A program made the translations under genes and the position numbers. A stretch of DNA of 64,000 nt from Bdellovibrionota bacterium (GTDB taxonomy: Bacteria > Bdellovibrionota_C > UBA2361 > JBGSMV01). The stretch spans positions 1 through 64,000 of the forward strand of contig JBIKWF010000004.1 in assembly GCA_044356455.1 (NCBI GenBank), read 5' to 3'. Positions 1 to 64,000 of the stretch are shown piece by piece. The first letter of the stretch is position 1. The number at the start of each line of letters is the position of its first letter. The notes below the pieces were generated by a model, which was not told where the DNA came from, made no database searches, and saw nothing but the letters and a program-made list of their open reading frames with translations.

Positions 1-119
1 CTGCGGTAATGCGCAAGCTCGCTATACGCCTAAATACCAGGATGAAAGCGTATCTCAACCCTCCAGCGGTACCGGCTTAAAAATAACTTACTTTCCTCTT
101 GCTTTTGAACACAGCCGCT
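1..119 (+). mobile_element. Right end of an IS110-family element: transposase C-terminus (<1..80) plus right non-coding end terminating at a CT core
   Basis: Frame 3 reads AVMRKLAIRLNTRMKAYLNPPAVPA* (stop 78-80), matching the IS110 C-terminal A-x-M-R-K-L motif. It is followed by CTTGCTTTTGAACACAGCCG-CT and then a left-truncated palindromic repeat. Confidence 0.75.
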
Positions 120-192
120 CTGTGGTTTTCAGCAATTCAAATCAACCACAGAGGGCACAGAGTTCACAGAGCGGTCTCTTTTAGAGGCTTCC
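118..192. repeat. Family A MITE-like palindromic repeat, copy 1 (left part missing)
   Basis: CTCTGTGGTTTTC..AACCACAGAGGGCACAGAGTTCACAGAG..TTTTAGAGGCTTCC aligns with the right two-thirds of the intact copy at 57701-57838. Confidence 0.9.
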
Positions 193-2341
193 AAGCAATT
201 CGGTCGCGGCGGACCAAGACTACACACACAAGGACAGCCATAAGCACGAACCACGGTCTCAGACCACTTGGCTGATATTCAAACGAAATGCGATGAACCC
301 CTGGGCCGGCCTTGACCGCAAGGAATCCTGGGGTAACTGAGAAAACTTCCTGAGAAACTCCGTTTATTTGGGCAGTCCAGCCTGGGTGATAACCGGTGCG
401 AAATACCACAATCGCCTCGCGGCTAAGTTCAACAACGCCCGAGACTCTTTGACTCTCCCACTGAGACTGCCCGAGGACTCTGCCAGGGGCGATATTCTGC
501 ACCGGCACATCGAGAGAAAGAGAGGCAAACGGCAGCGCTAAAGTTGTTTTGGAAAGTAAGCCCTGAGTAATTTTCCCGAACGCATGTTGTGCAGGGAGTT
601 CGCTATTTACCCACGACTGCAAGTATCGCACCGTATCCTTGGCGTTGCCCCAGCCTTCAAAGGCGAGATCTTCCACTGAGAGAGCATCCGCGCCCGGGTA
701 CTCACTGAGCTGCATCTGCCCTATCTGGGCTAAGGGTTTTAAGAAGCTTGGTAGTCTCCAAGTAGTTGGCGATACCGAGTACCGTACCCCAAAAAGCTTG
801 TAGTCACTCTCACGCTCCGGCGAGAACTCAAACAATAGATCTCCGGCGAGCCCCATCGAGTGAAATAGCATGCCGAGGGTAGGCACGCCCTCGGCGACAA
901 GAAGATGATAAAGGGGCGCGAGGTCGGCGATCCTGGTTTCATGAGACCAGGATTTTCTCATGCCTGCATGCACCCAGGCGTGTGGTAACGCTTTTAGTCG
1001 ATTTGTGATTTCTTGATCTGCTGGTTCGCTAACCTTAGCGGCTTCGACGCGCGCAATGAGTGCATGGGCATCGTTAAAGGTTCGCAGCAGCCCATGTGCT
1101 GGCATCACCAAAGCGAGAGCCAGAAGGAATGCACGAAGCTGGGGGGAGGGGAAGAACGACAGAAATTTTCCTGCGCCGTATCCCGCAAGGAGTACGCCGC
1201 AAATTTGCAACGGAAGAATAAAGCGATGAAGGTGCATGGCGCTTAAAAACGAGAGGTTCTCAAACAACCACCCCCACACCTGGTAGCCGCACAAAAGGCT
1301 TCCCCAGGTGAATAGACAGAGTGAAATCACGGCGGCACTGGAATCAGCATTAGTTGCCGATTGTCGCCATCTAAGCGCTGCCCACCAAGCGGCGCAAACC
1401 ATCGCTAATCCGATTAGCAGAAACCCGGTAATTAAAGGGAGTCTGCCGAGATCGAAAAGCCCCCCGGAAATAAAATTGGAGAAGACCCAATCAGCGCCCC
1501 TAGAGGCGAACTTCCACTCTGGCTCTAAGGTGCTGCGATGGATAACACTCCGGTCAGCGAGGATATATACCCACTGATGAGCGGTAATCAGCATGAAAGT
1601 GAGCAGCGCGAGCGAGAGTCGCCGCAGCGCGGTAAGTTTATCGATATTCCTTGTAAGCGAAAAATAGCAAAGAGCAATTACAACCGTACCAATAACAATA
1701 TAGGCGGAGAGGATATGTGAACCAACGGCTAGAAAGGTAACGGCTGCTAACACGCCGCCTCGTTTTTCGCCTCGCACAAACGCAACGCCGTAGGCTATCG
1801 CGGGCACGAGGAACACTACCGCCCAGAGCTGCATGATTATGCCGTGAGTGCCCCAGAGATAATTGCGAAGGCCAAGGCCGTAACCGCCCTGTTCTACCAA
1901 AAACGGCGAAAAGGCGGCGCACGCGAGCGCTGCCCACCATGAGAGTTGAAGCACTCGTGCGGCGTGAAAAAAGACCCAGGGAATTATTGCGGCGAGAGCT
2001 AATGTGAAACAGGGAAGAAGAGTTTCAAGGTTAATCAGTCCGCCCAACAAGCGGTACGTCCCGTAAATAATCAGATGAGGGAGGTATTGATACGAGCGAA
2101 AAAGAGCGTACCCAAACGGGCTTGCATCAAACCAGAAGTCAAAAGCACTTCCGCCACTGCGTACTACCTCATCCAGTTGTTGAAGCACTGCTAAATGCAG
2201 CGTTACATCGCTAAACTGCACAAGTCCTGGGCGGAGTTCGGCGAAAAAGCCCCAGGCTATAAAGACACTTAGTGCGCAGAGGAGAGCGCTAGCGAGAACG
2301 CGCTCAAGGCACGACGGTTCGCAATCTGTCCCTTTCGTCAT
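164..2341 (-). CDS. YfhO-like polytopic membrane protein (putative GT-C fold glycosyltransferase)
   Basis: 725 aa with many TM segments; C-terminal YHPGWTAQING..PGFLAV..GPGVHRISFEY motif. The last 9 codons lie inside repeat copy 1. Confidence 0.7.
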   Translation of the reverse strand: MTKGTDCEPSCLERVLASALLCALSVFIAWGFFAELRPGLVQFSDVTLHLAVLQQLDEVVRSGGSAFDFWFDASPFGYALFRSYQYLPHLIIYGTYRLLGGLINLETLLPCFTLALAAIIPWVFFHAARVLQLSWWAALACAAFSPFLVEQGGYGLGLRNYLWGTHGIIMQLWAVVFLVPAIAYGVAFVRGEKRGGVLAAVTFLAVGSHILSAYIVIGTVVIALCYFSLTRNIDKLTALRRLSLALLTFMLITAHQWVYILADRSVIHRSTLEPEWKFASRGADWVFSNFISGGLFDLGRLPLITGFLLIGLAMVCAAWWAALRWRQSATNADSSAAVISLCLFTWGSLLCGYQVWGWLFENLSFLSAMHLHRFILPLQICGVLLAGYGAGKFLSFFPSPQLRAFLLALALVMPAHGLLRTFNDAHALIARVEAAKVSEPADQEITNRLKALPHAWVHAGMRKSWSHETRIADLAPLYHLLVAEGVPTLGMLFHSMGLAGDLLFEFSPERESDYKLFGVRYSVSPTTWRLPSFLKPLAQIGQMQLSEYPGADALSVEDLAFEGWGNAKDTVRYLQSWVNSELPAQHAFGKITQGLLSKTTLALPFASLSLDVPVQNIAPGRVLGQSQWESQRVSGVVELSREAIVVFRTGYHPGWTAQINGVSQEVFSVTPGFLAVKAGPGVHRISFEYQPSGLRPWFVLMAVLVCVVLVRRDRIAWKPLKETAL

Positions 2342-2871
2342 CAGCGGGTTTCCACAATCAGCTTGCGCAGGGCGATTTGACGCTCCTCAGCGCCGGGAAG
2401 TCCTGGCGCAATACGAAGAGCAGCTGACAAATCATCTAACGCGCCCTTGAAATCCCCTTGTTCCTCCCTGATGAGGCTACGGTTCAGCAGAGAAAACTTT
2501 GTGAGTTCGTTTAGTTCGTCAATTCCAGAATTATACCGCTCCAGCGCTTCTGGCTTATTTCCCTTAAGATGCAGAGCCCATCCGAGACCGAATAATGCGA
2601 CCGGATCCTTTGGGTCGATCCTCGTCGCCTCTTCAAGTAATTGAATTGCAGTTCCTAACCTGGCTGGATCGGAATTGCTCGCGATAACCGCCTCTAGTCC
2701 GGCGCGACTCAAACTCATGGAAGTCGACTCCTCTTCTGATGATTCGGAGGGAATGCCTCGCCAATAATTGAAGAGCAGAGCCGAGAGCAAGATAATCGCG
2801 AGAGTGCCGCCTAAGATGTTGCGAGCTTTTTCAGACATAAGATCGGTGTTAGCCTGTTGGTGAAGTTGCAT
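2341..2871 (-). CDS. Membrane-anchored TPR protein
   Basis: N-terminal TM helix; TPR-like helices (ALFGLGWAL..EALERY, GDFKGALDDLSAAL); abuts the downstream gene. Confidence 0.75.
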   Translation of the reverse strand: MQLHQQANTDLMSEKARNILGGTLAIILLSALLFNYWRGIPSESSEEESTSMSLSRAGLEAVIASNSDPARLGTAIQLLEEATRIDPKDPVALFGLGWALHLKGNKPEALERYNSGIDELNELTKFSLLNRSLIREEQGDFKGALDDLSAALRIAPGLPGAEERQIALRKLIVETR

Positions 2872-3053
2872 GGATGCCTAGATTCAGTTCCTAAGCCCCC
2901 GACAATTCTGAGCCGACAGTACTGAGACTCGGCGCGGCGATCAACCTAAGTTACCCAGGAGTGTATTTGGAGCCCCCGCCTTTAGGCAAGAATTCCTAGG
3001 CTCCCAAGAGCATGTCTGGGTGAAAAGTTGGTGGGAGAGAGGCTGCTAAGGTT

Positions 3054-3908
3054 TTAACTGCCAGATTCTGAGGTCGGCTCCTCAGGGCTCTCCGCATTTT
3101 GCTCTGCAGATGCGCTGGACGCCTCCTCTTTCTTCTCCTGAGCTGGCGCTTCAGCCTGCTTTGCTCCGGGGATTGGAACGCCGTATTTTGCGCTGAGCAG
3201 TTCCCAAACCCGCTGACTTGCCCCTTTGTAGCCATCTTTTGTTAGTTCAGGGAGCGCGCGTTTCAGGACTTCGTCCGGAATTTCAAGCCTTTCAATAGTG
3301 CGGGGGGCTGCTCCCTCGGTCTTCTTTTGAAGACTTTCGAAGTAGCTATCAAGCACTGCCATGTCAAATTGAGTATCGATTTCGATGCCATCCATTGGGA
3401 TTGCGATCATCTTGCGATGAACCCCGCGCCGATGGTCCATGGCCGCTCGGTCAATTTCTTTGAGCAGGCTCTCCATCATCTCGTCTACGTTTACTTTTCT
3501 TTTACGAACTTCTTTGACGTAGAATCGGTTATCCAATGCAGACTGTAGTGCCTGCTTGTCGGCAGCGGTGCCCTTGTTGGTAATGACCGTTCCAAATCCC
3601 TGTGGCTCAAGACTGCCTCTATTAAACTCCTCGGGAAGCGAGGCGCATAATTTTACAAAGAGGCAGGTTTTATCCTTGCCCATTTGTTTCATGTCGTTGA
3701 TGAAGCTTGAAACATCTTCATCAGGAAATGAGTCTGAAATAAAACAAATCTCGAAATTATCTTCGGTGTGGGAAAGTACGGCCTTACGTAAGGTAGCGGT
3801 GAAATCGCTCGCCGCAAATTGCACATCGGGCTGCAGGGCACGCAAGAAGTCCTGAGCGTCATCTGCGCTTGGGCCAACGACCAGTGCGGCGATATTTGTT
3901 ACCGTCAT
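3054..3908 (-). CDS. Hypothetical protein with possible receiver-like N-terminal domain and acidic tail
   Basis: Long ORF; start placed at MTVTNI after GGGGAG; alternating beta/alpha pattern at the N-terminus. Confidence 0.6.
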   Translation of the reverse strand: MTVTNIAALVVGPSADDAQDFLRALQPDVQFAASDFTATLRKAVLSHTEDNFEICFISDSFPDEDVSSFINDMKQMGKDKTCLFVKLCASLPEEFNRGSLEPQGFGTVITNKGTAADKQALQSALDNRFYVKEVRKRKVNVDEMMESLLKEIDRAAMDHRRGVHRKMIAIPMDGIEIDTQFDMAVLDSYFESLQKKTEGAAPRTIERLEIPDEVLKRALPELTKDGYKGASQRVWELLSAKYGVPIPGAKQAEAPAQEKKEEASSASAEQNAESPEEPTSESGS

Positions 3909-4085
3909 TACTGCTAACTCCCCATAGAGGGGTCTCCCCATAAGTTTCATCGGCACTATAGAGGCGGGGATTTAGAGGATTTGGCTGCTTTAAAAGAGCC
4001 GTGGGGGCCCCCCTTCCGGCAGTAAGATATGTTGTAGTTCTGGGTGCTTACGTCGGTGGCTTAGATCCCTTGGTCTGCGGTAGCC

Positions 4086-4625
4086 TTGCTCCTTATGCAG
4101 GAAGAATTAAGTACACGGGGCCAAAGGCAACAAATCACAGGGGCTCCCGCTGCCGCTAGCGAAACGCCTATCTCACCACTAAACCTTCATACTTCCAAGC
4201 AGGGTGAGCTGCTAACTCTCGTTGAAGACATTCCGCAGTGGTCACATGAAGGGACAATCTGCCGGAGGGTTATTCTTGTTTCAGAGGATGTGGGAGTGGT
4301 GGTGTTTGTTTCAGATTCCCAAAGTAAGAGTCCTTCAATTACCAACGCCTTTGAGCGCCTGAGCGCGGCAAGTAAGCGCGATGTTTACCTTCCTACTGCG
4401 GTTGGTGCGCAAGTTCTTCCCTCGAAGATTCGCTGGTATGAATGTCGTACCGGAGAGGTTACTGCAAGTGGCGTGCAGCAGAGTCTGTGCTTCGATGAGG
4501 TTTCGCCAGGAACTGGTGGCCGCTTAGAGTGGCGACCCGCGCGGGATCCATTCTCTATAGAAGTCGCGCTCCTCCTTGATATTCCTCAAGTTCGAGAACT
4601 TGTATTGGGTATGCGCTCGGAATGA
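4086..4625 (+). CDS. Hypothetical protein
   Basis: 179-aa ORF filling the gap; no motif recognised. Confidence 0.5.
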   Translation: MLLMQEELSTRGQRQQITGAPAAASETPISPLNLHTSKQGELLTLVEDIPQWSHEGTICRRVILVSEDVGVVVFVSDSQSKSPSITNAFERLSAASKRDVYLPTAVGAQVLPSKIRWYECRTGEVTASGVQQSLCFDEVSPGTGGRLEWRPARDPFSIEVALLLDIPQVRELVLGMRSE

Positions 4626-4635
4626 TCGAGATTTG

Positions 4636-5307
4636 TTAGGGGTAAGAGAAGCTCACTCCCTCCTCATTCAGGCTGCGATACCCCGCAGATCCAAAGATGA
4701 CATGGTCAAGTAATTTGATTCCAAGAAGCTTCCCCGCTTGTTTCAGTACCTCTGTTACGTTTAGGTCCTCCTTGCTCGGCGTGAGATTCCCCGAAGGATG
4801 ATTGTGCGCAACGATCAGTGCACAGGCGCGGTCGCAGAGTGGATCGGCGAACACTTCTCGTGGGTGCACTTGGGTTACGTTGACGAGGCCAATGGTGACC
4901 ACACGGAGGGCAATGACTTCATGGGCACCGTTTAGGGAGATTGAGATGAAATGCTCTTGGCGCCTGTCTGCAAAATGTCTGAGCAGAGGATAAATGTCAG
5001 CGGCACAGGTTATTTTGCTGCCTGCGGGCCTAATTCGGCGCCTGGCAAACTCGAGGGCTGATACCAAGAGCGCCGCTTTGGCGGGGCCAATACCTGGGAT
5101 CTGCTTTAACTTTGCGGCAGAAAGGCTTGGCCCCGCGGAGTCGATGAGAGGCAGGATCTCATGTGCCAATGAGAAGACGTCACGTTTTTTGTTTCCGCTT
5201 CCTAGCAGCACTGAAAGGAGTTCCACATCTCGGAGTGTTTCTGGCCCAGAGCGCAGAAGCCTTTCGCGAGGCCGCTCGGAAGTAGGAATTTCTTTTACTT
5301 GAAGCAT
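4636..5307 (-). CDS. radC: RadC (UPF0758) JAB/MPN domain protein
   Basis: ERPRERL, GIGPAKA HhH motif, VHPREVF, AHNHPSG..PSKED, LLDHVI. Confidence 0.95.
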   Translation of the reverse strand: MLQVKEIPTSERPRERLLRSGPETLRDVELLSVLLGSGNKKRDVFSLAHEILPLIDSAGPSLSAAKLKQIPGIGPAKAALLVSALEFARRRIRPAGSKITCAADIYPLLRHFADRRQEHFISISLNGAHEVIALRVVTIGLVNVTQVHPREVFADPLCDRACALIVAHNHPSGNLTPSKEDLNVTEVLKQAGKLLGIKLLDHVIFGSAGYRSLNEEGVSFSYP

Positions 5308-5637
5308 GGGACTATTCTCGGATTCTCCGAGCAAATGTTTCTTTGTGGCGGAAGGAAAAGGTCCTACGACTGCGAGCTTTGAGTTAAGTGCCTAGGAGGA
5401 CTAAGGAATTTTTCTTCCTGTGCTCTCTGTCTTCCTAGAAAAAATGCTTTTTCACGCGCCTCACTAAGATGCGGTCGAAGCCTATTCCTGAATAACTCTC
5501 GTAAGTTTGGCTTCGATCGGATTCGCCTGACCATAAATAGTCGGCGTAATTGAAAGCGGTGCTGTTCTTTACTTGGCGAGGATGGCCGAGGAAAAGCATG
5601 CGCTTCGTCTGGCCAGCGTGTGTTTGTGGGGGTATTC

Positions 5638-8600
5638 ATGTTTCGCTCAATCCTTAGTGCGCTTTGTGGCGCGTTTATCGGCCTTGCCTTTGTTCAATCT
5701 GCGCATGCGTGGGACTGTCCAACCGGCATGGTGTCTAATCCTCAAGCCACAGATGGAACTTCATCTTCAGCTGTGCAGATAACCTGGACTCGCACGGCGC
5801 CTGCTGGTTCGTGTTATTACATAATCTTCCGCTCGGATAATGGCTCGGGCGGAGCCTGCACGGCTCGTGATTGTCCAGGCTGGATTCGTGTTTCTGATCC
5901 TTTCGCGCTCGTAAATTCTGTCGGTCGTTCAGCGAGCTGGAGTTATAACGACGCTACTACTCCCAGCGCCCAGAATCTCACCTATAGGGTGTGCAGCTTT
6001 CAATCCTACTTGTCTGATGGAACCTTTGACCGCTTGAACTGTACTGAAGCCCCTGATACGAGTGGCTGGCGCGCGCCTCCTCCGGCACCTGTTTCGGTTT
6101 CAAGTGCAGCAGGAAGTTCGACGGCACACGTGCCCGTGTCGTGGATGCAAGGCGCCTCACTTACAAATCTTTCACACCGCCTTTATCGAAGCAGCTCGCC
6201 AAGCTCATGCTCGAATCCTGGGGAAGTTATCGCGAACCCACTCACTGCTCGCCCTCATAACGACACGACTGCTACGCCGGGAGTTTCTTACTATTATACC
6301 GTTCAGGCAGTCGCTCCGAGTGGTGATGTGGCGTGCACGCCGACCTCTCAGACCTGGCGCAAAATGTCGAGTCCCACAAATGTACTTGTTGAAGTAGCTG
6401 ACGGGGATTCTCTTCGTGTGCGCTGGAACCATCCCGCCGCCTCAGGCGCTCCCAGCAACGGAGTGGTTTCATACAACCTCTATCGCCGGACAAATTCGAG
6501 TGTTGATGTGTGCGGTAGCGGACAACTTATTTACCAAGGAATCACTCCCGGTAGTGCTTCTTTCCAGGATGATACGGTGGTGCCGGGGACGGCATATTTC
6601 TATGCGCTTAGGAGTGCAGGAGCAAATGGGCAGCTTTCTGATTGCTCAAGCGCTTCGCAAGGCTCGGGTACTGCTCCCGGATTCCTTATTTCAGGCCGCG
6701 TCGTTCAGGAGGGCAGTTCGGTAGGACTTTCAGGGGTCGCGATTGCGCTTAGCGGAGCCCGTGCTGCCTCAACCACGTCAGCTTCTGACGGCTCCTATTC
6801 TTTCCCCGCACTTGCCGGTGGAAACTATACGGTAGCTGCTTCACGATCCGGAGTAACAATCTTCCCGCCTAGCCAAGGCGTTTCCATCTCCTCATTTGAT
6901 CAAACCGCGGTAAACTTCACGGCGTCCTGCCCTGCAGGGCAGTTCTTTAGTGGCCAGAACTGTGTCGTAGTGCCTCCTGGTGCTCCGATTGGTCTTAATG
7001 CAAGTGACAATTTATCCTCTGGAGTGGCGGTGCAGTGGAGCGCCCCATCAGGTCCTGTAACCGGATACAAGCTTTATCGCTCCTCCTCGTCCCAAGCGTG
7101 TGCCACGGGTACTCAGATCGCTACTATATCGGGAACTTCATACTCCGATACTACGATAAGTTACGGGCAGGCAGCTTTTTACTCAGTGCGTGCCTATAAT
7201 GATGGTGGTGATGGTCTCTGCAGCAACATAGACCAGGGTCTCCGAACGGATACGCAGCCTCAGATAGGTTCAGGTCCCGCAAATGTCTCCGTCTTTGTAG
7301 GCCAGGCAGCGACCTTCAACGTCGTGGCATCGGGTAGCCGGCTTAGCTACCAGTGGAAAAGAAACGGTAACCCCATATCGGGGGCAAACGAGAGCAGCTA
7401 CACGCTTTCACCGGTGGCTCTGGGAGATAGCGGGGCGCAGTTTAGCGTGGAAGTTTCAAACCCGTCGTTCCCTGCGGTTGCAAGCAACGCCGCTTCTTTA
7501 ACCGTGAAGGCAAAACCTGCCATCACCCAGCAGCCTCTCGGCGGTACCGTGTATATTGGTGAGACAAGGCAGCTCTCGGTTGGCGCAACCGGGGAGCAAA
7601 TGTCCTATCAGTGGTTCAAGAATGGTTCTGCAATTTTAGGTGCGACAAATGCATTCTTCGACACGGAGGCCTTTGCACTGAGTGACGATGGCGCAAGATA
7701 CCATGTCGTCGTTTCCAATCCCGGGGGCGACACGCGCTCTAACGATGCCATATTTACTGTACGTGGAAACACGCTAAACGTTTCCGTGAGCCGAGCAATA
7801 GGCGGGGGGCTTAGCGGCGCGGAGATTTCGATTAACTCGAATTCGGCCGGGACCACAGACGCAAACGGTTTACTGAATGTTGCAAACCTAGCTGCAGGCA
7901 CCTATGCCGTGACCGCAACAAAAGCAGGTGTGCAAATTAACCCAGCAAGTCTGCAGGTTTCTGTGGTCAATGGACAAGCCGCGCAAGCATCCTTCTCCGC
8001 TTCATGTCAGGCAGGGAATGTGTTTGAAGGCTCTGTCTGCGTTCCAAGAACCGTGTTCCCGATCCAGCCTAGGCTTGAATGTGTTTCTCAAGTTGGCGCG
8101 GGGCGCTTCAGGGCTTACTTTGGATATAATAATCCAAACAATGGTGTCGTCGCTGTTGCGCACGGCTCAGCGCAAGGGTCAAGAAATGAGCTATCCGATG
8201 CGGCTCTTACGGCACAACTTCCTACCGATTTCGATCGCGGATTAGTAACGGGGGCGTTTAGTGTCGAGTTTAACGGTGCCCCCCTTACCTGGACTCTCGA
8301 GAACGACTCTCAGGGCGTACAAACGGTGAGCGCTTCAAGCGCTTCGCCAGCCTGTGCGCCTGTGGTGCCAACCGCCCAGTGTATCCGCATTGCTCCGGAT
8401 GGGACTCTCATGGCCCATTTTGGCTACCAAAATGCAAATGACTTTAGAACCTCGATTGTGGTGCCTCTTGGAGAGAGGAATGCGTTTGCTCCCGCTCCTC
8501 AAGATCGTGGGCAGCCGGTAGAGTTTGAATTTGGGAATCACCCAAATGCGTTCTCCGTGCCTTTCGACGGGGCGACGGTCACGTGGAGTCTGCTCGGACA

Positions 8601-9660
8601 ACAAGTAAGCCTCTCCCGAGAGTCTCAGGTATGTGCTCCGGGGAACACTGCTCCCGTAGCGAATGCGGGAGTTGCATATGCTGCAAGTTGCCAAGGGTAT
8701 GTCACTACGATTCAGCTCGATGCCGTAGCTTCAGCTGATGCCGACGGAAATCGGCTCTTCTATCGCTGGACCACGACCTGTCCCAATGCTTCCTTCTCTG
8801 ACCAGGCCGCTATGGCGCCTACTTTGCAGCTCCGTGACCCTGGCTTAGGAATTGCGGCAAACTGCTCAGTGTCCGTGACGGTAACCGACAACTTGCTTTC
8901 GAGTACGGCCTCGGCGCCCGTTTCCGTGGGATCCTGCCCGCTTGATTGCCGCAGTATTCCAAATGGTACGGCGCTCATCGACCAATGCGGAATTTGCGGC
9001 GGCGATGGGACTACGTGTCTTGATTGCCGCGCTATTCCTAATGGACCAAACCGAGTCGATCGCTGCGGGGTATGCGGAGGAAATGATGCCTGCGTTGATT
9101 GTAACAATGTCGCCAATGGCCCTGCGGCACGCGACCGCTGCGGCGTGTGTGGTGGTAATGGCACGTCATGTTTGGGATGCGTAGAGACCAAACTGTCGGA
9201 TGTGGTTCGATTACTTACGGAAGACTTCTTTAAGCTTCGAGATATTAACGCTCGCTCTTTGAGAAGACTTCGCGATGCGGCGAACGAAATCAGCATCGCA
9301 GAACCAGCACGTGCTCTTGAGATGAAGAAGTACACGAAGTTCGTGCGCAGTAGCTTGAAAGACCTCGACTTTAGATATGCACGTTTGCAGATTGAACTCG
9401 TCGCAGAAATTCCAAGCGTGCTGGTAACCTGTGAGAATTCAACGTTCTGTACCCAAACGGATAATGGACCGGTAATCGATAAGTACCGTACGGTTGCGGC
9501 CACGATGCAGAAGAGTACCAAGGAAGCAATGAAACGCCTTCGTAAGCTCATCAGGCTTACGGGGACTGACAAGAAGCGCCTCGCAAATGCGAAGGCTACT
9601 CGCATTCTAGTTGATAACCGACTACTCACGGTTCCGCGCGTCGTATCGAAATGCGGCTAG
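5638..9660 (+). CDS. Large secreted multidomain surface protein (Fn3, Ig-like, carboxypeptidase-regulatory-like, Cys-rich DxCGVCGG repeats, basic C-terminal helical domain)
   Basis: Signal peptide ending AHA; Fn3-like YxLYR..YxDxT..PG..YxY repeats; two Ig SYQWxxNG domains; two C..AxFGYxN domains; three DxCGxCGG repeats. Confidence 0.85.
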   Translation: MFRSILSALCGAFIGLAFVQSAHAWDCPTGMVSNPQATDGTSSSAVQITWTRTAPAGSCYYIIFRSDNGSGGACTARDCPGWIRVSDPFALVNSVGRSASWSYNDATTPSAQNLTYRVCSFQSYLSDGTFDRLNCTEAPDTSGWRAPPPAPVSVSSAAGSSTAHVPVSWMQGASLTNLSHRLYRSSSPSSCSNPGEVIANPLTARPHNDTTATPGVSYYYTVQAVAPSGDVACTPTSQTWRKMSSPTNVLVEVADGDSLRVRWNHPAASGAPSNGVVSYNLYRRTNSSVDVCGSGQLIYQGITPGSASFQDDTVVPGTAYFYALRSAGANGQLSDCSSASQGSGTAPGFLISGRVVQEGSSVGLSGVAIALSGARAASTTSASDGSYSFPALAGGNYTVAASRSGVTIFPPSQGVSISSFDQTAVNFTASCPAGQFFSGQNCVVVPPGAPIGLNASDNLSSGVAVQWSAPSGPVTGYKLYRSSSSQACATGTQIATISGTSYSDTTISYGQAAFYSVRAYNDGGDGLCSNIDQGLRTDTQPQIGSGPANVSVFVGQAATFNVVASGSRLSYQWKRNGNPISGANESSYTLSPVALGDSGAQFSVEVSNPSFPAVASNAASLTVKAKPAITQQPLGGTVYIGETRQLSVGATGEQMSYQWFKNGSAILGATNAFFDTEAFALSDDGARYHVVVSNPGGDTRSNDAIFTVRGNTLNVSVSRAIGGGLSGAEISINSNSAGTTDANGLLNVANLAAGTYAVTATKAGVQINPASLQVSVVNGQAAQASFSASCQAGNVFEGSVCVPRTVFPIQPRLECVSQVGAGRFRAYFGYNNPNNGVVAVAHGSAQGSRNELSDAALTAQLPTDFDRGLVTGAFSVEFNGAPLTWTLENDSQGVQTVSASSASPACAPVVPTAQCIRIAPDGTLMAHFGYQNANDFRTSIVVPLGERNAFAPAPQDRGQPVEFEFGNHPNAFSVPFDGATVTWSLLGQQVSLSRESQVCAPGNTAPVANAGVAYAASCQGYVTTIQLDAVASADADGNRLFYRWTTTCPNASFSDQAAMAPTLQLRDPGLGIAANCSVSVTVTDNLLSSTASAPVSVGSCPLDCRSIPNGTALIDQCGICGGDGTTCLDCRAIPNGPNRVDRCGVCGGNDACVDCNNVANGPAARDRCGVCGGNGTSCLGCVETKLSDVVRLLTEDFFKLRDINARSLRRLRDAANEISIAEPARALEMKKYTKFVRSSLKDLDFRYARLQIELVAEIPSVLVTCENSTFCTQTDNGPVIDKYRTVAATMQKSTKEAMKRLRKLIRLTGTDKKRLANAKATRILVDNRLLTVPRVVSKCG

Positions 9661-9797
9661 AGCCCAAGCCTTAGCCGCGCTTTCTACGCAAGAGAATATG
9701 CATTCTTTCTATTTCGCTCGCGTTGTTCATCAGAATACGATGAATGCACGTAAGGGGGAGAGGTGAAGGCACAGGTTCTCGCAGAAAGGAGCTACTC

Positions 9798-10205
9798 ATG
9801 CGCAGTGAACGCAGAGTCCGGTTTTGGGTGATTTTGTCGGTTGCTTTCGTGGTTCTTCAGTTGCTTGATGGGATCCTCACGGCTATCGGCGTGCGGATGT
9901 ACGGTCTGGAGTTCGAGGGGAATCCGCTTGCGGCCCTGATCTTCGGCAAGCTTGGAACGGTTCAGGGTGCCATCGCAGTCAAGGCGGTCTCGATTCTGAT
10001 CTTCTTTGGGATTCTCTGGTACTGCTTGTACGTCCGGTGGTCCCTCATGGATGTGGTCGGACTGCTCTGGGGCAGAGCGCCGAAGCGAGATAGAGCGTAC
10101 GCCATGAAGAACTTCTACGCACTGGCGGCTATTACCATCCCTGCATCTTTGTATGCGGGTGCTGGTTGGACCTATGTGCACATTCTGCTTGGGAATGCAT
10201 CCTGA
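9798..10205 (+). CDS. DUF5658-like small membrane protein
   Basis: LDGILTAIGV..EGNPL motif; 3 TM segments; AAGGAG RBS before ATG 9798. Confidence 0.65.
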   Translation: MRSERRVRFWVILSVAFVVLQLLDGILTAIGVRMYGLEFEGNPLAALIFGKLGTVQGAIAVKAVSILIFFGILWYCLYVRWSLMDVVGLLWGRAPKRDRAYAMKNFYALAAITIPASLYAGAGWTYVHILLGNAS

Positions 10206-10388
10206 GGAGTTATGAGCATGGCCGCCAAGAACTGGAAGGCAAGAACCCGCGCGAGAGAGGTACCGATTCGCCCCGTAAGCGTTACGCACTTCACCTCTCT
10301 CGCTTTCCTCTGAGGCGGTAAATCTACTCGCCATTTTTAAGTAACCACTGAAAATAAGCCGAGCGGGGGTTCTCCAGAGGCTTCTTAC

Positions 10389-10525
10389 CTAGGGAAGCTC
10401 CGAAGAAATCCACTCTGTGAACTCTGTGCCCTCTGTGGTTGATTTAAATTGTTGAAAAACCACAGAGGACACAGAGTTCACAGAGAGAAAAAATAAAATA
10501 TCGAGGTTTTTCAGAGGTTCCCTAG
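10389..10525. repeat. Family A MITE-like repeat, copy 2 (complete, CTAG at both ends)
   Basis: CTAG-GGAAGCTCCGAAGAAA..(CTCTGTG)x3..AT-rich spacer..(CACAGAG)x3..TTTTTCAGAGGTTCC-CTAG. Confidence 0.95.
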
Positions 10526-10661
10526 AGGAATCCTTGAGATGGCCTTGGGCACGAACCCCCTTTTTACTTAAGGCGAGGGAAATAGAGGCGGAGGGTCTCT
10601 CGCTCCGCCGCTAAATGCCCGATACCTTTATTAGGAGAGCCTTCTTGGCTCTTCGTGGAGG

Positions 10662-11063
10662 TTGCGCGTGAAAATCAAACACATCATGACTCCTTGTCCC
10701 TATTACATTACGGCTCAGTCGTCCTTGGACGATGCTCTTAAAAAGATGGCCCTGCATGGGATTCGTCATCTCCCAGTCACTGACAATGATGAGCTTATTG
10801 GACTCGTCTCGGAACGCGATCTGAGGCTAAGCCAGTTCGTTTGCAAGACTACTCAATATTGCCCAACCGTCGGACAGACCTGTGTTGGAGAGGTCTTTAT
10901 TGTTCATGGCGATAGAGACGTCGCAGAGCTTGCGGACCAAATGGCGCGGGAGAAACGCGAGTGCGCGATCATTTGTGACGAAGCAGAAAATGTTATCGGA
11001 ATTTTCACCACCACTGACGCATTTAAGTTGATTCACTTGCTCGTGAGCGGGAAGGGAGTCTAA
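10662..11063 (+). CDS. CBS domain protein
   Basis: IMTPCP..IRHLPV..LIGLVSERDL and IGIFTTTD form a CBS pair; GGAGG before the TTG start. Confidence 0.9.
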   Translation: MRVKIKHIMTPCPYYITAQSSLDDALKKMALHGIRHLPVTDNDELIGLVSERDLRLSQFVCKTTQYCPTVGQTCVGEVFIVHGDRDVAELADQMAREKRECAIICDEAENVIGIFTTTDAFKLIHLLVSGKGV

Positions 11064-11111
11064 CCGCGGGCTACTCGCGTGAGCGGGAGAGCTTATTTTT
11101 TAAGCGATTCC

Positions 11112-11597
11112 CTACGAGCGCTTCTCGCCTCTGCGTTTTGAGCCCAGTCGCATAATCTCCCGAAACGAGAGCTGAGTTACTAATTCCTGTGAATCCGCGC
11201 TCGGGTCTGAGATACTTTGATCGGATCGACGGAAATCAACAGTTGCCTCGTTTTCTTGCGAAATGAAGGCGCCTTCTGTGTCTTCATGAGAGAGGTCAAA
11301 GACAATACGCGTAAACGTTTCGTGTTTACCTACTCGTATGCGCCGAACTTCCGGTGGAAGTGCTTCCGCGGAGCTGCTCGTATCTACGCATTCTACCTCA
11401 CTAAGATCTACGACAAAGCGGGGAGGATTAGTGAGCTGCTGGGTCGTAACCACGGAAGAGTCGATCTCACGAAGGGCGAAAGCGCCGGTAGTTGCTAGAG
11501 AGAGCTGAGGACAGCGCCGAGCAAGGAGTGGTGAGGCGCTCATAGGCACGCTCAGCAAGAGGAAGAAGACAAGGCAGATTCGGCCAAGGTAACTCAT
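11112..11597 (-). CDS. AMIN domain-containing secreted protein
   Basis: Signal peptide; LTNPPRFVVDL..VRRIRVGKH..TRIVFDL AMIN signature. Confidence 0.8.
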   Translation of the reverse strand: MSYLGRICLVFFLLLSVPMSASPLLARRCPQLSLATTGAFALREIDSSVVTTQQLTNPPRFVVDLSEVECVDTSSSAEALPPEVRRIRVGKHETFTRIVFDLSHEDTEGAFISQENEATVDFRRSDQSISDPSADSQELVTQLSFREIMRLGSKRRGEKRS

Positions 11598-11772
11598 AGA
11601 GGTAGACCTCAGGTGCTCAATTAGCCCGCCGTCAGAGGGGGTCCGATAAATTTGATTCGAGAAGGGCCTCTGAGAGCGCTCTTGGTATTAGACACAGGTT
11701 GGCACCTAGAAGATGGAGAAATTCCAGAGGGCGGGCGGAGTAGAGGTAACTGCTTGATAGGAAGACAATTCT

Positions 11773-12108
11773 TTATTCCGCTGCGGTCCCATTGGTAGGC
11801 CGCTCTCTACAAGTATAGGTGCCTTCCGCAATCATTCGCTCAATACACTGTGCAAGGCCTACAATCGGACCTGTTCCCCCCGAGCCGCCGCCATCTATCT
11901 CGTGGAAGGTAAGTGCGACCCGTATCGCGAGAGGCCGAGTAATGCTTCCTACGGTTCCCGCAATCATGAGCCCCATGAATCCTGCAATGAAGAGGTACTC
12001 TATGAGCGAGGCGCCCCGTTCGGAATTCCGGCGCTGTGCGGGAGGGCTGAAATTTTCTTTCCACATAGGGTTCTCACTGGCCACAAGGAAGGGCTGCTCT
12101 GCCCTCAT
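11773..12108 (-). CDS. Flp/type IVb pilin-like protein
   Basis: ERG|ASLIEY prepilin cleavage site with Glu-Tyr at +5/+6 followed by a hydrophobic helix; start uncertain. Confidence 0.65.
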   Translation of the reverse strand: MRAEQPFLVASENPMWKENFSPPAQRRNSERGASLIEYLFIAGFMGLMIAGTVGSITRPLAIRVALTFHEIDGGGSGGTGPIVGLAQCIERMIAEGTYTCRERPTNGTAAE

Positions 12109-12272
12109 GTCTGCGTGACACGAAGAACTGATTCAGTACGAGAGGTCTCTACGAGATTTTGGGAGATGGGTAACAATTCTCCTGCGGGTAAATCAGAGAA
12201 GTGATGAGCGAGTGGTGAATGACCGCCCAATTGCTGAGGGGCGCCTAGAAGGTGGGAACCTATTTTCTTCCT

Positions 12273-12304
12273 CTTCGTGTTCTCTGTGGTCTTGGTGGTT
12301 GTTT
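12273..12304. repeat. Half-site of the 9-bp triplet palindrome family
   Basis: CTTCGTGTT CTCTGTGGT CTTGGTGGTT GTTT, near-identical to 15933-15964. Confidence 0.7.
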
Positions 12305-12340
12305 CTAGCCAAGCCATAAATGCTAGGAAAGTAAGCTTCT

Positions 12341-13174
12341 TCAGAGTTTTCGCGCTTCCTTTTCTTCTTCGCTGGGAGCCTCTGAGACTGGCGGAAGCGA
12401 AGAGAGCGAGAATGCGGTTAAAACCACGCGTCCCTTCCCCGCGGAGGAAGAAGACAGATTTGGCGAAACATCGATGTCATACTGAGATAGAAACTCGCGT
12501 GTTCTCCTATGAAATGCGCGGCCTTGCTCACGGATCCACTCCCGAATCATGGGGATGCTTTCCGGCGCAATATTGTCGAATTCCGTGCGAATATGCAGAT
12601 TTTTATACTCGTCTGGGGAGGTTATGTTGAAGTCTATCGCATCAGCCAAAGTTTCAAGATCCTTGGTGAAGAACTGAAGAGCGCCGGAGGGGTCTTTATA
12701 GAGTGGCAGGGATTCCTGAAGCAGCTCCACCGTGTCAGAAACGCGGCGCACAACGCCGCAGCGCTCGAGCTCAAAAAGAATGGTTCCGGGGTGCAAATGA
12801 TTATGCACAGAAAGCACCAATTGATTAAACTCGCTGTCTGCTTGACCGCAGGAAAGTATGCGCGGCTTTTTGCGAGAAGAAATGAAGCGCTTATCTTTCT
12901 CCCAAAGCCCTATGACCTTAGTGAGGGTCGTAGGTTCTGTCTCGGCGGGAACGCCTCCTGATTGATAGCGTGCTACATCTGAGCGGTGAATGCCGGTCAT
13001 TGCGGAGAGGCGACTTATGTTGATCTTTTTACCACTTCGCTCAAGCTCCGCATGTGCCTCGCTGACAAAGACGTCTTTGGCCGCCTGAGAGAAAAGCTGA
13101 TAGGTCACTCCGCGCCGCATGAGCAGCCGAATGAGTGGGGTGAGAATAGAGCGCAGCGTGGGTCTTGAAAACAT
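12341..13174 (-). CDS. DUF6502-like protein with HTH-like segment
   Basis: LTPLIRLLMRRGV..K.VFV..A, NISRLSAMTGIHRSDV, VIGLW, F..LV, ELERCG pattern. Confidence 0.8.
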   Translation of the reverse strand: MFSRPTLRSILTPLIRLLMRRGVTYQLFSQAAKDVFVSEAHAELERSGKKINISRLSAMTGIHRSDVARYQSGGVPAETEPTTLTKVIGLWEKDKRFISSRKKPRILSCGQADSEFNQLVLSVHNHLHPGTILFELERCGVVRRVSDTVELLQESLPLYKDPSGALQFFTKDLETLADAIDFNITSPDEYKNLHIRTEFDNIAPESIPMIREWIREQGRAFHRRTREFLSQYDIDVSPNLSSSSAGKGRVVLTAFSLSSLPPVSEAPSEEEKEARKL

Positions 13175-13273
13175 GATGAACTAAAATCTCCCTATCTCTA
13201 GTCGCCACTAATCGAGATGAAGTTTAGTATAAATAGTTAATCTATTTTAATCATTAGAAAAAATGAGGCATTG

Positions 13274-13294
13274 AACTGCCATAGAATGGCAGTT
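13274..13294. promoter_or_regulatory. Perfect inverted repeat (candidate operator) in a divergent AT-rich intergenic region
   Basis: AACTGCCAT-AGA-ATGGCAGTT. Confidence 0.5.
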
Positions 13295-13383
13295 AAGTCA
13301 CATCTTCCAGGGTAGGTGCATAATCTCATGTATAGACGGAGCGTCGCTGGGGCGCCTCCCTTAACTACCAGGAGTGCGAGTTT

Positions 13384-14214
13384 ATGAGGTTTATAAGTTC
13401 ACGAATAGTGGGATGCAGCCTATTGGCGCTCTCCCTGGCCCCAACTTCGGCAGTGCTGGCAGAGGAGCTCCCTGGGAGGGTGCTTTGCCAACGCAAGAAT
13501 GAATCAAAAACTTTTAATGCGAAAACGCGCGTACAAGCGGTACGCGCTGCAGTTGGAAAATGTCCAAGAGGCTTTCGTCAGATTACTTCGTTCGTCACTC
13601 AAGCGGAAGTTGATACCGCGATTTCAAAGAATACTATTCCAGGGCTTCAAGGGCCTAAGGGTGAAAAGGGTGAGAAGGGCGAGCAGGGGACACAGGGTGA
13701 GCAGGGTTTAAGGGGTGAGCAGGGCGCAGCAGGAATCGCAGGACCTCAAGGTCCTCAGGGCATTCCCGGACTCGTTGGGCTTCAGGGAATACAGGGCCCA
13801 ATTGGTCCACAGGGACCTCAAGGAGAGCGTGGTGCCGAAGGTGCCGCCGGTCCCGCTGGAGAGCAAGGCCCGAGGGGAGAAGCGGGACCTCAAGGAGTTC
13901 AAGGCGCCGTTGGCCCGCAAGGAATTCAGGGCATCCAAGGCATTGCTGGCCCCGCCAGCATCAATTCTTTCTGTACTCAAGTAACAAGTCCTCACCCTTA
14001 CGGAGGTCAAAACGGAGGCCAGCAGGCAGTGGCCGCTTGTCCGAGCGGCTACTTCCCAATGTCGGGGGGCGGAGTCTGCGGCGGAAACGCAATGTGGCTT
14101 CAAGTAAGCGTGCCTACCACGGTGAGCGCAGGAGTTTATGGCTGGTATATTTCGTGTAGCTGGCAGGCTGAACAGTCAACTATGGCTTGGGCAATGTGCT
14201 GTAAGCTTAACTGA
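13384..14214 (+). CDS. Secreted collagen-like protein
   Basis: Signal peptide, 35 uninterrupted G-X-Y triplets, Cys-rich C-terminal domain ([19 protein letters not shown]). Confidence 0.9.
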
Positions 14215-14404
14215 GAAAGATTTTCATGCAGAGATGTTTATTCCTCACGAATGGAGGATTTCGCATCCGATGCAAGTAAAAGGGTGGGAGAAAGAGAATG
14301 CTCTTTTTCCTTCCTCGCGCAGGGTTCCCGAGCAGGTACCACCCACCCACCACTGCTCGGGGGCTCACGTGCGGAAAGACTTTTGGTAAGTTCGCTATCT
14401 TATT

Positions 14405-15781
14405 TTAGGTATTTGGAGCAGCTTTCAAGGATTGAGGGAGGCCGTGAGATACGACTGATTCGCGAGGAAGACTACCGGCGGGAGAGGCGCCGGCGCTTGA
14501 GATGGCATCACGAAAGTCAGGATGGCAGATGCTCGTCAGTAGCTCAGCTCTTTCCCTAAGCGTCTTGCCGTGCAGGTTAACGGCTCCGTACTCAGTCACT
14601 ACCCAGTGCACGTGACCTCGGGTCGTTACTACTCCTGAGCCTTGCGTGAGGGTCGGAACAATTCGAGAGATTGTGCCATTTTTTGCGGTGGAGGGGAGCG
14701 CAATAATCGGAACTCCGCCCTCTGAAAGTGCACTGCCGCGAATAAAATCCATCTGGCCGCCAATGCCAGAGAATATTCTAGGCCCCATGGAGTCAGCACA
14801 AACCTGGCCGGTAATATCGACTTGTAAGGCACCATTAATTGCAACAACCTTAGGGTTCTTTCGAATCACCGCGGTGTCGTTTATGAAATCGCTAGGCGCA
14901 AAATGGATAGAAGCGTTGTCGTTTACAAAGTCATACAGCGCCTGAGAGCCGATAATGAAGCCTGTTGCACTGACTCCTTTAAGAACCCTTTTATAGCGAT
15001 TAGTAATAACGCCGCTCTGAAGCAAGGGAAGCATGCCGTCCGAGAACATCTCCGTGTGCAGGCCCAGATCATTCTTCTTAGTGAGCCTCTTAAGTACGGC
15101 ATTTGGAATTGAACCTATTCCGACTTGAAGAGTGCTTCCATCGGTAATCAGTTTGCTAATATGTTCTCCAATCGCGGCTTCTACTAGGCCCTCAGGCTCC
15201 AAGTGGTTTTGGGGTAGAGGATGATTGGAGGTGCAGTAGCCATGGAGCTTGGAGATATGAAGGGTGCAGGTGCCGTGGGTACGAGGCATTTGCTCGTTAA
15301 TCTCTGCAAGTAAAATGTCGGCCGCTTCACTGGCAGCACTGGCGATATCAACCGACGTACCTAAGGTGCAGTACCCATGTGCGTCTGGGGGCGAAACCTG
15401 TAGGAGAGCCACGGAGAGGGGGATTGCGCGAGACCTAAAAAGCGCCGGAATGTCCGAGAGAAATACCGGCATAAAATCAGCCCAACCGGCGGAGACACCA
15501 GCTCTAAGAGAAGCCCCGGTAAAGAGAGAAACAGAGTGGAAGCGCCGGGAGAGTTCCGGCGTGGCGAAGGGCACGGCTCCCTCAAGATGTAAATGATAGA
15601 GAGTGAGGTCGTCTGCCGTGGGAGAGTTAACGAGCGCTTGAAGAAGAGCCTGGGGGGTCGCAGCGCCTCCGTGCACGAAGACCCTGCTTCCATTAGGGAT
15701 TAGCTTTGCGATCTCATTGGGTGCGCGTGCAGCGAGTCGCCAATCATTACTTGCGGCATGTGAATATTGCGTCGTAGCCAT
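14405..15781 (-). CDS. Acetyl-CoA hydrolase/transferase family (4-hydroxybutyrate CoA-transferase-like)
   Basis: VSPPDAHGYCTLG, TLQVGIGSIPNA, LGLHTEM, SGIGGQMDFIRG, VVTEYG; start placed at MATTQ. Confidence 0.92.
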   Translation of the reverse strand: MATTQYSHAASNDWRLAARAPNEIAKLIPNGSRVFVHGGAATPQALLQALVNSPTADDLTLYHLHLEGAVPFATPELSRRFHSVSLFTGASLRAGVSAGWADFMPVFLSDIPALFRSRAIPLSVALLQVSPPDAHGYCTLGTSVDIASAASEAADILLAEINEQMPRTHGTCTLHISKLHGYCTSNHPLPQNHLEPEGLVEAAIGEHISKLITDGSTLQVGIGSIPNAVLKRLTKKNDLGLHTEMFSDGMLPLLQSGVITNRYKRVLKGVSATGFIIGSQALYDFVNDNASIHFAPSDFINDTAVIRKNPKVVAINGALQVDITGQVCADSMGPRIFSGIGGQMDFIRGSALSEGGVPIIALPSTAKNGTISRIVPTLTQGSGVVTTRGHVHWVVTEYGAVNLHGKTLRERAELLTSICHPDFRDAISSAGASPAGSLPRESVVSHGLPQSLKAAPNT

Positions 15782-15932
15782 GCTTACCTTTTGTCTGGGG
15801 TGAGTATAGCGAAGTGCGTATCTGGTGAACATCTCTCTCTCGCTCTTTTCCGTCTGCATTCTTGAACGTATTCATCAGGGAAGAGGCAGCTTGTTCGACT
15901 CGTCTTTCCCTAGGACGACCAGAAAACTCTTT

Positions 15933-15998
15933 CTTCGTGGCCTCTGTGGTCTTAGTGGTTGTTTTCAAAGAAAACCTAAGACCACAAAGAAAGGCGAA
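15933..15998. repeat. Degenerate 9-bp triplet palindrome
   Basis: CTTCGTGGC CTCTGTGGT CTTAGTGGTT..AACCTAAGACCACAAAG. Confidence 0.65.
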
Positions 15999-16162
15999 AA
16001 TCTGCCAAACCAAATTACGGGAATAAAGCGAACGTTTTTAGACGCGTCGTGCTAAGCTCTCCATTGGGCAATTTATTGAGTGGCCCCCTTGCTGTAGTTG
16101 GGCGTGTACTGGAGCCACTTCTTTTCGAGTGGTCGAATTTAGAGTTTTCTAGAAGAGGCTAT

Positions 16163-16627
16163 ATGAAGAACCATTGGTATGTCGTCGCGCACCGAGCGGG
16201 AGCCCGCGTGTTTCAGCAGCAGGGTATCGAAGAAGCTCTTACTCTCGTCAAGCTCTTCGAGAATCCAGAAGGCAAAGTAAAAAGCAGTGACTTGGTGAGC
16301 GATCGCCAGGGGCGCTTTGACCGCGGCGGCGGTGGTCACATAGCCGTGGGGAGTGAAGATGTGCAGCGAGAGCATATCGCGCAGAAATTCTCCCGGGAGA
16401 TAGCGAGCTACCTCGACTCAGAGGCCCAAAAGAATGCCTATAATTCATTGGCACTTGTAGCGGAACCTCAGTTCTTAGGCGAACTTCACAAGGCGCTTGG
16501 GCAGGCAGCTTCATCAAAGGTTACTAAAACACTCACTAAGGATTTAGCGAATGTGGGTGAGCATCAAATGGCGGCGAGCCTTTCAGACATCCTTCTCACC
16601 AAGGAGCCAATCGCTCAGCCTCGGTAG
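16163..16627 (+). CDS. Host attachment family protein (baeRF-like)
   Basis: WYVVAHRAGARVF, DLVSDRQGR, LALVAEPQFLGEL, KDL; GAGG RBS before ATG 16163. Confidence 0.85.
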   Translation: MKNHWYVVAHRAGARVFQQQGIEEALTLVKLFENPEGKVKSSDLVSDRQGRFDRGGGGHIAVGSEDVQREHIAQKFSREIASYLDSEAQKNAYNSLALVAEPQFLGELHKALGQAASSKVTKTLTKDLANVGEHQMAASLSDILLTKEPIAQPR

Positions 16628-17036
16628 AGATACGGGGAGAAGGTGGCATCTTACAAAGGTGAGCGAAGCCTTCACGCTTGGAAGGCTCAGGGAGCAGCGG
16701 CTCTCTGGGCCTTTCTGTTTGTGTGAGCGCAGTTCCTTGCTATGGTCCGATACGCGGGGCTCGTGCACGCTGCAAGCACTTAGCTTTACACGTAAGAGCT
16801 CTAAAAAACTGCGGTGCCGCTCATTGGTTGAGGTGTCTGACTTCCACTGGTCCGCTAACTGGACGGATCTCCTTCCCTCTCACCAGCGCATACCAAAAGA
16901 GCTTCGCACTTCAGCTAACCAATAATCAAAACGTTCCCGTATCATAAGTCCTGGCGAAAGCTTGTGGAGTAAGATGGTGATTTCAGTTTGATTCACCTAA
17001 TCGCCAAGATTCTATTCCGATCTAACTCGAAAAATT

Positions 17037-18308
17037 TTACGGCCCCGTTCCAAAGAAGTCAGTATCGGCTCCCTCTCCGCCTTCCTTCCAATCTTTCCCT
17101 AGAGTAGAGAGCCTGTAGCTATTTCCATTATTCTCAAGAGAATACTTGAAGATAGTCCCAAAATAGTCAGAGAGATATTCCTTTGGAGCAAAGGGAACAC
17201 AGGTCTTTAAGCTTTCAGAGCAAGTCGTAAGCTCATCTAATTTTGATGGTAGCCGCTTGGACTTTTTCTGAAATTTTTCAATGTAGAGGGAGGCGAGACG
17301 TAAGTTTAAACTGGAGTAGAATCGATGAGCATCTCCCTCGGGCCTCTCTTTAAGAAATTGCTTTGAGGTTTTAGCTAAGCTTTCCAATATTCTCTGCGCG
17401 TTAGCTTTATCCCCATCTTCCCAATAAGTCATGGAAAGGCTGAATTGGATAAGAAAGATTCCTTGGGACTGATCGCCAGGGAGTTTCTGGGTGTGAGTAA
17501 GAGCGTCTTCAAGGAGAACAGCTGCCTCTTTATATCTAGACTGTCTGCGTCTCACCTGGGCAAGCCTTTCTTTGCCTATAGATAGCCTGTAATCATCCGG
17601 CTCTGTAAGTCTGGGTAATATTTTTAGTGAAAGCGTCACCTTTTTTTCAGCCTCATCAAGCTTATTCTCATCTAAGTAGTGGAAACCTAGTTCGATGAGC
17701 CCCTCTGCAAGCTCTCTAAAAAGCGTGTCAGAAGGGGTGTCTATTTTCTCAATTAGCTTAAGAGCTTTTGTAAACTCGCTATCAGCCTCAGAAAACTTTT
17801 CCTGGATAGCGTAAGCAGTACCAAGGTGAACAATGGCAGTGGTAAGTTTTTTTGCATCAGTATCTTTTTCTCGTATTGAGACCGCTCGCTTTGCCAGCTC
17901 CTCCAGCTCCGCATAGCGCTTTTGATTTAAGAGACTATAGTAAAGGGCCTCTAACAAGGTTGCAGCCTTGGCGCTATCAGCTCCCTCAATCCTCTCAATT
18001 ATAGCAAGGCCTCGCCTTGCGTGAGTCTCAGCTTCTGCGGCCTGGCCTGCATACATTAAATCACCAGACAACTCGTAGAGAGCATCAGCAAGAGCGGCAG
18101 GGTCTTTCTCTGCTGACTTTTCTGCGATCTCCAAAATCTTTCTTCGAAGGAGAACCGCCTTATCATATTCGCCCTTATTCAAAAGCTCCTCAGCTACTTC
18201 ATGATCCTTTTGCTCCTCTTTACTCTCCCCCCATACAAGACTAGCCCCAGAAAAGAGGACAAGAACTGCTATTACAATAACTCGGGAAAAAATCCTGGTT
18301 GGCGCCAT
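17037..18308 (-). CDS. Secreted TPR protein with a C-terminal T2SS GspG-like domain
   Basis: Signal peptide; long TPR helices; C-terminal LPSKLDEL..DYFGTIFKY..YRLSTLGKDWKEGGEGADTD resembles the GspG DPWG..Y..S.G.DG..GG.G..DI motif. Confidence 0.75.
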   Translation of the reverse strand: MAPTRIFSRVIVIAVLVLFSGASLVWGESKEEQKDHEVAEELLNKGEYDKAVLLRRKILEIAEKSAEKDPAALADALYELSGDLMYAGQAAEAETHARRGLAIIERIEGADSAKAATLLEALYYSLLNQKRYAELEELAKRAVSIREKDTDAKKLTTAIVHLGTAYAIQEKFSEADSEFTKALKLIEKIDTPSDTLFRELAEGLIELGFHYLDENKLDEAEKKVTLSLKILPRLTEPDDYRLSIGKERLAQVRRRQSRYKEAAVLLEDALTHTQKLPGDQSQGIFLIQFSLSMTYWEDGDKANAQRILESLAKTSKQFLKERPEGDAHRFYSSLNLRLASLYIEKFQKKSKRLPSKLDELTTCSESLKTCVPFAPKEYLSDYFGTIFKYSLENNGNSYRLSTLGKDWKEGGEGADTDFFGTGP

Positions 18309-18384
18309 TTGAGCTCCAAAACGTTGCTAGTTCTCGTAAACATTCTCACTGGAGCAGGAAGGTCGCAATGGTCAAATGGCCCCC

Positions 18385-18480
18385 CTACCCCTCATAAGGC
18401 TCGAGAATCACATCCTTAGTAACAAACACATTAGATCTAAACCCTGGGGCAACCTCAAGCGTGGGCTGAATAGAGCGGTT
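18385..18480 (-). pseudogene. Remnant of the 3' end of a TrbI/VirB10-family gene
   Basis: Minus strand reads NRSIQPTLEVAPGFRSNVFVTKDVILEPYEG*; an in-frame stop lies shortly upstream. Confidence 0.7.
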
Positions 18481-18534
18481 CTCTCTTTGTCTCCAGACTG
18501 TAACGTAAAGTGTGAACGTGATTCAGGTATACAT

Positions 18535-18612
18535 TGGATCACAAAGGACGCAGAGGACACTAAGGTATAGACTTGATTGGCTCTTGTGTCCGTCGCGTCC
18601 TTTCTGGGTCCA
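18535..18612. repeat. Mini inverted-repeat element of the 9-bp triplet type (GxxExxY-element topology)
   Basis: TGGATCACAAAGGACGCAGAGGACACTAAG..CTTGTGTCCGTCGCGTCCTTTCTGGGTCCA imperfect inverted repeat. Confidence 0.7.
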
Positions 18613-18776
18613 TGCAGTACTTAGACAATTACACAGTTGGCGTTACAGTTCCTTTGCCTCTGCCCCGTCCTATCTGCGTCTGCCCCAAGGAATTCAACGA
18701 TTTCACCCCGATTTCAAGCGGACTTCACCTCTACTTCACACACGTTCTCGATAACTCCTCATGACAATTAACCCCT

Positions 18777-21251
18777 ATGTCACCGAGGAGTCTGATCGTG
18801 GAATCTACTACTACCCCCCCTGCGCCTCAATCAAAGCAAGCGAGGCGCTTCAAATCCCTTAGAAGTGTCTTGTTATTCATCGGTTCCATCATCATGCCGC
18901 TAGGCGCGCTAGGCGTAGAGATCGTGTCAGGTATGTGTGGATCGATATTCTTTGATCCGATTCCAAGCTCGGTTCATGTGCTTCTGATTGCCATGGTGCC
19001 GCTTGTTCATTTCTTGTGTTGGCAGAGACTTCGAAAGGGTAAGCCGTTTACGTCTCTCCAGGCTTTTGTGATTGGAGGAGCGCTTGCGACTTCGGCGTTT
19101 TATGCGGTACTTTTTGTTCCCCTCATGCCACTTGCGGTGATCTATACCGCCTATAGTTTTGCTGCCCTATTTCTTCCCGCACTTCTCACGCTGCTCCCGT
19201 TTGCACCACTTGCCTCTTTGCTCGCAGGACTCGCGAATCTTGCGAGGGCTCGCAAACAACATCTACTCCCTGCGCGAAGTATCGGAATAATTACTGCCGG
19301 GGCATTGGTTGTGCTGCTTTCTCTTGTTGCTCTTGAAGCTCCGCGAGTAATTGCGCGCGTGGGGAGCGAGCGCCTTGCCAAGGAGCCTCAAGCAGAAGGC
19401 GTGTTAACATTGATGCGCTTGCTGGCGGACCGAGGGACGCTGCTTAAGGCGAGCTATTCTGGCGTTGAGTGGGTTACTGACTTTGTTCAGTGGCTTACAA
19501 GCGCTGAGCGCGGAGTGTTTGGAAGAGGTTCAAGGCAGGCAAGTTCCGTTTCGATTGAGCAATCACGAGAAATTTACTTTCGAGTAACGGGAGAGCATTT
19601 CACTACGAAAGAGCGGCCAACCCCACGGAGGACGGGGTGGTTTAGCGATTTGGATTTTGACCAAGGCGGAGCGGCGGTAGGAGGGCTGGTTCCTTCTGTC
19701 CAGCTTGCGTCCTCAGCGCTCGACGGATCTATCGATGCAAAGGGTGCCTTGGCTTATATGGAATGGACTCTTGCCTTCACCAATAACTCTAGTCGCAATC
19801 ACGAAGCGCGCTTTGAAATTCTGCTTCCTGAAGGGAGCGTGGTCTCTAGAGCCACTCTTTGGATAGATGGAGAAGAGCAGGAGGCTGCGATTGGAGGTAG
19901 GGCAGAGGTTCGCGCGGCGTACCAAAAAATCGTTCAAGCACAAAGAGATCCCTTGCTGGTAACTTCCGCGGCTCCCGGGCGCATTCTTGTGCAGTGCTTC
20001 CCGGTGTCCTCAAAAGCGGGGCCGATGAAAATAAAGATAGGTGTGACAGCTCCGCTTAAGCTTCAATCTCTGGGCGCCGGTTCCATCACTCTGCCGGTGA
20101 TTGTGGCGAGAAATTTTTCTATTCCAGACAGTCTTCGGTCCTCGGTATGGCTCGAATCCAAGGGCGCCATGACTGGCCCCTCTGATCTATCTTCAGAGAA
20201 AGGAGATGGCGCCTTCGCTCTAAGAGGCTCTCTTGCACTTGCTCGCGAGGACTCTCAAGTCGTGAAGATTCATGTTGCTCGCGAAGCGCGCGCGCGCCAT
20301 GCCTGGGCTAAGGACTCGGGGAACAGTGAGGTCTTTCAAGAGCTGCGTGAAGAGGAACGACAACCTATTCGCCGCATAGCTTTGGTGCTAGATGGCTCCC
20401 TTGAGGTTGAGGCAAATAGAGCGGCGCTTGCCGAGGCGATTCGGCATTTGCCGACAGGTATTGAGCTTGGAGTATTCGTTGCGGCAGATGGTTCTCGGCA
20501 CTATGAGGACAGGCTCACTCTCACTTCAGAAGCAACGCTAGAGCAGTACGCTCGAAGAGTATTCGAGGAAAGCTTCTCCGGCGGTGTCGATAACGTTCCC
20601 GCGCTCGCTGCCGCCTGGGATAGCGCCGCGAAGGGAGAAAGGAGCCTCATCGTGTGGGTCCATGGTAACCAGCCGATTCCGTTCCCGAGTATCTCACAGC
20701 TTGCGCAAAGGTATGCTCGGCGTCCTCAGGGAACGCGCATCGTATCTCTCTCTCTTCGTCCCGGGGTAAATCGAATTGCTGAAGCTCCGGAACTTCAGCG
20801 CTACATAACTGAAAGTGATGCGCTCTGGGGTGATCCGAGTGGCCTTGCGCCCTTCATTTCGGACCTCACCTCCAAACATGTCACCCCAGTTGTTTCCCGC
20901 GCCAGGGTTTCCTGTAGCCCTCAGAGTTGCCAGCGGGAGCAGCAAACCTCGGATCATCTGGTTCGGTTGTTTGCGCTCTCAGAGATTGAAGAGCGCCTCG
21001 CGTCCGGGAAAAGAGCTGAGGCAGTCGCGCTCGCAATTCAGTACAGGCTCGTTACTTCCGCAAGCGGCGCCGTAGTTCTTGAGCGCGTAAGTGATTATGC
21101 AAAGGAGGGCCTCACGGCGCCTCCTGAGGCTTCGGGGAAAGTTGCCATCCCTGGGGTTCCAGAACCTGAGGAATGGATTCTGGTTCTCGTATCTTTTATC
21201 GCGGTGCTGCGGTTTCTTGTGACACAGCGCAGGAGCGCCGTGAATCTATGA
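18777..21251 (+). CDS. VIT domain protein with N-terminal TM region and PEP-CTERM-like sorting signal
   Basis: VIT motif EARFEILLPEGSVVSRATLWIDGEEQEA..AYQKIV..RDPLLV; vWA-like LVLDGS; C-terminal VPEPEEW + TM + RR. Confidence 0.88.
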   Translation: MSPRSLIVESTTTPPAPQSKQARRFKSLRSVLLFIGSIIMPLGALGVEIVSGMCGSIFFDPIPSSVHVLLIAMVPLVHFLCWQRLRKGKPFTSLQAFVIGGALATSAFYAVLFVPLMPLAVIYTAYSFAALFLPALLTLLPFAPLASLLAGLANLARARKQHLLPARSIGIITAGALVVLLSLVALEAPRVIARVGSERLAKEPQAEGVLTLMRLLADRGTLLKASYSGVEWVTDFVQWLTSAERGVFGRGSRQASSVSIEQSREIYFRVTGEHFTTKERPTPRRTGWFSDLDFDQGGAAVGGLVPSVQLASSALDGSIDAKGALAYMEWTLAFTNNSSRNHEARFEILLPEGSVVSRATLWIDGEEQEAAIGGRAEVRAAYQKIVQAQRDPLLVTSAAPGRILVQCFPVSSKAGPMKIKIGVTAPLKLQSLGAGSITLPVIVARNFSIPDSLRSSVWLESKGAMTGPSDLSSEKGDGAFALRGSLALAREDSQVVKIHVAREARARHAWAKDSGNSEVFQELREEERQPIRRIALVLDGSLEVEANRAALAEAIRHLPTGIELGVFVAADGSRHYEDRLTLTSEATLEQYARRVFEESFSGGVDNVPALAAAWDSAAKGERSLIVWVHGNQPIPFPSISQLAQRYARRPQGTRIVSLSLRPGVNRIAEAPELQRYITESDALWGDPSGLAPFISDLTSKHVTPVVSRARVSCSPQSCQREQQTSDHLVRLFALSEIEERLASGKRAEAVALAIQYRLVTSASGAVVLERVSDYAKEGLTAPPEASGKVAIPGVPEPEEWILVLVSFIAVLRFLVTQRRSAVNL

Positions 21252-22570
21252 ATCAGGTGGCGATGCGCAGGGTAGGGCAGGCATTTCTGCATCTTGCTTT
21301 GCTGTTAACTTTTTATCCCACCTGGACCTGGTATCTCGGGCGCATTACTGATGGAAGTGATGAGCCATGGGGTATTCTGTCTCTGCTCACGGCGTGTGCT
21401 GTATTGTTCTTCGTTCATCCCGTTCGAAGGACATATCCCATAGACGCCCTGCCGTTTGTGATGTTCTATGGAGCGGCACGCGGTTGCCTTAGTGCGCTAC
21501 CTTTAGGGGCTGTCGCCTTGATGGGGTGCGCAGCCTATTTAGGGCTGATACGAGAGCGGCGCTACTCTATAATCATGCTCCTGATGCTTTCGCTCCCGCT
21601 TCTTTCAAGCGTGCAGTTTTTTGCGGGTTACCCCCTCAGAGTGCTTGCAGGAAAGATAGCTGCTTTCATTCTCCAAGGAGGAGGCCTTCCCGTCACTTCC
21701 GCGGGCGCCATGTTATCTTTCCAAGACACGCTCGTCTGGATTGATGCTCCTTGCAGCGGTATTCGTACCTTTTGGAGCGCGAGTTTCGTGCTCGCGGCGA
21801 CAACGTCAGTAAGGGCTTGCACCGTTCGGCAGATGCTTCTTTGCTCGTTGATTGCTGCGCCCCTTGTGCTGATGGCCAATGTTGCAAGAATTAGCTTTCT
21901 TTTCCTCACGGAAAGTGGGCTCATCGCCGCTCCAGGCTGGTTTCATGAGGCCCTTGGACTGCTGATAGTGGTCAGTGTGATTTTGTTCGTGCTAGCTGTC
22001 GTGCAAGGCCTGTCGCAAGGCCGCGCTTCTTTCCCGACAGACGTCGCTGTGGAGCCATCCTCGTTATCTCAAAGTTCCCTTGCGGTGGTATGTTTATTAG
22101 TCCTTTTTCTGCCCTTAGGCAGAAGTACTCCTGTCTTTGCCGCGCAGGAGTTGCAGATTGAGTGGCCGACACGTTTTGAAGAACTCGCACTTGAGCCTCT
22201 TCCTTTGACCGAGCAAGACCTACGCTTTGGGAGAGATTTTCCCGGCAAATTTGGACGATTCCGCAGTGCGGGAAGGGAAGTTCTTATTCGCTATGTGACG
22301 CAGCCGACCCGCAAACTCCATCCTGTTTCCGACTGTTTGCGCGGCGCAGGGTATGCGGTTCAGCCTCTTCCTGCAGAGCGAGATTCCAAAGGGAGAGTGA
22401 AGAGCTGTGTGCGAGCTTCCCGGGACGGGAAGTCCCTAAAGCTTTGCGAATTTATAGAAGATGCTTCAGGGAGGGTTTTTTCAGATCCGTCGGAGTGGTT
22501 TTGGGCCGCTATTTTTGGCGGCTCACGAGGACCCTGGTTCGATTATGTGGTGAGCGAGGATATTGTGTAA
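21248..22570 (+). CDS. Exosortase-family transpeptidase (XrtQ-like by recollection) with C-terminal soluble domain
   Basis: DGSDEPWG; Cys/Arg/His triad in DAPCSGIR, NVARI, HEALG; ATGA overlap with the VIT gene. Confidence 0.85.
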   Translation: MNQVAMRRVGQAFLHLALLLTFYPTWTWYLGRITDGSDEPWGILSLLTACAVLFFVHPVRRTYPIDALPFVMFYGAARGCLSALPLGAVALMGCAAYLGLIRERRYSIIMLLMLSLPLLSSVQFFAGYPLRVLAGKIAAFILQGGGLPVTSAGAMLSFQDTLVWIDAPCSGIRTFWSASFVLAATTSVRACTVRQMLLCSLIAAPLVLMANVARISFLFLTESGLIAAPGWFHEALGLLIVVSVILFVLAVVQGLSQGRASFPTDVAVEPSSLSQSSLAVVCLLVLFLPLGRSTPVFAAQELQIEWPTRFEELALEPLPLTEQDLRFGRDFPGKFGRFRSAGREVLIRYVTQPTRKLHPVSDCLRGAGYAVQPLPAERDSKGRVKSCVRASRDGKSLKLCEFIEDASGRVFSDPSEWFWAAIFGGSRGPWFDYVVSEDIV

Positions 22571-22607
22571 TTGATTCGCGGGCACGAGCGCTCTGAAGAG
22601 CGGGTTT

Positions 22608-23852
22608 ATGCCCCCCTATGAACTCTTTCTATGCCGATCAGTCGCCCTCCTGACGGCTATAACCGGTTTCATGACGGGCACAATGAATAGCCACCAAAGC
22701 GTACTTGGCAGCGCTCGAAAGACGAGGCCCTCCGCATTGGAAGTGGATAGCGGTGTTTCTGCAAGGCAATCTGTTGTCCCATCGGAGGACTCTTCGCTGC
22801 TTTCAAAGGTCACCTTTGGATTACTTGGGGGACACCGAGCAGAGCAACTTAAAGCCGAGAAAGAGGATATCAGTTCGGGGCCGGTCACTGTTGAGACGGT
22901 CCAAAAAATGCGACGCGAGCTTCCGCGCTATATTACTGAAGCCCGAGATGAGCTGCCTTCTGATGGCAGCTCTCCATCCGTGGGTACCGCAAAGAAAATT
23001 TGGCGCCTTTGGGAAAAATTCACCAATTTGGCTCCTACTCCGTGGAATACTCTTCTCAAATTCGGAACTCCTGTCGCTGCAGCGACCACGGGCCTTGTTT
23101 TTTATCAGGCGATTGTCCAGCTCGGGATTGAAGGCGTAAAAGTTGCGGGAAGTCTGGCCGCTCCCCTCGGTATTGCGGCAGGATTTCTGGTCCCGGCGTT
23201 TTCCGCCGACAGGCTTCTAAGTCTTGGAGAGAAGTTTTTTAAGTCTGAGCCCATCACGGGGTGGAAACGCCAAGCGCTTCTTAGGCCAGCTCAAGGAGCC
23301 TTGCTCCTAGGCGCCGCAGTTTGGGCGCAGACCATGAATCTCAATATGCTTACCTTTGGTGTGTGGGCAGCTGCGGCGGTTGGTACCGCGGTAGTCGCAA
23401 CAAAATTTATCAAGAGTGCCCCCAAAACAATCTGGGCCGCAGCAGCGATGGCAATAATTCTTCCCTGGGGCCACCTTGCAACCATGCGCTCCTATGACGT
23501 GACCGTGCTGAGTGCCGGACCCGATCCGGAAGTGGCGGCATGGAATATAGGCACAGACTTGACGGTCAAGGATCACTGGAAGGGGCTTTTTGGAGTTGGG
23601 GCGCAATCAGCACCAAGCGCCAAGAGTGGCATGGTCTTTATCAATCGAGATGTACCACTTTATCTTCCCCCGCACCGCTCCGCGAATGCGTTTAATGCTG
23701 ATTTCACGACTCTTGTGGGAAAGCAAGTGCGCGTGACGACGATAGGGGGCTGGATGAAGTTTGTTTCTCCAAAGTTGCAGCCGACTATTGTGAAGTATGA
23801 AGTGATTTCTCCGCCTTCTAGTCCGGTGCAAATTCTTCAGCCTGCGAAATAG
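22608..23852 (+). CDS. Hypothetical membrane protein
   Basis: 414-aa ORF with several hydrophobic segments; start uncertain. Confidence 0.6.
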   Translation: MPPYELFLCRSVALLTAITGFMTGTMNSHQSVLGSARKTRPSALEVDSGVSARQSVVPSEDSSLLSKVTFGLLGGHRAEQLKAEKEDISSGPVTVETVQKMRRELPRYITEARDELPSDGSSPSVGTAKKIWRLWEKFTNLAPTPWNTLLKFGTPVAAATTGLVFYQAIVQLGIEGVKVAGSLAAPLGIAAGFLVPAFSADRLLSLGEKFFKSEPITGWKRQALLRPAQGALLLGAAVWAQTMNLNMLTFGVWAAAAVGTAVVATKFIKSAPKTIWAAAAMAIILPWGHLATMRSYDVTVLSAGPDPEVAAWNIGTDLTVKDHWKGLFGVGAQSAPSAKSGMVFINRDVPLYLPPHRSANAFNADFTTLVGKQVRVTTIGGWMKFVSPKLQPTIVKYEVISPPSSPVQILQPAK

Positions 23853-23900
23853 AATCTGTAGAGGAGCGCGGATCCACATGCAGAGGCGATTGCGGCGAGA

Positions 23901-24339
23901 TTTAACGCGAAGGACGCGATGGGCACGAAGGGGGGAGTGAATTTACGACCCTGACAATTCCGTGCCTGAGATGAGTAGTGTTGAAGTTGAGCAAGAGTCC
24001 CACGCTTTTGTGTGCAAGCTTCAGGTATGTCAGCAATTGCGCCTTATGAACTGAGACCAGGTTTTCGACGGACTTAATTTCTAAGATCAGCGAGTCTTCG
24101 ACCAACAGGTCGATTCTGTACCCAATATCTAGCTGCACACCGCCGTAGACGACCGGTAAGCCAACCTCCGCAATTACCTTGAGGCCAGCTTCGGTAATTT
24201 CATGCTTGAGGCAGACCTTATACACCTCCTCAAATAGTCCTGGGCCAAGAGTGGAGTGTAACTTTAGTGCTGCGCAGATAACTTTACTGCTTAATGAATC
24301 GAACTTTTCCTTCGTGCCCATCGCGTCCTTCGCGTTAAA
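23901..24339. mobile_element. 439-bp unit bounded by perfect 31-bp inverted repeats and carrying only the GxxExxY gene
   Basis: TTTAACGCGAAGGACGCGATGGGCACGAAGG (23901-23931) and its exact reverse complement (24309-24339). The repeats are seen directly; mobility is inferred. Confidence 0.75.
23902..24321 (-). CDS. GxxExxY protein (PD-(D/E)xK nuclease superfamily)
   Basis: LGPGLFEEVY, YRIDLLVE..ILEIKS, HKAQLLTYLK, GLLLNF. Confidence 0.95.
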   Translation of the reverse strand: MGTKEKFDSLSSKVICAALKLHSTLGPGLFEEVYKVCLKHEITEAGLKVIAEVGLPVVYGGVQLDIGYRIDLLVEDSLILEIKSVENLVSVHKAQLLTYLKLAHKSVGLLLNFNTTHLRHGIVRVVNSLPPSCPSRPSR

Positions 24340-24502
24340 GCTACCTAATCGCGAATTCCGGCCAAAAGTTGCTTACAACCCCCAAATGCATAAAATGCAG
24401 GGAGAACAACCTGCTCGTGGATGATGCCTTCGGCCCGCTACAACCTGGGCCGCCGCCACAACCTGGGACGGTGTTACGTAAAGTTTTGTAACTGCTTCCT
24501 AC

Positions 24503-24994
24503 ATGACAACAGTCTCAATCCGACCATTTAGAGAATCCGATGCCGAAGCTGTCTTTAAGCTGCGAGCGGAGGCCTTTGTAACCCAATTTTTAGAAGAGCT
24601 TGGCCCGGAGCGGTGCGCAGCTGTCATCAACGCATACATGCCGAGTGATTATTTTCGCATGGCGCAGGAGATGAAATTTTTCATCGCAGAGAATGCAGGC
24701 GCGCCCATTGGATTCTACGCAATTAAACTTGATGACGAGAAAACGGCGGAATTGTTGTTTCTTTATATTTCTACAAAGTCGCTTCGCCAAGGAATCGGTT
24801 CGCAATTGATTCGGCACTCAGAAGAGTGGATTCGTAAAAATTGGCCGCATGCCAAAACGTATGTAGTCGATACGGGAATTCCCAAATACAACAGCGATTT
24901 CTATCGTAGAATGGGATTTGTGGACTCTGGGATGAGTGCCTGCCCGTTTCCTGATCTACCTATACCTGCGTTGAGACTTTCAAAGGTGCTCTGA
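24503..24994 (+). CDS. GNAT N-acetyltransferase
   Basis: IRPFRESD, LYI..LRQGIGSQLI, FYRRMGF. Confidence 0.9.
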   Translation: MTTVSIRPFRESDAEAVFKLRAEAFVTQFLEELGPERCAAVINAYMPSDYFRMAQEMKFFIAENAGAPIGFYAIKLDDEKTAELLFLYISTKSLRQGIGSQLIRHSEEWIRKNWPHAKTYVVDTGIPKYNSDFYRRMGFVDSGMSACPFPDLPIPALRLSKVL

Positions 24995-25234
24995 GCGTCT
25001 ACTCTTGCCTCCTCTTATCTCATCAGAATCCCATTTTCTAGGAAGCGCTCCTCCGAGAACGCATCTGAGGGCTGGTTCGCTTTTACTCTGAATCCTTTGC
25101 TTTATTAACTCTCCCCATAGTGCGAACTAGACTCTGGTCCTGATTCCACTCGTTTTGTTTTTGTCTTGAAGCTTTAGCGCGGCACTCCTTCGTGAGACTC
25201 GCGCATTCCCATTGTCCTTGGAGACTCTGCCTGT

Positions 25235-26101
25235 ATGTTGCACCATTCATCCGAGCCAGCTCCACAACGATCGCATCATAAAGAGCGCGCGTGGTGCCCA
25301 GTTGAAAGTCTCTCTGAAGGGAAGTTCTCAAGAGCGAATCTTGACCAGTTACTGCGTGGGGAAGTTGGCGCCTTAATCCTCCCTAACTTTTTGACCGAGA
25401 CCCAAGCACTTCAAACAGCCGGAGCGCTCGACAGTTCGTCGCTTCAGTCGAATTACAAAACGCTAAGAGACCGTTTAACGAAAATCGGTTCGACGCTTTA
25501 TGAAAATCTAGGTGGTAAGGACCCTTCCCCAGAAACGATACGTGAGTATTTGGAGAATGCGGCAGCTTTCTCGGCGGCAATCGAAGAGATCTGCGCCGAG
25601 TTTGGACAATCTCCAATGAGCAGGCTTCAGCAGCTTCTTGGCTCAAAACTTGGCGCGCGCAAGCTTGAATTCGCGGGCAAGGAAGCCTTCGCTGGTTTAG
25701 TGAGAGTTGTTCGCAAGGGAAATGAGATCCTTCCACACCAAGATGAATTGGGAGAGGACATGCCGAGCCTGGATTTCGCGCAGCGCCTCAAAGAGCCCGG
25801 CGGTCAATTCGCCGTGAACGTATATTTACAAGTACCGGAGCAAGGGGGAGAGCTGCAATTGTGGCGTCAGCGCTATACTGCAGGTCAGATGGCGAATATG
25901 AGGTTGGCCAGCAGTGACTACGGCATCGACCCGGCGCTTCTTCCGCTCCCTGATGCGGTGATAAAGCCCAAGGTAGGTGACCTCATCCTTTTTGACTCTT
26001 CACGTATGCATGCAGTAGCGAAATCATTCGGAATCCCAAGGGTCAGTATTTCGATGTTTCTCGGTGTTGCAAGCACGGGCGAAGCTCGTTACTGGAGCTA
26101 G
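25235..26101 (+). CDS. 2OG-Fe(II) oxygenase (proline hydroxylase-like)
   Basis: PHQD, NVYLQVPEQGGEL, GDLILFDSSRMHAV, RVS facial-triad and 2OG motifs; start uncertain. Confidence 0.85.
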   Translation: MLHHSSEPAPQRSHHKERAWCPVESLSEGKFSRANLDQLLRGEVGALILPNFLTETQALQTAGALDSSSLQSNYKTLRDRLTKIGSTLYENLGGKDPSPETIREYLENAAAFSAAIEEICAEFGQSPMSRLQQLLGSKLGARKLEFAGKEAFAGLVRVVRKGNEILPHQDELGEDMPSLDFAQRLKEPGGQFAVNVYLQVPEQGGELQLWRQRYTAGQMANMRLASSDYGIDPALLPLPDAVIKPKVGDLILFDSSRMHAVAKSFGIPRVSISMFLGVASTGEARYWS

Positions 26102-26222
26102 GGAACCGTTAAAAACCAACCTCTGTGTACCTCTGGGCCCTCTGTGGTGAAATTTTGTCAAGAAATTCACCACAGAGGACACGAAGGTACACAGAGGTGT
26201 AGTAAGAATAGAGATTCCCTAG
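26098..26222. repeat. Family A repeat, copy 3 (subtype with 10/9-bp units), starting on the TAG stop of the oxygenase gene
   Basis: CTAG-GGAACCGTTAAAAA..CCTCTGTGTA CCTCTGGGC CCTCTGTGGTG..CACCACAGAGG ACACGAAGG TACACAGAGG..GATTCC-CTAG. Confidence 0.9.
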
Positions 26223-26264
26223 TAACAGATTACGAGGCTTGTCTACAAATGATAGGATAGCGCT

Positions 26265-26777
26265 ATGGGCAACACTTCAAATCAACATATCACCTGGAAG
26301 GGCAAGCCACTTACGGTTCTAGGTCGTGAATTACATGTGGGAGAAAAGGCACCCCCCTTACGACTTGTAGGGAATGATCTTCAGGACATAACCAGCGAGC
26401 AGTTTAAAGGTAAGCGCCTCGTCATTTCTGTGGTGCCCTCTCTTGATACGTCAACCTGCGCGGTCCAAACAAAGAGATTCAATCAAGAGGCTGAGAAGTA
26501 TGCAGTTGATGTGGTGATACTAACCGTGAGCGAAGATCTGCCTTTTGCGCAGGCGCGCTGGTGTGGGGCGGAAGGAGTTAAGAATGTAATTACGGCAAGT
26601 AATTATAAGTATCGCAATTTTGGCGATGATTTTGGGGTGCATATTCAAGATCTGGGTCTGCTTGCCCGAGCGGTGTTTGTTGTCGACCAGAGCAATACCA
26701 TCACGCATGTTGAATATGTGGAGAATTTAAGCGCTGAACCGGACTATGCTGCGGTGATGAAGGTCCTCGTTGCCTAG
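26265..26777 (+). CDS. tpx: Thiol peroxidase (atypical 2-Cys peroxiredoxin)
   Basis: VPSLDTSTC, DLPFAQARWCGAEG, LLARAVFV, EPDY. Confidence 0.95.
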   Translation: MGNTSNQHITWKGKPLTVLGRELHVGEKAPPLRLVGNDLQDITSEQFKGKRLVISVVPSLDTSTCAVQTKRFNQEAEKYAVDVVILTVSEDLPFAQARWCGAEGVKNVITASNYKYRNFGDDFGVHIQDLGLLARAVFVVDQSNTITHVEYVENLSAEPDYAAVMKVLVA

Positions 26778-26957
26778 GGATTCTCATCATCTCATCTTTG
26801 TAGGCTAGGACACCGAAGGACCTAGCTCCAAGTTTATTGACATTTAGGATGGAGATTCAAACGCTCTACGTGGTGTGGTGTGGTGTATGGCGGCGCGGTA
26901 AGGAGCATCAGAACGGCCTTGCAACGTTCGTTCTTGAACGGTAAGGATCCATCCAAT

Positions 26958-27584
26958 ATGTCAAAGAAGAAGACAGAGAGTGCGGTGGGCGGATCGTCCG
27001 CCAAAGGCAGGACCGCCTCGCGCACGGCAAAGAAGAAGGCGCCCGCGAAGCTGAAGTCAGAGACGTTCGCTATCCCGATCGGCGGTCCCCTATTGCCGAA
27101 GTTCCGCGACATGTCAAAAGCCGCGGGGATGACACCTGCGCAGCTCGGGGAGCGCTTGATCGACAACTGCGTGTCCACATCACCGCTGTTAAATGACGCG
27201 AAGCGTCATGCAAGGGTGAAACGGCTGGCGAAACTGATCGGCACGCTCCCGGGGGTCAAGGGCCCCGTGGCGCATAACGCATCTGATCAGTGGTTCTGGT
27301 GGGTGAAGTTCACTATCGACACGCGGCATGCGCTGGCGTGGCATGTGATCCAGCGGCTCGGTTACGTCTTCAACTACTACTCGATAGAGCAGCATTTTGA
27401 TACAAAGTTCATGCCCGTTTCGCCGCCGCCGGACCTCAATGGAGGGCCACGCCAGTATCTGAGCTGGGTGGTGGAAGCGACGTTAGGGTTCTATGACCCC
27501 GGCCCTTCTATGGAGGCGTTGCGGCGTGAGCTGCCGCAGAACGTGAAGAGCAAGGCCGAGTGGATGCGGTACGACGATGCATAG
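26958..27584 (+). CDS. Hypothetical protein
   Basis: Basic N-terminus; WWVKFTID..LAWHVIQRLGYV..FMPVSPPP..GGP..LSWVVE core; visibly GC-richer codon usage. Confidence 0.7.
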   Translation: MSKKKTESAVGGSSAKGRTASRTAKKKAPAKLKSETFAIPIGGPLLPKFRDMSKAAGMTPAQLGERLIDNCVSTSPLLNDAKRHARVKRLAKLIGTLPGVKGPVAHNASDQWFWWVKFTIDTRHALAWHVIQRLGYVFNYYSIEQHFDTKFMPVSPPPDLNGGPRQYLSWVVEATLGFYDPGPSMEALRRELPQNVKSKAEWMRYDDA

Positions 27585-27860
27585 AGTCTATATTCCTAAC
27601 GATGACTGTCCCTGAAGTGCCTTAATCGAACCTTGCAGCCAAACATTTCATTTTTCGAGCTCAAAGCTCCCTGCTGCTTAACAAGCTGTTCGATCTCCTC
27701 GAATGGTCGCATGATTCTCTTCTCAATTAGGATGCGCTGTTTTTAGCTCTCACTCTTTCTAGGCGATACCTGGGGCTGGTGGGACGGATACGGGCCAAAT
27801 GAACCACTGCGCACATGAATCATGATTAGATGGGTTTGGAAGCAGCTTGAAAGCTTGCGG

Positions 27861-28250
27861 CTATAGCTTCCGCGTATCGGCGCCGACACGACGCCTGCGC
27901 ACTAGGTAAAGAATAGCCCCTGAATAGGTCCCAATAACAGGGCCCCAAGGAAAGCCACCGAACTTGCCGGCCTGATCAAAAAACTCCGGGTCGCAGCCAA
28001 AACCACAAACTAAAGACAATCTGTAGATAGGCAGAATGGATAAAATACACCCAAGAACGAAAAGGACCCATATCATGTACTTTCGGAAGTGCTCAGGTAC
28101 GCAGAACATTCCCGCTGCCATAAATTCGGTCGCTACGGCAAATGAGGTGAGTCCCAGCACGAGATGCGCCCGAAGTGGGAGGCCCAATGTCCCTGATGTG
28201 TTTGCGGGGGGAAGAGATGGCTCAGGAGGGGCATCACAAAAAAGGCGCAC
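27861..28250 (-). CDS. Hypothetical small membrane protein
   Basis: Three hydrophobic segments; may be a fragment. Confidence 0.4.
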   Translation of the reverse strand: MRLFCDAPPEPSLPPANTSGTLGLPLRAHLVLGLTSFAVATEFMAAGMFCVPEHFRKYMIWVLFVLGCILSILPIYRLSLVCGFGCDPEFFDQAGKFGGFPWGPVIGTYSGAILYLVRRRRVGADTRKL

Positions 28251-28436
28251 AAGGCTGCTAATGCTGCGCCAATAAGTGCGCCGACCGGCGAAAGGATAAC
28301 TCGAAAAACCTCAAAAGCTTTCATTTTTTTTCACGCCCATTAAGTCGATCGATTCCATGGTAGTTTTTGCACGTTGCAGAGCTTCTTCCGTCAATTGTAA
28401 ATTGAAGTCCTACGAACCGAATAGGTAGATTTTCAT

Positions 28437-28904
28437 ATGCTTGGTCCCGTTTATCCATGTTTCGCACCGGTTCCCCTCGCCGCAGCCGTGGGAATGAAAG
28501 CTCGGGAGATAACCTGGCCAAGTAAAAGCAAGATGCATCCATCCTTTGGTGATGAGGAGATCCCACTTAGTCAGCTGATCGTCGTGAAATTTGACATCTG
28601 TTTTAAGAATGAGACGCACGCACTCAGTTGCGCCATACGGCCTTATCCAGCCCATTTTTTTACGATTTGTGATACGAGATCAAACACTGCGCCCATGGTT
28701 ATGGGAGGAGCGATTTTGGCGGATGAAAAAGTTTCAGATTTTAGAACCCATAGAATATTTTCTTTGAAAGAATCAAAAACAATAAATTCAATTCGACAGT
28801 CGCGCCCTGATCTCAGCGATGGAATTGGGTTGAGGCATCTTTTTTTTATTTTTGACGACGCAATCTTGGAATTTCTATCACCTCATTTAATTTGTTGGCT
28901 CTAA
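28437..28904 (+). CDS. Hypothetical protein (immunity-protein-like C-terminus)
   Basis: AT-rich ORF ending RHLFFIFDDAILEFLS. Confidence 0.4.
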   Translation: MLGPVYPCFAPVPLAAAVGMKAREITWPSKSKMHPSFGDEEIPLSQLIVVKFDICFKNETHALSCAIRPYPAHFFTICDTRSNTAPMVMGGAILADEKVSDFRTHRIFSLKESKTINSIRQSRPDLSDGIGLRHLFFIFDDAILEFLSPHLICWL

Positions 28905-29395
28905 TCGTGAATTCTTTCAAAGGAGAAACTAAGTTTGGAGAGTGTGTCTCTTGGGAGACGCCGCTTTCTGGACAGAGTTCGTTTTCTATCGAGGTAAATT
29001 CGCTTCTCGTATCTCCCGATGCAGACAAGGCTGGTCGGTTCAGGCTGCAAGTTTCAATACAGGGAGAAACTGGTCGGAATGTGTGGTTCACGTTCTCAAA
29101 CGTGTTTTCCTATCGCATGATTGACGAATGTTTCTGGGACGCGCAATTGTTTTCTGATTTTAACGGAATGAGTGACTTGTCGAAACATCCCGACGGTTGT
29201 CAAAAAAGTGAATCTCACGCGAGTTTTATTAAATCAAGAACCCAAAAGGTTGTTAATTCCTTGTGGGCAAAGGAGGGCGCCGGATTGATCGGCAGCAAAC
29301 TCGAACATTATTTATTTCTTGGCGGAACCGAAGTTCTTGAGGTGTTGGCTGAAACGGCGCCAGAGATCCTCACAGAAGCCTTAGAAGGTAGGTGA
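28892..29395 (+). CDS. Hypothetical protein (immunity-protein-like)
   Basis: FTFSNVFSYRMIDE..LEHYLFLGGTEVLEVLAETAP pattern. Confidence 0.55.
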   Translation: MLALIVNSFKGETKFGECVSWETPLSGQSSFSIEVNSLLVSPDADKAGRFRLQVSIQGETGRNVWFTFSNVFSYRMIDECFWDAQLFSDFNGMSDLSKHPDGCQKSESHASFIKSRTQKVVNSLWAKEGAGLIGSKLEHYLFLGGTEVLEVLAETAPEILTEALEGR

Positions 29396-29460
29396 GTGCA
29401 GTACAAGTATTGGCCAATTGTAGACGAGCTCCGTATCCTTCTCGTCATAGTCGAACGCAG

Positions 29461-29584
29461 GGGGGCCTTCTTGGGAATCCACTACTTGCTCCAGCGAAGT
29501 CGCTCCTCGCTCGCTAACTACCTGAAATTATGAGATATGGAATTACCAGCTTACGCCTGGTCGTGAATTAATGGGTGTCCCAGG
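29461..29584 (+). repeat. Family B ~140-bp repeat, degenerate copy
   Basis: Blocks TTGGGAATCCA, GCTAACTACCTGAAA, GCTTACGCCTGG and ATGGGTGTCCCAG are colinear with the other copies. Confidence 0.7.
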
Positions 29585-29645
29585 GTGAACAGAGTTTTGG
29601 GCATGTTATACTCTCTGCACTTTAGCATCAAAAGAGAACTCGCCC

Positions 29646-32600
29646 GTGGCCTTCGCCGATAGAAATGAAAGAGATAGCTGGGACGCGGACAAGGAGCGAT
29701 GGAATGAGCATCTTCCAGGAGACTCTAAGCTTTGGGACAAGCTCTCGGCTCCGGCTCGCGGTGAGCTAGTTGAAAATCAAGAATCCGACGTGTGCAGCCG
29801 TTACTTTTTCAAAACTTATCTCGGCCCACTTCCAGTCGCTACTAAGGAAGCTGTAATCGCAGCGCTTACTGAGGCAGCGAGAGCACATTCTATTCCTGAA
29901 GAGGCTCTGCCCTCCTTTCTTCGCGACGTTTGGGCTGAAGAGGAGGCTCCCGAGAGGGTTCTAGAGGAGCAGGGCTTTGGCGCGGGAACTTCCGGAAGAT
30001 TGAAAGAGGTCACATCTGATAAAACTGGAATTCATACCCCTTTTGATAGTTTAGGAAGAGTTCTTGTTTCTCCCTCAGAGCTCGCAAAGGCTTACGCCGA
30101 ATTGATCCAGATTATTCCGCCGAGCTTTATTCCTAAGCTTCAAGACAGTGGGTTCTCGCTCTATGAGCTCTCCAAGATGGCGGTTCGCTGGAAGCAGGAA
30201 GCTCCGGGAGCGGTTGTGGACTGGATAATTAAGACCAACCCAGGTTGTTCTGAGGCTGAGGGAAGTCAGGCATTCGAAAGACTAAATGATTCGCTTGCCG
30301 CGAGAACTCTGCGTGGGGGCTTTTTTGCCTGCTGGAAGCCATTTTATGAGAGCCCTTACGGAGGCCTTGCCGCAGAGAGAGTTTTTTCGGTGCTTTCTGC
30401 CCCAGAGTTATTCTTTGAATCTGCAGATGTAAGGAGTTCAACTTTCTCTGCACTCCACTCAGCTCTTCATGCGTACCGCGAGTCGATTGGCGGCATCACT
30501 GAGGAGATGCTAGCTGAATTAGGAGCTGCGACGTCTAAGTTTTTTAGCGTCTGTACTCGCAAGGAGCCAGCTCTCTCACGAGATGAGATAACACGGCTTC
30601 TTAGGCTGTATGTAAAAGAGACGGGCCCCGCCTTAGCTAGTCCCATATCCCAAGGCCTTCTTAATCACGCCATTCTTCAAAGCTTGGTTCGTTTGGACAG
30701 TACTTGCGGGAGCGCAGAGCTCGCTTCTGGTCAGGATTTATTGTCCAGGTTGCAAAGGCTTCGTGACGAGGCAGAGAGACTTTCCCAGATGGCGCAAATA
30801 CCGGTGTCTGTGGCTGGAGTTATCATTCTAGATTTTAGAAGGCTCGCTAGAGATTCTCCTCGCTTCCAAGACCTTCGGAGAGATAAAGACCTTGCTGAGC
30901 TAAAGAGTATTCTTAAGCCCCTTAGCGAGCCAGTATCACGATTCGCGGCTACGGGGGTGACGAGGGCCAACGAAGGGCCAGAGAATGACACAGAGGGACG
31001 TCTTCTTTCGGGTGCACGGCGTCTTCTGATATCAAACTTGGATCTTGGCCCTTCTGAGAGGGACGGGGTGCTCTATCCTTCTATTGCCGCAAAGCTTTCA
31101 GAGGAGGCAGATGAGTTCTTACTCCACTTAAAGTGGAGAGCTCCACAAATCAAAGATGAGATGACGCCAAGCCAGAAGGAGTGGTTTGGAAGCTGGCCGC
31201 TAAGCGTGATTTCGAAGGAGCTAGTTTTTAGAACTGGGCTGCTCTCCGCGATACATGCAACCCCCCTATGTCATTCCTGGGACGCGTTTCAAAGAGTTGT
31301 TCTGGCTGCAGACGCAGCGGCAAAGGGTGCGGCGCCTCGGGAACTTCAGTTTATAGAGTGCCTCTCTGAGCTTCTGACAAAACACTCGGCGCGGCGCGGG
31401 GTCATTTCTACCGGTCGGGAGGCTTTGACCCCGTCCGAGAATAAGACCCAGGGGCTATTAAAGCGGATAGAATTTTTCAGGGACTTCACTCAGCAATTTG
31501 GAGTGGGGCCCTACTACGAGCTCGCAGTACGCTATGAAACTTTGAGGCTCTCGCCTCAGGGTCTTGTTTGGCACGACAAGGCCCATGAACCGGAGTATCT
31601 AGAGGAGCTCACGGACGTTAGGACTTTTTTTGAGAAGCTTAAGGAACTTAGACTAAGGACATGGAGGTCAATACGCGGGCAGCCTGGAAATAGTAGAGAC
31701 TTGGCATCGAGATTTCCTCTTGTTGCTAAGTTGTATGAGCTTCCTCACGCACTTTATCAAGATTCAAGTTCCTCTTACCGCTCAGCGCTTCCAGATTATT
31801 CAGAGGTTTCCTCTGCAAGGGAGCGAGACGGTAAGGACACGCTCTCGCCGTATCATCCAGTCTGGAGCCCAATTCTCACCGAAACTACTCCCACGTTCCC
31901 AGTAAGGCGGTTTCAAGTAAAAGCAGCCGCGAATACTAAGGAGGCTACGAAAGATGAAAGCGACCTCGTCAATGCTATTTCAGAGGACGTGAGGTCAGCA
32001 GAGAGTCTCTCCCCGGGAGATAGTTTTTGGGTAAGGGATTATCTTCTTGAAACGTTAACTTCTAGCATCGAAGGCTTAACGTATGCGCAGACTAAGAGTG
32101 GAGGAAAGGTAAACTTTGAAGAGCAGTGCCGGACCCTTGCTGCAAGAAGGGAACTCGCCTCTCGTATTCTGAGCCCTGAAGATGCGCTGCCTCTTTTTGC
32201 GCCGCTTCACGGCTTTAAAGTGAGTGAAGGTGTCTTACGACGGCTCCTTTTTTCAGGTCAGAATGATTCTGCGCGCGCTAGTTTTTATCTTGGAGCTGCA
32301 GAGGGTGGGAGGGCGTTCACAGAGCGCGTGAGCACTCTTTACGATATTCTTTCAAATGCACAGGAGCATTGGGAGAAGCGTCTAAAGAATATCCCTGAAA
32401 AGGATAGTATTCAGCCCCTCATTGAAAGAGCGTTTAAGCTTTCAAGGCTTGAAGCGATTTATCGACGCCTTAGCTCCGGGGAATCTCAAGGTGGCTCAAG
32501 GGATATTAGTTTTTATCTTTGCCGTGGGTTCGAGCGTGGATATGCTGGTTACCTAGCAGATACTTGCGCCACGGGAGCGAGAGGGCTTCCCTCTTCTTTG

Positions 32601-33065
32601 GCTACGCTTTGCTTTGCGGACGAAGAGGCGGCGCTAAGGGATCCGCTGCTTCAGGGGTGCTCAATGGTCTTTCACGCGGAAGACGAGTTCGGGCGGCCAG
32701 CCGTAATACTTAGAGGTTTTAACCCAACAAGCAGAGCGGCATCTAGTTTAGATGCAGCGGACCTTTTTGAGAAAGCAGTTCAATATTTGGAATCTCTTCG
32801 TGAGCGTCTGTCTTTTGAGAGTATTTTGGTCCCTGATGAGGATAAAGCGGGGAGGTCTCTAAGTAATAGGCTTCCAGTAGTTAATCACGTTGTTGCTACT
32901 TACGGGAAAGGTCCGCGTCTCGCTCTGAAAACACCGGAGGCAACTCTTATTCCTCATCGGTATCGAGGGCGTAACTCACCTCTGCCTATGAGGCCACCTG
33001 AGCCACTTGCGTACAATGGGCACGAGATAACGACGCCTTGTCTTGTCATTCGGACCTACACCTAA
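29646..33065 (+). CDS. Large hypothetical protein (1139 aa; helical body, alpha/beta C-terminal domain)
   Basis: Long uninterrupted ORF; C-terminal AGYLADTC..VILRGFNP..SLSNR. Confidence 0.8.
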   Translation: MAFADRNERDSWDADKERWNEHLPGDSKLWDKLSAPARGELVENQESDVCSRYFFKTYLGPLPVATKEAVIAALTEAARAHSIPEEALPSFLRDVWAEEEAPERVLEEQGFGAGTSGRLKEVTSDKTGIHTPFDSLGRVLVSPSELAKAYAELIQIIPPSFIPKLQDSGFSLYELSKMAVRWKQEAPGAVVDWIIKTNPGCSEAEGSQAFERLNDSLAARTLRGGFFACWKPFYESPYGGLAAERVFSVLSAPELFFESADVRSSTFSALHSALHAYRESIGGITEEMLAELGAATSKFFSVCTRKEPALSRDEITRLLRLYVKETGPALASPISQGLLNHAILQSLVRLDSTCGSAELASGQDLLSRLQRLRDEAERLSQMAQIPVSVAGVIILDFRRLARDSPRFQDLRRDKDLAELKSILKPLSEPVSRFAATGVTRANEGPENDTEGRLLSGARRLLISNLDLGPSERDGVLYPSIAAKLSEEADEFLLHLKWRAPQIKDEMTPSQKEWFGSWPLSVISKELVFRTGLLSAIHATPLCHSWDAFQRVVLAADAAAKGAAPRELQFIECLSELLTKHSARRGVISTGREALTPSENKTQGLLKRIEFFRDFTQQFGVGPYYELAVRYETLRLSPQGLVWHDKAHEPEYLEELTDVRTFFEKLKELRLRTWRSIRGQPGNSRDLASRFPLVAKLYELPHALYQDSSSSYRSALPDYSEVSSARERDGKDTLSPYHPVWSPILTETTPTFPVRRFQVKAAANTKEATKDESDLVNAISEDVRSAESLSPGDSFWVRDYLLETLTSSIEGLTYAQTKSGGKVNFEEQCRTLAARRELASRILSPEDALPLFAPLHGFKVSEGVLRRLLFSGQNDSARASFYLGAAEGGRAFTERVSTLYDILSNAQEHWEKRLKNIPEKDSIQPLIERAFKLSRLEAIYRRLSSGESQGGSRDISFYLCRGFERGYAGYLADTCATGARGLPSSLATLCFADEEAALRDPLLQGCSMVFHAEDEFGRPAVILRGFNPTSRAASSLDAADLFEKAVQYLESLRERLSFESILVPDEDKAGRSLSNRLPVVNHVVATYGKGPRLALKTPEATLIPHRYRGRNSPLPMRPPEPLAYNGHEITTPCLVIRTYT

Positions 33066-33174
33066 AACGAGTAGCCTGTTACAGTCCGGCTCTTGCCAGA
33101 CTCATCAGTTAAGGTTCTAGAATCAAAGTGAAATAGCAGGAGCCATTCTTAGGCATCGCAGCCCTGTGAGCGTG

Positions 33175-34518
33175 CTAATTCCTTCCATCAAGAGAATGGA
33201 GCACGTTCTTATCGAGATACGCCCCCAAGTGTCTTAGTAGTGACAACCCTAGATCGTTCACTCCTGAGAATGGTGCTTGAGAAAGGATGTGGAAACGATC
33301 GCACGCGTTCCAAAGTATTTCTGTGGCATCCTCATCCTTCATTGAGGCTGCAAGCCCCGAGGAGTAAATGGCCGCAGCATCACTTCTCTGGGATCGTTTG
33401 TGCCTACGCATTAGTTTCCCGAGTGTCTCTGACTCGGGCGATTTCGAATGCGCATCAAGAATCAGAAGTCTGCCGAGCAGTGCCCGCGCAAGGTCTGCGG
33501 CCGAGAGGGGAGCTCCTGAGAGAGACTTGAGTATTTTTTGGTCCCAAGCTGTTGGGATATCCAAAGAACCGAATCCAGGAGGAAGGTGCTTCTGGATCTC
33601 TAGAGAGTTCGGATTAAAGAGAGAAAGCGAACCGGCAGCGACTTGCCTTCTTATCGCGCGATGGGCTGGAGCCTGGAGAACGACAAATAGGGTATCTTTT
33701 CCAGAGCCTGTAAGGTGCCTTTTAATCTCTTCTACAAGTACCTGCTCTCTCGCTTTGAGTAGCTCGGTATCCGCCGAGAGGGCAGTGCGGGTGGCGCTAA
33801 GTACCATTTCTGGTCTTACCGTGTCGACTGAAGCGGCAAGGAGTTCGGCTATTCGTTCATTGCATGAGGCCGAGCTTTTTCGAAGCGCTTCTACGCCTGG
33901 ACTGTTAGTTTCAGACAATACAGCGAACGAGTAAGGGACTTTCAAGGCAGATACGAGCTGAGAGATGGCATCGGCAGACTGGGCGTGCTGAGGGTTTAGC
34001 CCCATTCCTCTACGACGGGTATTTATATAATCCGTAATATTCCAGAAGGCCTTCAATGCACGAGGAAGTAGGTTCTTACGAACGCTTCGTGCAAGCTCAT
34101 GTTCTATTTGACCCTTGTCAGTCTCCGTAGCAGCAGATGATTCTACAAGAACGCGAACTTTCGAGAAAGCTGAGCCCTTGAGCTGCTCAAGTAACCCATT
34201 CACCTTAAAGGTGGTCTGAGCCTTTAGGCCGTTAAGGTTAAGGAAAACAAGATTCTCAAAACTTCCGTGAAGGACGGGGGCTCGCTCACTAACCGGCGAA
34301 GTAGCATCTTTGGTGCTCGCTGCTTTTCGAAGAGTCTCTATCATTCTGGCAATTTGGGGGGCACGCGGAACCCCCACATGAAGCGGAGCTTGCAATCCGT
34401 AGCCACCACCACAAGCGTCGCCATGCATCATTCGCGATGCGAGCTCGGGGTGCAGCATCGTTGGAAGGTGTGTGATGGGGCCCCTAGCGGAATAAGAACT
34501 GTCATAAGGAGAGAACAT
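33175..34518 (-). CDS. Hypothetical protein
   Basis: 447-aa ORF; no motif recognised. Confidence 0.7.
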   Translation of the reverse strand: MFSPYDSSYSARGPITHLPTMLHPELASRMMHGDACGGGYGLQAPLHVGVPRAPQIARMIETLRKAASTKDATSPVSERAPVLHGSFENLVFLNLNGLKAQTTFKVNGLLEQLKGSAFSKVRVLVESSAATETDKGQIEHELARSVRKNLLPRALKAFWNITDYINTRRRGMGLNPQHAQSADAISQLVSALKVPYSFAVLSETNSPGVEALRKSSASCNERIAELLAASVDTVRPEMVLSATRTALSADTELLKAREQVLVEEIKRHLTGSGKDTLFVVLQAPAHRAIRRQVAAGSLSLFNPNSLEIQKHLPPGFGSLDIPTAWDQKILKSLSGAPLSAADLARALLGRLLILDAHSKSPESETLGKLMRRHKRSQRSDAAAIYSSGLAASMKDEDATEILWNACDRFHILSQAPFSGVNDLGLSLLRHLGAYLDKNVLHSLDGRN

Positions 34519-35012
34519 AGCAGCGCCTCAGAGAAAACTCTTTGGCTGATAGTGCCTGAAGGGCGGAGTGCGCTCTATTTAAGGATTCAGAGTAGGAAGC
34601 AAGAGGATGATTTATCGAACGAGAGCGCTTAAGCTGCCCTGGTCTTCTAGAAATGGAGCAGCTCGTAAATGAATAGGCGAAGAGTGCAGAGCTCATTTTT
34701 TTCTCGGTCCGGGCGTAACCGCGAATTGGATGGGGTTGGCAACTTAAGCCCTATTCAGTTACATGAGGCACTCTCAAGACTATCTAGGATAAGATGCGAT
34801 TAAGAGCAGACTCTTCGTGCAATAATTTCTAGATTGCGTTTGAAGAAACTAGACATGGAAACCGTTTTTGAAATGCCTCCTAGAGAACGAGCTTCGGAGC
34901 GTCGCGAGGCAATTGAGCGCAGGGGAAGTCTGCTTGGAAACTCACTACCTAAGATCATGAGATATAGAATTGCCAGCCTGTGCCTGGTCGTGGAATTAAT
35001 GAGTGTCGCAGG

Positions 35013-35336
35013 ATGAGTGGTGTGACCAGAGAGATTCCAAAGAAGATATTTCGTGAACTCATCGAATCCGGCACGGTGCCTCCTCGCAAGCGTGAAGGCT
35101 TTACTGAAAAGCCGATTCCCGTTTCTTTAGCGCGAAAAATTATAGAAGAAGCGCTAGGCATGCCAGAATCTCGGGCGGGAAATAGATTTGGAGGGACTGG
35201 AAAGCAACTTGAGCTCCTGGCGGATGGTAGGATTGCCTTCCATCAGTCATTTGAAGAGAGCCTCGGAAAAATGAGCGAGCACACGGACTTCTTTGCCAAT
35301 TTGCGCGTGGCGATAGACGCTTATTTGGCTCAGTGA
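35013..35336 (+). CDS. Hypothetical protein
   Basis: Short ORF; start uncertain. Confidence 0.45.
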   Translation: MSGVTREIPKKIFRELIESGTVPPRKREGFTEKPIPVSLARKIIEEALGMPESRAGNRFGGTGKQLELLADGRIAFHQSFEESLGKMSEHTDFFANLRVAIDAYLAQ

Positions 35337-35441
35337 GAGAAAGATTTTCCTGAGCTGCCTGTGCGTGTTCGATTCGACTGGAATTCATGAAGTGAAATCG
35401 AAGGTCGGCGCCACTCCGCTATATGAAGCATTATTCCTCAA

Positions 35442-35992
35442 ATGAAATACCAGCTTAGAAGTGCCTCCCCGAGTGACTTAGACCTTCTTATGAGGATTGG
35501 GCATGAAGGCATTCGGCCTTACGTTGAAAGTCTCTTCGGGTGGGACTCGGTGGAGCAAGAGAGGCGCTTTCGCGAAGATTTCCATCCGGAGCAAATTTCA
35601 GTCATTCAATTCGAGGGCGAAGACGTTGGTTATCTCAAGGTAGAAGATAAAGGCGGTCACATTTTCCTTGCAGGAATATACCTTTTAAAGCGTGTGAGGT
35701 CGATTGGGCTAGGAGTGTGTCCCGTAGAAACATAAATCTGCATTTTGGACACAATCCGTAGGTAGGCTGTCCCGTTGCCACCACAACATGTAGTGGCAGG
35801 AATTTTCTACGGGACAGACTCCTAGGTAGTTCAGTCATGACAGATCTTATATCGGCTGCCCACAATTCTGGAAAATCGATACGCTTGCAAGTCTTGCGAA
35901 CGAATCCGGCCCAGAGTCTATATCAGAGACTTGGCTTTAAGATTGTCGGAGACTCAGAGACGCATATCTTTATGGAATCATCCGGCACTTAG
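35442..35992 (+). pseudogene. GNAT acetyltransferase disrupted by a MITE
   Basis: Removing 35713-35825 rejoins ..RVRSIGLG|SSVMTDLI..LQVLRTNPAQSLYQRLGF..MESSGT* in frame. Confidence 0.92.
35713..35821. mobile_element. 109-bp MITE with 18-bp TIRs and CTAG target duplication
   Basis: CTAG|GAGTGTGTCCCGTAGAAA..TTTCTACGGGACAGACTC|CTAG (17/18 match). Confidence 0.92.
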
Positions 35993-36055
35993 GTTTTCTG
36001 GTTCCCGTGAGATATGGCGGGGAGTACTATCCAAACAGGAGAGCTATAGAGAGGT

Positions 36056-36490
36056 ATGATTGTTCGACGTGCAGTACCTGAAGATGCGAAAGCGATATTT
36101 GACATTGGGATCAACTCTCAAGCATTTCAAGTAAGCGACGAGGTTCCCTTTTACGAATTTGACGAGGTTGTGGCATGGCTTCACAGTCCCATGGACAACC
36201 TATTTATTGTAGCGGAACAGGGCGAGTCGTTGACGGGATTTCTGTTCTGCAAAGTGATGTCAATTCATTGGGCATTGCTCGATAATTTCTTTGTAGTTCC
36301 GTCAGCTCGAGGCATGGGGACGGGAACCGCCTTACTGGGCTCATTGAAGCAAATACTGATGGAGCGAGAGATAAAATATCTTTCAGCACTGTTTCGCGAG
36401 CAGGATGGAGATACTCTCTCGTTTTTCCAGCAAAGTGGGTTCCGGCGTCAGCAGAAATACTTGTGGATGGATGTTTTCTTGGAGACCTAG
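36056..36490 (+). CDS. GNAT N-acetyltransferase
   Basis: IVRRAVPEDA, FFVVPSARGMGTGTALL, FFQQSGF. Confidence 0.9.
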   Translation: MIVRRAVPEDAKAIFDIGINSQAFQVSDEVPFYEFDEVVAWLHSPMDNLFIVAEQGESLTGFLFCKVMSIHWALLDNFFVVPSARGMGTGTALLGSLKQILMEREIKYLSALFREQDGDTLSFFQQSGFRRQQKYLWMDVFLET

Positions 36491-36633
36491 GGAGTCCTAG
36501 TTGGGACACCCAATTTTCGTTCCAGCTTGCCCCGGGCGGGCTGGAACTTTACTTGCTAACCACTTGAAAGGATGGGCCTTAGAATTGCAGGCTTATGCCT
36601 GGTTGGGGAATCATTGGGTGTCCCAGAGAGTCC
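36491..36633 (+). repeat. Family B repeat copy
   Basis: GGAGTCCTAGTTGGGACACCCAA..AACCACTTGAAAGGATGGGCCTTAGAA..GCTTATGCCTGG..TTGGGTGTCCCAGAGAGTCC; starts immediately after a stop codon. Confidence 0.95.
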
Positions 36634-37322
36634 TTTGATATTTCGGCAGCGTAAAGAATACTCATCCCTGCACTATCTTTAGGCACTCCATGAGCTATTC
36701 CCGCTTCAACATAGCTCCATCCAGATCTGTTTTGTTCTCGAATGGGCCACTAAAAGGCGCGAAATACTGGGTAGATGCCATGCGAGGATGAATGGCCACG
36801 GATGGTTACGTCGCGCGAGGTCTCAGAGAGAAGAAGGGGAGAAGGGGAAGTAGTCGTCAATTATGATTAGATGGACATCACAGACATTCAAGAAAGTATG
36901 CTGGTCTTGCTAGACCCCCGAGGTTCTTTGATGTGCGTTCGTCTTTGCGTAGCAAGTCAAAAAAAGTGGGTGGCACTAAAGCAGCAGCTCTCGATCACAA
37001 GCCAGCAAGAATACAGCCCTCAAACTACCTAAGCTTCATGCTCGCTATACCAAATCCACAGGAGCTCGAGCTAACTCGCCGATATTATTAGCCTTCTCAT
37101 CCGCGACCCTTCCGATACCGCTGCAACTGCTCAAGCTAATTGGCTGATAAGCTTAGCAAAAAACATCTCTATGCTAGGCACTCCCGCCCTTTCGGGCAGC
37201 ATAACAACGGAGTGAAATTTATGGATCCGTTACTCTAAGCAAACTTACCCATTTATTTCGATTGCAGTGAATATTTCCAGGCTAGGCGCGGATATCGCGG
37301 CTACCTGACGAGAACAGGTGTC

Positions 37323-40300
37323 ATGCCGGACGATAGAGGGCAAGGAGGTACTCAGGTTCGTCCCATAAATGGGGAGGAAGCCATAGGTGTACCGTCAGCG
37401 CCGAGTCCTGATGCTGTTCAACTTGCTCCGGACGCGCCACTTGCAGCCAATGAACTTTTCAAAGCTTTGGCGCTGCCGATTACTGAAAAATCACTTGATT
37501 GCGCGGCCGCCATTTTAAAGGCATGCGCTGATCCGGCAGAGGTTCTTGCAATTCCCGAGGTTCAGGCCAGATATCTTTTGGCGCTGAGCGCCTCGCTGAA
37601 ATTGTGCGCCACGAGCGAAGAGGGCATGGATCGTCTTGAAGCGTTTGCCAAGGCTGGGCAAAGAAGAATTGTAAGCCTTGGAGGTGAGTTTGACGCGGCA
37701 AGAAAGGATGCATATCTCGAAGCAGTAAAGACTGGTCACCTAGAATTGGTTCTACGGGTTGAGCAAACCATACTTGGTGACCTTCAGGCAGACCCTACCG
37801 CTCTTCAGGCCGCCGTTAGAATCTGTTGCCTCAATGCTCTTCGTATGGACGAGATGCAGAGTGAGGGTAGTCCTGTAGGCACATTCCTCCGTCTCTTCTC
37901 TTTTAGTCATGGCTTTGATGCTGAGACGATCCGTCATGACGCTTCGATACTCCACGAAGTGGAGGAACAGCATCGTGCCGCAATTGTTGGCGGGTTTCCA
38001 AACAAGCTCAGAAAATTATCGGAGGCCTCCAATTCTGAAGATCCGCCAGAGAAAGCTTCACAATTTCAAAATGAACGGATAAAAGGCCTCGAAACCGCAC
38101 TCACGAGAGGGGATGCCAGGAACGTTGAATTCATCCTTGACTGGTGGAATCTACCCCCTGACATTATCGACCGGACTCCGACGCTTGAGGCGGCACTTGC
38201 GGGACTAGAGCGCAGAGAGACACCATCACGATTCCAGCCGGCAACAAAACTATTGGCGCTCTTTCCGAGGCTCGTCACAAATACCGATCCCGCGTTTGAA
38301 GAGAAAGCAACACCCGTGATTGCAGAGGCGCTCGCTCGAACACTTGCTGCCAGTCCAGGTCGTGAAACGCTTGAGGCAGTGATTAGGCTCGGGCTTCCCG
38401 ACAGAATTCTTGGCCAAACTGATCTTGCCCATGCGGTTCATAATTATGTACTTCGACCCCTTCTCTTAGCGGGTGAGTTAGACGAGAGTCGCCAAATTTG
38501 TAAAGATTTTAGAATCCCCGAAACGCAACTCAAAGATCTTCTCACGCCGGATGAGAAGCTTTCCGCTCTTGTGGCAAGCTTAAAATCTAAACCTTTGAGC
38601 GAATTTCAAGACCTCGTAAAGATTTTCGAGATTGATCAAAAGCAGATACAGGAACCGCACCTTCTTGAAGTAGCGAAAGTACGTCTTACCAAGCAGTTCG
38701 CTCAAAACGCGGCTCTTGCATATCGATGGTTAGAGATCTTTCCTGTATTGCGGTCGGCACTGACCGAAATCGGATTGGCATCTTATAGTGAAGCGCTTCT
38801 TGCGGGTAATTTCACCGCCGCAGAGGATGTTCGTCAAAGGCTTTTCGGTTCAGACTTTAGTGCGAAAGATGCTCGGATGCCCGAGCTGCCAAGAGCGTTG
38901 GCGCATACGCACGATCTTGAGACCTTGCAAAACCTTGCCGGGTTTGTTCTTAGCAATCAGACCTATGTATCCTATTTAGGTACCAGTAAGACACTTCCAC
39001 TGCTCAAGAAGGACGAGTTCGCACGAGTAGGAAGGCTTGGAGTTGCACCAGAGCATGTTGAGCCGTATCTGGCAGCCGGAAATTCGCTTGGTGATCTTAA
39101 CAATGATGAAACGGCTAGACGGCTTGTCGATTATTTGATCCGTCATGATTCGCGCTGGAGTTCGGCGATGCTGCGGTCAGCCTTTGAGCATGGAGCAGGC
39201 TATTTTGGCGCAGCCGCAATGCTGCGATTCGCTTCACATCCGGATTATGCGCCGGACTATTGTCTGCAGAATATCCCGCAGATTGTTCGATTCGCGCAGG
39301 ACTCCGGCGTCCCTGCATCTCGCTTTGCAGAGCAGATTCTGACACGCGTTCGACGTGATGGCGGCGAATACAGCGAAGGATCCTCCTACGAACTGCTTCG
39401 ATCCATTGCCACGGCACTCACCGGTAAGTTTGAACTCGTAATTCAGAGTTTGTCTGGTGTCTCGGAACACTCACCACTGGCCGCAATGCGCGGAAGGTTT
39501 GAGACTAAAGCAGATTGCGTTGCTTCTTGGGACAGTCTCAAGCAACTCGTGGCAATTATTCCCATCCTTGAGCAGCCCATACTCCTGGCAAAACTCGCGC
39601 AATATAAAACAAACGGAAGGGAGTTAGAGGCAAATTATTTGCAAGCGATTGCCTTAAGAGCCGACTCGCGAGTGAATCCACAAGATGCATTTCGATTCAT
39701 TGAATCCCCCGAAACATTCTTCGCACAAGATGACTACGGGACTACGGGGCCCAGCCAGCTGATGAAGATTCCCTACCTACCGATTAGCGGAGACTCGCTT
39801 CGCGACGCCATTGTGAGAGGGGGTCTTGATCGCATAATGGCCTTTCCACCCTGTTCCGCAGAGTGTGAAGTTCTTGTGCGTGGGGATAAGGTGTATCTCG
39901 GTATACGTGAATTGCTTTCCGATGCTCTCGGATCTCAGAGAAATAGAATTCCAGGGCTTGCCAAGAATAGTAAGCAGCTCTTTGCCGCAACCCAAGCGCT
40001 CTTGAAGGATTCTGGAGTAACCGTTCCGGAGTATCTTAGCGGCAAAAAGGTTTCATCCGAGCTCGACATGAAGATTCGCGCTTTAGCCATCGATGGCACC
40101 TTTGGAATGAAGGTAGAGAAACTTAAACTTGTCGCTGCGGTTCATCGAAAAAGTGCCCCCGAAGCCGCCACTGCTGGCAACGAGACTCAGTGCTGTATGC
40201 CGTTTGGTGCATCAAATCAAAACGACTATATGCTCCAGCCAAATGTGGCGCATTTTACCGTTCAAACTCACGGTGACAATCGACGGCGAACTCTGGCGCA

Positions 40301-41285
40301 ATCGGTATTGACGAAAGACTGTGACGTAAAAGCGAGGACGTCGTCGCGTTCGGTACCCGACTATTATCGTGATATACCGGAAGGTGAGCGGCTTGAACGC
40401 ACAATTTCTGCTGATAATGTGGAAGTAAATCGCAACGCACGTGATCCTCGAAGCGTCGCAACACTCGTCGGCGTTTACACAGCGTTCTTTCAAGCCTATA
40501 ACGAGCGCTTCTCGGCAGTAACAAAAGTCAACACTGAATTCGTAGCGGTAGGAAAGCAGTACTCAGACGCTCTTACTGCGCTTCAAGATGTTCCTAATAC
40601 TTTTCAACCCCAGAACCGTCTTCTGTATTCCGATAAAATTGGGGGAACGGTGGGAAAGCTTGACCTCAAAGTCGATACGTCGGCAATTCTGATAACACTT
40701 CAGCCGCATGATCTTCCTGAGCCTCGATCGGTTATAGAGCTGCCGAGAGCTGGATTGCGCTCACTTACCTACCACGACCTTCCCGAAGTAGTGCGTGTAG
40801 AAAGTATTAATTCAGAAAGTGGTCGCGCCGAGCACGAAATCGCGGCGAAATTTCAAATTCTGCTGCACGGTAAAGATTTACTGAACGCCGTGGAAAACCG
40901 CGCGAATTTATCATTGGGTTTTGGTTCGAAGCATGCTCTGACTGGCTACCTTCTCGCGTTTGAAGGGGAAGTTCCGGCGGTGAAGGAGCCTGTGATAGTG
41001 ATAAACAATGTCGCAACGCTGCGGGGCGCTTCGTTTGCTTTCGGATCTATCGTGCACGGCTTTGGAGCGCTCTATCAAGCCGAGTATGTGTCCAGCGGTA
41101 AGCTCTACCCAGTCATGATGGAAGTTAGAGGAGAGTCCGAGCGAGCGCGATTTATAAAGACAGCCGAACGTCTGGCACAACGACTTAATCTTTCCTGTGA
41201 AGTTGTCGACCTTGATGCAGCTGAAGAGCAATCTGTACGCCATAGAATACTAGTTCGATTGGCATCGCGCCGGGTCCTGAAGTGA
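37323..41285 (+). CDS. Large hypothetical protein (1320 aa; helical repeats, CCMPFG-containing domain, GNAT-like tail)
   Basis: Long ORF; AGNETQCCMPFG..DNVEVN..VGKQYSD; tail LRSLTYHDLPEVVRVE..GYLLAFE. Confidence 0.8.
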   Translation: MPDDRGQGGTQVRPINGEEAIGVPSAPSPDAVQLAPDAPLAANELFKALALPITEKSLDCAAAILKACADPAEVLAIPEVQARYLLALSASLKLCATSEEGMDRLEAFAKAGQRRIVSLGGEFDAARKDAYLEAVKTGHLELVLRVEQTILGDLQADPTALQAAVRICCLNALRMDEMQSEGSPVGTFLRLFSFSHGFDAETIRHDASILHEVEEQHRAAIVGGFPNKLRKLSEASNSEDPPEKASQFQNERIKGLETALTRGDARNVEFILDWWNLPPDIIDRTPTLEAALAGLERRETPSRFQPATKLLALFPRLVTNTDPAFEEKATPVIAEALARTLAASPGRETLEAVIRLGLPDRILGQTDLAHAVHNYVLRPLLLAGELDESRQICKDFRIPETQLKDLLTPDEKLSALVASLKSKPLSEFQDLVKIFEIDQKQIQEPHLLEVAKVRLTKQFAQNAALAYRWLEIFPVLRSALTEIGLASYSEALLAGNFTAAEDVRQRLFGSDFSAKDARMPELPRALAHTHDLETLQNLAGFVLSNQTYVSYLGTSKTLPLLKKDEFARVGRLGVAPEHVEPYLAAGNSLGDLNNDETARRLVDYLIRHDSRWSSAMLRSAFEHGAGYFGAAAMLRFASHPDYAPDYCLQNIPQIVRFAQDSGVPASRFAEQILTRVRRDGGEYSEGSSYELLRSIATALTGKFELVIQSLSGVSEHSPLAAMRGRFETKADCVASWDSLKQLVAIIPILEQPILLAKLAQYKTNGRELEANYLQAIALRADSRVNPQDAFRFIESPETFFAQDDYGTTGPSQLMKIPYLPISGDSLRDAIVRGGLDRIMAFPPCSAECEVLVRGDKVYLGIRELLSDALGSQRNRIPGLAKNSKQLFAATQALLKDSGVTVPEYLSGKKVSSELDMKIRALAIDGTFGMKVEKLKLVAAVHRKSAPEAATAGNETQCCMPFGASNQNDYMLQPNVAHFTVQTHGDNRRRTLAQSVLTKDCDVKARTSSRSVPDYYRDIPEGERLERTISADNVEVNRNARDPRSVATLVGVYTAFFQAYNERFSAVTKVNTEFVAVGKQYSDALTALQDVPNTFQPQNRLLYSDKIGGTVGKLDLKVDTSAILITLQPHDLPEPRSVIELPRAGLRSLTYHDLPEVVRVESINSESGRAEHEIAAKFQILLHGKDLLNAVENRANLSLGFGSKHALTGYLLAFEGEVPAVKEPVIVINNVATLRGASFAFGSIVHGFGALYQAEYVSSGKLYPVMMEVRGESERARFIKTAERLAQRLNLSCEVVDLDAAEEQSVRHRILVRLASRRVLK

Positions 41286-41321
41286 CATAGCGAGGAGTCT
41301 ATCCGTAACAAGGCGCCAAGC

Positions 41322-41454
41322 GGGAGTCCTAGTTGGGACACCCAGTTTGGCCCGGGCGGGCTCGAACGTTACTTGCTTACCACTTGAAAGGATGGGCCTT
41401 GAAATTGCCCGCTTATGCCTGGGAGAAGAATCATTGGTTGCCCCGGAGAGACCC
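41322..41454 (+). repeat. Family B repeat copy (small internal deletion)
   Basis: Colinear with 36491-36633. Confidence 0.92.
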
Positions 41455-41890
41455 AGAGAACCCTCTAAGGTGGTTTCGAGAAAAAAGGGCGAAAGAACGC
41501 TGCGCCGCGCCGCTACGATTAGAGGATGCTACTCCAATTCCAGGCCTGAAGATTCCATGCCTACCCGCCGAAAAGGCGTAAAGGGCAGAGCCTCGCGAAG
41601 AAGATCGAGTGTGTAAGCTCGAAAGAATCGCCCTTGGACCCCTTCTGTTGCCAATGTCCAATTCGAACTGAAGTAGGCGGGCAAGTAATTCCAGCGCGTT
41701 AGGGGCATGTTGGGAATCTCAGCCTCCCCGCATGGCTACGGAGATTGGGTGCCCCAAAGGACCTCTCTTACTGGAGCTGCGCCGCGACTTGACCGGGCGT
41801 TCCCTAAGCAACCGCTTCTAGAGCACAAATAATGAAATGTGCTAATAACACGTACGAAGCATTTTGGTTGTAGAGGCACAAAAAGGGTGA

Positions 41891-44401
41891 TTGGCGATGA
41901 GAGATTTTAAAGAGATTACTCCTCCAAACGGTCCCATGGAGGGGGTCAACTCGCCCTCTCAGAGATTCGGCCCTAACGGTCTTGAGTCTCCCTTTGAGGA
42001 ACTCATAATTGACGTGGGCATCGACAGTCCCTCTGAGCCATTGCCTGAGGGCCCAGCACAGGCGGGATCAAATGGCCTCGAGTCGCCCTTCGAGGAGGCC
42101 CCTCTAGATCCCCAAGAGCCAAGACCCTATGAGCTGTCAGCTATGGATAGTTCCATGCGCCGCACACTACTAGGGGTTCCTCCATCGGAGAACTATGCTT
42201 ACGCAAAAAATTCTGATCTGGCCGCTGTAAGTCATAGTTCACATGTGACCGGCCAAACCCTCGGTGACACTCCAGCTATCTCCGAATTAGGAGTCGGGAG
42301 GGAGTTGAAGACCTATTTTGGCTACGAGGAATTTCGTCCTTTACAGCGCGAGATAGTGGAGCTGGTGTTGGAGGGGCGAGATGTATTGGGTGTTTTGCCT
42401 GTTGGCGGTGGAAAGCAGCTCTGCTTCGAGCTTCCAGCACTAATGCACATAAACGACGGCATAACCCCGGTGATCTGCCCAACCATCTCGCTAATTAATG
42501 ACCGTGTTCGCGCTTTAAAGAAATTTGGTATCGATGTCGCTGTGTTCCATTCTAACCAATCCGAGGCAGAGATTCGGAGAAATGAGGATCTGATCAGTTC
42601 TAGAAAGACCGCATTGGTGTATGTCTCTCCAGAACGCCTTCGGCGCGAAGATTTCTATAGATTGATTGACAGTGCAGGCCGCAAAGTCTGGCGATTGGTG
42701 GTAGATGAGGCTCATTGTGTGAGCCAATGGGGGCATGATTTTCGCCCGAGCTACTTGGCAATATCTGCTGCTCGTCGAAGGCTCGGTATGCCACCAATGG
42801 CGGCGTTTACCGCCACAGCATCTGAAGTTACGAGGGCAGACATCAAAGCAGTTTTGGGAATTGAAGGTGCTGTGGAGGTTATAGGGCCAGCCGTGCCTAC
42901 TAATATCCGCTTTGAAAAGGATATTTTTCAGAATGAGACAGAACGTCAAGCGCAAGTTCTCGCGCTCATTGCTCGAATTCACAATGAAGGAAAGCGCTGG
43001 ATTGCCTATAGCCTGACGATTAAAAACTGCCTTGAACTTCATTCCTTGTTGCAGAATGCAGGAATAATCTCTTCGGTATATCACGGAGAGTTGGAGCCCG
43101 CAGCACGGGAGCGGAGCCAGCAAGCATTCTCCAACGGCACTATCATTGGAATGTGCGCAACCAAAAGCTTCGGTATGGGCATAGATCTTCCCGTTGATCA
43201 CATAATAATGACGCAACTACCAGAATCGGCGGAATCATTGTTGCAGGCTGCGGGTCGAGCTGGTCGTAGTCAGCAGCCCGCCGTCTGCACTGTCTACGGG
43301 CGTAGCTCAGATATAAGTATTCTCCAGGCTTTCGTGCGTGGATCTAATCCGCAGCTCGGCACCATCGATTACACTGCCCGAGCACTGGCTAGATGGGTAA
43401 GCAAGGGCTCGCAGTGCGATCTGATGAATGATTCCGGTTTTCCTTTTCCAGAGAAGGCCTTCTTACTCTGGATAGCTCGTAACAATGAACGCCTCGAAGG
43501 ACTTTTTGGTTCAGCTCTAGCTGCCCTTGAAGAGCATAAAATTATCGATCGCTTTGATGGAAAGGTCAGGTTCTTAGTCAATCGAGACAGGCTAAATGCG
43601 GATGGATTGGTCAGTCAGGAGATTCTAGATCAGAAGCGAAGGATTGATGAGGTTCGAATGAGCACCATCGTCAGCATGGTCTTTTCTGATTCTCCTTTAA
43701 GTTCGACCCTGGAAAGTTACTTTGATAGAAATGAGCAGCCGCCACCTCTGGAACCTGAAGAAATTGATGATTTACTTCGATTTAAGATTCCCGAAGATCG
43801 CTTAACGGTTTATCTGGGACTACTTGGACTTAACGACATCAGTAGCCTGACCTTTGCTGAGAGAGCGCATACTGGTGGGAGTGCCCCAAAAAATGAGTTC
43901 TCAGGTCGTTTAGGTACTATGTGCGACAGCACTGAGGGCTACCAGTCGGGGAGGGCGAGAATTAATGAGGAGATTAAAGAACTAATTAGAGCCAATCTAA
44001 TCTCTGCATATCCGGCCCAAGGAAAGTCCATTTATGCACTGAGCATGGAAGGAATGATGGAAGCTGAGCGGCTAGGTGTGCTAGCTCCGAAATCGGAAGA
44101 TTGGTCCGATCTAGTCCAGAGGTTTTTTAATCCGGTCAACTTTCAGCTGGTTATAGATTGTCTCGGTGGCTGGATCGCTAGTAATAAGCCTGCATCAGAT
44201 CTCAACGTAAATGATGAGGATTTCGTTGATTTGTTTCTCAGGACCAAGTTTAAGTTCCCGGGCTCTGAGTCTACAAAAACTGGAAAGTCTATTTTTTGTG
44301 ATGTGACTAAGAGAAAACCGTCCGAGCTAAAAACGGTTACGAAGGCGGAGGTTATTGGTTTTCTGCGAATCTTTTTTCCGGAGCTTCCAGTTGCTAGATA
44401 G
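41891..44401 (+). CDS. Divergent RecQ-family helicase
   Basis: FGYEEFRPLQ, GGGKQLCF, VDEAHCVSQWGHDFRPSY, FTATA, FGMGID, GRAGR. Confidence 0.9.
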   Translation: MAMRDFKEITPPNGPMEGVNSPSQRFGPNGLESPFEELIIDVGIDSPSEPLPEGPAQAGSNGLESPFEEAPLDPQEPRPYELSAMDSSMRRTLLGVPPSENYAYAKNSDLAAVSHSSHVTGQTLGDTPAISELGVGRELKTYFGYEEFRPLQREIVELVLEGRDVLGVLPVGGGKQLCFELPALMHINDGITPVICPTISLINDRVRALKKFGIDVAVFHSNQSEAEIRRNEDLISSRKTALVYVSPERLRREDFYRLIDSAGRKVWRLVVDEAHCVSQWGHDFRPSYLAISAARRRLGMPPMAAFTATASEVTRADIKAVLGIEGAVEVIGPAVPTNIRFEKDIFQNETERQAQVLALIARIHNEGKRWIAYSLTIKNCLELHSLLQNAGIISSVYHGELEPAARERSQQAFSNGTIIGMCATKSFGMGIDLPVDHIIMTQLPESAESLLQAAGRAGRSQQPAVCTVYGRSSDISILQAFVRGSNPQLGTIDYTARALARWVSKGSQCDLMNDSGFPFPEKAFLLWIARNNERLEGLFGSALAALEEHKIIDRFDGKVRFLVNRDRLNADGLVSQEILDQKRRIDEVRMSTIVSMVFSDSPLSSTLESYFDRNEQPPPLEPEEIDDLLRFKIPEDRLTVYLGLLGLNDISSLTFAERAHTGGSAPKNEFSGRLGTMCDSTEGYQSGRARINEEIKELIRANLISAYPAQGKSIYALSMEGMMEAERLGVLAPKSEDWSDLVQRFFNPVNFQLVIDCLGGWIASNKPASDLNVNDEDFVDLFLRTKFKFPGSESTKTGKSIFCDVTKRKPSELKTVTKAEVIGFLRIFFPELPVAR

Positions 44402-44405
44402 TGAA

Positions 44406-44550
44406 GGAGAGTCCTAGTTGGGACACCCACTTTTCGTTCCCGCAGGACCGGGAGAGCTGGAGCTTTACTAGCTAACCACTTGAAAGGATGGGCCTTAGAA
44501 CTGCCGACTTATGCCTGGTAAGGGAATCATTGGGTGTCCCAGAGAGCCCC
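44406..44550 (+). repeat. Family B repeat copy
   Basis: Colinear with 36491-36633; begins 4 bp after the helicase stop codon. Confidence 0.95.
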
Positions 44551-45037
44551 TCGGACCGAGTTAGTAAAGCTGCGAGCAGGCGACCCGGATGCTCTTGTTA
44601 TCGTGCACCTCGCGTCTACCTTAGGAATTGCGATTAAGCAGGCTCGGGAGACGGGACATACTGGGCAGCTTTTTGGCACATCTGACGGCGAGGAGGCGAG
44701 CGTGATAGACCAAGGTGGCGCGAGTGCGGAGGGGCTGCAGCTCCTTGCGCCTGAGCCAAAAGAAGAGTCAGAACAGATGAAGATGTTTCAGAAGGCCTTC
44801 GTGGTGCGATATGGGCACGAGCCACATCCTTTGTCGCGGCACTCCTATGATGCAACGATGCTTGCGACAACCGCACTATCCGAATGCAAAATGGATCGGG
44901 AATGCGCCAAAGAACGCATATACCGGGTGCGGGACTATCAGGGGGCGAGTGGCTCCTTCTCCATCAATTCAGATGGCGGCACAAGTCGTTCCTTTGTAGT
45001 GAAAGTTGTTCGGGATGGGAGATTCGTCCGCGAATGA
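44551..45037 (+). pseudogene. 5'-truncated LivJ/K-type ABC substrate-binding protein
   Basis: Begins mid-domain (RTELVKLRAGDPDAL..SYDA..YQGASGSFSINSDG) exactly at the repeat end; no signal peptide or N-lobe. Confidence 0.8.
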
Positions 45038-45172
45038 TTTTTTGCTTCAATCTTTAGTTGCACCAAAACAAGGAATCGTACGCGCCTTTCGAGTCTGACG
45101 ATTGGAGACGCAGAAGTTTCTTGAAAGACGCCTAAAGTGCAAGGTAACGTGGTGTGTCTTATAGGAGCTTAC

Positions 45173-46249
45173 ATGAAGGCACTTTTCAATCGCATGCTCA
45201 TTACCCTGATCGGTGTGTTCATAACCGGCTCCTTGTCTGGTGCCTGTTTCGGACAGGTTACCAAAATTGGCGTGATTACTGACCTTAGTGGCTACGGAGC
45301 CTTTTGGGGAAAACAAACGCGGCTAGGCATAGAACTCTTAGAGGAGGACCTAAAGCGAGAAGGTCTTAACGTGAGCTTTGTTTTTGGAGATTCTGCGTTT
45401 AAACCGGCCCAAGCTGTCAGCGAAGCGCAAAAGCTCATCTCGTCGGATAACGTAGACGCCTTGTTTGTCGAGTTCAGTTCTATAGTAAACGCCGTCTCTC
45501 CTGTTGCCAAGAATTCCTCTCGACTGCTCTTGGCCACTTGTGGAGCAAGATCCTTTCTTGACAGTAATCCCTACGCGCTGAAGACCTTCCTCGATTATGA
45601 GCAAGGGTGCCAGGACATAGGGCGCTACTGGAAAAGACAGGGGCTGCACTCCATAGGCCTTCTTCGGGTTGCATCCGAAATTGGAGAGCTTTGCTTTCGC
45701 GGAGTAAAAAAGGAATTTCCATCCTTGATCGAGGGGGCCTTCAACGCCGGTGAGGATGTTTCTTCGCAGCTCTTAAGAATGCGGGCCTCTGGCGTTCAAG
45801 CGATATTTAGCTCTGGATTCGAAGGGGACACGCTGAATTTGCTTAAGGCAAAGCAGACACTTAGGTGGAAGGTCCCTATCGGGGGGCCCGATTCAGATGT
45901 ACTCACAGCCAAGGTAATTAAGGAGTACTCAAGTGAGATCGAGGAGACGGTGACGTTCGGATATCCCCCTGTCAGCGAATCCTTCAAACAGCGCATTCTA
46001 ATCAAGGACCCTTCGAATGATTTGACTGTGATTGAAGCTGCAGCGAATGCGTATCTTTTTCTTGGACAGGTGGCGCGCTCCATTGCGCAATGCAAGAAAA
46101 GCGACGTCGAATGTCAACTTGCCAAGGTTACCTCGAATGGGCCAGAGGAGCTCTTAGCATTCAAGGGTTGGAAGGATCGGGTGGCGGATCACGGGTTTGT
46201 CTTGACCGTTTGGACGGACGGTAAGAGAGTGGTTATCAATGATGAATAG
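45173..46249 (+). CDS. LivJ/K-type ABC transporter substrate-binding protein
   Basis: Signal peptide, KIGVITDLSGYGAFWG..AVSEAQKLISSDNVD; AGGAG RBS. Confidence 0.85.
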   Translation: MKALFNRMLITLIGVFITGSLSGACFGQVTKIGVITDLSGYGAFWGKQTRLGIELLEEDLKREGLNVSFVFGDSAFKPAQAVSEAQKLISSDNVDALFVEFSSIVNAVSPVAKNSSRLLLATCGARSFLDSNPYALKTFLDYEQGCQDIGRYWKRQGLHSIGLLRVASEIGELCFRGVKKEFPSLIEGAFNAGEDVSSQLLRMRASGVQAIFSSGFEGDTLNLLKAKQTLRWKVPIGGPDSDVLTAKVIKEYSSEIEETVTFGYPPVSESFKQRILIKDPSNDLTVIEAAANAYLFLGQVARSIAQCKKSDVECQLAKVTSNGPEELLAFKGWKDRVADHGFVLTVWTDGKRVVINDE

Positions 46250-46364
46250 GGCGCATGGCAAAGATCGAAACCGCCCACGCCTTTAGCAACAACCCAGAAT
46301 TTTTTGCTGGGTCTCGTTATAAGCTAGTCGATATCTCAGACGAGGTTGGATCTCAGGCTCTTAC

Positions 46365-47180
46365 CTAAGAAGCGAGCAGGGCTGCCTCACGGTAGCGCTT
46401 TGATCGAGATATCCGATCCCACAGTGTGCTCTCCCGCAAGCCTCCATTGGTTACTGATAAAGATCCGTTCGCTGCAGTGCAGCGGGTGGAGAATAACTTT
46501 TCTCCCCTTGCGAGAAAGTAGGCGGAATAAGCTGCGGCTAAGAGATAAACCGGGACTGACATGGCTCCGGGAGCCTCGATTCGATTGTCACGGCGTGAGA
46601 ATGCTTCGATACCGACCTCTCCTATTTCCCGGTCACCGAATCGTGGATTCTTCAGCCAGCGCTTCAGCTGCCGATGGTCAAAAACGGGTTTCCCAAAATG
46701 CCGTATGGCCAGCTCTTGGGACTCGGAAAGGAATTCTCTAAGATTACCTCCACACTTAAATCGAACTATACTCGCTTCCAGCCACCTGTCTTCGGTCGTC
46801 ACCCCGTGCTGAGTGAGAAAAGTGGCCACCGTTGATTGTGCGTGCTTCAACCTATCGAATAGATCCTTCTCAACTGCCTTGGTAGGCGAATCGTGTCTGG
46901 CGCGGCAGAGTTCTCGCAGAACCTCAGCTATGTCAGGTGCGGGAAGTGAGTCCACGACCTTTTGACGCTCGAGAACCACCCCTGGAGCTTCGCTGAACTG
47001 TCCAAGGATTTTTTCAAGCGATTTCTTAAGGCCACGGAGTTTTTCGTTGTCCGCCTCAGGAATAGCTGCTCTGACTAGCCTCACGAGCTCTTCGGAGCCC
47101 AACGATGGAAGAAGGGGGGACGCAGTTCCACCCCAGCGAGTGCTTTCAAACTTTCGTGTGTTTTCCTCAAGATTGCTCAT
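46365..47180 (-). CDS. Hypothetical protein
   Basis: 271-aa ORF with GGAG upstream of the ATG. Confidence 0.6.
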   Translation of the reverse strand: MSNLEENTRKFESTRWGGTASPLLPSLGSEELVRLVRAAIPEADNEKLRGLKKSLEKILGQFSEAPGVVLERQKVVDSLPAPDIAEVLRELCRARHDSPTKAVEKDLFDRLKHAQSTVATFLTQHGVTTEDRWLEASIVRFKCGGNLREFLSESQELAIRHFGKPVFDHRQLKRWLKNPRFGDREIGEVGIEAFSRRDNRIEAPGAMSVPVYLLAAAYSAYFLARGEKLFSTRCTAANGSLSVTNGGLRESTLWDRISRSKRYREAALLAS

Positions 47181-47409
47181 TGGTATCTCCTCTCTGGTCT
47201 TCTGAATTCATGCCCGCAAGGATCTCCCTCAGGAGGTCGATTTTCATCGACTCTGGGAGAGCGGTATTTTTTGCGAGTTCATCAAGCTGGGCTTCAATAG
47301 CTTGAATGAGCGCTTTCTTCGTGTCGTTTCCTTCCGAGCCCATACACTCCAGTTTTTGTCCGTTGCTTAGGGTCGGCGCCCCTCCAAAGTATAAATGGGT
47401 TATAGACAC
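47167..47409 (-). CDS. Small hypothetical protein
   Basis: Overlaps the start of the downstream ORF; amphipathic helices. Confidence 0.4.
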   Translation of the reverse strand: MSITHLYFGGAPTLSNGQKLECMGSEGNDTKKALIQAIEAQLDELAKNTALPESMKIDLLREILAGMNSEDQRGDTNEQS

Positions 47410-47759
47410 ATTTAATGTGGGTGTTGCATAGCAGCGCCTGCTAACTCAAGAAGGCTGTAATTACAGACAGTTAGGCGAGAGCTGGTGAATAGGCAGGCGT
47501 AACCTGAATTCAACACTCGTTGAATAACCGGGCAGTTGTGCCAAAGAGTAGGACTTCCTTGCTAGGGGCGAGGGAAGTCTCGCTTCTGTGCGGCCGTACT
47601 TTTGAGTCAGCTTCTAGCCCTTATACCTCAGTGCGCCGTTCCTGGCGCACTCGTCTCGCGGATGTAAGTTCCAACGGTGGGAATTGGTTTTTCCGCTGTT
47701 CCAATCAACCACAGAGACCACCGCGCGGGCATTTTCCGAGCTTGCCTAGTGGAACCTTT

Positions 47760-48593
47760 TTACGCGGCGAGTAATTCTCGAACCGTCATTGAGAAAAGCG
47801 CGGCGGTTGGCCCAGACAGTACAATTTCGTTACCAAGCGAATCGACGTTGAGAATCCCTCCCCGGTTCATAAGCGTAATAGGGAATCTATGTCCCCCGAA
47901 CTGGTTCAGGACTAAGGCGGCGGCACAGTTTCCGGTTCCGCAAGCCTCGGTAATCGCTTCTATATGTCGCTCGTAGGTACGTATTTGAATTTGCTCGCCG
48001 GACCGGCTCACAAAGTTCACGTACACTCCCTCACGTGGGTCAATGCCAAGCTGGTGGCAGAGCTGCGCATGGTGACACAGGGCTCGACCTTCCGCTTCGA
48101 GCATTGGATAGGCGTCAAAGTCTCCGTTGGGGTCCCAAACGACAAGGTGCGGGCAACCTGTGTCTACAAAGAAGAAATTTTCGAGCTTCTGAAATTGGCG
48201 AGGCCTGCTCATAGAAATAGCTGAATAGCCATTAAGCCAGAACCCCTCTTTGATGCCATCTTGTGTTTCAACCTGTACTCTCTCTTTGGCCATTGTCGAC
48301 AAGAAATGAGCGACAACACAGCGGAGGCCATTGCCACACATGCGCTCTTCAGAACCATCACTATCGTATACCCTGAATGCGATATCTCCAATTGTGGAGG
48401 GTGTGACAAACAAGACTGAATCAACCTTAAAGCGGTATTGCGCAGCGCTCGCTACGAGGGTACGCACGAATGAAGGGCGATCTATATACTGGTATTGTCG
48501 CGCGTGTTCCTCAATCAGAAGAAAGCGATTATGACACCCGTGTAGTAAGTGTACGGTGGCATCAGCGTCAATTTCGTTCGTAAGGGATATCAT
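47760..48593 (-). CDS. dapF: Diaminopimelate epimerase family protein
   Basis: HGCHNRF, DGSEERMCGNGLRC, TGCPHLV, NFV, RTYER..TEACGTG; both catalytic Cys present. Confidence 0.85.
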   Translation of the reverse strand: MISLTNEIDADATVHLLHGCHNRFLLIEEHARQYQYIDRPSFVRTLVASAAQYRFKVDSVLFVTPSTIGDIAFRVYDSDGSEERMCGNGLRCVVAHFLSTMAKERVQVETQDGIKEGFWLNGYSAISMSRPRQFQKLENFFFVDTGCPHLVVWDPNGDFDAYPMLEAEGRALCHHAQLCHQLGIDPREGVYVNFVSRSGEQIQIRTYERHIEAITEACGTGNCAAALVLNQFGGHRFPITLMNRGGILNVDSLGNEIVLSGPTAALFSMTVRELLAA

Positions 48594-48654
48594 CTCAGTT
48601 TCACCGGTAGGTAGGCACGAGGGCTCGTTCGTAGGAACTCACGCTGTCGGTAAG

Positions 48655-49224
48655 CTAAGCGGGCGGGACGCGGACTCTTGGTAGCACTAGTCCAGACCAG
48701 GGGGATTGCGATGTGATGGAGTTTGCGAGCTCAGCTGATTGCTGGGGGCTAAGCATCCTTCCCAGCCACTTCTCAATCGAATCAGCCATCTGCGTGTCCC
48801 CTTCCGCGAGTGCGGCAGCTACCGCCTTCTTAACAAGCTGCTGGTCGGCGATCGTCGGCCGTTGCTCGCTCGCTCCGAATGCGTGAGAAAGATAGGAGAG
48901 AAGGGCTCTCTGGACTTCAGCGAGAGGCTCTCGAGTTTGCGTCTCCTGACTAAGCGCCATGTGCATGGACAGATAACGAGAGATTTCCAGGCGCTCTTCC
49001 TTGGATCCGGTAAGCGCGATTTCCACTAAGCTATCCAGTTCTTCTTTTTTTCTTGGAGAAGGCGCTCGCTCGCGCATCGCCCCAATTACCCCCAGAGCGG
49101 CTCGAAATCCAAGCGGACGGGGTGGGAGGAGGGGGCTGGAAGCCGCGGGACATGGATGGGGTGTTAGTTTCCCACGGGGGATTCGGTCAAGCTGTGACAT
49201 ATAACTCTCCACATGGGGCAACAC
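48655..49224 (-). CDS. Hypothetical protein
   Basis: Helical ORF; no motif recognised. Confidence 0.55.
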   Translation of the reverse strand: MLPHVESYMSQLDRIPRGKLTPHPCPAASSPLLPPRPLGFRAALGVIGAMRERAPSPRKKEELDSLVEIALTGSKEERLEISRYLSMHMALSQETQTREPLAEVQRALLSYLSHAFGASEQRPTIADQQLVKKAVAAALAEGDTQMADSIEKWLGRMLSPQQSAELANSITSQSPWSGLVLPRVRVPPA

Positions 49225-49410
49225 TCTCGTGTCACCACTGCAAGACAGTTATCCCCCCCCGGGAAAGCGTTCAGCTCGTCGACATTCTGCCTCTGAAAGA
49301 CTTGCTAAGCTAGGGTGATAGAACGGACCTTCTACAGATCGCCCGGCTCAACTATCTAGGAGGTTCAATTCACTGATGGTAATGCGGCAGTTACGTGCTA
49401 CAGCCTCCTA

Positions 49411-49547
49411 CTAATTGGGACACCCACTTCTCGTTCCTGCTAGCCCGGACGAGCTGGAACTTAACGTGTCAACCACTTGAAAGGATGCGCCTTAGAATTT
49501 CCGGCTTATGCCTGGTAGAGGAGTCATTGGGTGTCCCGGAGAGACCC
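49411..49547 (+). repeat. Family B repeat copy
   Basis: CTAATTGGGACACCCA..AACCACTTGAAAGGATGCGCCTTAGAA..TTGGGTGTCCCGGAGAGACCC. Confidence 0.92.
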
Positions 49548-49549
49548 AA

Positions 49550-49575
49550 TATCGGGGCTCGTGCGAGCCCCGATA
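49550..49575 (-). terminator. GC-rich hairpin, possible terminator of 49593..50030
   Basis: TATCGGGGCTCG-TG-CGAGCCCCGATA; weak U tract. Confidence 0.5.
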
Positions 49576-49592
49576 CCTAGGAAACTCAAGAC

Positions 49593-50030
49593 TTACAGAG
49601 GCATCTTTGCCTTAACAGAGCAGTCGATGCCTTCGGGATCGATCCCAGGGCCGATGGCGGTGACTCCGACACCAAACTTTCTCTGCCATACTTGTCCCAC
49701 GCGAGCCCCAACTACATTTGCAGGGTCGGTAGGGATGAAGACGATCTCGAGTGGCTGAAATCGAACACTTCGTCCTTTCCCATATAACTCAGCGTTTAGT
49801 CGAACTTGAATTTCTCCATTCCGAAGATTTCCAATTACCAGATTACTTACAGAAGCCAGCGCATTCTGTGAGTCGTAAGTGAACGCACTTGGCGGAACGA
49901 CTGCCGTAAGTGAACCCTCATCTTCGCTTGCACACGTAATCTTTAGGGCTTGAGCCTGGGCGCTCGAGACTCCAAGAGTGGCGAGTACTGAAAGTGCGAA
50001 CGTGAGTGCTACTGTCTTTGCCTTTTTCAT
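49593..50030 (-). CDS. Secreted hypothetical protein
   Basis: MKKAK..AQA signal peptide; two Cys. Confidence 0.7.
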   Translation of the reverse strand: MKKAKTVALTFALSVLATLGVSSAQAQALKITCASEDEGSLTAVVPPSAFTYDSQNALASVSNLVIGNLRNGEIQVRLNAELYGKGRSVRFQPLEIVFIPTDPANVVGARVGQVWQRKFGVGVTAIGPGIDPEGIDCSVKAKMPL

Positions 50031-50051
50031 AGATATAACCATAAAAATTAC

Positions 50052-50068
50052 ATGTGATTTAATCACAT
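50052..50068. promoter_or_regulatory. Palindromic operator-like site
   Basis: ATGTGATT-T-AATCACAT in AT-rich DNA just upstream of ATG 50030. Confidence 0.5.
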
Positions 50069-50157
50069 TTTTAAATTGATATAGGTTCATTTGCAAGCGA
50101 TGTGACATAACACAGCTAACTACCTAACTATATGACAGAAAGTGATAATTTGAGGCC

Positions 50158-50580
50158 TTAAGATTCTAACCCTACCCGCCGAGAAGGCGTAAAGGGCTGA
50201 GCCTCGTGAAGAAGTTCGAGTGCGTAAGCTCGAATGTTTTCGTCGATGCCAATCGCTTGAAGCCAGGGTCCAACGGCAGCCTTATCCAAAACTGTGTAGC
50301 TCCGGACTTTGCCTGGTAGGTTCGGTCCTTCGTCTATTATCGAGCGAGATTGAATTGCTCGAACTGTCGCTGGAGCGGTAGACATGACCCGCAGGTCCTC
50401 ATTGTCGGCATGTATATGAATCCGAGCTTGCCCGAGATCGCAGACATCGCCCGTTTCTAATTTTTTTGCGGGACGAGGAAATCCCTCCGAGACGGTAATC
50501 CACACTCTACTAAATGTAGCGGATGCAGGTTGTGTGGGCTGGGAATAAGCTGGCCGAATTGCCCTTAAGAATGAAAACAT
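50158..50580 (-). CDS. Hypothetical protein
   Basis: Start placed at MFSFLR; the upstream extension in the ORF track runs through repeat copy 4. Confidence 0.5.
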   Translation of the reverse strand: MFSFLRAIRPAYSQPTQPASATFSRVWITVSEGFPRPAKKLETGDVCDLGQARIHIHADNEDLRVMSTAPATVRAIQSRSIIDEGPNLPGKVRSYTVLDKAAVGPWLQAIGIDENIRAYALELLHEAQPFTPSRRVGLES

Positions 50581-50643
50581 ATGAACATCAGAGTTGCTTG
50601 GGAACAGGCACCATGCCGTTCGTAAAATAAAACTTGTTACTTC

Positions 50644-50798
50644 GGGAATCTCTGAAAAACCTCCATTCTTAATACACCTCTGTGTACCTCTGTGTACCTC
50701 TGTGTACCTCCGTGTCCTCCGTGGTGAATTCCTTGATAAAAATTTCACCACAGAGGACGCAGAGGTACACAGAGGTGAGTTCTTCAGAGGTTCCTTAG
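50644..50798. repeat. Family A repeat, copy 4 (expanded CCTCTGTGTA units)
   Basis: GGGAATCTCTGAAAAA..(CCTCTGTGTA)x3 CCTCCGTGT CCTCCGTGGTG..CACCACAGAGG ACGCAGAGG TACACAGAGG..TCTTCAGAGGTTCCTTAG. Confidence 0.92.
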
Positions 50799-51025
50799 TA
50801 GCCCCGTGCGGGATCACTTAGGCAGAGCGCTGCCTCCTGGTAAAAATGCCGAATTGGCGCACTAATGGTAGTAGGAGCCTGCACGCTAAGCAATGTCAGG
50901 TAGAGTGTGTCCCGTTACCACTACTCCATGTTGTGGTGGTTGCGGGACGCGCTCCTCGTGTAGTTATTTCAGAGAGATACGTGCCTCGGGGACTGGGAAA
51001 AGCGAGAGAATTATAGGAGAGGCGA

Positions 51026-54000
51026 CTATATTACTTGGGTCGAGGGCCCGCGCTTTGCCGACCAGCGTGCAAGCACACTATAGACACAAGGCACGACAAA
51101 GAGTGTAAAGAACGTCGAAACGGCGACACCTCCCACAATCGTGATCGACATTGGAATGCGGCTTTCAGCTCCTGGCCCAAGTGCAAGGGCAGGGGGGATG
51201 GCTGCTGCGATAGTGGCAGCTGAAGTCATTAAGATGGGGCGCAGACGAATCGGAGAAGCGGTGACGATTGCCTCGCGAAGCGACATTCCTTCATCTCGGC
51301 AATGGTTGATGAACTCCACCAGCATAATCGAATTCTTTTTTACAATTCCCATCAGAAGCACAATTCCAATCACGCTGTAGAGGTTTATAGATTGGTTTGA
51401 AAGCCAAAGCGCCGCTAATGCGCCAGTGAGGCTAAAGGGAAGCGCGATGAGTACCGTGATCGGATCGAGATAGCTGTTAAATTGTGAGGCCAGCACCATA
51501 TAAGCGACCACCACACCAATCCAGAGCACGAAATATAAGCTTTCGAAGGATTCCTTAAAGGTTTGAGCTCCTCCTCCCAGAAAAACTCGGTAGCCAGCAG
51601 GGAGTATCTTTCGGGCTTCGCTTTCAACGAGCGCAAGTGCTGCTGCTTGAGACTTTCCAGGGGCGACGTTGCCAAAAATGGAAACGGACCGCTCGCGATT
51701 CCGACGCGTGATGCTCAGGAGCGTTGAGGTAGATTCGACTCGGACGACTTCTTTAAGCGGAATCAGCTCCCCGAAGGTGTTCCTCACCTGAAGATTAAGA
51801 ATGTCGTCTGGCGAGAGGCGCTCTTCGCCTCGAAGCCTGAGCCGAACATCATAACGCCTTCCATCCTGAGTGAACTTTCCTTGCCGTATGCCTCCCATCG
51901 CAGCATTTACGGCCTCGACAATCTCATCTACCGCGACGCCTCGAGCAGCCGCAGCGGCGCGATCCGGCCATACGCGCACTTCCGGCTGACCGAGGCGGTA
52001 GTCTGAATTCAGATCGACTACTAGTCCGCTCGCGGAAACTACCTTCATGAGTTCCGCGCTTTTTTCTGAGAGAACTCGCCAATCAGGGCCACGGAGATTT
52101 ACCTCCACAGGAAAACTGCGCTGAGCAGTAAAACCGCGGGTGGAGAGGTCTTGAATAAACACGCGCGCATTCGGAAGTTTCCCGAGCCCCGCGCGGACCT
52201 CATTCATAATTTGAGTTTGCCCTGCGCGCCCGGAACTTTTGTCCTTAAGCGTAACAAACGCAATCCCGGAATTCACCTCGCCCCCTCCAAATCCTCCCAC
52301 TGCGATGAAGCTGCGCGCCACGTCTGGGCGGGATCGTAAATACTCATCAGCTTTTTCGAGCACCTCAGAAGTGAAGGCGAGAGAAGATCCCACCGGAGTC
52401 TCGATTCGTACAATAAAGGTGCCTTGATCCTGCGGGGGAATAAATTCCTGCCGGAGAAGAGGCAGGAGCTTTAGGGAGCCAGCAAAGAGAAGCCCAGAAA
52501 ATAAAATTACAAGCCAGCGGGCGCGCAAAGCCCCAGAAAGTAAGGCTCCATAGGCCCTTCCGATAACTGCAAAAATTTTATCAAGGACGCGCTCCATACG
52601 GCCGCGGCTTTCCGAATCGCGCATTTGTGAGGCTCGCATCGGCATGAGAGTCACCGCCTCAAGAAGAGAGAGAAGGACGGCAACGGAGATGGTGATTCCA
52701 AATTGAAAGAAGAACTTGCCTATGACGCCTTCCATAAAGGCGACGGGAAGAAAAATGGCAACAACCGCTATCGATGCGGCAACTGCGGCAAAGGATATCT
52801 CTGTGGCGCCGTCGCGAGCGGCGGCGACCATTGACTTGCCCATGGCGCGGTGCCGATAGATATTTTCAAGAACCATGATGGCGTCATCGACTACAATTCC
52901 GATGGCGAGGGCTAGCCCTAGAATCGTGAAGAGATTGAGCGTGAAGCCCATGAAGTAAATGACCGTGAAGGTTCCAACTATCGAGGTGGGAATGGATAGT
53001 AAGATATTAAAGGTTGGGCGAAGTGATCCAAGAAAGAGCCAGCACACAAGTCCTGTGACCAAGGCTGAAAGCAGAAGCGTGAATTCCGTTTCTTCGACTG
53101 CTTCTCGGACAAAAATCGTGCTGTCAAAATTCACTCTTAGAAAAATATCTTGGGGAAGCTGGCCTTGTAGTTCTTTGATGCGCTGCTTCACAAGGTCGCC
53201 GACGGCGACCGCATTTGCTCCGCGCTGTTTTTTAATTCCTAGGGCAACTGCGGGTTTTCCCTCAATAAGAGAAACACGACGGATATCGGCCAGCCCGTCT
53301 TCAACCCTCGCGACGTCTTTCAGACGCAGCTGAGGGCCGAAAATTGGTTTCCCGCCTCGGGTAGTGATGAGAATCTCAGCGACTTCTTCGGGCGAGCTGC
53401 CTTCGCCCATCACTCGAAGGTTTATTTCTTGTTTATCATTCTCAATAATGCCGGCCGCCGCTTCAATGTGTCCCCGTGCGAGTGCATCTTTCACGTCTAA
53501 GATCGAAAGTTGGTTCTTGATGAGCCTCTTGTTTTCGACCCACACGCGAAGACTGCGGTCTGTGAAGCCACCTAGCTGCACTTCTCCAACCCCAGGGAGT
53601 ATCTGAAACTGGTCTCGCACCGAGAGGTCGACGAAGGTGATGAGCTCGTGTAAAGAGCGGGTGGTTGAACCTACCCCAACCCAGATAATAGGTTGGTCGT
53701 CGGGGTTTGATTTGCGAATGGTTGGCGGGTCGACGCCTGTCGGTAGCCGTACACGACTGATGGCGGACTGGGTTTCTTGAAGGGCAGCGTCGACATCACG
53801 GCTAAGGTTGAATTCGAGAGTGAGAGTTGCTTGTCCTTGGCGAATAGAAGAGGCTACCTCTCGGATTCCCTCAACCGTGGTTACGGCTTGTTCGAGCCTA
53901 TCGACAATCTCAGCTTCGAGAACCTCTGGCGCGGCTCCCTCCCATATCACCGAAACGTTGAGTACGGGGAAATCAACATCGGGCATTTGGCTAATGCCTA

Positions 54001-54094
54001 AACGCTGTAAGCTTATCCATCCAAAGAAGATAAGACCGAGCATGAGCATCCAGGAAAATACTGGCCTGCGAATTGCAATTTCTGGCAGGCTCAT
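51026..54094 (-). CDS. RND efflux permease (AcrB/AcrD/AcrF family)
   Basis: AIRRPV, GIVVDDAIMVLENI, GIVKKNSIMLVEF, RLRPILMT. Confidence 0.96.
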   Translation of the reverse strand: MSLPEIAIRRPVFSWMLMLGLIFFGWISLQRLGISQMPDVDFPVLNVSVIWEGAAPEVLEAEIVDRLEQAVTTVEGIREVASSIRQGQATLTLEFNLSRDVDAALQETQSAISRVRLPTGVDPPTIRKSNPDDQPIIWVGVGSTTRSLHELITFVDLSVRDQFQILPGVGEVQLGGFTDRSLRVWVENKRLIKNQLSILDVKDALARGHIEAAAGIIENDKQEINLRVMGEGSSPEEVAEILITTRGGKPIFGPQLRLKDVARVEDGLADIRRVSLIEGKPAVALGIKKQRGANAVAVGDLVKQRIKELQGQLPQDIFLRVNFDSTIFVREAVEETEFTLLLSALVTGLVCWLFLGSLRPTFNILLSIPTSIVGTFTVIYFMGFTLNLFTILGLALAIGIVVDDAIMVLENIYRHRAMGKSMVAAARDGATEISFAAVAASIAVVAIFLPVAFMEGVIGKFFFQFGITISVAVLLSLLEAVTLMPMRASQMRDSESRGRMERVLDKIFAVIGRAYGALLSGALRARWLVILFSGLLFAGSLKLLPLLRQEFIPPQDQGTFIVRIETPVGSSLAFTSEVLEKADEYLRSRPDVARSFIAVGGFGGGEVNSGIAFVTLKDKSSGRAGQTQIMNEVRAGLGKLPNARVFIQDLSTRGFTAQRSFPVEVNLRGPDWRVLSEKSAELMKVVSASGLVVDLNSDYRLGQPEVRVWPDRAAAAARGVAVDEIVEAVNAAMGGIRQGKFTQDGRRYDVRLRLRGEERLSPDDILNLQVRNTFGELIPLKEVVRVESTSTLLSITRRNRERSVSIFGNVAPGKSQAAALALVESEARKILPAGYRVFLGGGAQTFKESFESLYFVLWIGVVVAYMVLASQFNSYLDPITVLIALPFSLTGALAALWLSNQSINLYSVIGIVLLMGIVKKNSIMLVEFINHCRDEGMSLREAIVTASPIRLRPILMTSAATIAAAIPPALALGPGAESRIPMSITIVGGVAVSTFFTLFVVPCVYSVLARWSAKRGPSTQVI

Positions 54095-55443
54095 AGCGGG
54101 ATATCTCCTGCTGCCACCGCCAGATTCGCCTCTTCGATCGCGACGCGGGCTTTGGCTTCGCGCAGTTGACGCTCGCTCTCATAGAGGAGGCGGATGGCGT
54201 TCAGAACATCGAGGTTTGTCACTACGCCGAGGGCATAGTCTTCACGCTGAAGCGTATGATTCTTCTTGCGCGAGGCAACTAATGATTCGAGAGCCTTATA
54301 TTCGGCGATGGCACTGGCAAGCCTCGTCGAAGACTCCTTTACTTCAAAGCGAACTTGCCGGGCAATTCTCTGACGCGCGAGTGCTGCTCTGCGGGCCGCC
54401 AGGTCTGCTTCGGAGGCTTTGGCGTCAACCCTACCAAAATCAAAGAGAGGAACGTCGAGACGAAGCAGGATTTCCCAGTCGCGGCTTCTATCCGGATCGT
54501 CAAGAGCATAGGCGGTGCCGTCAAGATTGGCCTCTGGCCAAAGCTCACGCCGGATTGAGGTGGCGCGAAGGAGCGCCGCGCGGTGAGCCGCATCTGCTGA
54601 AAGACTATCGGAGCGTTTTTCGGCCCGGGCCAGAAGTCCTCCAAGAGGGGGGATGTTAAAGCTTGGGTTTTCTCCGTGTAGGGTGAACTCCTCCGCGGGG
54701 AGATTGACGAGAAACGCCAGGTACTCTTTCGTTGCGCGCTCTAGCCCTCCGACCGCTTCTTTGGTTACTGCAATCGCCGCCAGGTCTGATTCCGCCGCAA
54801 CTACTTCACTTTCCCGCGTTCTTCCGAGGGCTGCGAAGGAGCGCAGCTCCTTAATGCGATCAAGAAAAACTGATTTAGAGCGAGCGAGAATATCGAGATC
54901 GTCGTGGTACAAGAGCACTTGCTGGAATGTGGCGGCTACTTCTTGGTAGAGAAGTTCTTGGTTTCTCTTCTCCGTCGCACTCAGACTCTCACGCTCTTCT
55001 GTTGCCGCGTCTGCGAGAAGAAACTCCCTGAACCCCCGAAAGAGAGGTTGGTGAACGGTAAATGCGGCTTCAAACTGGGTGGCGCCAAGCCCTCGCGAGC
55101 GGCGGCCGGCAGGATCTGAACTTACGTCGCTCCCGGTTGAGGCAAGCACACCAAAATTCGAGGGACCGCGAATTCTTTGTTGAAGAGATAGTCCAAGCTC
55201 TGGATAAAGTTCGCTAAGCGCTTGGCGGTAGCGTTCGCGGGCTTGCTCAATTTCTATGCGTCTTTCGGAGAGAGATTCAGAAATAAGGAGTGCTCTTTGC
55301 GCGCATTCCTTAAGAGTGAGAGCAACTGAGGTGCGAGGAGTGGGAGTAGTAGGCGGCGCCGCAGAGATTGCGTCGGGAGTGCCGCAAAGGAGTGTCATGA
55401 GAATAACCTTCATGAGCAGGAAGGCGCAGTTTCTTAGGGGCAT
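54091..55443 (-). CDS. TolC-family outer membrane factor
   Basis: LTLKECAQRAL, QPLFRG, VPLFDFG, YALGVVTNLDVL; ATGA overlap with the RND gene; start uncertain. Confidence 0.88.
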   Translation of the reverse strand: MPLRNCAFLLMKVILMTLLCGTPDAISAAPPTTPTPRTSVALTLKECAQRALLISESLSERRIEIEQARERYRQALSELYPELGLSLQQRIRGPSNFGVLASTGSDVSSDPAGRRSRGLGATQFEAAFTVHQPLFRGFREFLLADAATEERESLSATEKRNQELLYQEVAATFQQVLLYHDDLDILARSKSVFLDRIKELRSFAALGRTRESEVVAAESDLAAIAVTKEAVGGLERATKEYLAFLVNLPAEEFTLHGENPSFNIPPLGGLLARAEKRSDSLSADAAHRAALLRATSIRRELWPEANLDGTAYALDDPDRSRDWEILLRLDVPLFDFGRVDAKASEADLAARRAALARQRIARQVRFEVKESSTRLASAIAEYKALESLVASRKKNHTLQREDYALGVVTNLDVLNAIRLLYESERQLREAKARVAIEEANLAVAAGDIPL

Positions 55444-55695
55444 GCCACGCAGCTTACGCCATGGCGCCCTCTCTGGGGGAGGCCATTGGAGTGGAGGCGA
55501 TTGAGGCATGGCTTGCCGCATGGCTGGATTGCTCAATGAGATTCGCATGTAAGGAAGATACCTTGTGGGGTCAAGGTTAGTAGATTTAGGCGGCGCGGAC
55601 AAATGCAGGCGTGCGCATATGGCAGCTGCTATGAGGTGCAGAGATCTAGACCTGATCTTCCAGTCAATGTAGGGGCGTTTCGAGAGGGAAGCTTA

Positions 55696-55759
55696 TAACG
55701 CGAAGGACGCGATGGGCACGAAGGTATTGAATTCTCTTCCCTTCGTATCCATCGCGTTA
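55696..55759. repeat. Gene-less miniature copy of the GxxExxY inverted-repeat element
   Basis: 29 bp identical to 23903-23931, a 15-bp spacer, then CCTTCGTATCCATCGCGTTA (right arm lacking one unit). Confidence 0.9.
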
Positions 55760-55828
55760 CAATCGGTAGCTCACAAAACCTCGGACACTGGAGGTAAGTT
55801 CAAGTCGCGCCTTTCGCATATGAGGGAG

Positions 55829-55952
55829 GGGGAGTTTTTCAAAACCTCGATATTCTATTTCATCGCTCTGTGATCTCTGTGTCCTCTGTGGTTTTTCAAC
55901 AATTTAAACTAACCACAGAGTTCACAGAGTGGACTTTTTCAGAGCTTCCTTA
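55829..55952. repeat. Family A repeat, copy 5
   Basis: (CTCTGTG)x3..(CACAGAG)x2..TTTTTCAGAGCTTCCTTA; ends on the stop codon of the adjacent gene. Confidence 0.9.
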
Positions 55953-56747
55953 AAGCGGCAGAAACCCATTCGCGAGGCTGCTGCGCGCCATGGCACTATA
56001 GCGATAATGCCTTGGGAGAAACCATGCCAACGACTGCATGACCCCTTGATAATGTTCCTCGCTTTGAAAACGCTCAAGTGTAGCGTCAAAAACGATAGAT
56101 TGATCTGGGCCGGAGGGGGTCATCCGCGACATGAGACATATCTGTATGTCAGGAACCCCATGCTGCGAAAAGTAGTTTCGGAGCACGTTCCTCGTGGCCA
56201 AGGGAAGCAAGCTTTCCGAAGGCTGGCCGACCAGGACCTGTTCTGCGGCGCTAAGCTGCTCACGGCCGCTACTTTGAACTGACGCTGTCTGCGGCTCTAG
56301 GGAGCCGAGAAGCGCGAGCTGCACGATGTCGCCATGACTCAGCACCCATTGCGGCTGACCACCTCCAGGCTCAATAACAACACCGAGGCCTTGGGCCAGC
56401 AAAAAATCCCTCGCCATATGAGTAAGCACATAACACTGGAAGCTTTTGCCTGGCTCAGGAAGGAGGAGAACAAAGTAGGGGAAACCGTCGGGGCCCACAT
56501 GAACCTGGGGGTCTCCCGCCCGAAAGCTTGCCATGGGAGCGGCCGCGTAAAAGGCAGCAAGCCAGCGCTCGTCTCGCTGCTCTCGCGGGATGGCGAAGAG
56601 CTGAAACAACACGCCAGTCTTTTCCAGGTCTCCTAAATAGGGCTCGTTTCCGCCTCCAGCGCTTTGAGGGGTGTCTGCAGGAGCCGCAGGCGAAATAGTG
56701 GGTGCTGATGCGGGGGGCTTCGAAAAGAGTTTTTTGAGCCAGCTCAT
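55950..56747 (-). CDS. Hypothetical protein (GPDGFPYF motif)
   Basis: 265-aa ORF exactly filling the space between two repeats. Confidence 0.75.
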   Translation of the reverse strand: MSWLKKLFSKPPASAPTISPAAPADTPQSAGGGNEPYLGDLEKTGVLFQLFAIPREQRDERWLAAFYAAAPMASFRAGDPQVHVGPDGFPYFVLLLPEPGKSFQCYVLTHMARDFLLAQGLGVVIEPGGGQPQWVLSHGDIVQLALLGSLEPQTASVQSSGREQLSAAEQVLVGQPSESLLPLATRNVLRNYFSQHGVPDIQICLMSRMTPSGPDQSIVFDATLERFQSEEHYQGVMQSLAWFLPRHYRYSAMARSSLANGFLPL

Positions 56748-56748
56748 C

Positions 56749-56885
56749 TTAGGGATTCTCTTAAAAAGTCCGCTCTGTGAGCTCTGTGCCCTCTGTGGTT
56801 GATTTAAATTGTTGAAAAACCACAGAGGACACAGAGCTCACAGAGGGAAAAAATAAAATAGCGATGTTTTTCAGAGGTTCCTTAG
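56749..56885. repeat. Family A repeat, copy 6 (TTAG at both ends)
   Basis: Near-identical to 10389-10525; ends on the stop codon of the GT2 gene. Confidence 0.95.
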
Positions 56886-57682
56886 CTCTCCTTGCCGCCA
56901 GTATTCTCAAAGGGGCTAAGGAAGACTTCATTAGTGGGAGGACCGCCCCATTTTCTAATATAGCGCTGCAGATTGTCTTCAATCATCTGGTCTAGTTTTC
57001 TTACTTCTTCCACGGGAGTGGAAAGTATGAGTCCTTTGATGGTGCCGCGCTCCAAATGAAAGAATAGGGCGCTCTCCGTGCGAAGCGCCGGTAGGCCCGC
57101 ACGTTTTATGCGGTACAGCATGTCGCTGTCTTCGTGATAGGCGGGCACAAACTTCTCATCGAACTCCCCAACCTGCTCAAAGAGCTTTCGATCAACGAGG
57201 AAACACGAGCAATGCGGATGTTCAGATACGGCGTTGCTTAAAGGAGCTTCCTCAAGGGTCTTCACATCGCCCCAAGGAGAGGCGGACCAAAGTACTGCCT
57301 CGGGATGAGACTCGGCGAATGCAACGAGTTCATCGATGCAGCGTGAATGCAGCACGAGATCGAGATTGGTAAGCAGCACGTAGCGTGCGCCGCGTGCGAG
57401 CGCGAGCCGAATTCCCTTGTTCCATGCCCGTGCCAGAATGTTGTGGTCGTTGTGCTCGACATGAGCCGCAACGCTTTTTAGCCAGGCTTCGTCATCGCTT
57501 TCGGGGCGTACGCGGTTAATAATTGCAATCTTATCGATCGGGTGGGAGCTTCGGACTGAGCGCAGGCTTACTTCAGAAAGTGAGCGGTGTAGATCGGATG
57601 TGATAAAGGGCACCACCACGAGGCCAATAGCAATTTCGGCGTGTGAGGGCGTGCGGTTACTTGGTGGCGGTGTCGTTGGCAC
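56882..57682 (-). CDS. GT2-family glycosyltransferase
   Basis: LARAWNKGI, VLLTNLDL, CFLV..FEQVGEFDEKFVPAYHEDSDM. Confidence 0.88.
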   Translation of the reverse strand: MPTTPPPSNRTPSHAEIAIGLVVVPFITSDLHRSLSEVSLRSVRSSHPIDKIAIINRVRPESDDEAWLKSVAAHVEHNDHNILARAWNKGIRLALARGARYVLLTNLDLVLHSRCIDELVAFAESHPEAVLWSASPWGDVKTLEEAPLSNAVSEHPHCSCFLVDRKLFEQVGEFDEKFVPAYHEDSDMLYRIKRAGLPALRTESALFFHLERGTIKGLILSTPVEEVRKLDQMIEDNLQRYIRKWGGPPTNEVFLSPFENTGGKES

Positions 57683-57700
57683 AGAAAATTACCGAGTATG

Positions 57701-57838
57701 TTAGGGAACCTCTGAAAAGCCACGATATTTTATTTTTCTCACTCTGTGATCTCTGTGTCCTCTGTGGTTTTTCAACAATTTAAATCAACCACAGAGGGCA
57801 CAGAGTTCACAGAGTGGACTTTTTCATAGGTTCCTAAG
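57701..57838. repeat. Family A repeat, copy 7 (opposite orientation to copy 6)
   Basis: TTAGGGAACCTCTGAAAA..(CTCTGTG)x3..(CACAGAG)x3..TTTTCATAGGTTCCTAAG. Confidence 0.95.
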
Positions 57839-57965
57839 CGTAGAGCTTAGCTGGGATGCCCCAGGGAAACCAGACCAAGGAGTGGCCCCTTCTCCACTAA
57901 AAAGAGGTGAGGATCTGCGATATTCTAACTCGGCGCTCCCCTAAACTTTCCTTACAATGACTTCC

Positions 57966-59303
57966 TTACAGCGCCTTTAGTAAGTTCCCACACGCGGTGG
58001 TGAAGAGCTCAGGCTGGAAGGCCGCAGGGGTAGCGAGCGCACTATAGATTTGGTCAACCTCGCGCTTGTGGAGGCTGCCGTCGGTGCTTAACGAGGCGGC
58101 GAGGCCAGAGATTCCCATCGCGAGCTGCTCGGCTACTTCAAAGGGCGGATGCTGAGCAGATGCTCCGTATTCCGTGAGCTTCTTGAGGAGCTTCTTTGAG
58201 GTGGCTTGATCATAGGAAGCGGAAGCATATTTCTTAGAAGCATCAGAAAGGAGAGTGCTTAAAGCCGCGGCTGCAGCCGCCGTTTCCTTGCCGTCATGCA
58301 GGCGTAGCACTTGTTCCCCAAAACGCTGACCAAAGGCGGAGTCAAGGGCGAGTAGCGCTTGCTCGGCAACAATGAGGGAGGAGATGTTGAGACGAAGTTC
58401 TCCTGGCTTTCCATCGTAGCTTCTTGTTTTCCATTGCTCCTCGGTGAGGCTGTGATGGCATGAGTAGCAATATAAGAGAGTGAGCTCAGGGCCAGCCATG
58501 AGTCCTTCGCCGGCTCGCGATCGTTTCTCGGATACCATCGCTGAAATAAGTTCTTGAGAGCGGCTTAGCTGACCGATGAGCCACGCTCTCGCCGGGACGT
58601 ACGCTTCTTTTCGACTGCGGTAATCATCATCAACATCCCAGTGAGCGGGCTGGATGGCTGAGAAGGTATCTAATTCAAAGGTAAGGCGGGGATGTCCGGC
58701 GCCAATGAGGCGATGGTCAACAGTTTTGTCGTCGGATCCTAAATGGCAAGAGAGGCAGAAGGATGCGCGAGTTGAAGGAGAAACGAGATCCGCCATGCCA
58801 TTTTTAAGGTTAGCTTCGTGGGTTGCTCCCTGTTCTGTGTGTGTAGAGATGTAGTGCTCCGCTGCTCCATGGCAAGACTCGCAGCCCACTCCGTCTTCAA
58901 TTCGGAACTTATCGTCCTGTAAAGCTTGGTCTTTGACATAGGTTGCGTGGCATTTCAGACACAGAGGCTCTTGCTCGGGGTTCTCGATGCCTAAATGTTC
59001 ACCTATTTTCTTTGAGTCAGCACTCGTTAGCGAGAGCCAGGACTTGGCGTGGGCGTCATGTTTCGTCCATGTGCTGTATTCATTTTGAAGGACGTTCGAA
59101 GCGTTTCGAGGAGCGACGCTGCCGTGGCAGTTTGAGGAAGAGCATGAGGCAACGCCGAGGTACTTCGCATGGGCGGTTCCGCTGCGCCCCGGGCTCCCCT
59201 CGGCGTGAGCAGCTACGGGCGAAAAAAAGGAGAGAAGGGCGCTCAGCGCGAGAGATAGCGAGACTGCCGAAATACTTCGGAGCGAACGTGAATGCAGCGT
59301 CAT
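57966..59303 (-). CDS. Multiheme c-type cytochrome (c554/c552-like)
   Basis: Signal peptide; CSSSNCH (CX4CH), CLKCH, CESCH, CLSCH, CYSCH. Confidence 0.92.
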   Translation of the reverse strand: MTLHSRSLRSISAVSLSLALSALLSFFSPVAAHAEGSPGRSGTAHAKYLGVASCSSSNCHGSVAPRNASNVLQNEYSTWTKHDAHAKSWLSLTSADSKKIGEHLGIENPEQEPLCLKCHATYVKDQALQDDKFRIEDGVGCESCHGAAEHYISTHTEQGATHEANLKNGMADLVSPSTRASFCLSCHLGSDDKTVDHRLIGAGHPRLTFELDTFSAIQPAHWDVDDDYRSRKEAYVPARAWLIGQLSRSQELISAMVSEKRSRAGEGLMAGPELTLLYCYSCHHSLTEEQWKTRSYDGKPGELRLNISSLIVAEQALLALDSAFGQRFGEQVLRLHDGKETAAAAAALSTLLSDASKKYASASYDQATSKKLLKKLTEYGASAQHPPFEVAEQLAMGISGLAASLSTDGSLHKREVDQIYSALATPAAFQPELFTTACGNLLKAL

Positions 59304-59355
59304 GATAATCAGTCGTCCTTACAGTCAAGAGTTAAGACAGTCTTCGGCAAAAAAA

Positions 59356-59435
59356 GGCAAAGCCGAAAAGCCCCAAACGGCAAAGCTCAAAAGCCCAAGG
59401 GCAAAGCTCAAAAGCCCAAGGGCAAAGCTCAAAAG
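59356..59435. repeat. 21-bp tandem repeat (about 3.7 units)
   Basis: GGCAAAGCTCAAAAGCCCAAG x2 plus a degenerate and a partial unit. Confidence 0.9.
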
Positions 59436-59680
59436 ACAGACATCCCGTTTGTTCGCCCCCCGCACATCGACCCTGAATGCAAGACAATGTTACGAGCCAT
59501 CCCCGCGATTTGAGGGATGATTTACCCAATAATTTCTTGAGTGTCACGGAATTGTATGGTCTATTTCAGCGCGTTGCAATTTAAATTTCGGCACAAGTCG
59601 CTTTAAAATTCCTATGGAAGGCTGCTTCCTTTGGGTGGCTGTGGTCTTTACTGGGGATTGGGGTGCTCTTGTTTGGGCGT

Positions 59681-59731
59681 GCTTTCGTGCAGTGTTGGCT
59701 TTCGTGCAGTGTGGGCCTTCGTGCGGTGTTG
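59681..59731. repeat. 17-bp tandem repeat x3
   Basis: GCTTTCGTGCAGTGTTG / GCTTTCGTGCAGTGTGG / GCCTTCGTGCGGTGTTG. Confidence 0.9.
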
Positions 59732-59962
59732 TCGAAAGGAGCCTCTGCCCGCATGAGTCGAGAATGCTGATGCAGGCTGGCGTTTGAAGAACGCTGGCCG
59801 CAAGCGCGTAGGTGATTTGTTTTTGTAACCTGGTCTCGCCTTAGTTTTCTAGAGAGTGGGAGCGCCAGAGTGGGGGAGTTGTTCTTTGACCTTTGGTGAG
59901 TGTGGCCTGCCGGTGATGTTTGTCCCGGTAGAGTTTTATCCCGCGGTGTTTGAAGTTTCTCT

Positions 59963-62362
59963 ATGAGTGAAGCAGCGTCATCCTCTGTGTCTTTCTCTGG
60001 AGGGGGCTTAGATCACGTTGAGGTAGCTGTTATCGGTGCAGGTCCCGCTGGGCTTGGCGCAGCTACCAACGCAGCCCACCACAAGCTTTCGCATGTGCTG
60101 ATCGAGCGCAGGGAGCTTGGTAATACCGTGTTTGATTATCAGCTTGGAAAGCTGGTAATGGCGGAGCCCGCCAAACTACCTCTTCGTTCTCATGTTCCTT
60201 TTAAACAAGGAAGCCGAGAAGAGATTCTCGAGGGCTGGGCAAAGGCCGTTCAGGGCCTTGGTGTGAATGTCGTGCGCGCCGAGGTTACTAAAATTGAGCG
60301 TAAGGACGATAAATTCTACATTACGACGAACGGCGGCTCACTTACGGCGACGAACGTTGTTCTCGCTATTGGTGTTCAGGGGACTCCCCGAAAATTGGGC
60401 GTGCCTGGTGAGGACTTGCCCCACGTTGCCTACACGCTTGCCGATCCCGGCGCGTTTAAGGGCTATGACGTCATGGTGGTTGGCGCGGGTGATGCGGCGA
60501 TTGAGAACGCCCTGGCACTTGCTGATAAAAATACCGTCTCTCTTCTTAACCGCGGCGCGGAGTTCCCTAGAGCGAAGGAGGCAAATGGCGCCAAAATAAT
60601 GGACGCCATACGCGCAGGGAAAGTCCGTCATTTTATGAACTCCTCGGTAGCGAGAGTTGAAAGTGACGTTGCCTACATTGACACCCCGGACGGCGAAGTT
60701 GCTCTTAAGTGCAATCATATTATCGCTCGCCTAGGCGGAATTCTTCCGCGAGGCTTTCTCGAAGGGATTGGAATTCAGTTCTCGAGCAAAGATCCCAACG
60801 CGGTTCCCATTGTTAATGGGCGCTACGAGTCGAGTGTTCCTAACCTTTTCGTTTTGGGCGCGCTCATTGGTTACCCGCTCATTAAGCACGCGATTAACCA
60901 GGGACATGAAGTTATCGAGCACATACTCGGTAATAAGGTAGAGCCCGCCGATCAGGTGCTCATCGACGAGAAGCTCAAAGTTCTTCCCGGATCACCGAAC
61001 GACAATCTCGCGATGATGCGAGCCAAGCTTCCTCTCTTTAAAGATCTCTCCGATGCGCAGTTCCGCGAGCTTGTGATTGACTCGACCGTTCATCAGCTTG
61101 CGCCAGGTTCTGTGGTATTTAAGCGCAACGATTACACCGACAGCTTCTTTAGCATTGTGTCGGGAGAGGTAACTGTTCAGATTTCTCCTGAGCGCGGCAT
61201 CCCAATTGGTGAAAGCAATTTCTTCGGAGAAATGGGACTTCTCTCGGGACGAAGGCGTGTTGCGACGATTGTTGTTTCTAAATCAGCGGTACTGCTTGAG
61301 TCTCCTCGAAAACAGCTTCTTAAGCTTACCAACTCTGTCCCTAGCGTAAAACGCTCGCTTGACGAAGTTTTCATGCTGCGCGCGCTTGAGACTTCTGTAT
61401 TTCCCGATGCAGATCCGGCTTTCTTGCGTGAGCTCGTCAAGAAGGCCCGCATGAAGAACTTCAAGAAGGGCGACGTGCTCTTTAAAGAAGGTGATATTGG
61501 CGATGTGCTTTACGTGATCCGAAAGGGTTCACTTAAGGTCTCGCGCAAGAATAAGCGTGGGGCGGATGTCACCCAGACGTACGTACCGGCCGGGCACATT
61601 GTAGGTGAAATGGCGCTGCTTTCAGCCGCAGATGCTCCGCGCTCCGCCACGGTTACCGCGGCGGTTGCCTGTGAGACCATTATCTTAGGCAAGGAAGAAT
61701 TCCTGCATTTACTTGATGAGAACCCCCGCGTTCGTAAGCGCGTAGAGGAACTTGCGCGCATGCGCCAAGTAGAGAACGTGGTGTCTGAAAAGGGTGAGCA
61801 GACCGGACAGCTGCTCGACTTCATGATGACCGAAGGCGTCACGGACGCTGACAATATCTTGCTTATCGATTCTGACCTCTGCGTAGGGTGTGATAACTGC
61901 GAGAAGGCCTGTGAGGCTACTCATCATGGATTCAGCCGATTGGATCGTAAAGGAGGCAAGTCGCTCGCAAATATCCAAATTCCTATCTCCTGCAGGCATT
62001 GCGAGAACCCTTTGTGCATGACCGATTGTCCACCGGATGCGCTAACACGCCTTCCTGACGGAGAGGTCATTATTCGAGACTCCTGTATCGGGTGTGGCAA
62101 CTGTGTGCGGAGTTGCCCGTACGGGGTAATTCAGCTGGTACATGATCATCCCGATCATGGCGGATTCTCTTTGCTTAGGCTTTTTGGGCTTGGCAAAAAA
62201 TCTACTGAAGAAGGCCCTGCAAAGGCAGCGAAGTGCGATCAATGTGAATCGCTTAAAGGTGGGCCTGCCTGTGTGCGTGCATGTCCAACGGGCGCCGCTA
62301 TGCGCGTGAACCCACGGCGACTTCTAGAGCTCGTGGGTAAGAATCGTGGGAAGGAGGGCTGA
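59963..62362 (+). CDS. FAD/NAD(P)H oxidoreductase fused to two cNMP-binding domains and a 4x[4Fe-4S] domain
   Basis: IGAGPAG, VGAGDAA; FGEMGLL..RVATI and GEMALL..PRSATV; CVGCDNC, CRHCENPLC, CIGCGNC, CDQC..CVRACP. Confidence 0.92.
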   Translation: MSEAASSSVSFSGGGLDHVEVAVIGAGPAGLGAATNAAHHKLSHVLIERRELGNTVFDYQLGKLVMAEPAKLPLRSHVPFKQGSREEILEGWAKAVQGLGVNVVRAEVTKIERKDDKFYITTNGGSLTATNVVLAIGVQGTPRKLGVPGEDLPHVAYTLADPGAFKGYDVMVVGAGDAAIENALALADKNTVSLLNRGAEFPRAKEANGAKIMDAIRAGKVRHFMNSSVARVESDVAYIDTPDGEVALKCNHIIARLGGILPRGFLEGIGIQFSSKDPNAVPIVNGRYESSVPNLFVLGALIGYPLIKHAINQGHEVIEHILGNKVEPADQVLIDEKLKVLPGSPNDNLAMMRAKLPLFKDLSDAQFRELVIDSTVHQLAPGSVVFKRNDYTDSFFSIVSGEVTVQISPERGIPIGESNFFGEMGLLSGRRRVATIVVSKSAVLLESPRKQLLKLTNSVPSVKRSLDEVFMLRALETSVFPDADPAFLRELVKKARMKNFKKGDVLFKEGDIGDVLYVIRKGSLKVSRKNKRGADVTQTYVPAGHIVGEMALLSAADAPRSATVTAAVACETIILGKEEFLHLLDENPRVRKRVEELARMRQVENVVSEKGEQTGQLLDFMMTEGVTDADNILLIDSDLCVGCDNCEKACEATHHGFSRLDRKGGKSLANIQIPISCRHCENPLCMTDCPPDALTRLPDGEVIIRDSCIGCGNCVRSCPYGVIQLVHDHPDHGGFSLLRLFGLGKKSTEEGPAKAAKCDQCESLKGGPACVRACPTGAAMRVNPRRLLELVGKNRGKEG

Positions 62363-62368
62363 GCAGGC

Positions 62369-63196
62369 GTGTCGAACGAAACTTTTTTCAGCTATCGGGG
62401 TTATCGGTGGTTCTGGGCGAACGTAGGGCTCGTTGCGCTCTTGACCCTGATTTACTACTGGAACGACCCTCTCGGCGTTCCAAGTGGGGGCACCGTTTTC
62501 GGCTATACTGTCGGAGGTATAGCAACGGCGGGGATTCTCTACTTGATGTGGTACGGAATTCGGAAGCGTTCTTACCATGCGCACACTACCACACTTAAAG
62601 GCTGTCTCTCTGCACACGTTTGGCATGGGCTCGCGCTCTCTTTCATTGTGCCGCTCCACGCGGGTTTCCAGTTTGGCTGGAACGTTCATACCTTGGCCTA
62701 TGTGATTATGATGCTCGTCATTGCGAGTGGGCTATGGGGGGCCGTTAATTACGGGAGCCTGGCGCCTAATATTCAGTCACACCGAGGCGGCGGAACGGTT
62801 AAGAATCTTGTCGAACAAATACATATCGCCGAGCAGAACATCGAGGCTCTGGGATCCTCTCGCAGTGACCATTTTATTGCATTTGGAAAATCGATTGATG
62901 CTCCCTTTCGGCCGAGCTTTTGGCCGATGGTACTTGGAGCCTCCGGTGGCGGAGCCCCTCTTAATGCCAACAAGGTAGGCGCTCTTATTGCCGAGCTGCC
63001 TCCTGAGGAGAAAGAGGAGGGAGTAAAGCTGGTAAAGCTCATAGAGAGAAAACGAGCCTTGATTGCTCAAGTGCATCGAGAAGTGCGTACCGTCGCGATG
63101 CTTAAACTTTGGCTGTACTTACATTTGCCGCTCTCTTTGGCGCTGGTCGCAGCATTGGCAGTGCATATTTTTTCTGTTTTCTTCTTTCGGGGTTAG
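62369..63196 (+). CDS. Membrane protein with His in TM segments (ferric-reductase-like heme b anchor)
   Basis: YGIRKR, LSAHVWHG, PLHAGF, WLYLHLPLS..VH. Confidence 0.75.
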   Translation: MSNETFFSYRGYRWFWANVGLVALLTLIYYWNDPLGVPSGGTVFGYTVGGIATAGILYLMWYGIRKRSYHAHTTTLKGCLSAHVWHGLALSFIVPLHAGFQFGWNVHTLAYVIMMLVIASGLWGAVNYGSLAPNIQSHRGGGTVKNLVEQIHIAEQNIEALGSSRSDHFIAFGKSIDAPFRPSFWPMVLGASGGGAPLNANKVGALIAELPPEEKEEGVKLVKLIERKRALIAQVHREVRTVAMLKLWLYLHLPLSLALVAALAVHIFSVFFFRG

Positions 63197-63202
63197 TGGC
63201 AG

Positions 63203-64000
63203 ATGAAGCTTACCGTCACGATAGAAACGATTAGTCCGAATGGCACGCGCGATGTGCATTCGGAGGTAGTCGAAAAGGATACCATAATCCTTGGCCGTGG
63301 CGCGGGCAGCGACATACGCTTGGATAGCCCGGCAGCAGCATTGGCGCATGCACAGTTGTCGGTCGGCCCCTCAGGCCAAATAGTCATTGAAGACCTCGGG
63401 TCTTTGAGTGGCGTCCTGCTTAATGATGCGGCTATTACTCGGCAGGCTCTGCGCGTGGGGGACAAGCTTGTCCTTGCCGATGTGCAATTTCAGGTGCGCG
63501 CACGCCCCGACAGCCTTGAGCTCTATAGGGAGAAGCGTCTTGAGGAGAAGCTCGACCTGGACGCCAAGATCCGCCGGGATCTTATGGCAGTTCACGTGCC
63601 TAATCGTATCCCATCCTTCCTGCTTCTCTCCCTAATCTCTATTGCCGTCGTCTTACTTGGGTTCTTTGTGTGGCCGGTAGCTACGCCGCACAAAGGTAGC
63701 TGGTCTAGTGGCCCGATTGCGCCTCCGCATCAGATGGTGGGCCATGATTGCACGGCATGTCATGACGGGAATTTCAAAACGATTTCCGATCAAAAATGTT
63801 TGTCTTGTCATCAGCTGACCGCGCATGCGGCACCTTTTTCTCACGGCGTTCTTACAACGGGGACCACCTCAGGTGGTGGGGGAACTGCTCCTATGAGCGC
63901 GTCTTCCAACTCTGGCGAGCCTTCATGTTCGAGCTGCCATATGGACCACAATGGTCCGCACGGGATAATTGTGCGCCAAGCGGCTCTCTGTACCTCTTGT
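63203..64000 (+). CDS. FHA domain + TM + multiheme cytochrome c3-like protein (3' partial; absent from the ORF track)
   Basis: Manual translation: IILGRGAGSDIRL..HA..IEDLGSLSGVLLN (FHA), TM helix, WSSGPI, CTACH, CLSCH, CSSCH, CTSC at the window edge. Confidence 0.9.
   Translation, partial: MKLTVTIETISPNGTRDVHSEVVEKDTIILGRGAGSDIRLDSPAAALAHAQLSVGPSGQIVIEDLGSLSGVLLNDAAITRQALRVGDKLVLADVQFQVRARPDSLELYREKRLEEKLDLDAKIRRDLMAVHVPNRIPSFLLLSLISIAVVLLGFFVWPVATPHKGSWSSGPIAPPHQMVGHDCTACHDGNFKTISDQKCLSCHQLTAHAAPFSHGVLTTGTTSGGGGTAPMSASSNSGEPSCSSCHMDHNGPHGIIVRQAALCTSC

What the first reader, a model, noticed from the sequence alone, without database searches (positions are those of the whole stretch)
1..171. 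IS110 element end sits at a CT dinucleotide inside the palindromic repeat
Seen: an IS110-like C-terminus and right end run into repeat copy 1 precisely at the CT that corresponds to ..GTGTC-CT-CTGTGG.. in intact copies; the left part of the repeat is missing. A TTGCTT hexamer lies at 99-104. Established: IS621-type IS110 recombinases use a bridge RNA, a CT core and REP targets, and form a promoter across the circle junction. Inference: this IS110 is programmed against the triplet-palindrome family, so the other copies here are unoccupied targets and the target guide sequence is predictable.
Basis: partly seen in the sequence, partly recalled or inferred. Interest (0 to 1): 0.7.

Follow-up and report, generated by a model that had tools for sequence, protein, structure and literature searches.

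The report
RNA-guided insertion sequence in palindromic repeat
This is the right end of a small jumping gene of the bridge-RNA (IS110) type, whose guide RNA matches an abundant palindromic repeat so that its copies land at the same two letters of that repeat; it is a clear natural example of a known mechanism, not a new one.

Summary
Confirmed. The contig starts inside the element, so its body is unassembled. Window 1-119 recurs identically at 4 contig ends, each entering a different repeat copy at the same CT. Four other contig ends carry the missing repeat half, a CT and a shared left end. That left end holds a target-binding-loop-like stem with both predicted guides: right guide 7/7, left guide 7/8. 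Public runs show a ~1.25-kb element; in one run it enters a repeat copy that is empty in this genome. Complete IS110 relatives share the donor motif, junction promoter layout and guide-target matching. Refinements: the target is a palindrome inside a ~131-bp MITE-like element. All observed insertions use the GTGTC arm variant, which leaves 5 best empty sites in the window. Not seen: this element's own catalytic domains and donor-binding loop. REP-targeting IS110s are published, and the scan noted a MITE-targeting bridge element before in another genome. New member of a known kind.

The parts
3..80 (+). Last 25 codons and stop of the IS110 recombinase (rest unassembled)
81..117 (+). Non-coding right end (37 nt)
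   Evidence: identical at 4 contig ends
99..104 (+). -35-like hexamer (3/6 to consensus); would sit 17 nt from a -10-like hexamer of the left end in the circle
   Evidence: same position as a TTGA-starting hexamer in 16 of 16 distinct complete relatives
111..117 (+). Left donor sequence ACAGCCG
   Evidence: same 7-mer before the core in protein-found relatives, one with a C>T change mirrored in its donor guide
118..119 (+). CT core, element/target junction
118..124 (+). Right target CTCTGTG, complementary 7/7 to the right target guide in the left end (on contigs C157, C175, C192, C28)
118..191 (.). Right part of the interrupted palindromic MITE-like repeat (loop, second arm 144-173, degenerate terminal inverted repeat about 178-191)
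164..2341 (-). Neighbouring YfhO-like membrane protein gene; its stop codon lies in the repeat's second arm; not interrupted by the element
10461..10474 (-). Empty best-match target site (GTGTC type, 1 mismatch to left guide)
26171..26184 (-). Empty best-match target site
55877..55890 (+). Empty best-match target site
56821..56834 (-). Empty best-match target site
57753..57766 (+). Empty best-match target site

Best explanation
Window 1-119 is the right end of a ~1.24-kb IS110-group (IS621-type) insertion sequence present in about 4-6 identical copies. Inferred by analogy with IS621: it excises as a circle; the joined ends form a sigma70-like promoter that transcribes a bridge RNA from the left end; the RNA's target-binding loop pairs with both strands around a CT in the GTGTC-CT-CTGTG arm of a genome-wide palindromic repeat; and the recombinase integrates the circle there. 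Shown here: the junctions, multiple identical copies, the fixed site, the guide-target match, and a site occupied in one run and empty in this genome. Inferred: the ORF's catalytic domains, the donor-binding loop, circle formation, transcription, and that these left and right ends are one element.
For: 4 identical right ends and 4 identical left ends, all at the same CT of the repeat. Right guide 7/7 and left guide 7/8 against the occupied flanks. The two letters after the right guide are complementary to donor positions 6-7 of this window's right end, as the handshake pairing in PMC11208158 predicts. A covariance model built only from 14 relatives ranks the C192 left end first in the genome, 24.3 bits, E 0.02. 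Element contigs of 1252-1609 nt at about 4-7 times flank depth in 4 of 4 runs; complete relatives measure 1170-1250 bp. Run X3's element enters the copy at C201, which is intact in G000. Relatives with PF01548+PF02371 and the same donor motif carry different guides that match their own targets: 26 of 30 non-core positions for 6 distinct elements against 15.2 when permuted, 2 of 720 permutations as high.
Against: No PF01548 or PF02371 match in the genome, and the protein was not among 501 proteins retrieved, so no catalytic residue was seen. No contig shown to me joins the left end to the right end. The model hit is modest, with the next hits at 22.8 and 22.5 bits and only 150 of 976 candidates scored. 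The left end folds only weakly better than shuffles (z -1.6 to -1.7), and its minimum-energy fold pairs the guides partly with each other. The left guide starts one base later than in most relatives and does not match the second core base. Both promoter hexamers are only 3/6. The four left and four right halves do not pair perfectly by repeat subtype. Right guides of relatives were picked as best matches in a window, so that permutation test is partly circular.
Confidence: 0.92

Rival explanations
1. Same ends and same targeting, but this element is a defective derivative (broken ORF) moved in trans by another IS110 recombinase.
For: The body was never seen; promoter hexamers are weaker than in relatives.
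Against: Full autonomous length, 100% identity among copies, an intact-looking C-terminus, and no IS110 domain elsewhere in the assembly (93% complete).
Confidence: 0.04
2. The left ends (C157, C175, C192, C28) belong to a second IS110 element with the same target, so the guides found are not this element's.
For: No joining contig was visible; subtype pairing leaves one left and one right half unmatched; synteny with G001 and G002 was uninformative.
Against: Exactly one left-end family and one right-end family, 4 copies each. The handshake letters fit this right end. 94 of 100 intact window-type repeat copies have a C157-like left half. Record lengths fit one element of about 1238 bp plus 5-10 shared flank bases (inference).
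Confidence: 0.03
3. Not an IS110: a repeat-collapse artefact or a chance resemblance of a short frame.
For: The peptide alone hits nothing in Pfam or PDB; the locus is a contig end.
Against: The junction recurs at one base in 4 contigs and in 4 of 4 runs. The same junction motif marks complete IS110 elements elsewhere.
Confidence: 0.01

Closest known systems
IS621 (E. coli), IS110 group bridge recombinase (PMC11208160, PMC11208158)
   Same: CT core; bridge RNA in the left end with left and right target guides; -35 in the right end and -10 in the left end; handshake positions after the right guide; inserts into a palindromic repeat; similar layout
   Different: Different guides and target; 7-nt fully matched right guide; one extra base before the left guide; target is the inner palindrome of a MITE-like element rather than an E. 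coli REP; recombinase not seen
ISPpu9 and ISPpu10 (Pseudomonas putida), REP-targeting IS110 elements (PMC12288879; bioRxiv 10.64898/2026.03.19.712850)
   Same: All copies at one position of an abundant intergenic palindromic repeat; target can form a hairpin
   Different: Other host and repeat. ISPpu10's stem-loop lies 5' of the left target, whereas here the whole target is one arm of a long hairpin whose loop lies on the right. Whether structure matters here is untested.
Unnamed IS110 relatives found here (L036, L037, L041-L046 from the same order; L058-L074 from metagenomes; right ends in G019)
   Same: Donor 7-mer, CT core, junction promoter layout, ~1.2-kb size, two-loop left end; several target the same CTCTGTG-type repeats
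   Different: No DNA similarity to window 1-119 in 60 related genomes; the window's element could not be placed on their tree

Membership tests
IS110 group (IS621-type) | Recombinase with DEDD RuvC-like domain (PF01548) and serine domain (PF02371) | tested here: inconclusive
   Body unassembled: 0 hits in the genome, protein not retrieved. Only the C-terminal 25 residues match IS110 C-termini. A relative with the same donor end has both domains.
IS110 group (IS621-type) | Short core (CT) at both ends, shared with the target, no longer duplication | tested here: met
   4 of 4 left and 4 of 4 right junctions
IS110 group (IS621-type) | Long left non-coding end with bridge RNA, short right end | tested here: met
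   Right end 37 nt; at least 120 nt of shared left end with a 5' hairpin and a target-loop-like stem
IS110 group (IS621-type) | Target-binding loop guides match the insertion flanks | tested here: met
   Right guide 7/7, left guide 7/8, at model-aligned positions
IS110 group (IS621-type) | Donor-binding loop guides match the joined ends | not testable with these tools
   Left-end contigs stop after the target loop. Present in relatives, where my search anchor partly imposed the match.
IS110 group (IS621-type) | Sigma70-like promoter across the circle junction | tested here: inconclusive
   Position and 17-nt spacing as in 16 of 16 relatives, but only 3/6 in each hexamer; no RNA data
IS110 group (IS621-type) | Circular intermediate and RNA-dependent recombination | not testable with these tools
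   Needs junction PCR or a recombination assay
IS1111 group | Bridge RNA downstream of the transposase gene (PMC12288879) | tested here: not met
   Only 37 nt follow the stop codon; the guides are in the left end
MITE (the target repeat) | Terminal inverted repeats and target-site duplication | tested here: met
   188 of 250 palindromes have both terminal repeats; 101 of 188 have identical 4-nt flanks against 39 shuffled (max 57 of 1000); 125 of 188 are YTAR on both sides
MITE (the target repeat) | Cognate autonomous IS5-type transposase | not tested
   Claimed by earlier scan notes; not checked here

The most novel reading that the evidence does not exclude
The CTCTGTG triplet palindrome is a shared, undescribed landing pad. 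Separate IS110 lineages have independently tuned their bridge guides to it (here to a compromise between its arm variants), and a group II intron uses the same repeat. In this genome the repeat is itself carried by a MITE, so a mobile element spreads the target of two other RNA-guided elements. This would be a natural series for studying guide retargeting, wobble and register slips.
Probability: 0.35. Interest if true: 0.55.

Novelty: new member of a known kind. Interest (0 to 1): 0.33.

Why it matters
It is a clean natural confirmation of the bridge-RNA rules: a guide predicted from a junction was found on other contigs, and an empty repeat copy is occupied in another population. It adds a repeat-targeting IS110 with about 200 candidate sites per genome, and it shows three mobile elements nested on one repeat. 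It does not change the known mechanism.

Tried and rejected
Recovering the element's body failed. There was no match to a 28-nt window pattern in metagenome contigs and none to window 1-119 in 60 related genomes. The protein was not among the hits (checked), and the 11 loci were not used. Rfam has no family for these ends. Synteny with G001 and G002 did not identify the partner left junction. No RNA holder was listed. A promoter scan of 1-400 found nothing, but the junction is not in the window. My first duplication test was off by one base (0 of 188) and was corrected. One search timed out and was redone; one search stopped part-way. Of 18 metagenome and 2 viral pattern hits, 11 had the donor-loop anchor and were used; 9 were left out as partial, unanchored or probably chance. 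A preference for perfect guide matches was not seen: the 34 perfect sites in the genome are all empty, as chance allows. A role for the target hairpin cannot be separated, since 189 of 201 GTGTC sites lie in hairpins. Independent retargeting was not shown: the 10 metagenome CTCTGTG-targeting proteins form one clade and this element could not be placed.

Full report
Observation. The window is base 1 onward of contig C211 of a 4.7-Mb, 216-contig genome, so nothing lies upstream. Frame 3-80 ends a protein, 37 non-coding bases follow with TTGCTT at 99-104 and ACAGCCG at 111-117, and the CT at 118-119 opens the right part of a palindromic repeat. Window 1-119 recurs at 100% identity at the ends of C207, C206 and C203. 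All 4 matches stop at base 119 and continue into different copies of the repeat. This is a multi-copy element that broke the assembly and always sits at one position of the repeat.

Is it IS110? The genome has no PF02371 or PF01548 match (93% complete), and the 25 residues alone hit nothing in Pfam or PDB. An HMM of 317 IS110 C-termini ranks this frame first of 175,164 frames (E 0.008, next 2.6), with the caveat that those proteins were gathered partly with this peptide. The closest C-terminus is that of P0048, a PF01548+PF02371 protein. The element's own protein was not among 501 proteins retrieved. Public lake-water runs hold the element as one contig of 1252, 1278, 1609 and 1298 nt, at roughly 5.3, 3.8, 5.6-6.9 and 4.7 times the depth of the flank (4 of 4 runs; the tool warns that depth is no copy number, and X1 may be the source sample). 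Complete relatives measure 1170-1250 bp core to core (17 rows with both ends).

The left end. Clustering all contig ends gave four ends (C157, C175, C192, C28) that share 117-122 nt. All four are preceded by the missing left half of the repeat, ending GTGTC-CT, and there are exactly four copies. The shared part has a 5' hairpin and then a stem enclosing CCGTGTCC and CACAGAG. PMC11208160 (sections 6 and 7 and 12 passages read) describes a left guide of 8-9 nt that pairs with the bottom strand and a right guide of 4-7 nt that pairs with the top strand around a CT core. Here the right guide is the exact complement of the 7 bases from the core onward at all four right junctions. The left guide matches 7 of 8 positions at all four left junctions; it is a compromise between the CTGTGTC and TCGTGTC variants found there. 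PMC11208158 (12 passages read) says the two bases after the right guide pair with donor positions 6-7 after strand exchange; here they are CG, complementary to window 116-117. Joined in a circle, TTGCTT would lie 17 nt from TAAGTT. 16 of 16 distinct complete relatives have a TTGA-starting hexamer and a TAT-starting hexamer at these positions, but this element's hexamers are only 3/6 each. A covariance model from 14 relatives (structure supplied by me; 84% of cells paired, 14 of 15 pairs with changes on both sides) ranks the C192 end first in the genome (24.3 bits, E 0.02; next 22.8; 150 of 976 candidates scored) and aligns both guides to the model's guide columns. Against this, the fold is only weakly better than shuffles (z -1.57 and -1.66), and its minimum-energy form pairs the guides partly with each other. 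The donor-binding loop lies beyond the contig ends. No contig shown to me joins left to right. 94 of 100 intact window-type repeat copies have a C157-like left half, so C157 is the likely partner; one left and one right half remain unmatched by subtype, which suggests a fifth copy.

Relatives. Family and protein searches in the same order gave IS110 elements with the same donor motif but other targets. Their left guides match their own flanks 8 of 8 in 6 of 8 elements, 7 in one and 6 in one. Right guides match their own targets at 26 of 30 non-core positions for 6 distinct elements, against 15.2 when permuted (2 of 720 as high; guides were picked as best match in a window, so this is partly circular). 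A junction pattern found 18 metagenome stretches; 11 carry the donor-loop anchor, and 9 of these have the same right guide as the window's element, one a wobble-compatible variant and one a single mismatch (two are the same element). Genome G019, in another family of the order, has three such right ends at contig ends. Targeting of this repeat by IS110 is therefore widespread. The 10 metagenome proteins form one clade (99/97), separate from the same-order elements; the window's element could not be placed.

Are other copies targets? In run X3 the element contig continues into a repeat copy whose first 25 loose letters match only C201 in this genome, where the site is intact and reads CTGTGTC-CT-CTGTGG. 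That is a site empty here and occupied in another population. The genome has 201 GTGTC-type and 221 GTGCC-type 12-mers. All 4 left junctions and the X3 site are GTGTC (p about 0.05 for 4 and 0.025 for 5), so the preference is suggestive only; a guide U could still wobble-pair at GTGCC sites. The window has 5 empty one-mismatch sites and 7 two-mismatch sites, one of them the second arm of the occupied copy.

The repeat. Earlier scan notes called a repeat of this genome an IS5-type MITE. I tested the anatomy: of 250 palindromes, 243 have at least one terminal repeat and 188 have both, median length 131 bp (background match rate 1.3%). 101 of 188 have identical 4-nt flanks against 39 when shuffled, and 125 are YTAR on both sides. 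I did not look for the IS5 transposase. A group II intron also enters this repeat. The insertion at 118 lies about 45 nt past the stop codon of a convergent YfhO-like gene and leaves it intact.

Mechanism. Shown: junctions, copies, fixed site, guide match, polymorphic occupancy. Inferred from IS621: excision as a circle, a junction promoter, bridge-RNA transcription, and recombination at the CT by a DEDD/serine tetramer. A target-hairpin requirement, as reported for ISPpu10 (bioRxiv 10.64898/2026.03.19.712850, abstract and section 7 read, supplements closed), cannot be separated here because 189 of 201 sites are in hairpins.

Comparison and verdict. IS110 insertion into palindromic repeats is established for IS621, ISPpu9 (PMC12288879, 12 passages read) and ISPpu10. 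PMC13396178 was opened, but the passages shown were not relevant and nothing rests on it. I found no paper on this repeat or on a MITE as a bridge target in five searches of the held library. The library lacks most subscription papers, and the supplementary tables of PMC11208160, which may list such elements, were not read. An earlier scan note reports a MITE-end-targeting bridge element in a cyanobacterium (not checked). Verdict: observation confirmed, interpretation supported, new member of a known kind, interest 0.33.

Noticed in passing
G000 contig ends C63, C85, C99, C155, C171 (3' ends) and C120, C153, C154, C2, C211 near 95.5 kb (candidate 5' ends): A multi-copy group II intron appears to use the same repeat family, entering its second arm at a fixed position in most copies. 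Domain V-VI matches RF00029 at 31.4 bits (E 0.0013, below the gathering score of 40) in 2 of the 3 3' ends scanned; the candidate 5' end does not begin with the usual GUGYG (recalled consensus).
   Followed up: partly
window 164-166: The YfhO-like gene (164-2341, minus strand) takes its last codons and stop from the repeat's terminal part and second arm.
   Followed up: no
L058, L067, L071, L074 left junctions: Related IS110 elements sit in repeat variants with 8-nt units, where the left target is slipped 1-2 nt against the guide; L059 and L067 are the same element at a 9-nt and an 8-nt variant.
   Followed up: partly
G000 contig ends: Many other multi-copy elements break this assembly, among them at least two more group II intron-like ends and several IS-like ends, some also at fixed positions of other short repeats.
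   Followed up: no
window 29514-49547: A second dispersed repeat family (71-137 nt, 4-6 copies, families D1 and D2), unrelated to the CTCTGTG palindrome.
   Followed up: no
window 118, run X1: A 50-nt loose end before 118 reads as an intact left repeat half resembling C157's. It may be the empty allele of this very site in that population.
   Followed up: partly
L041 (G004:C102): IS110 relative in the same family whose right end lacks the donor 7-mer that its own donor guide specifies; possibly truncated.
   Followed up: no
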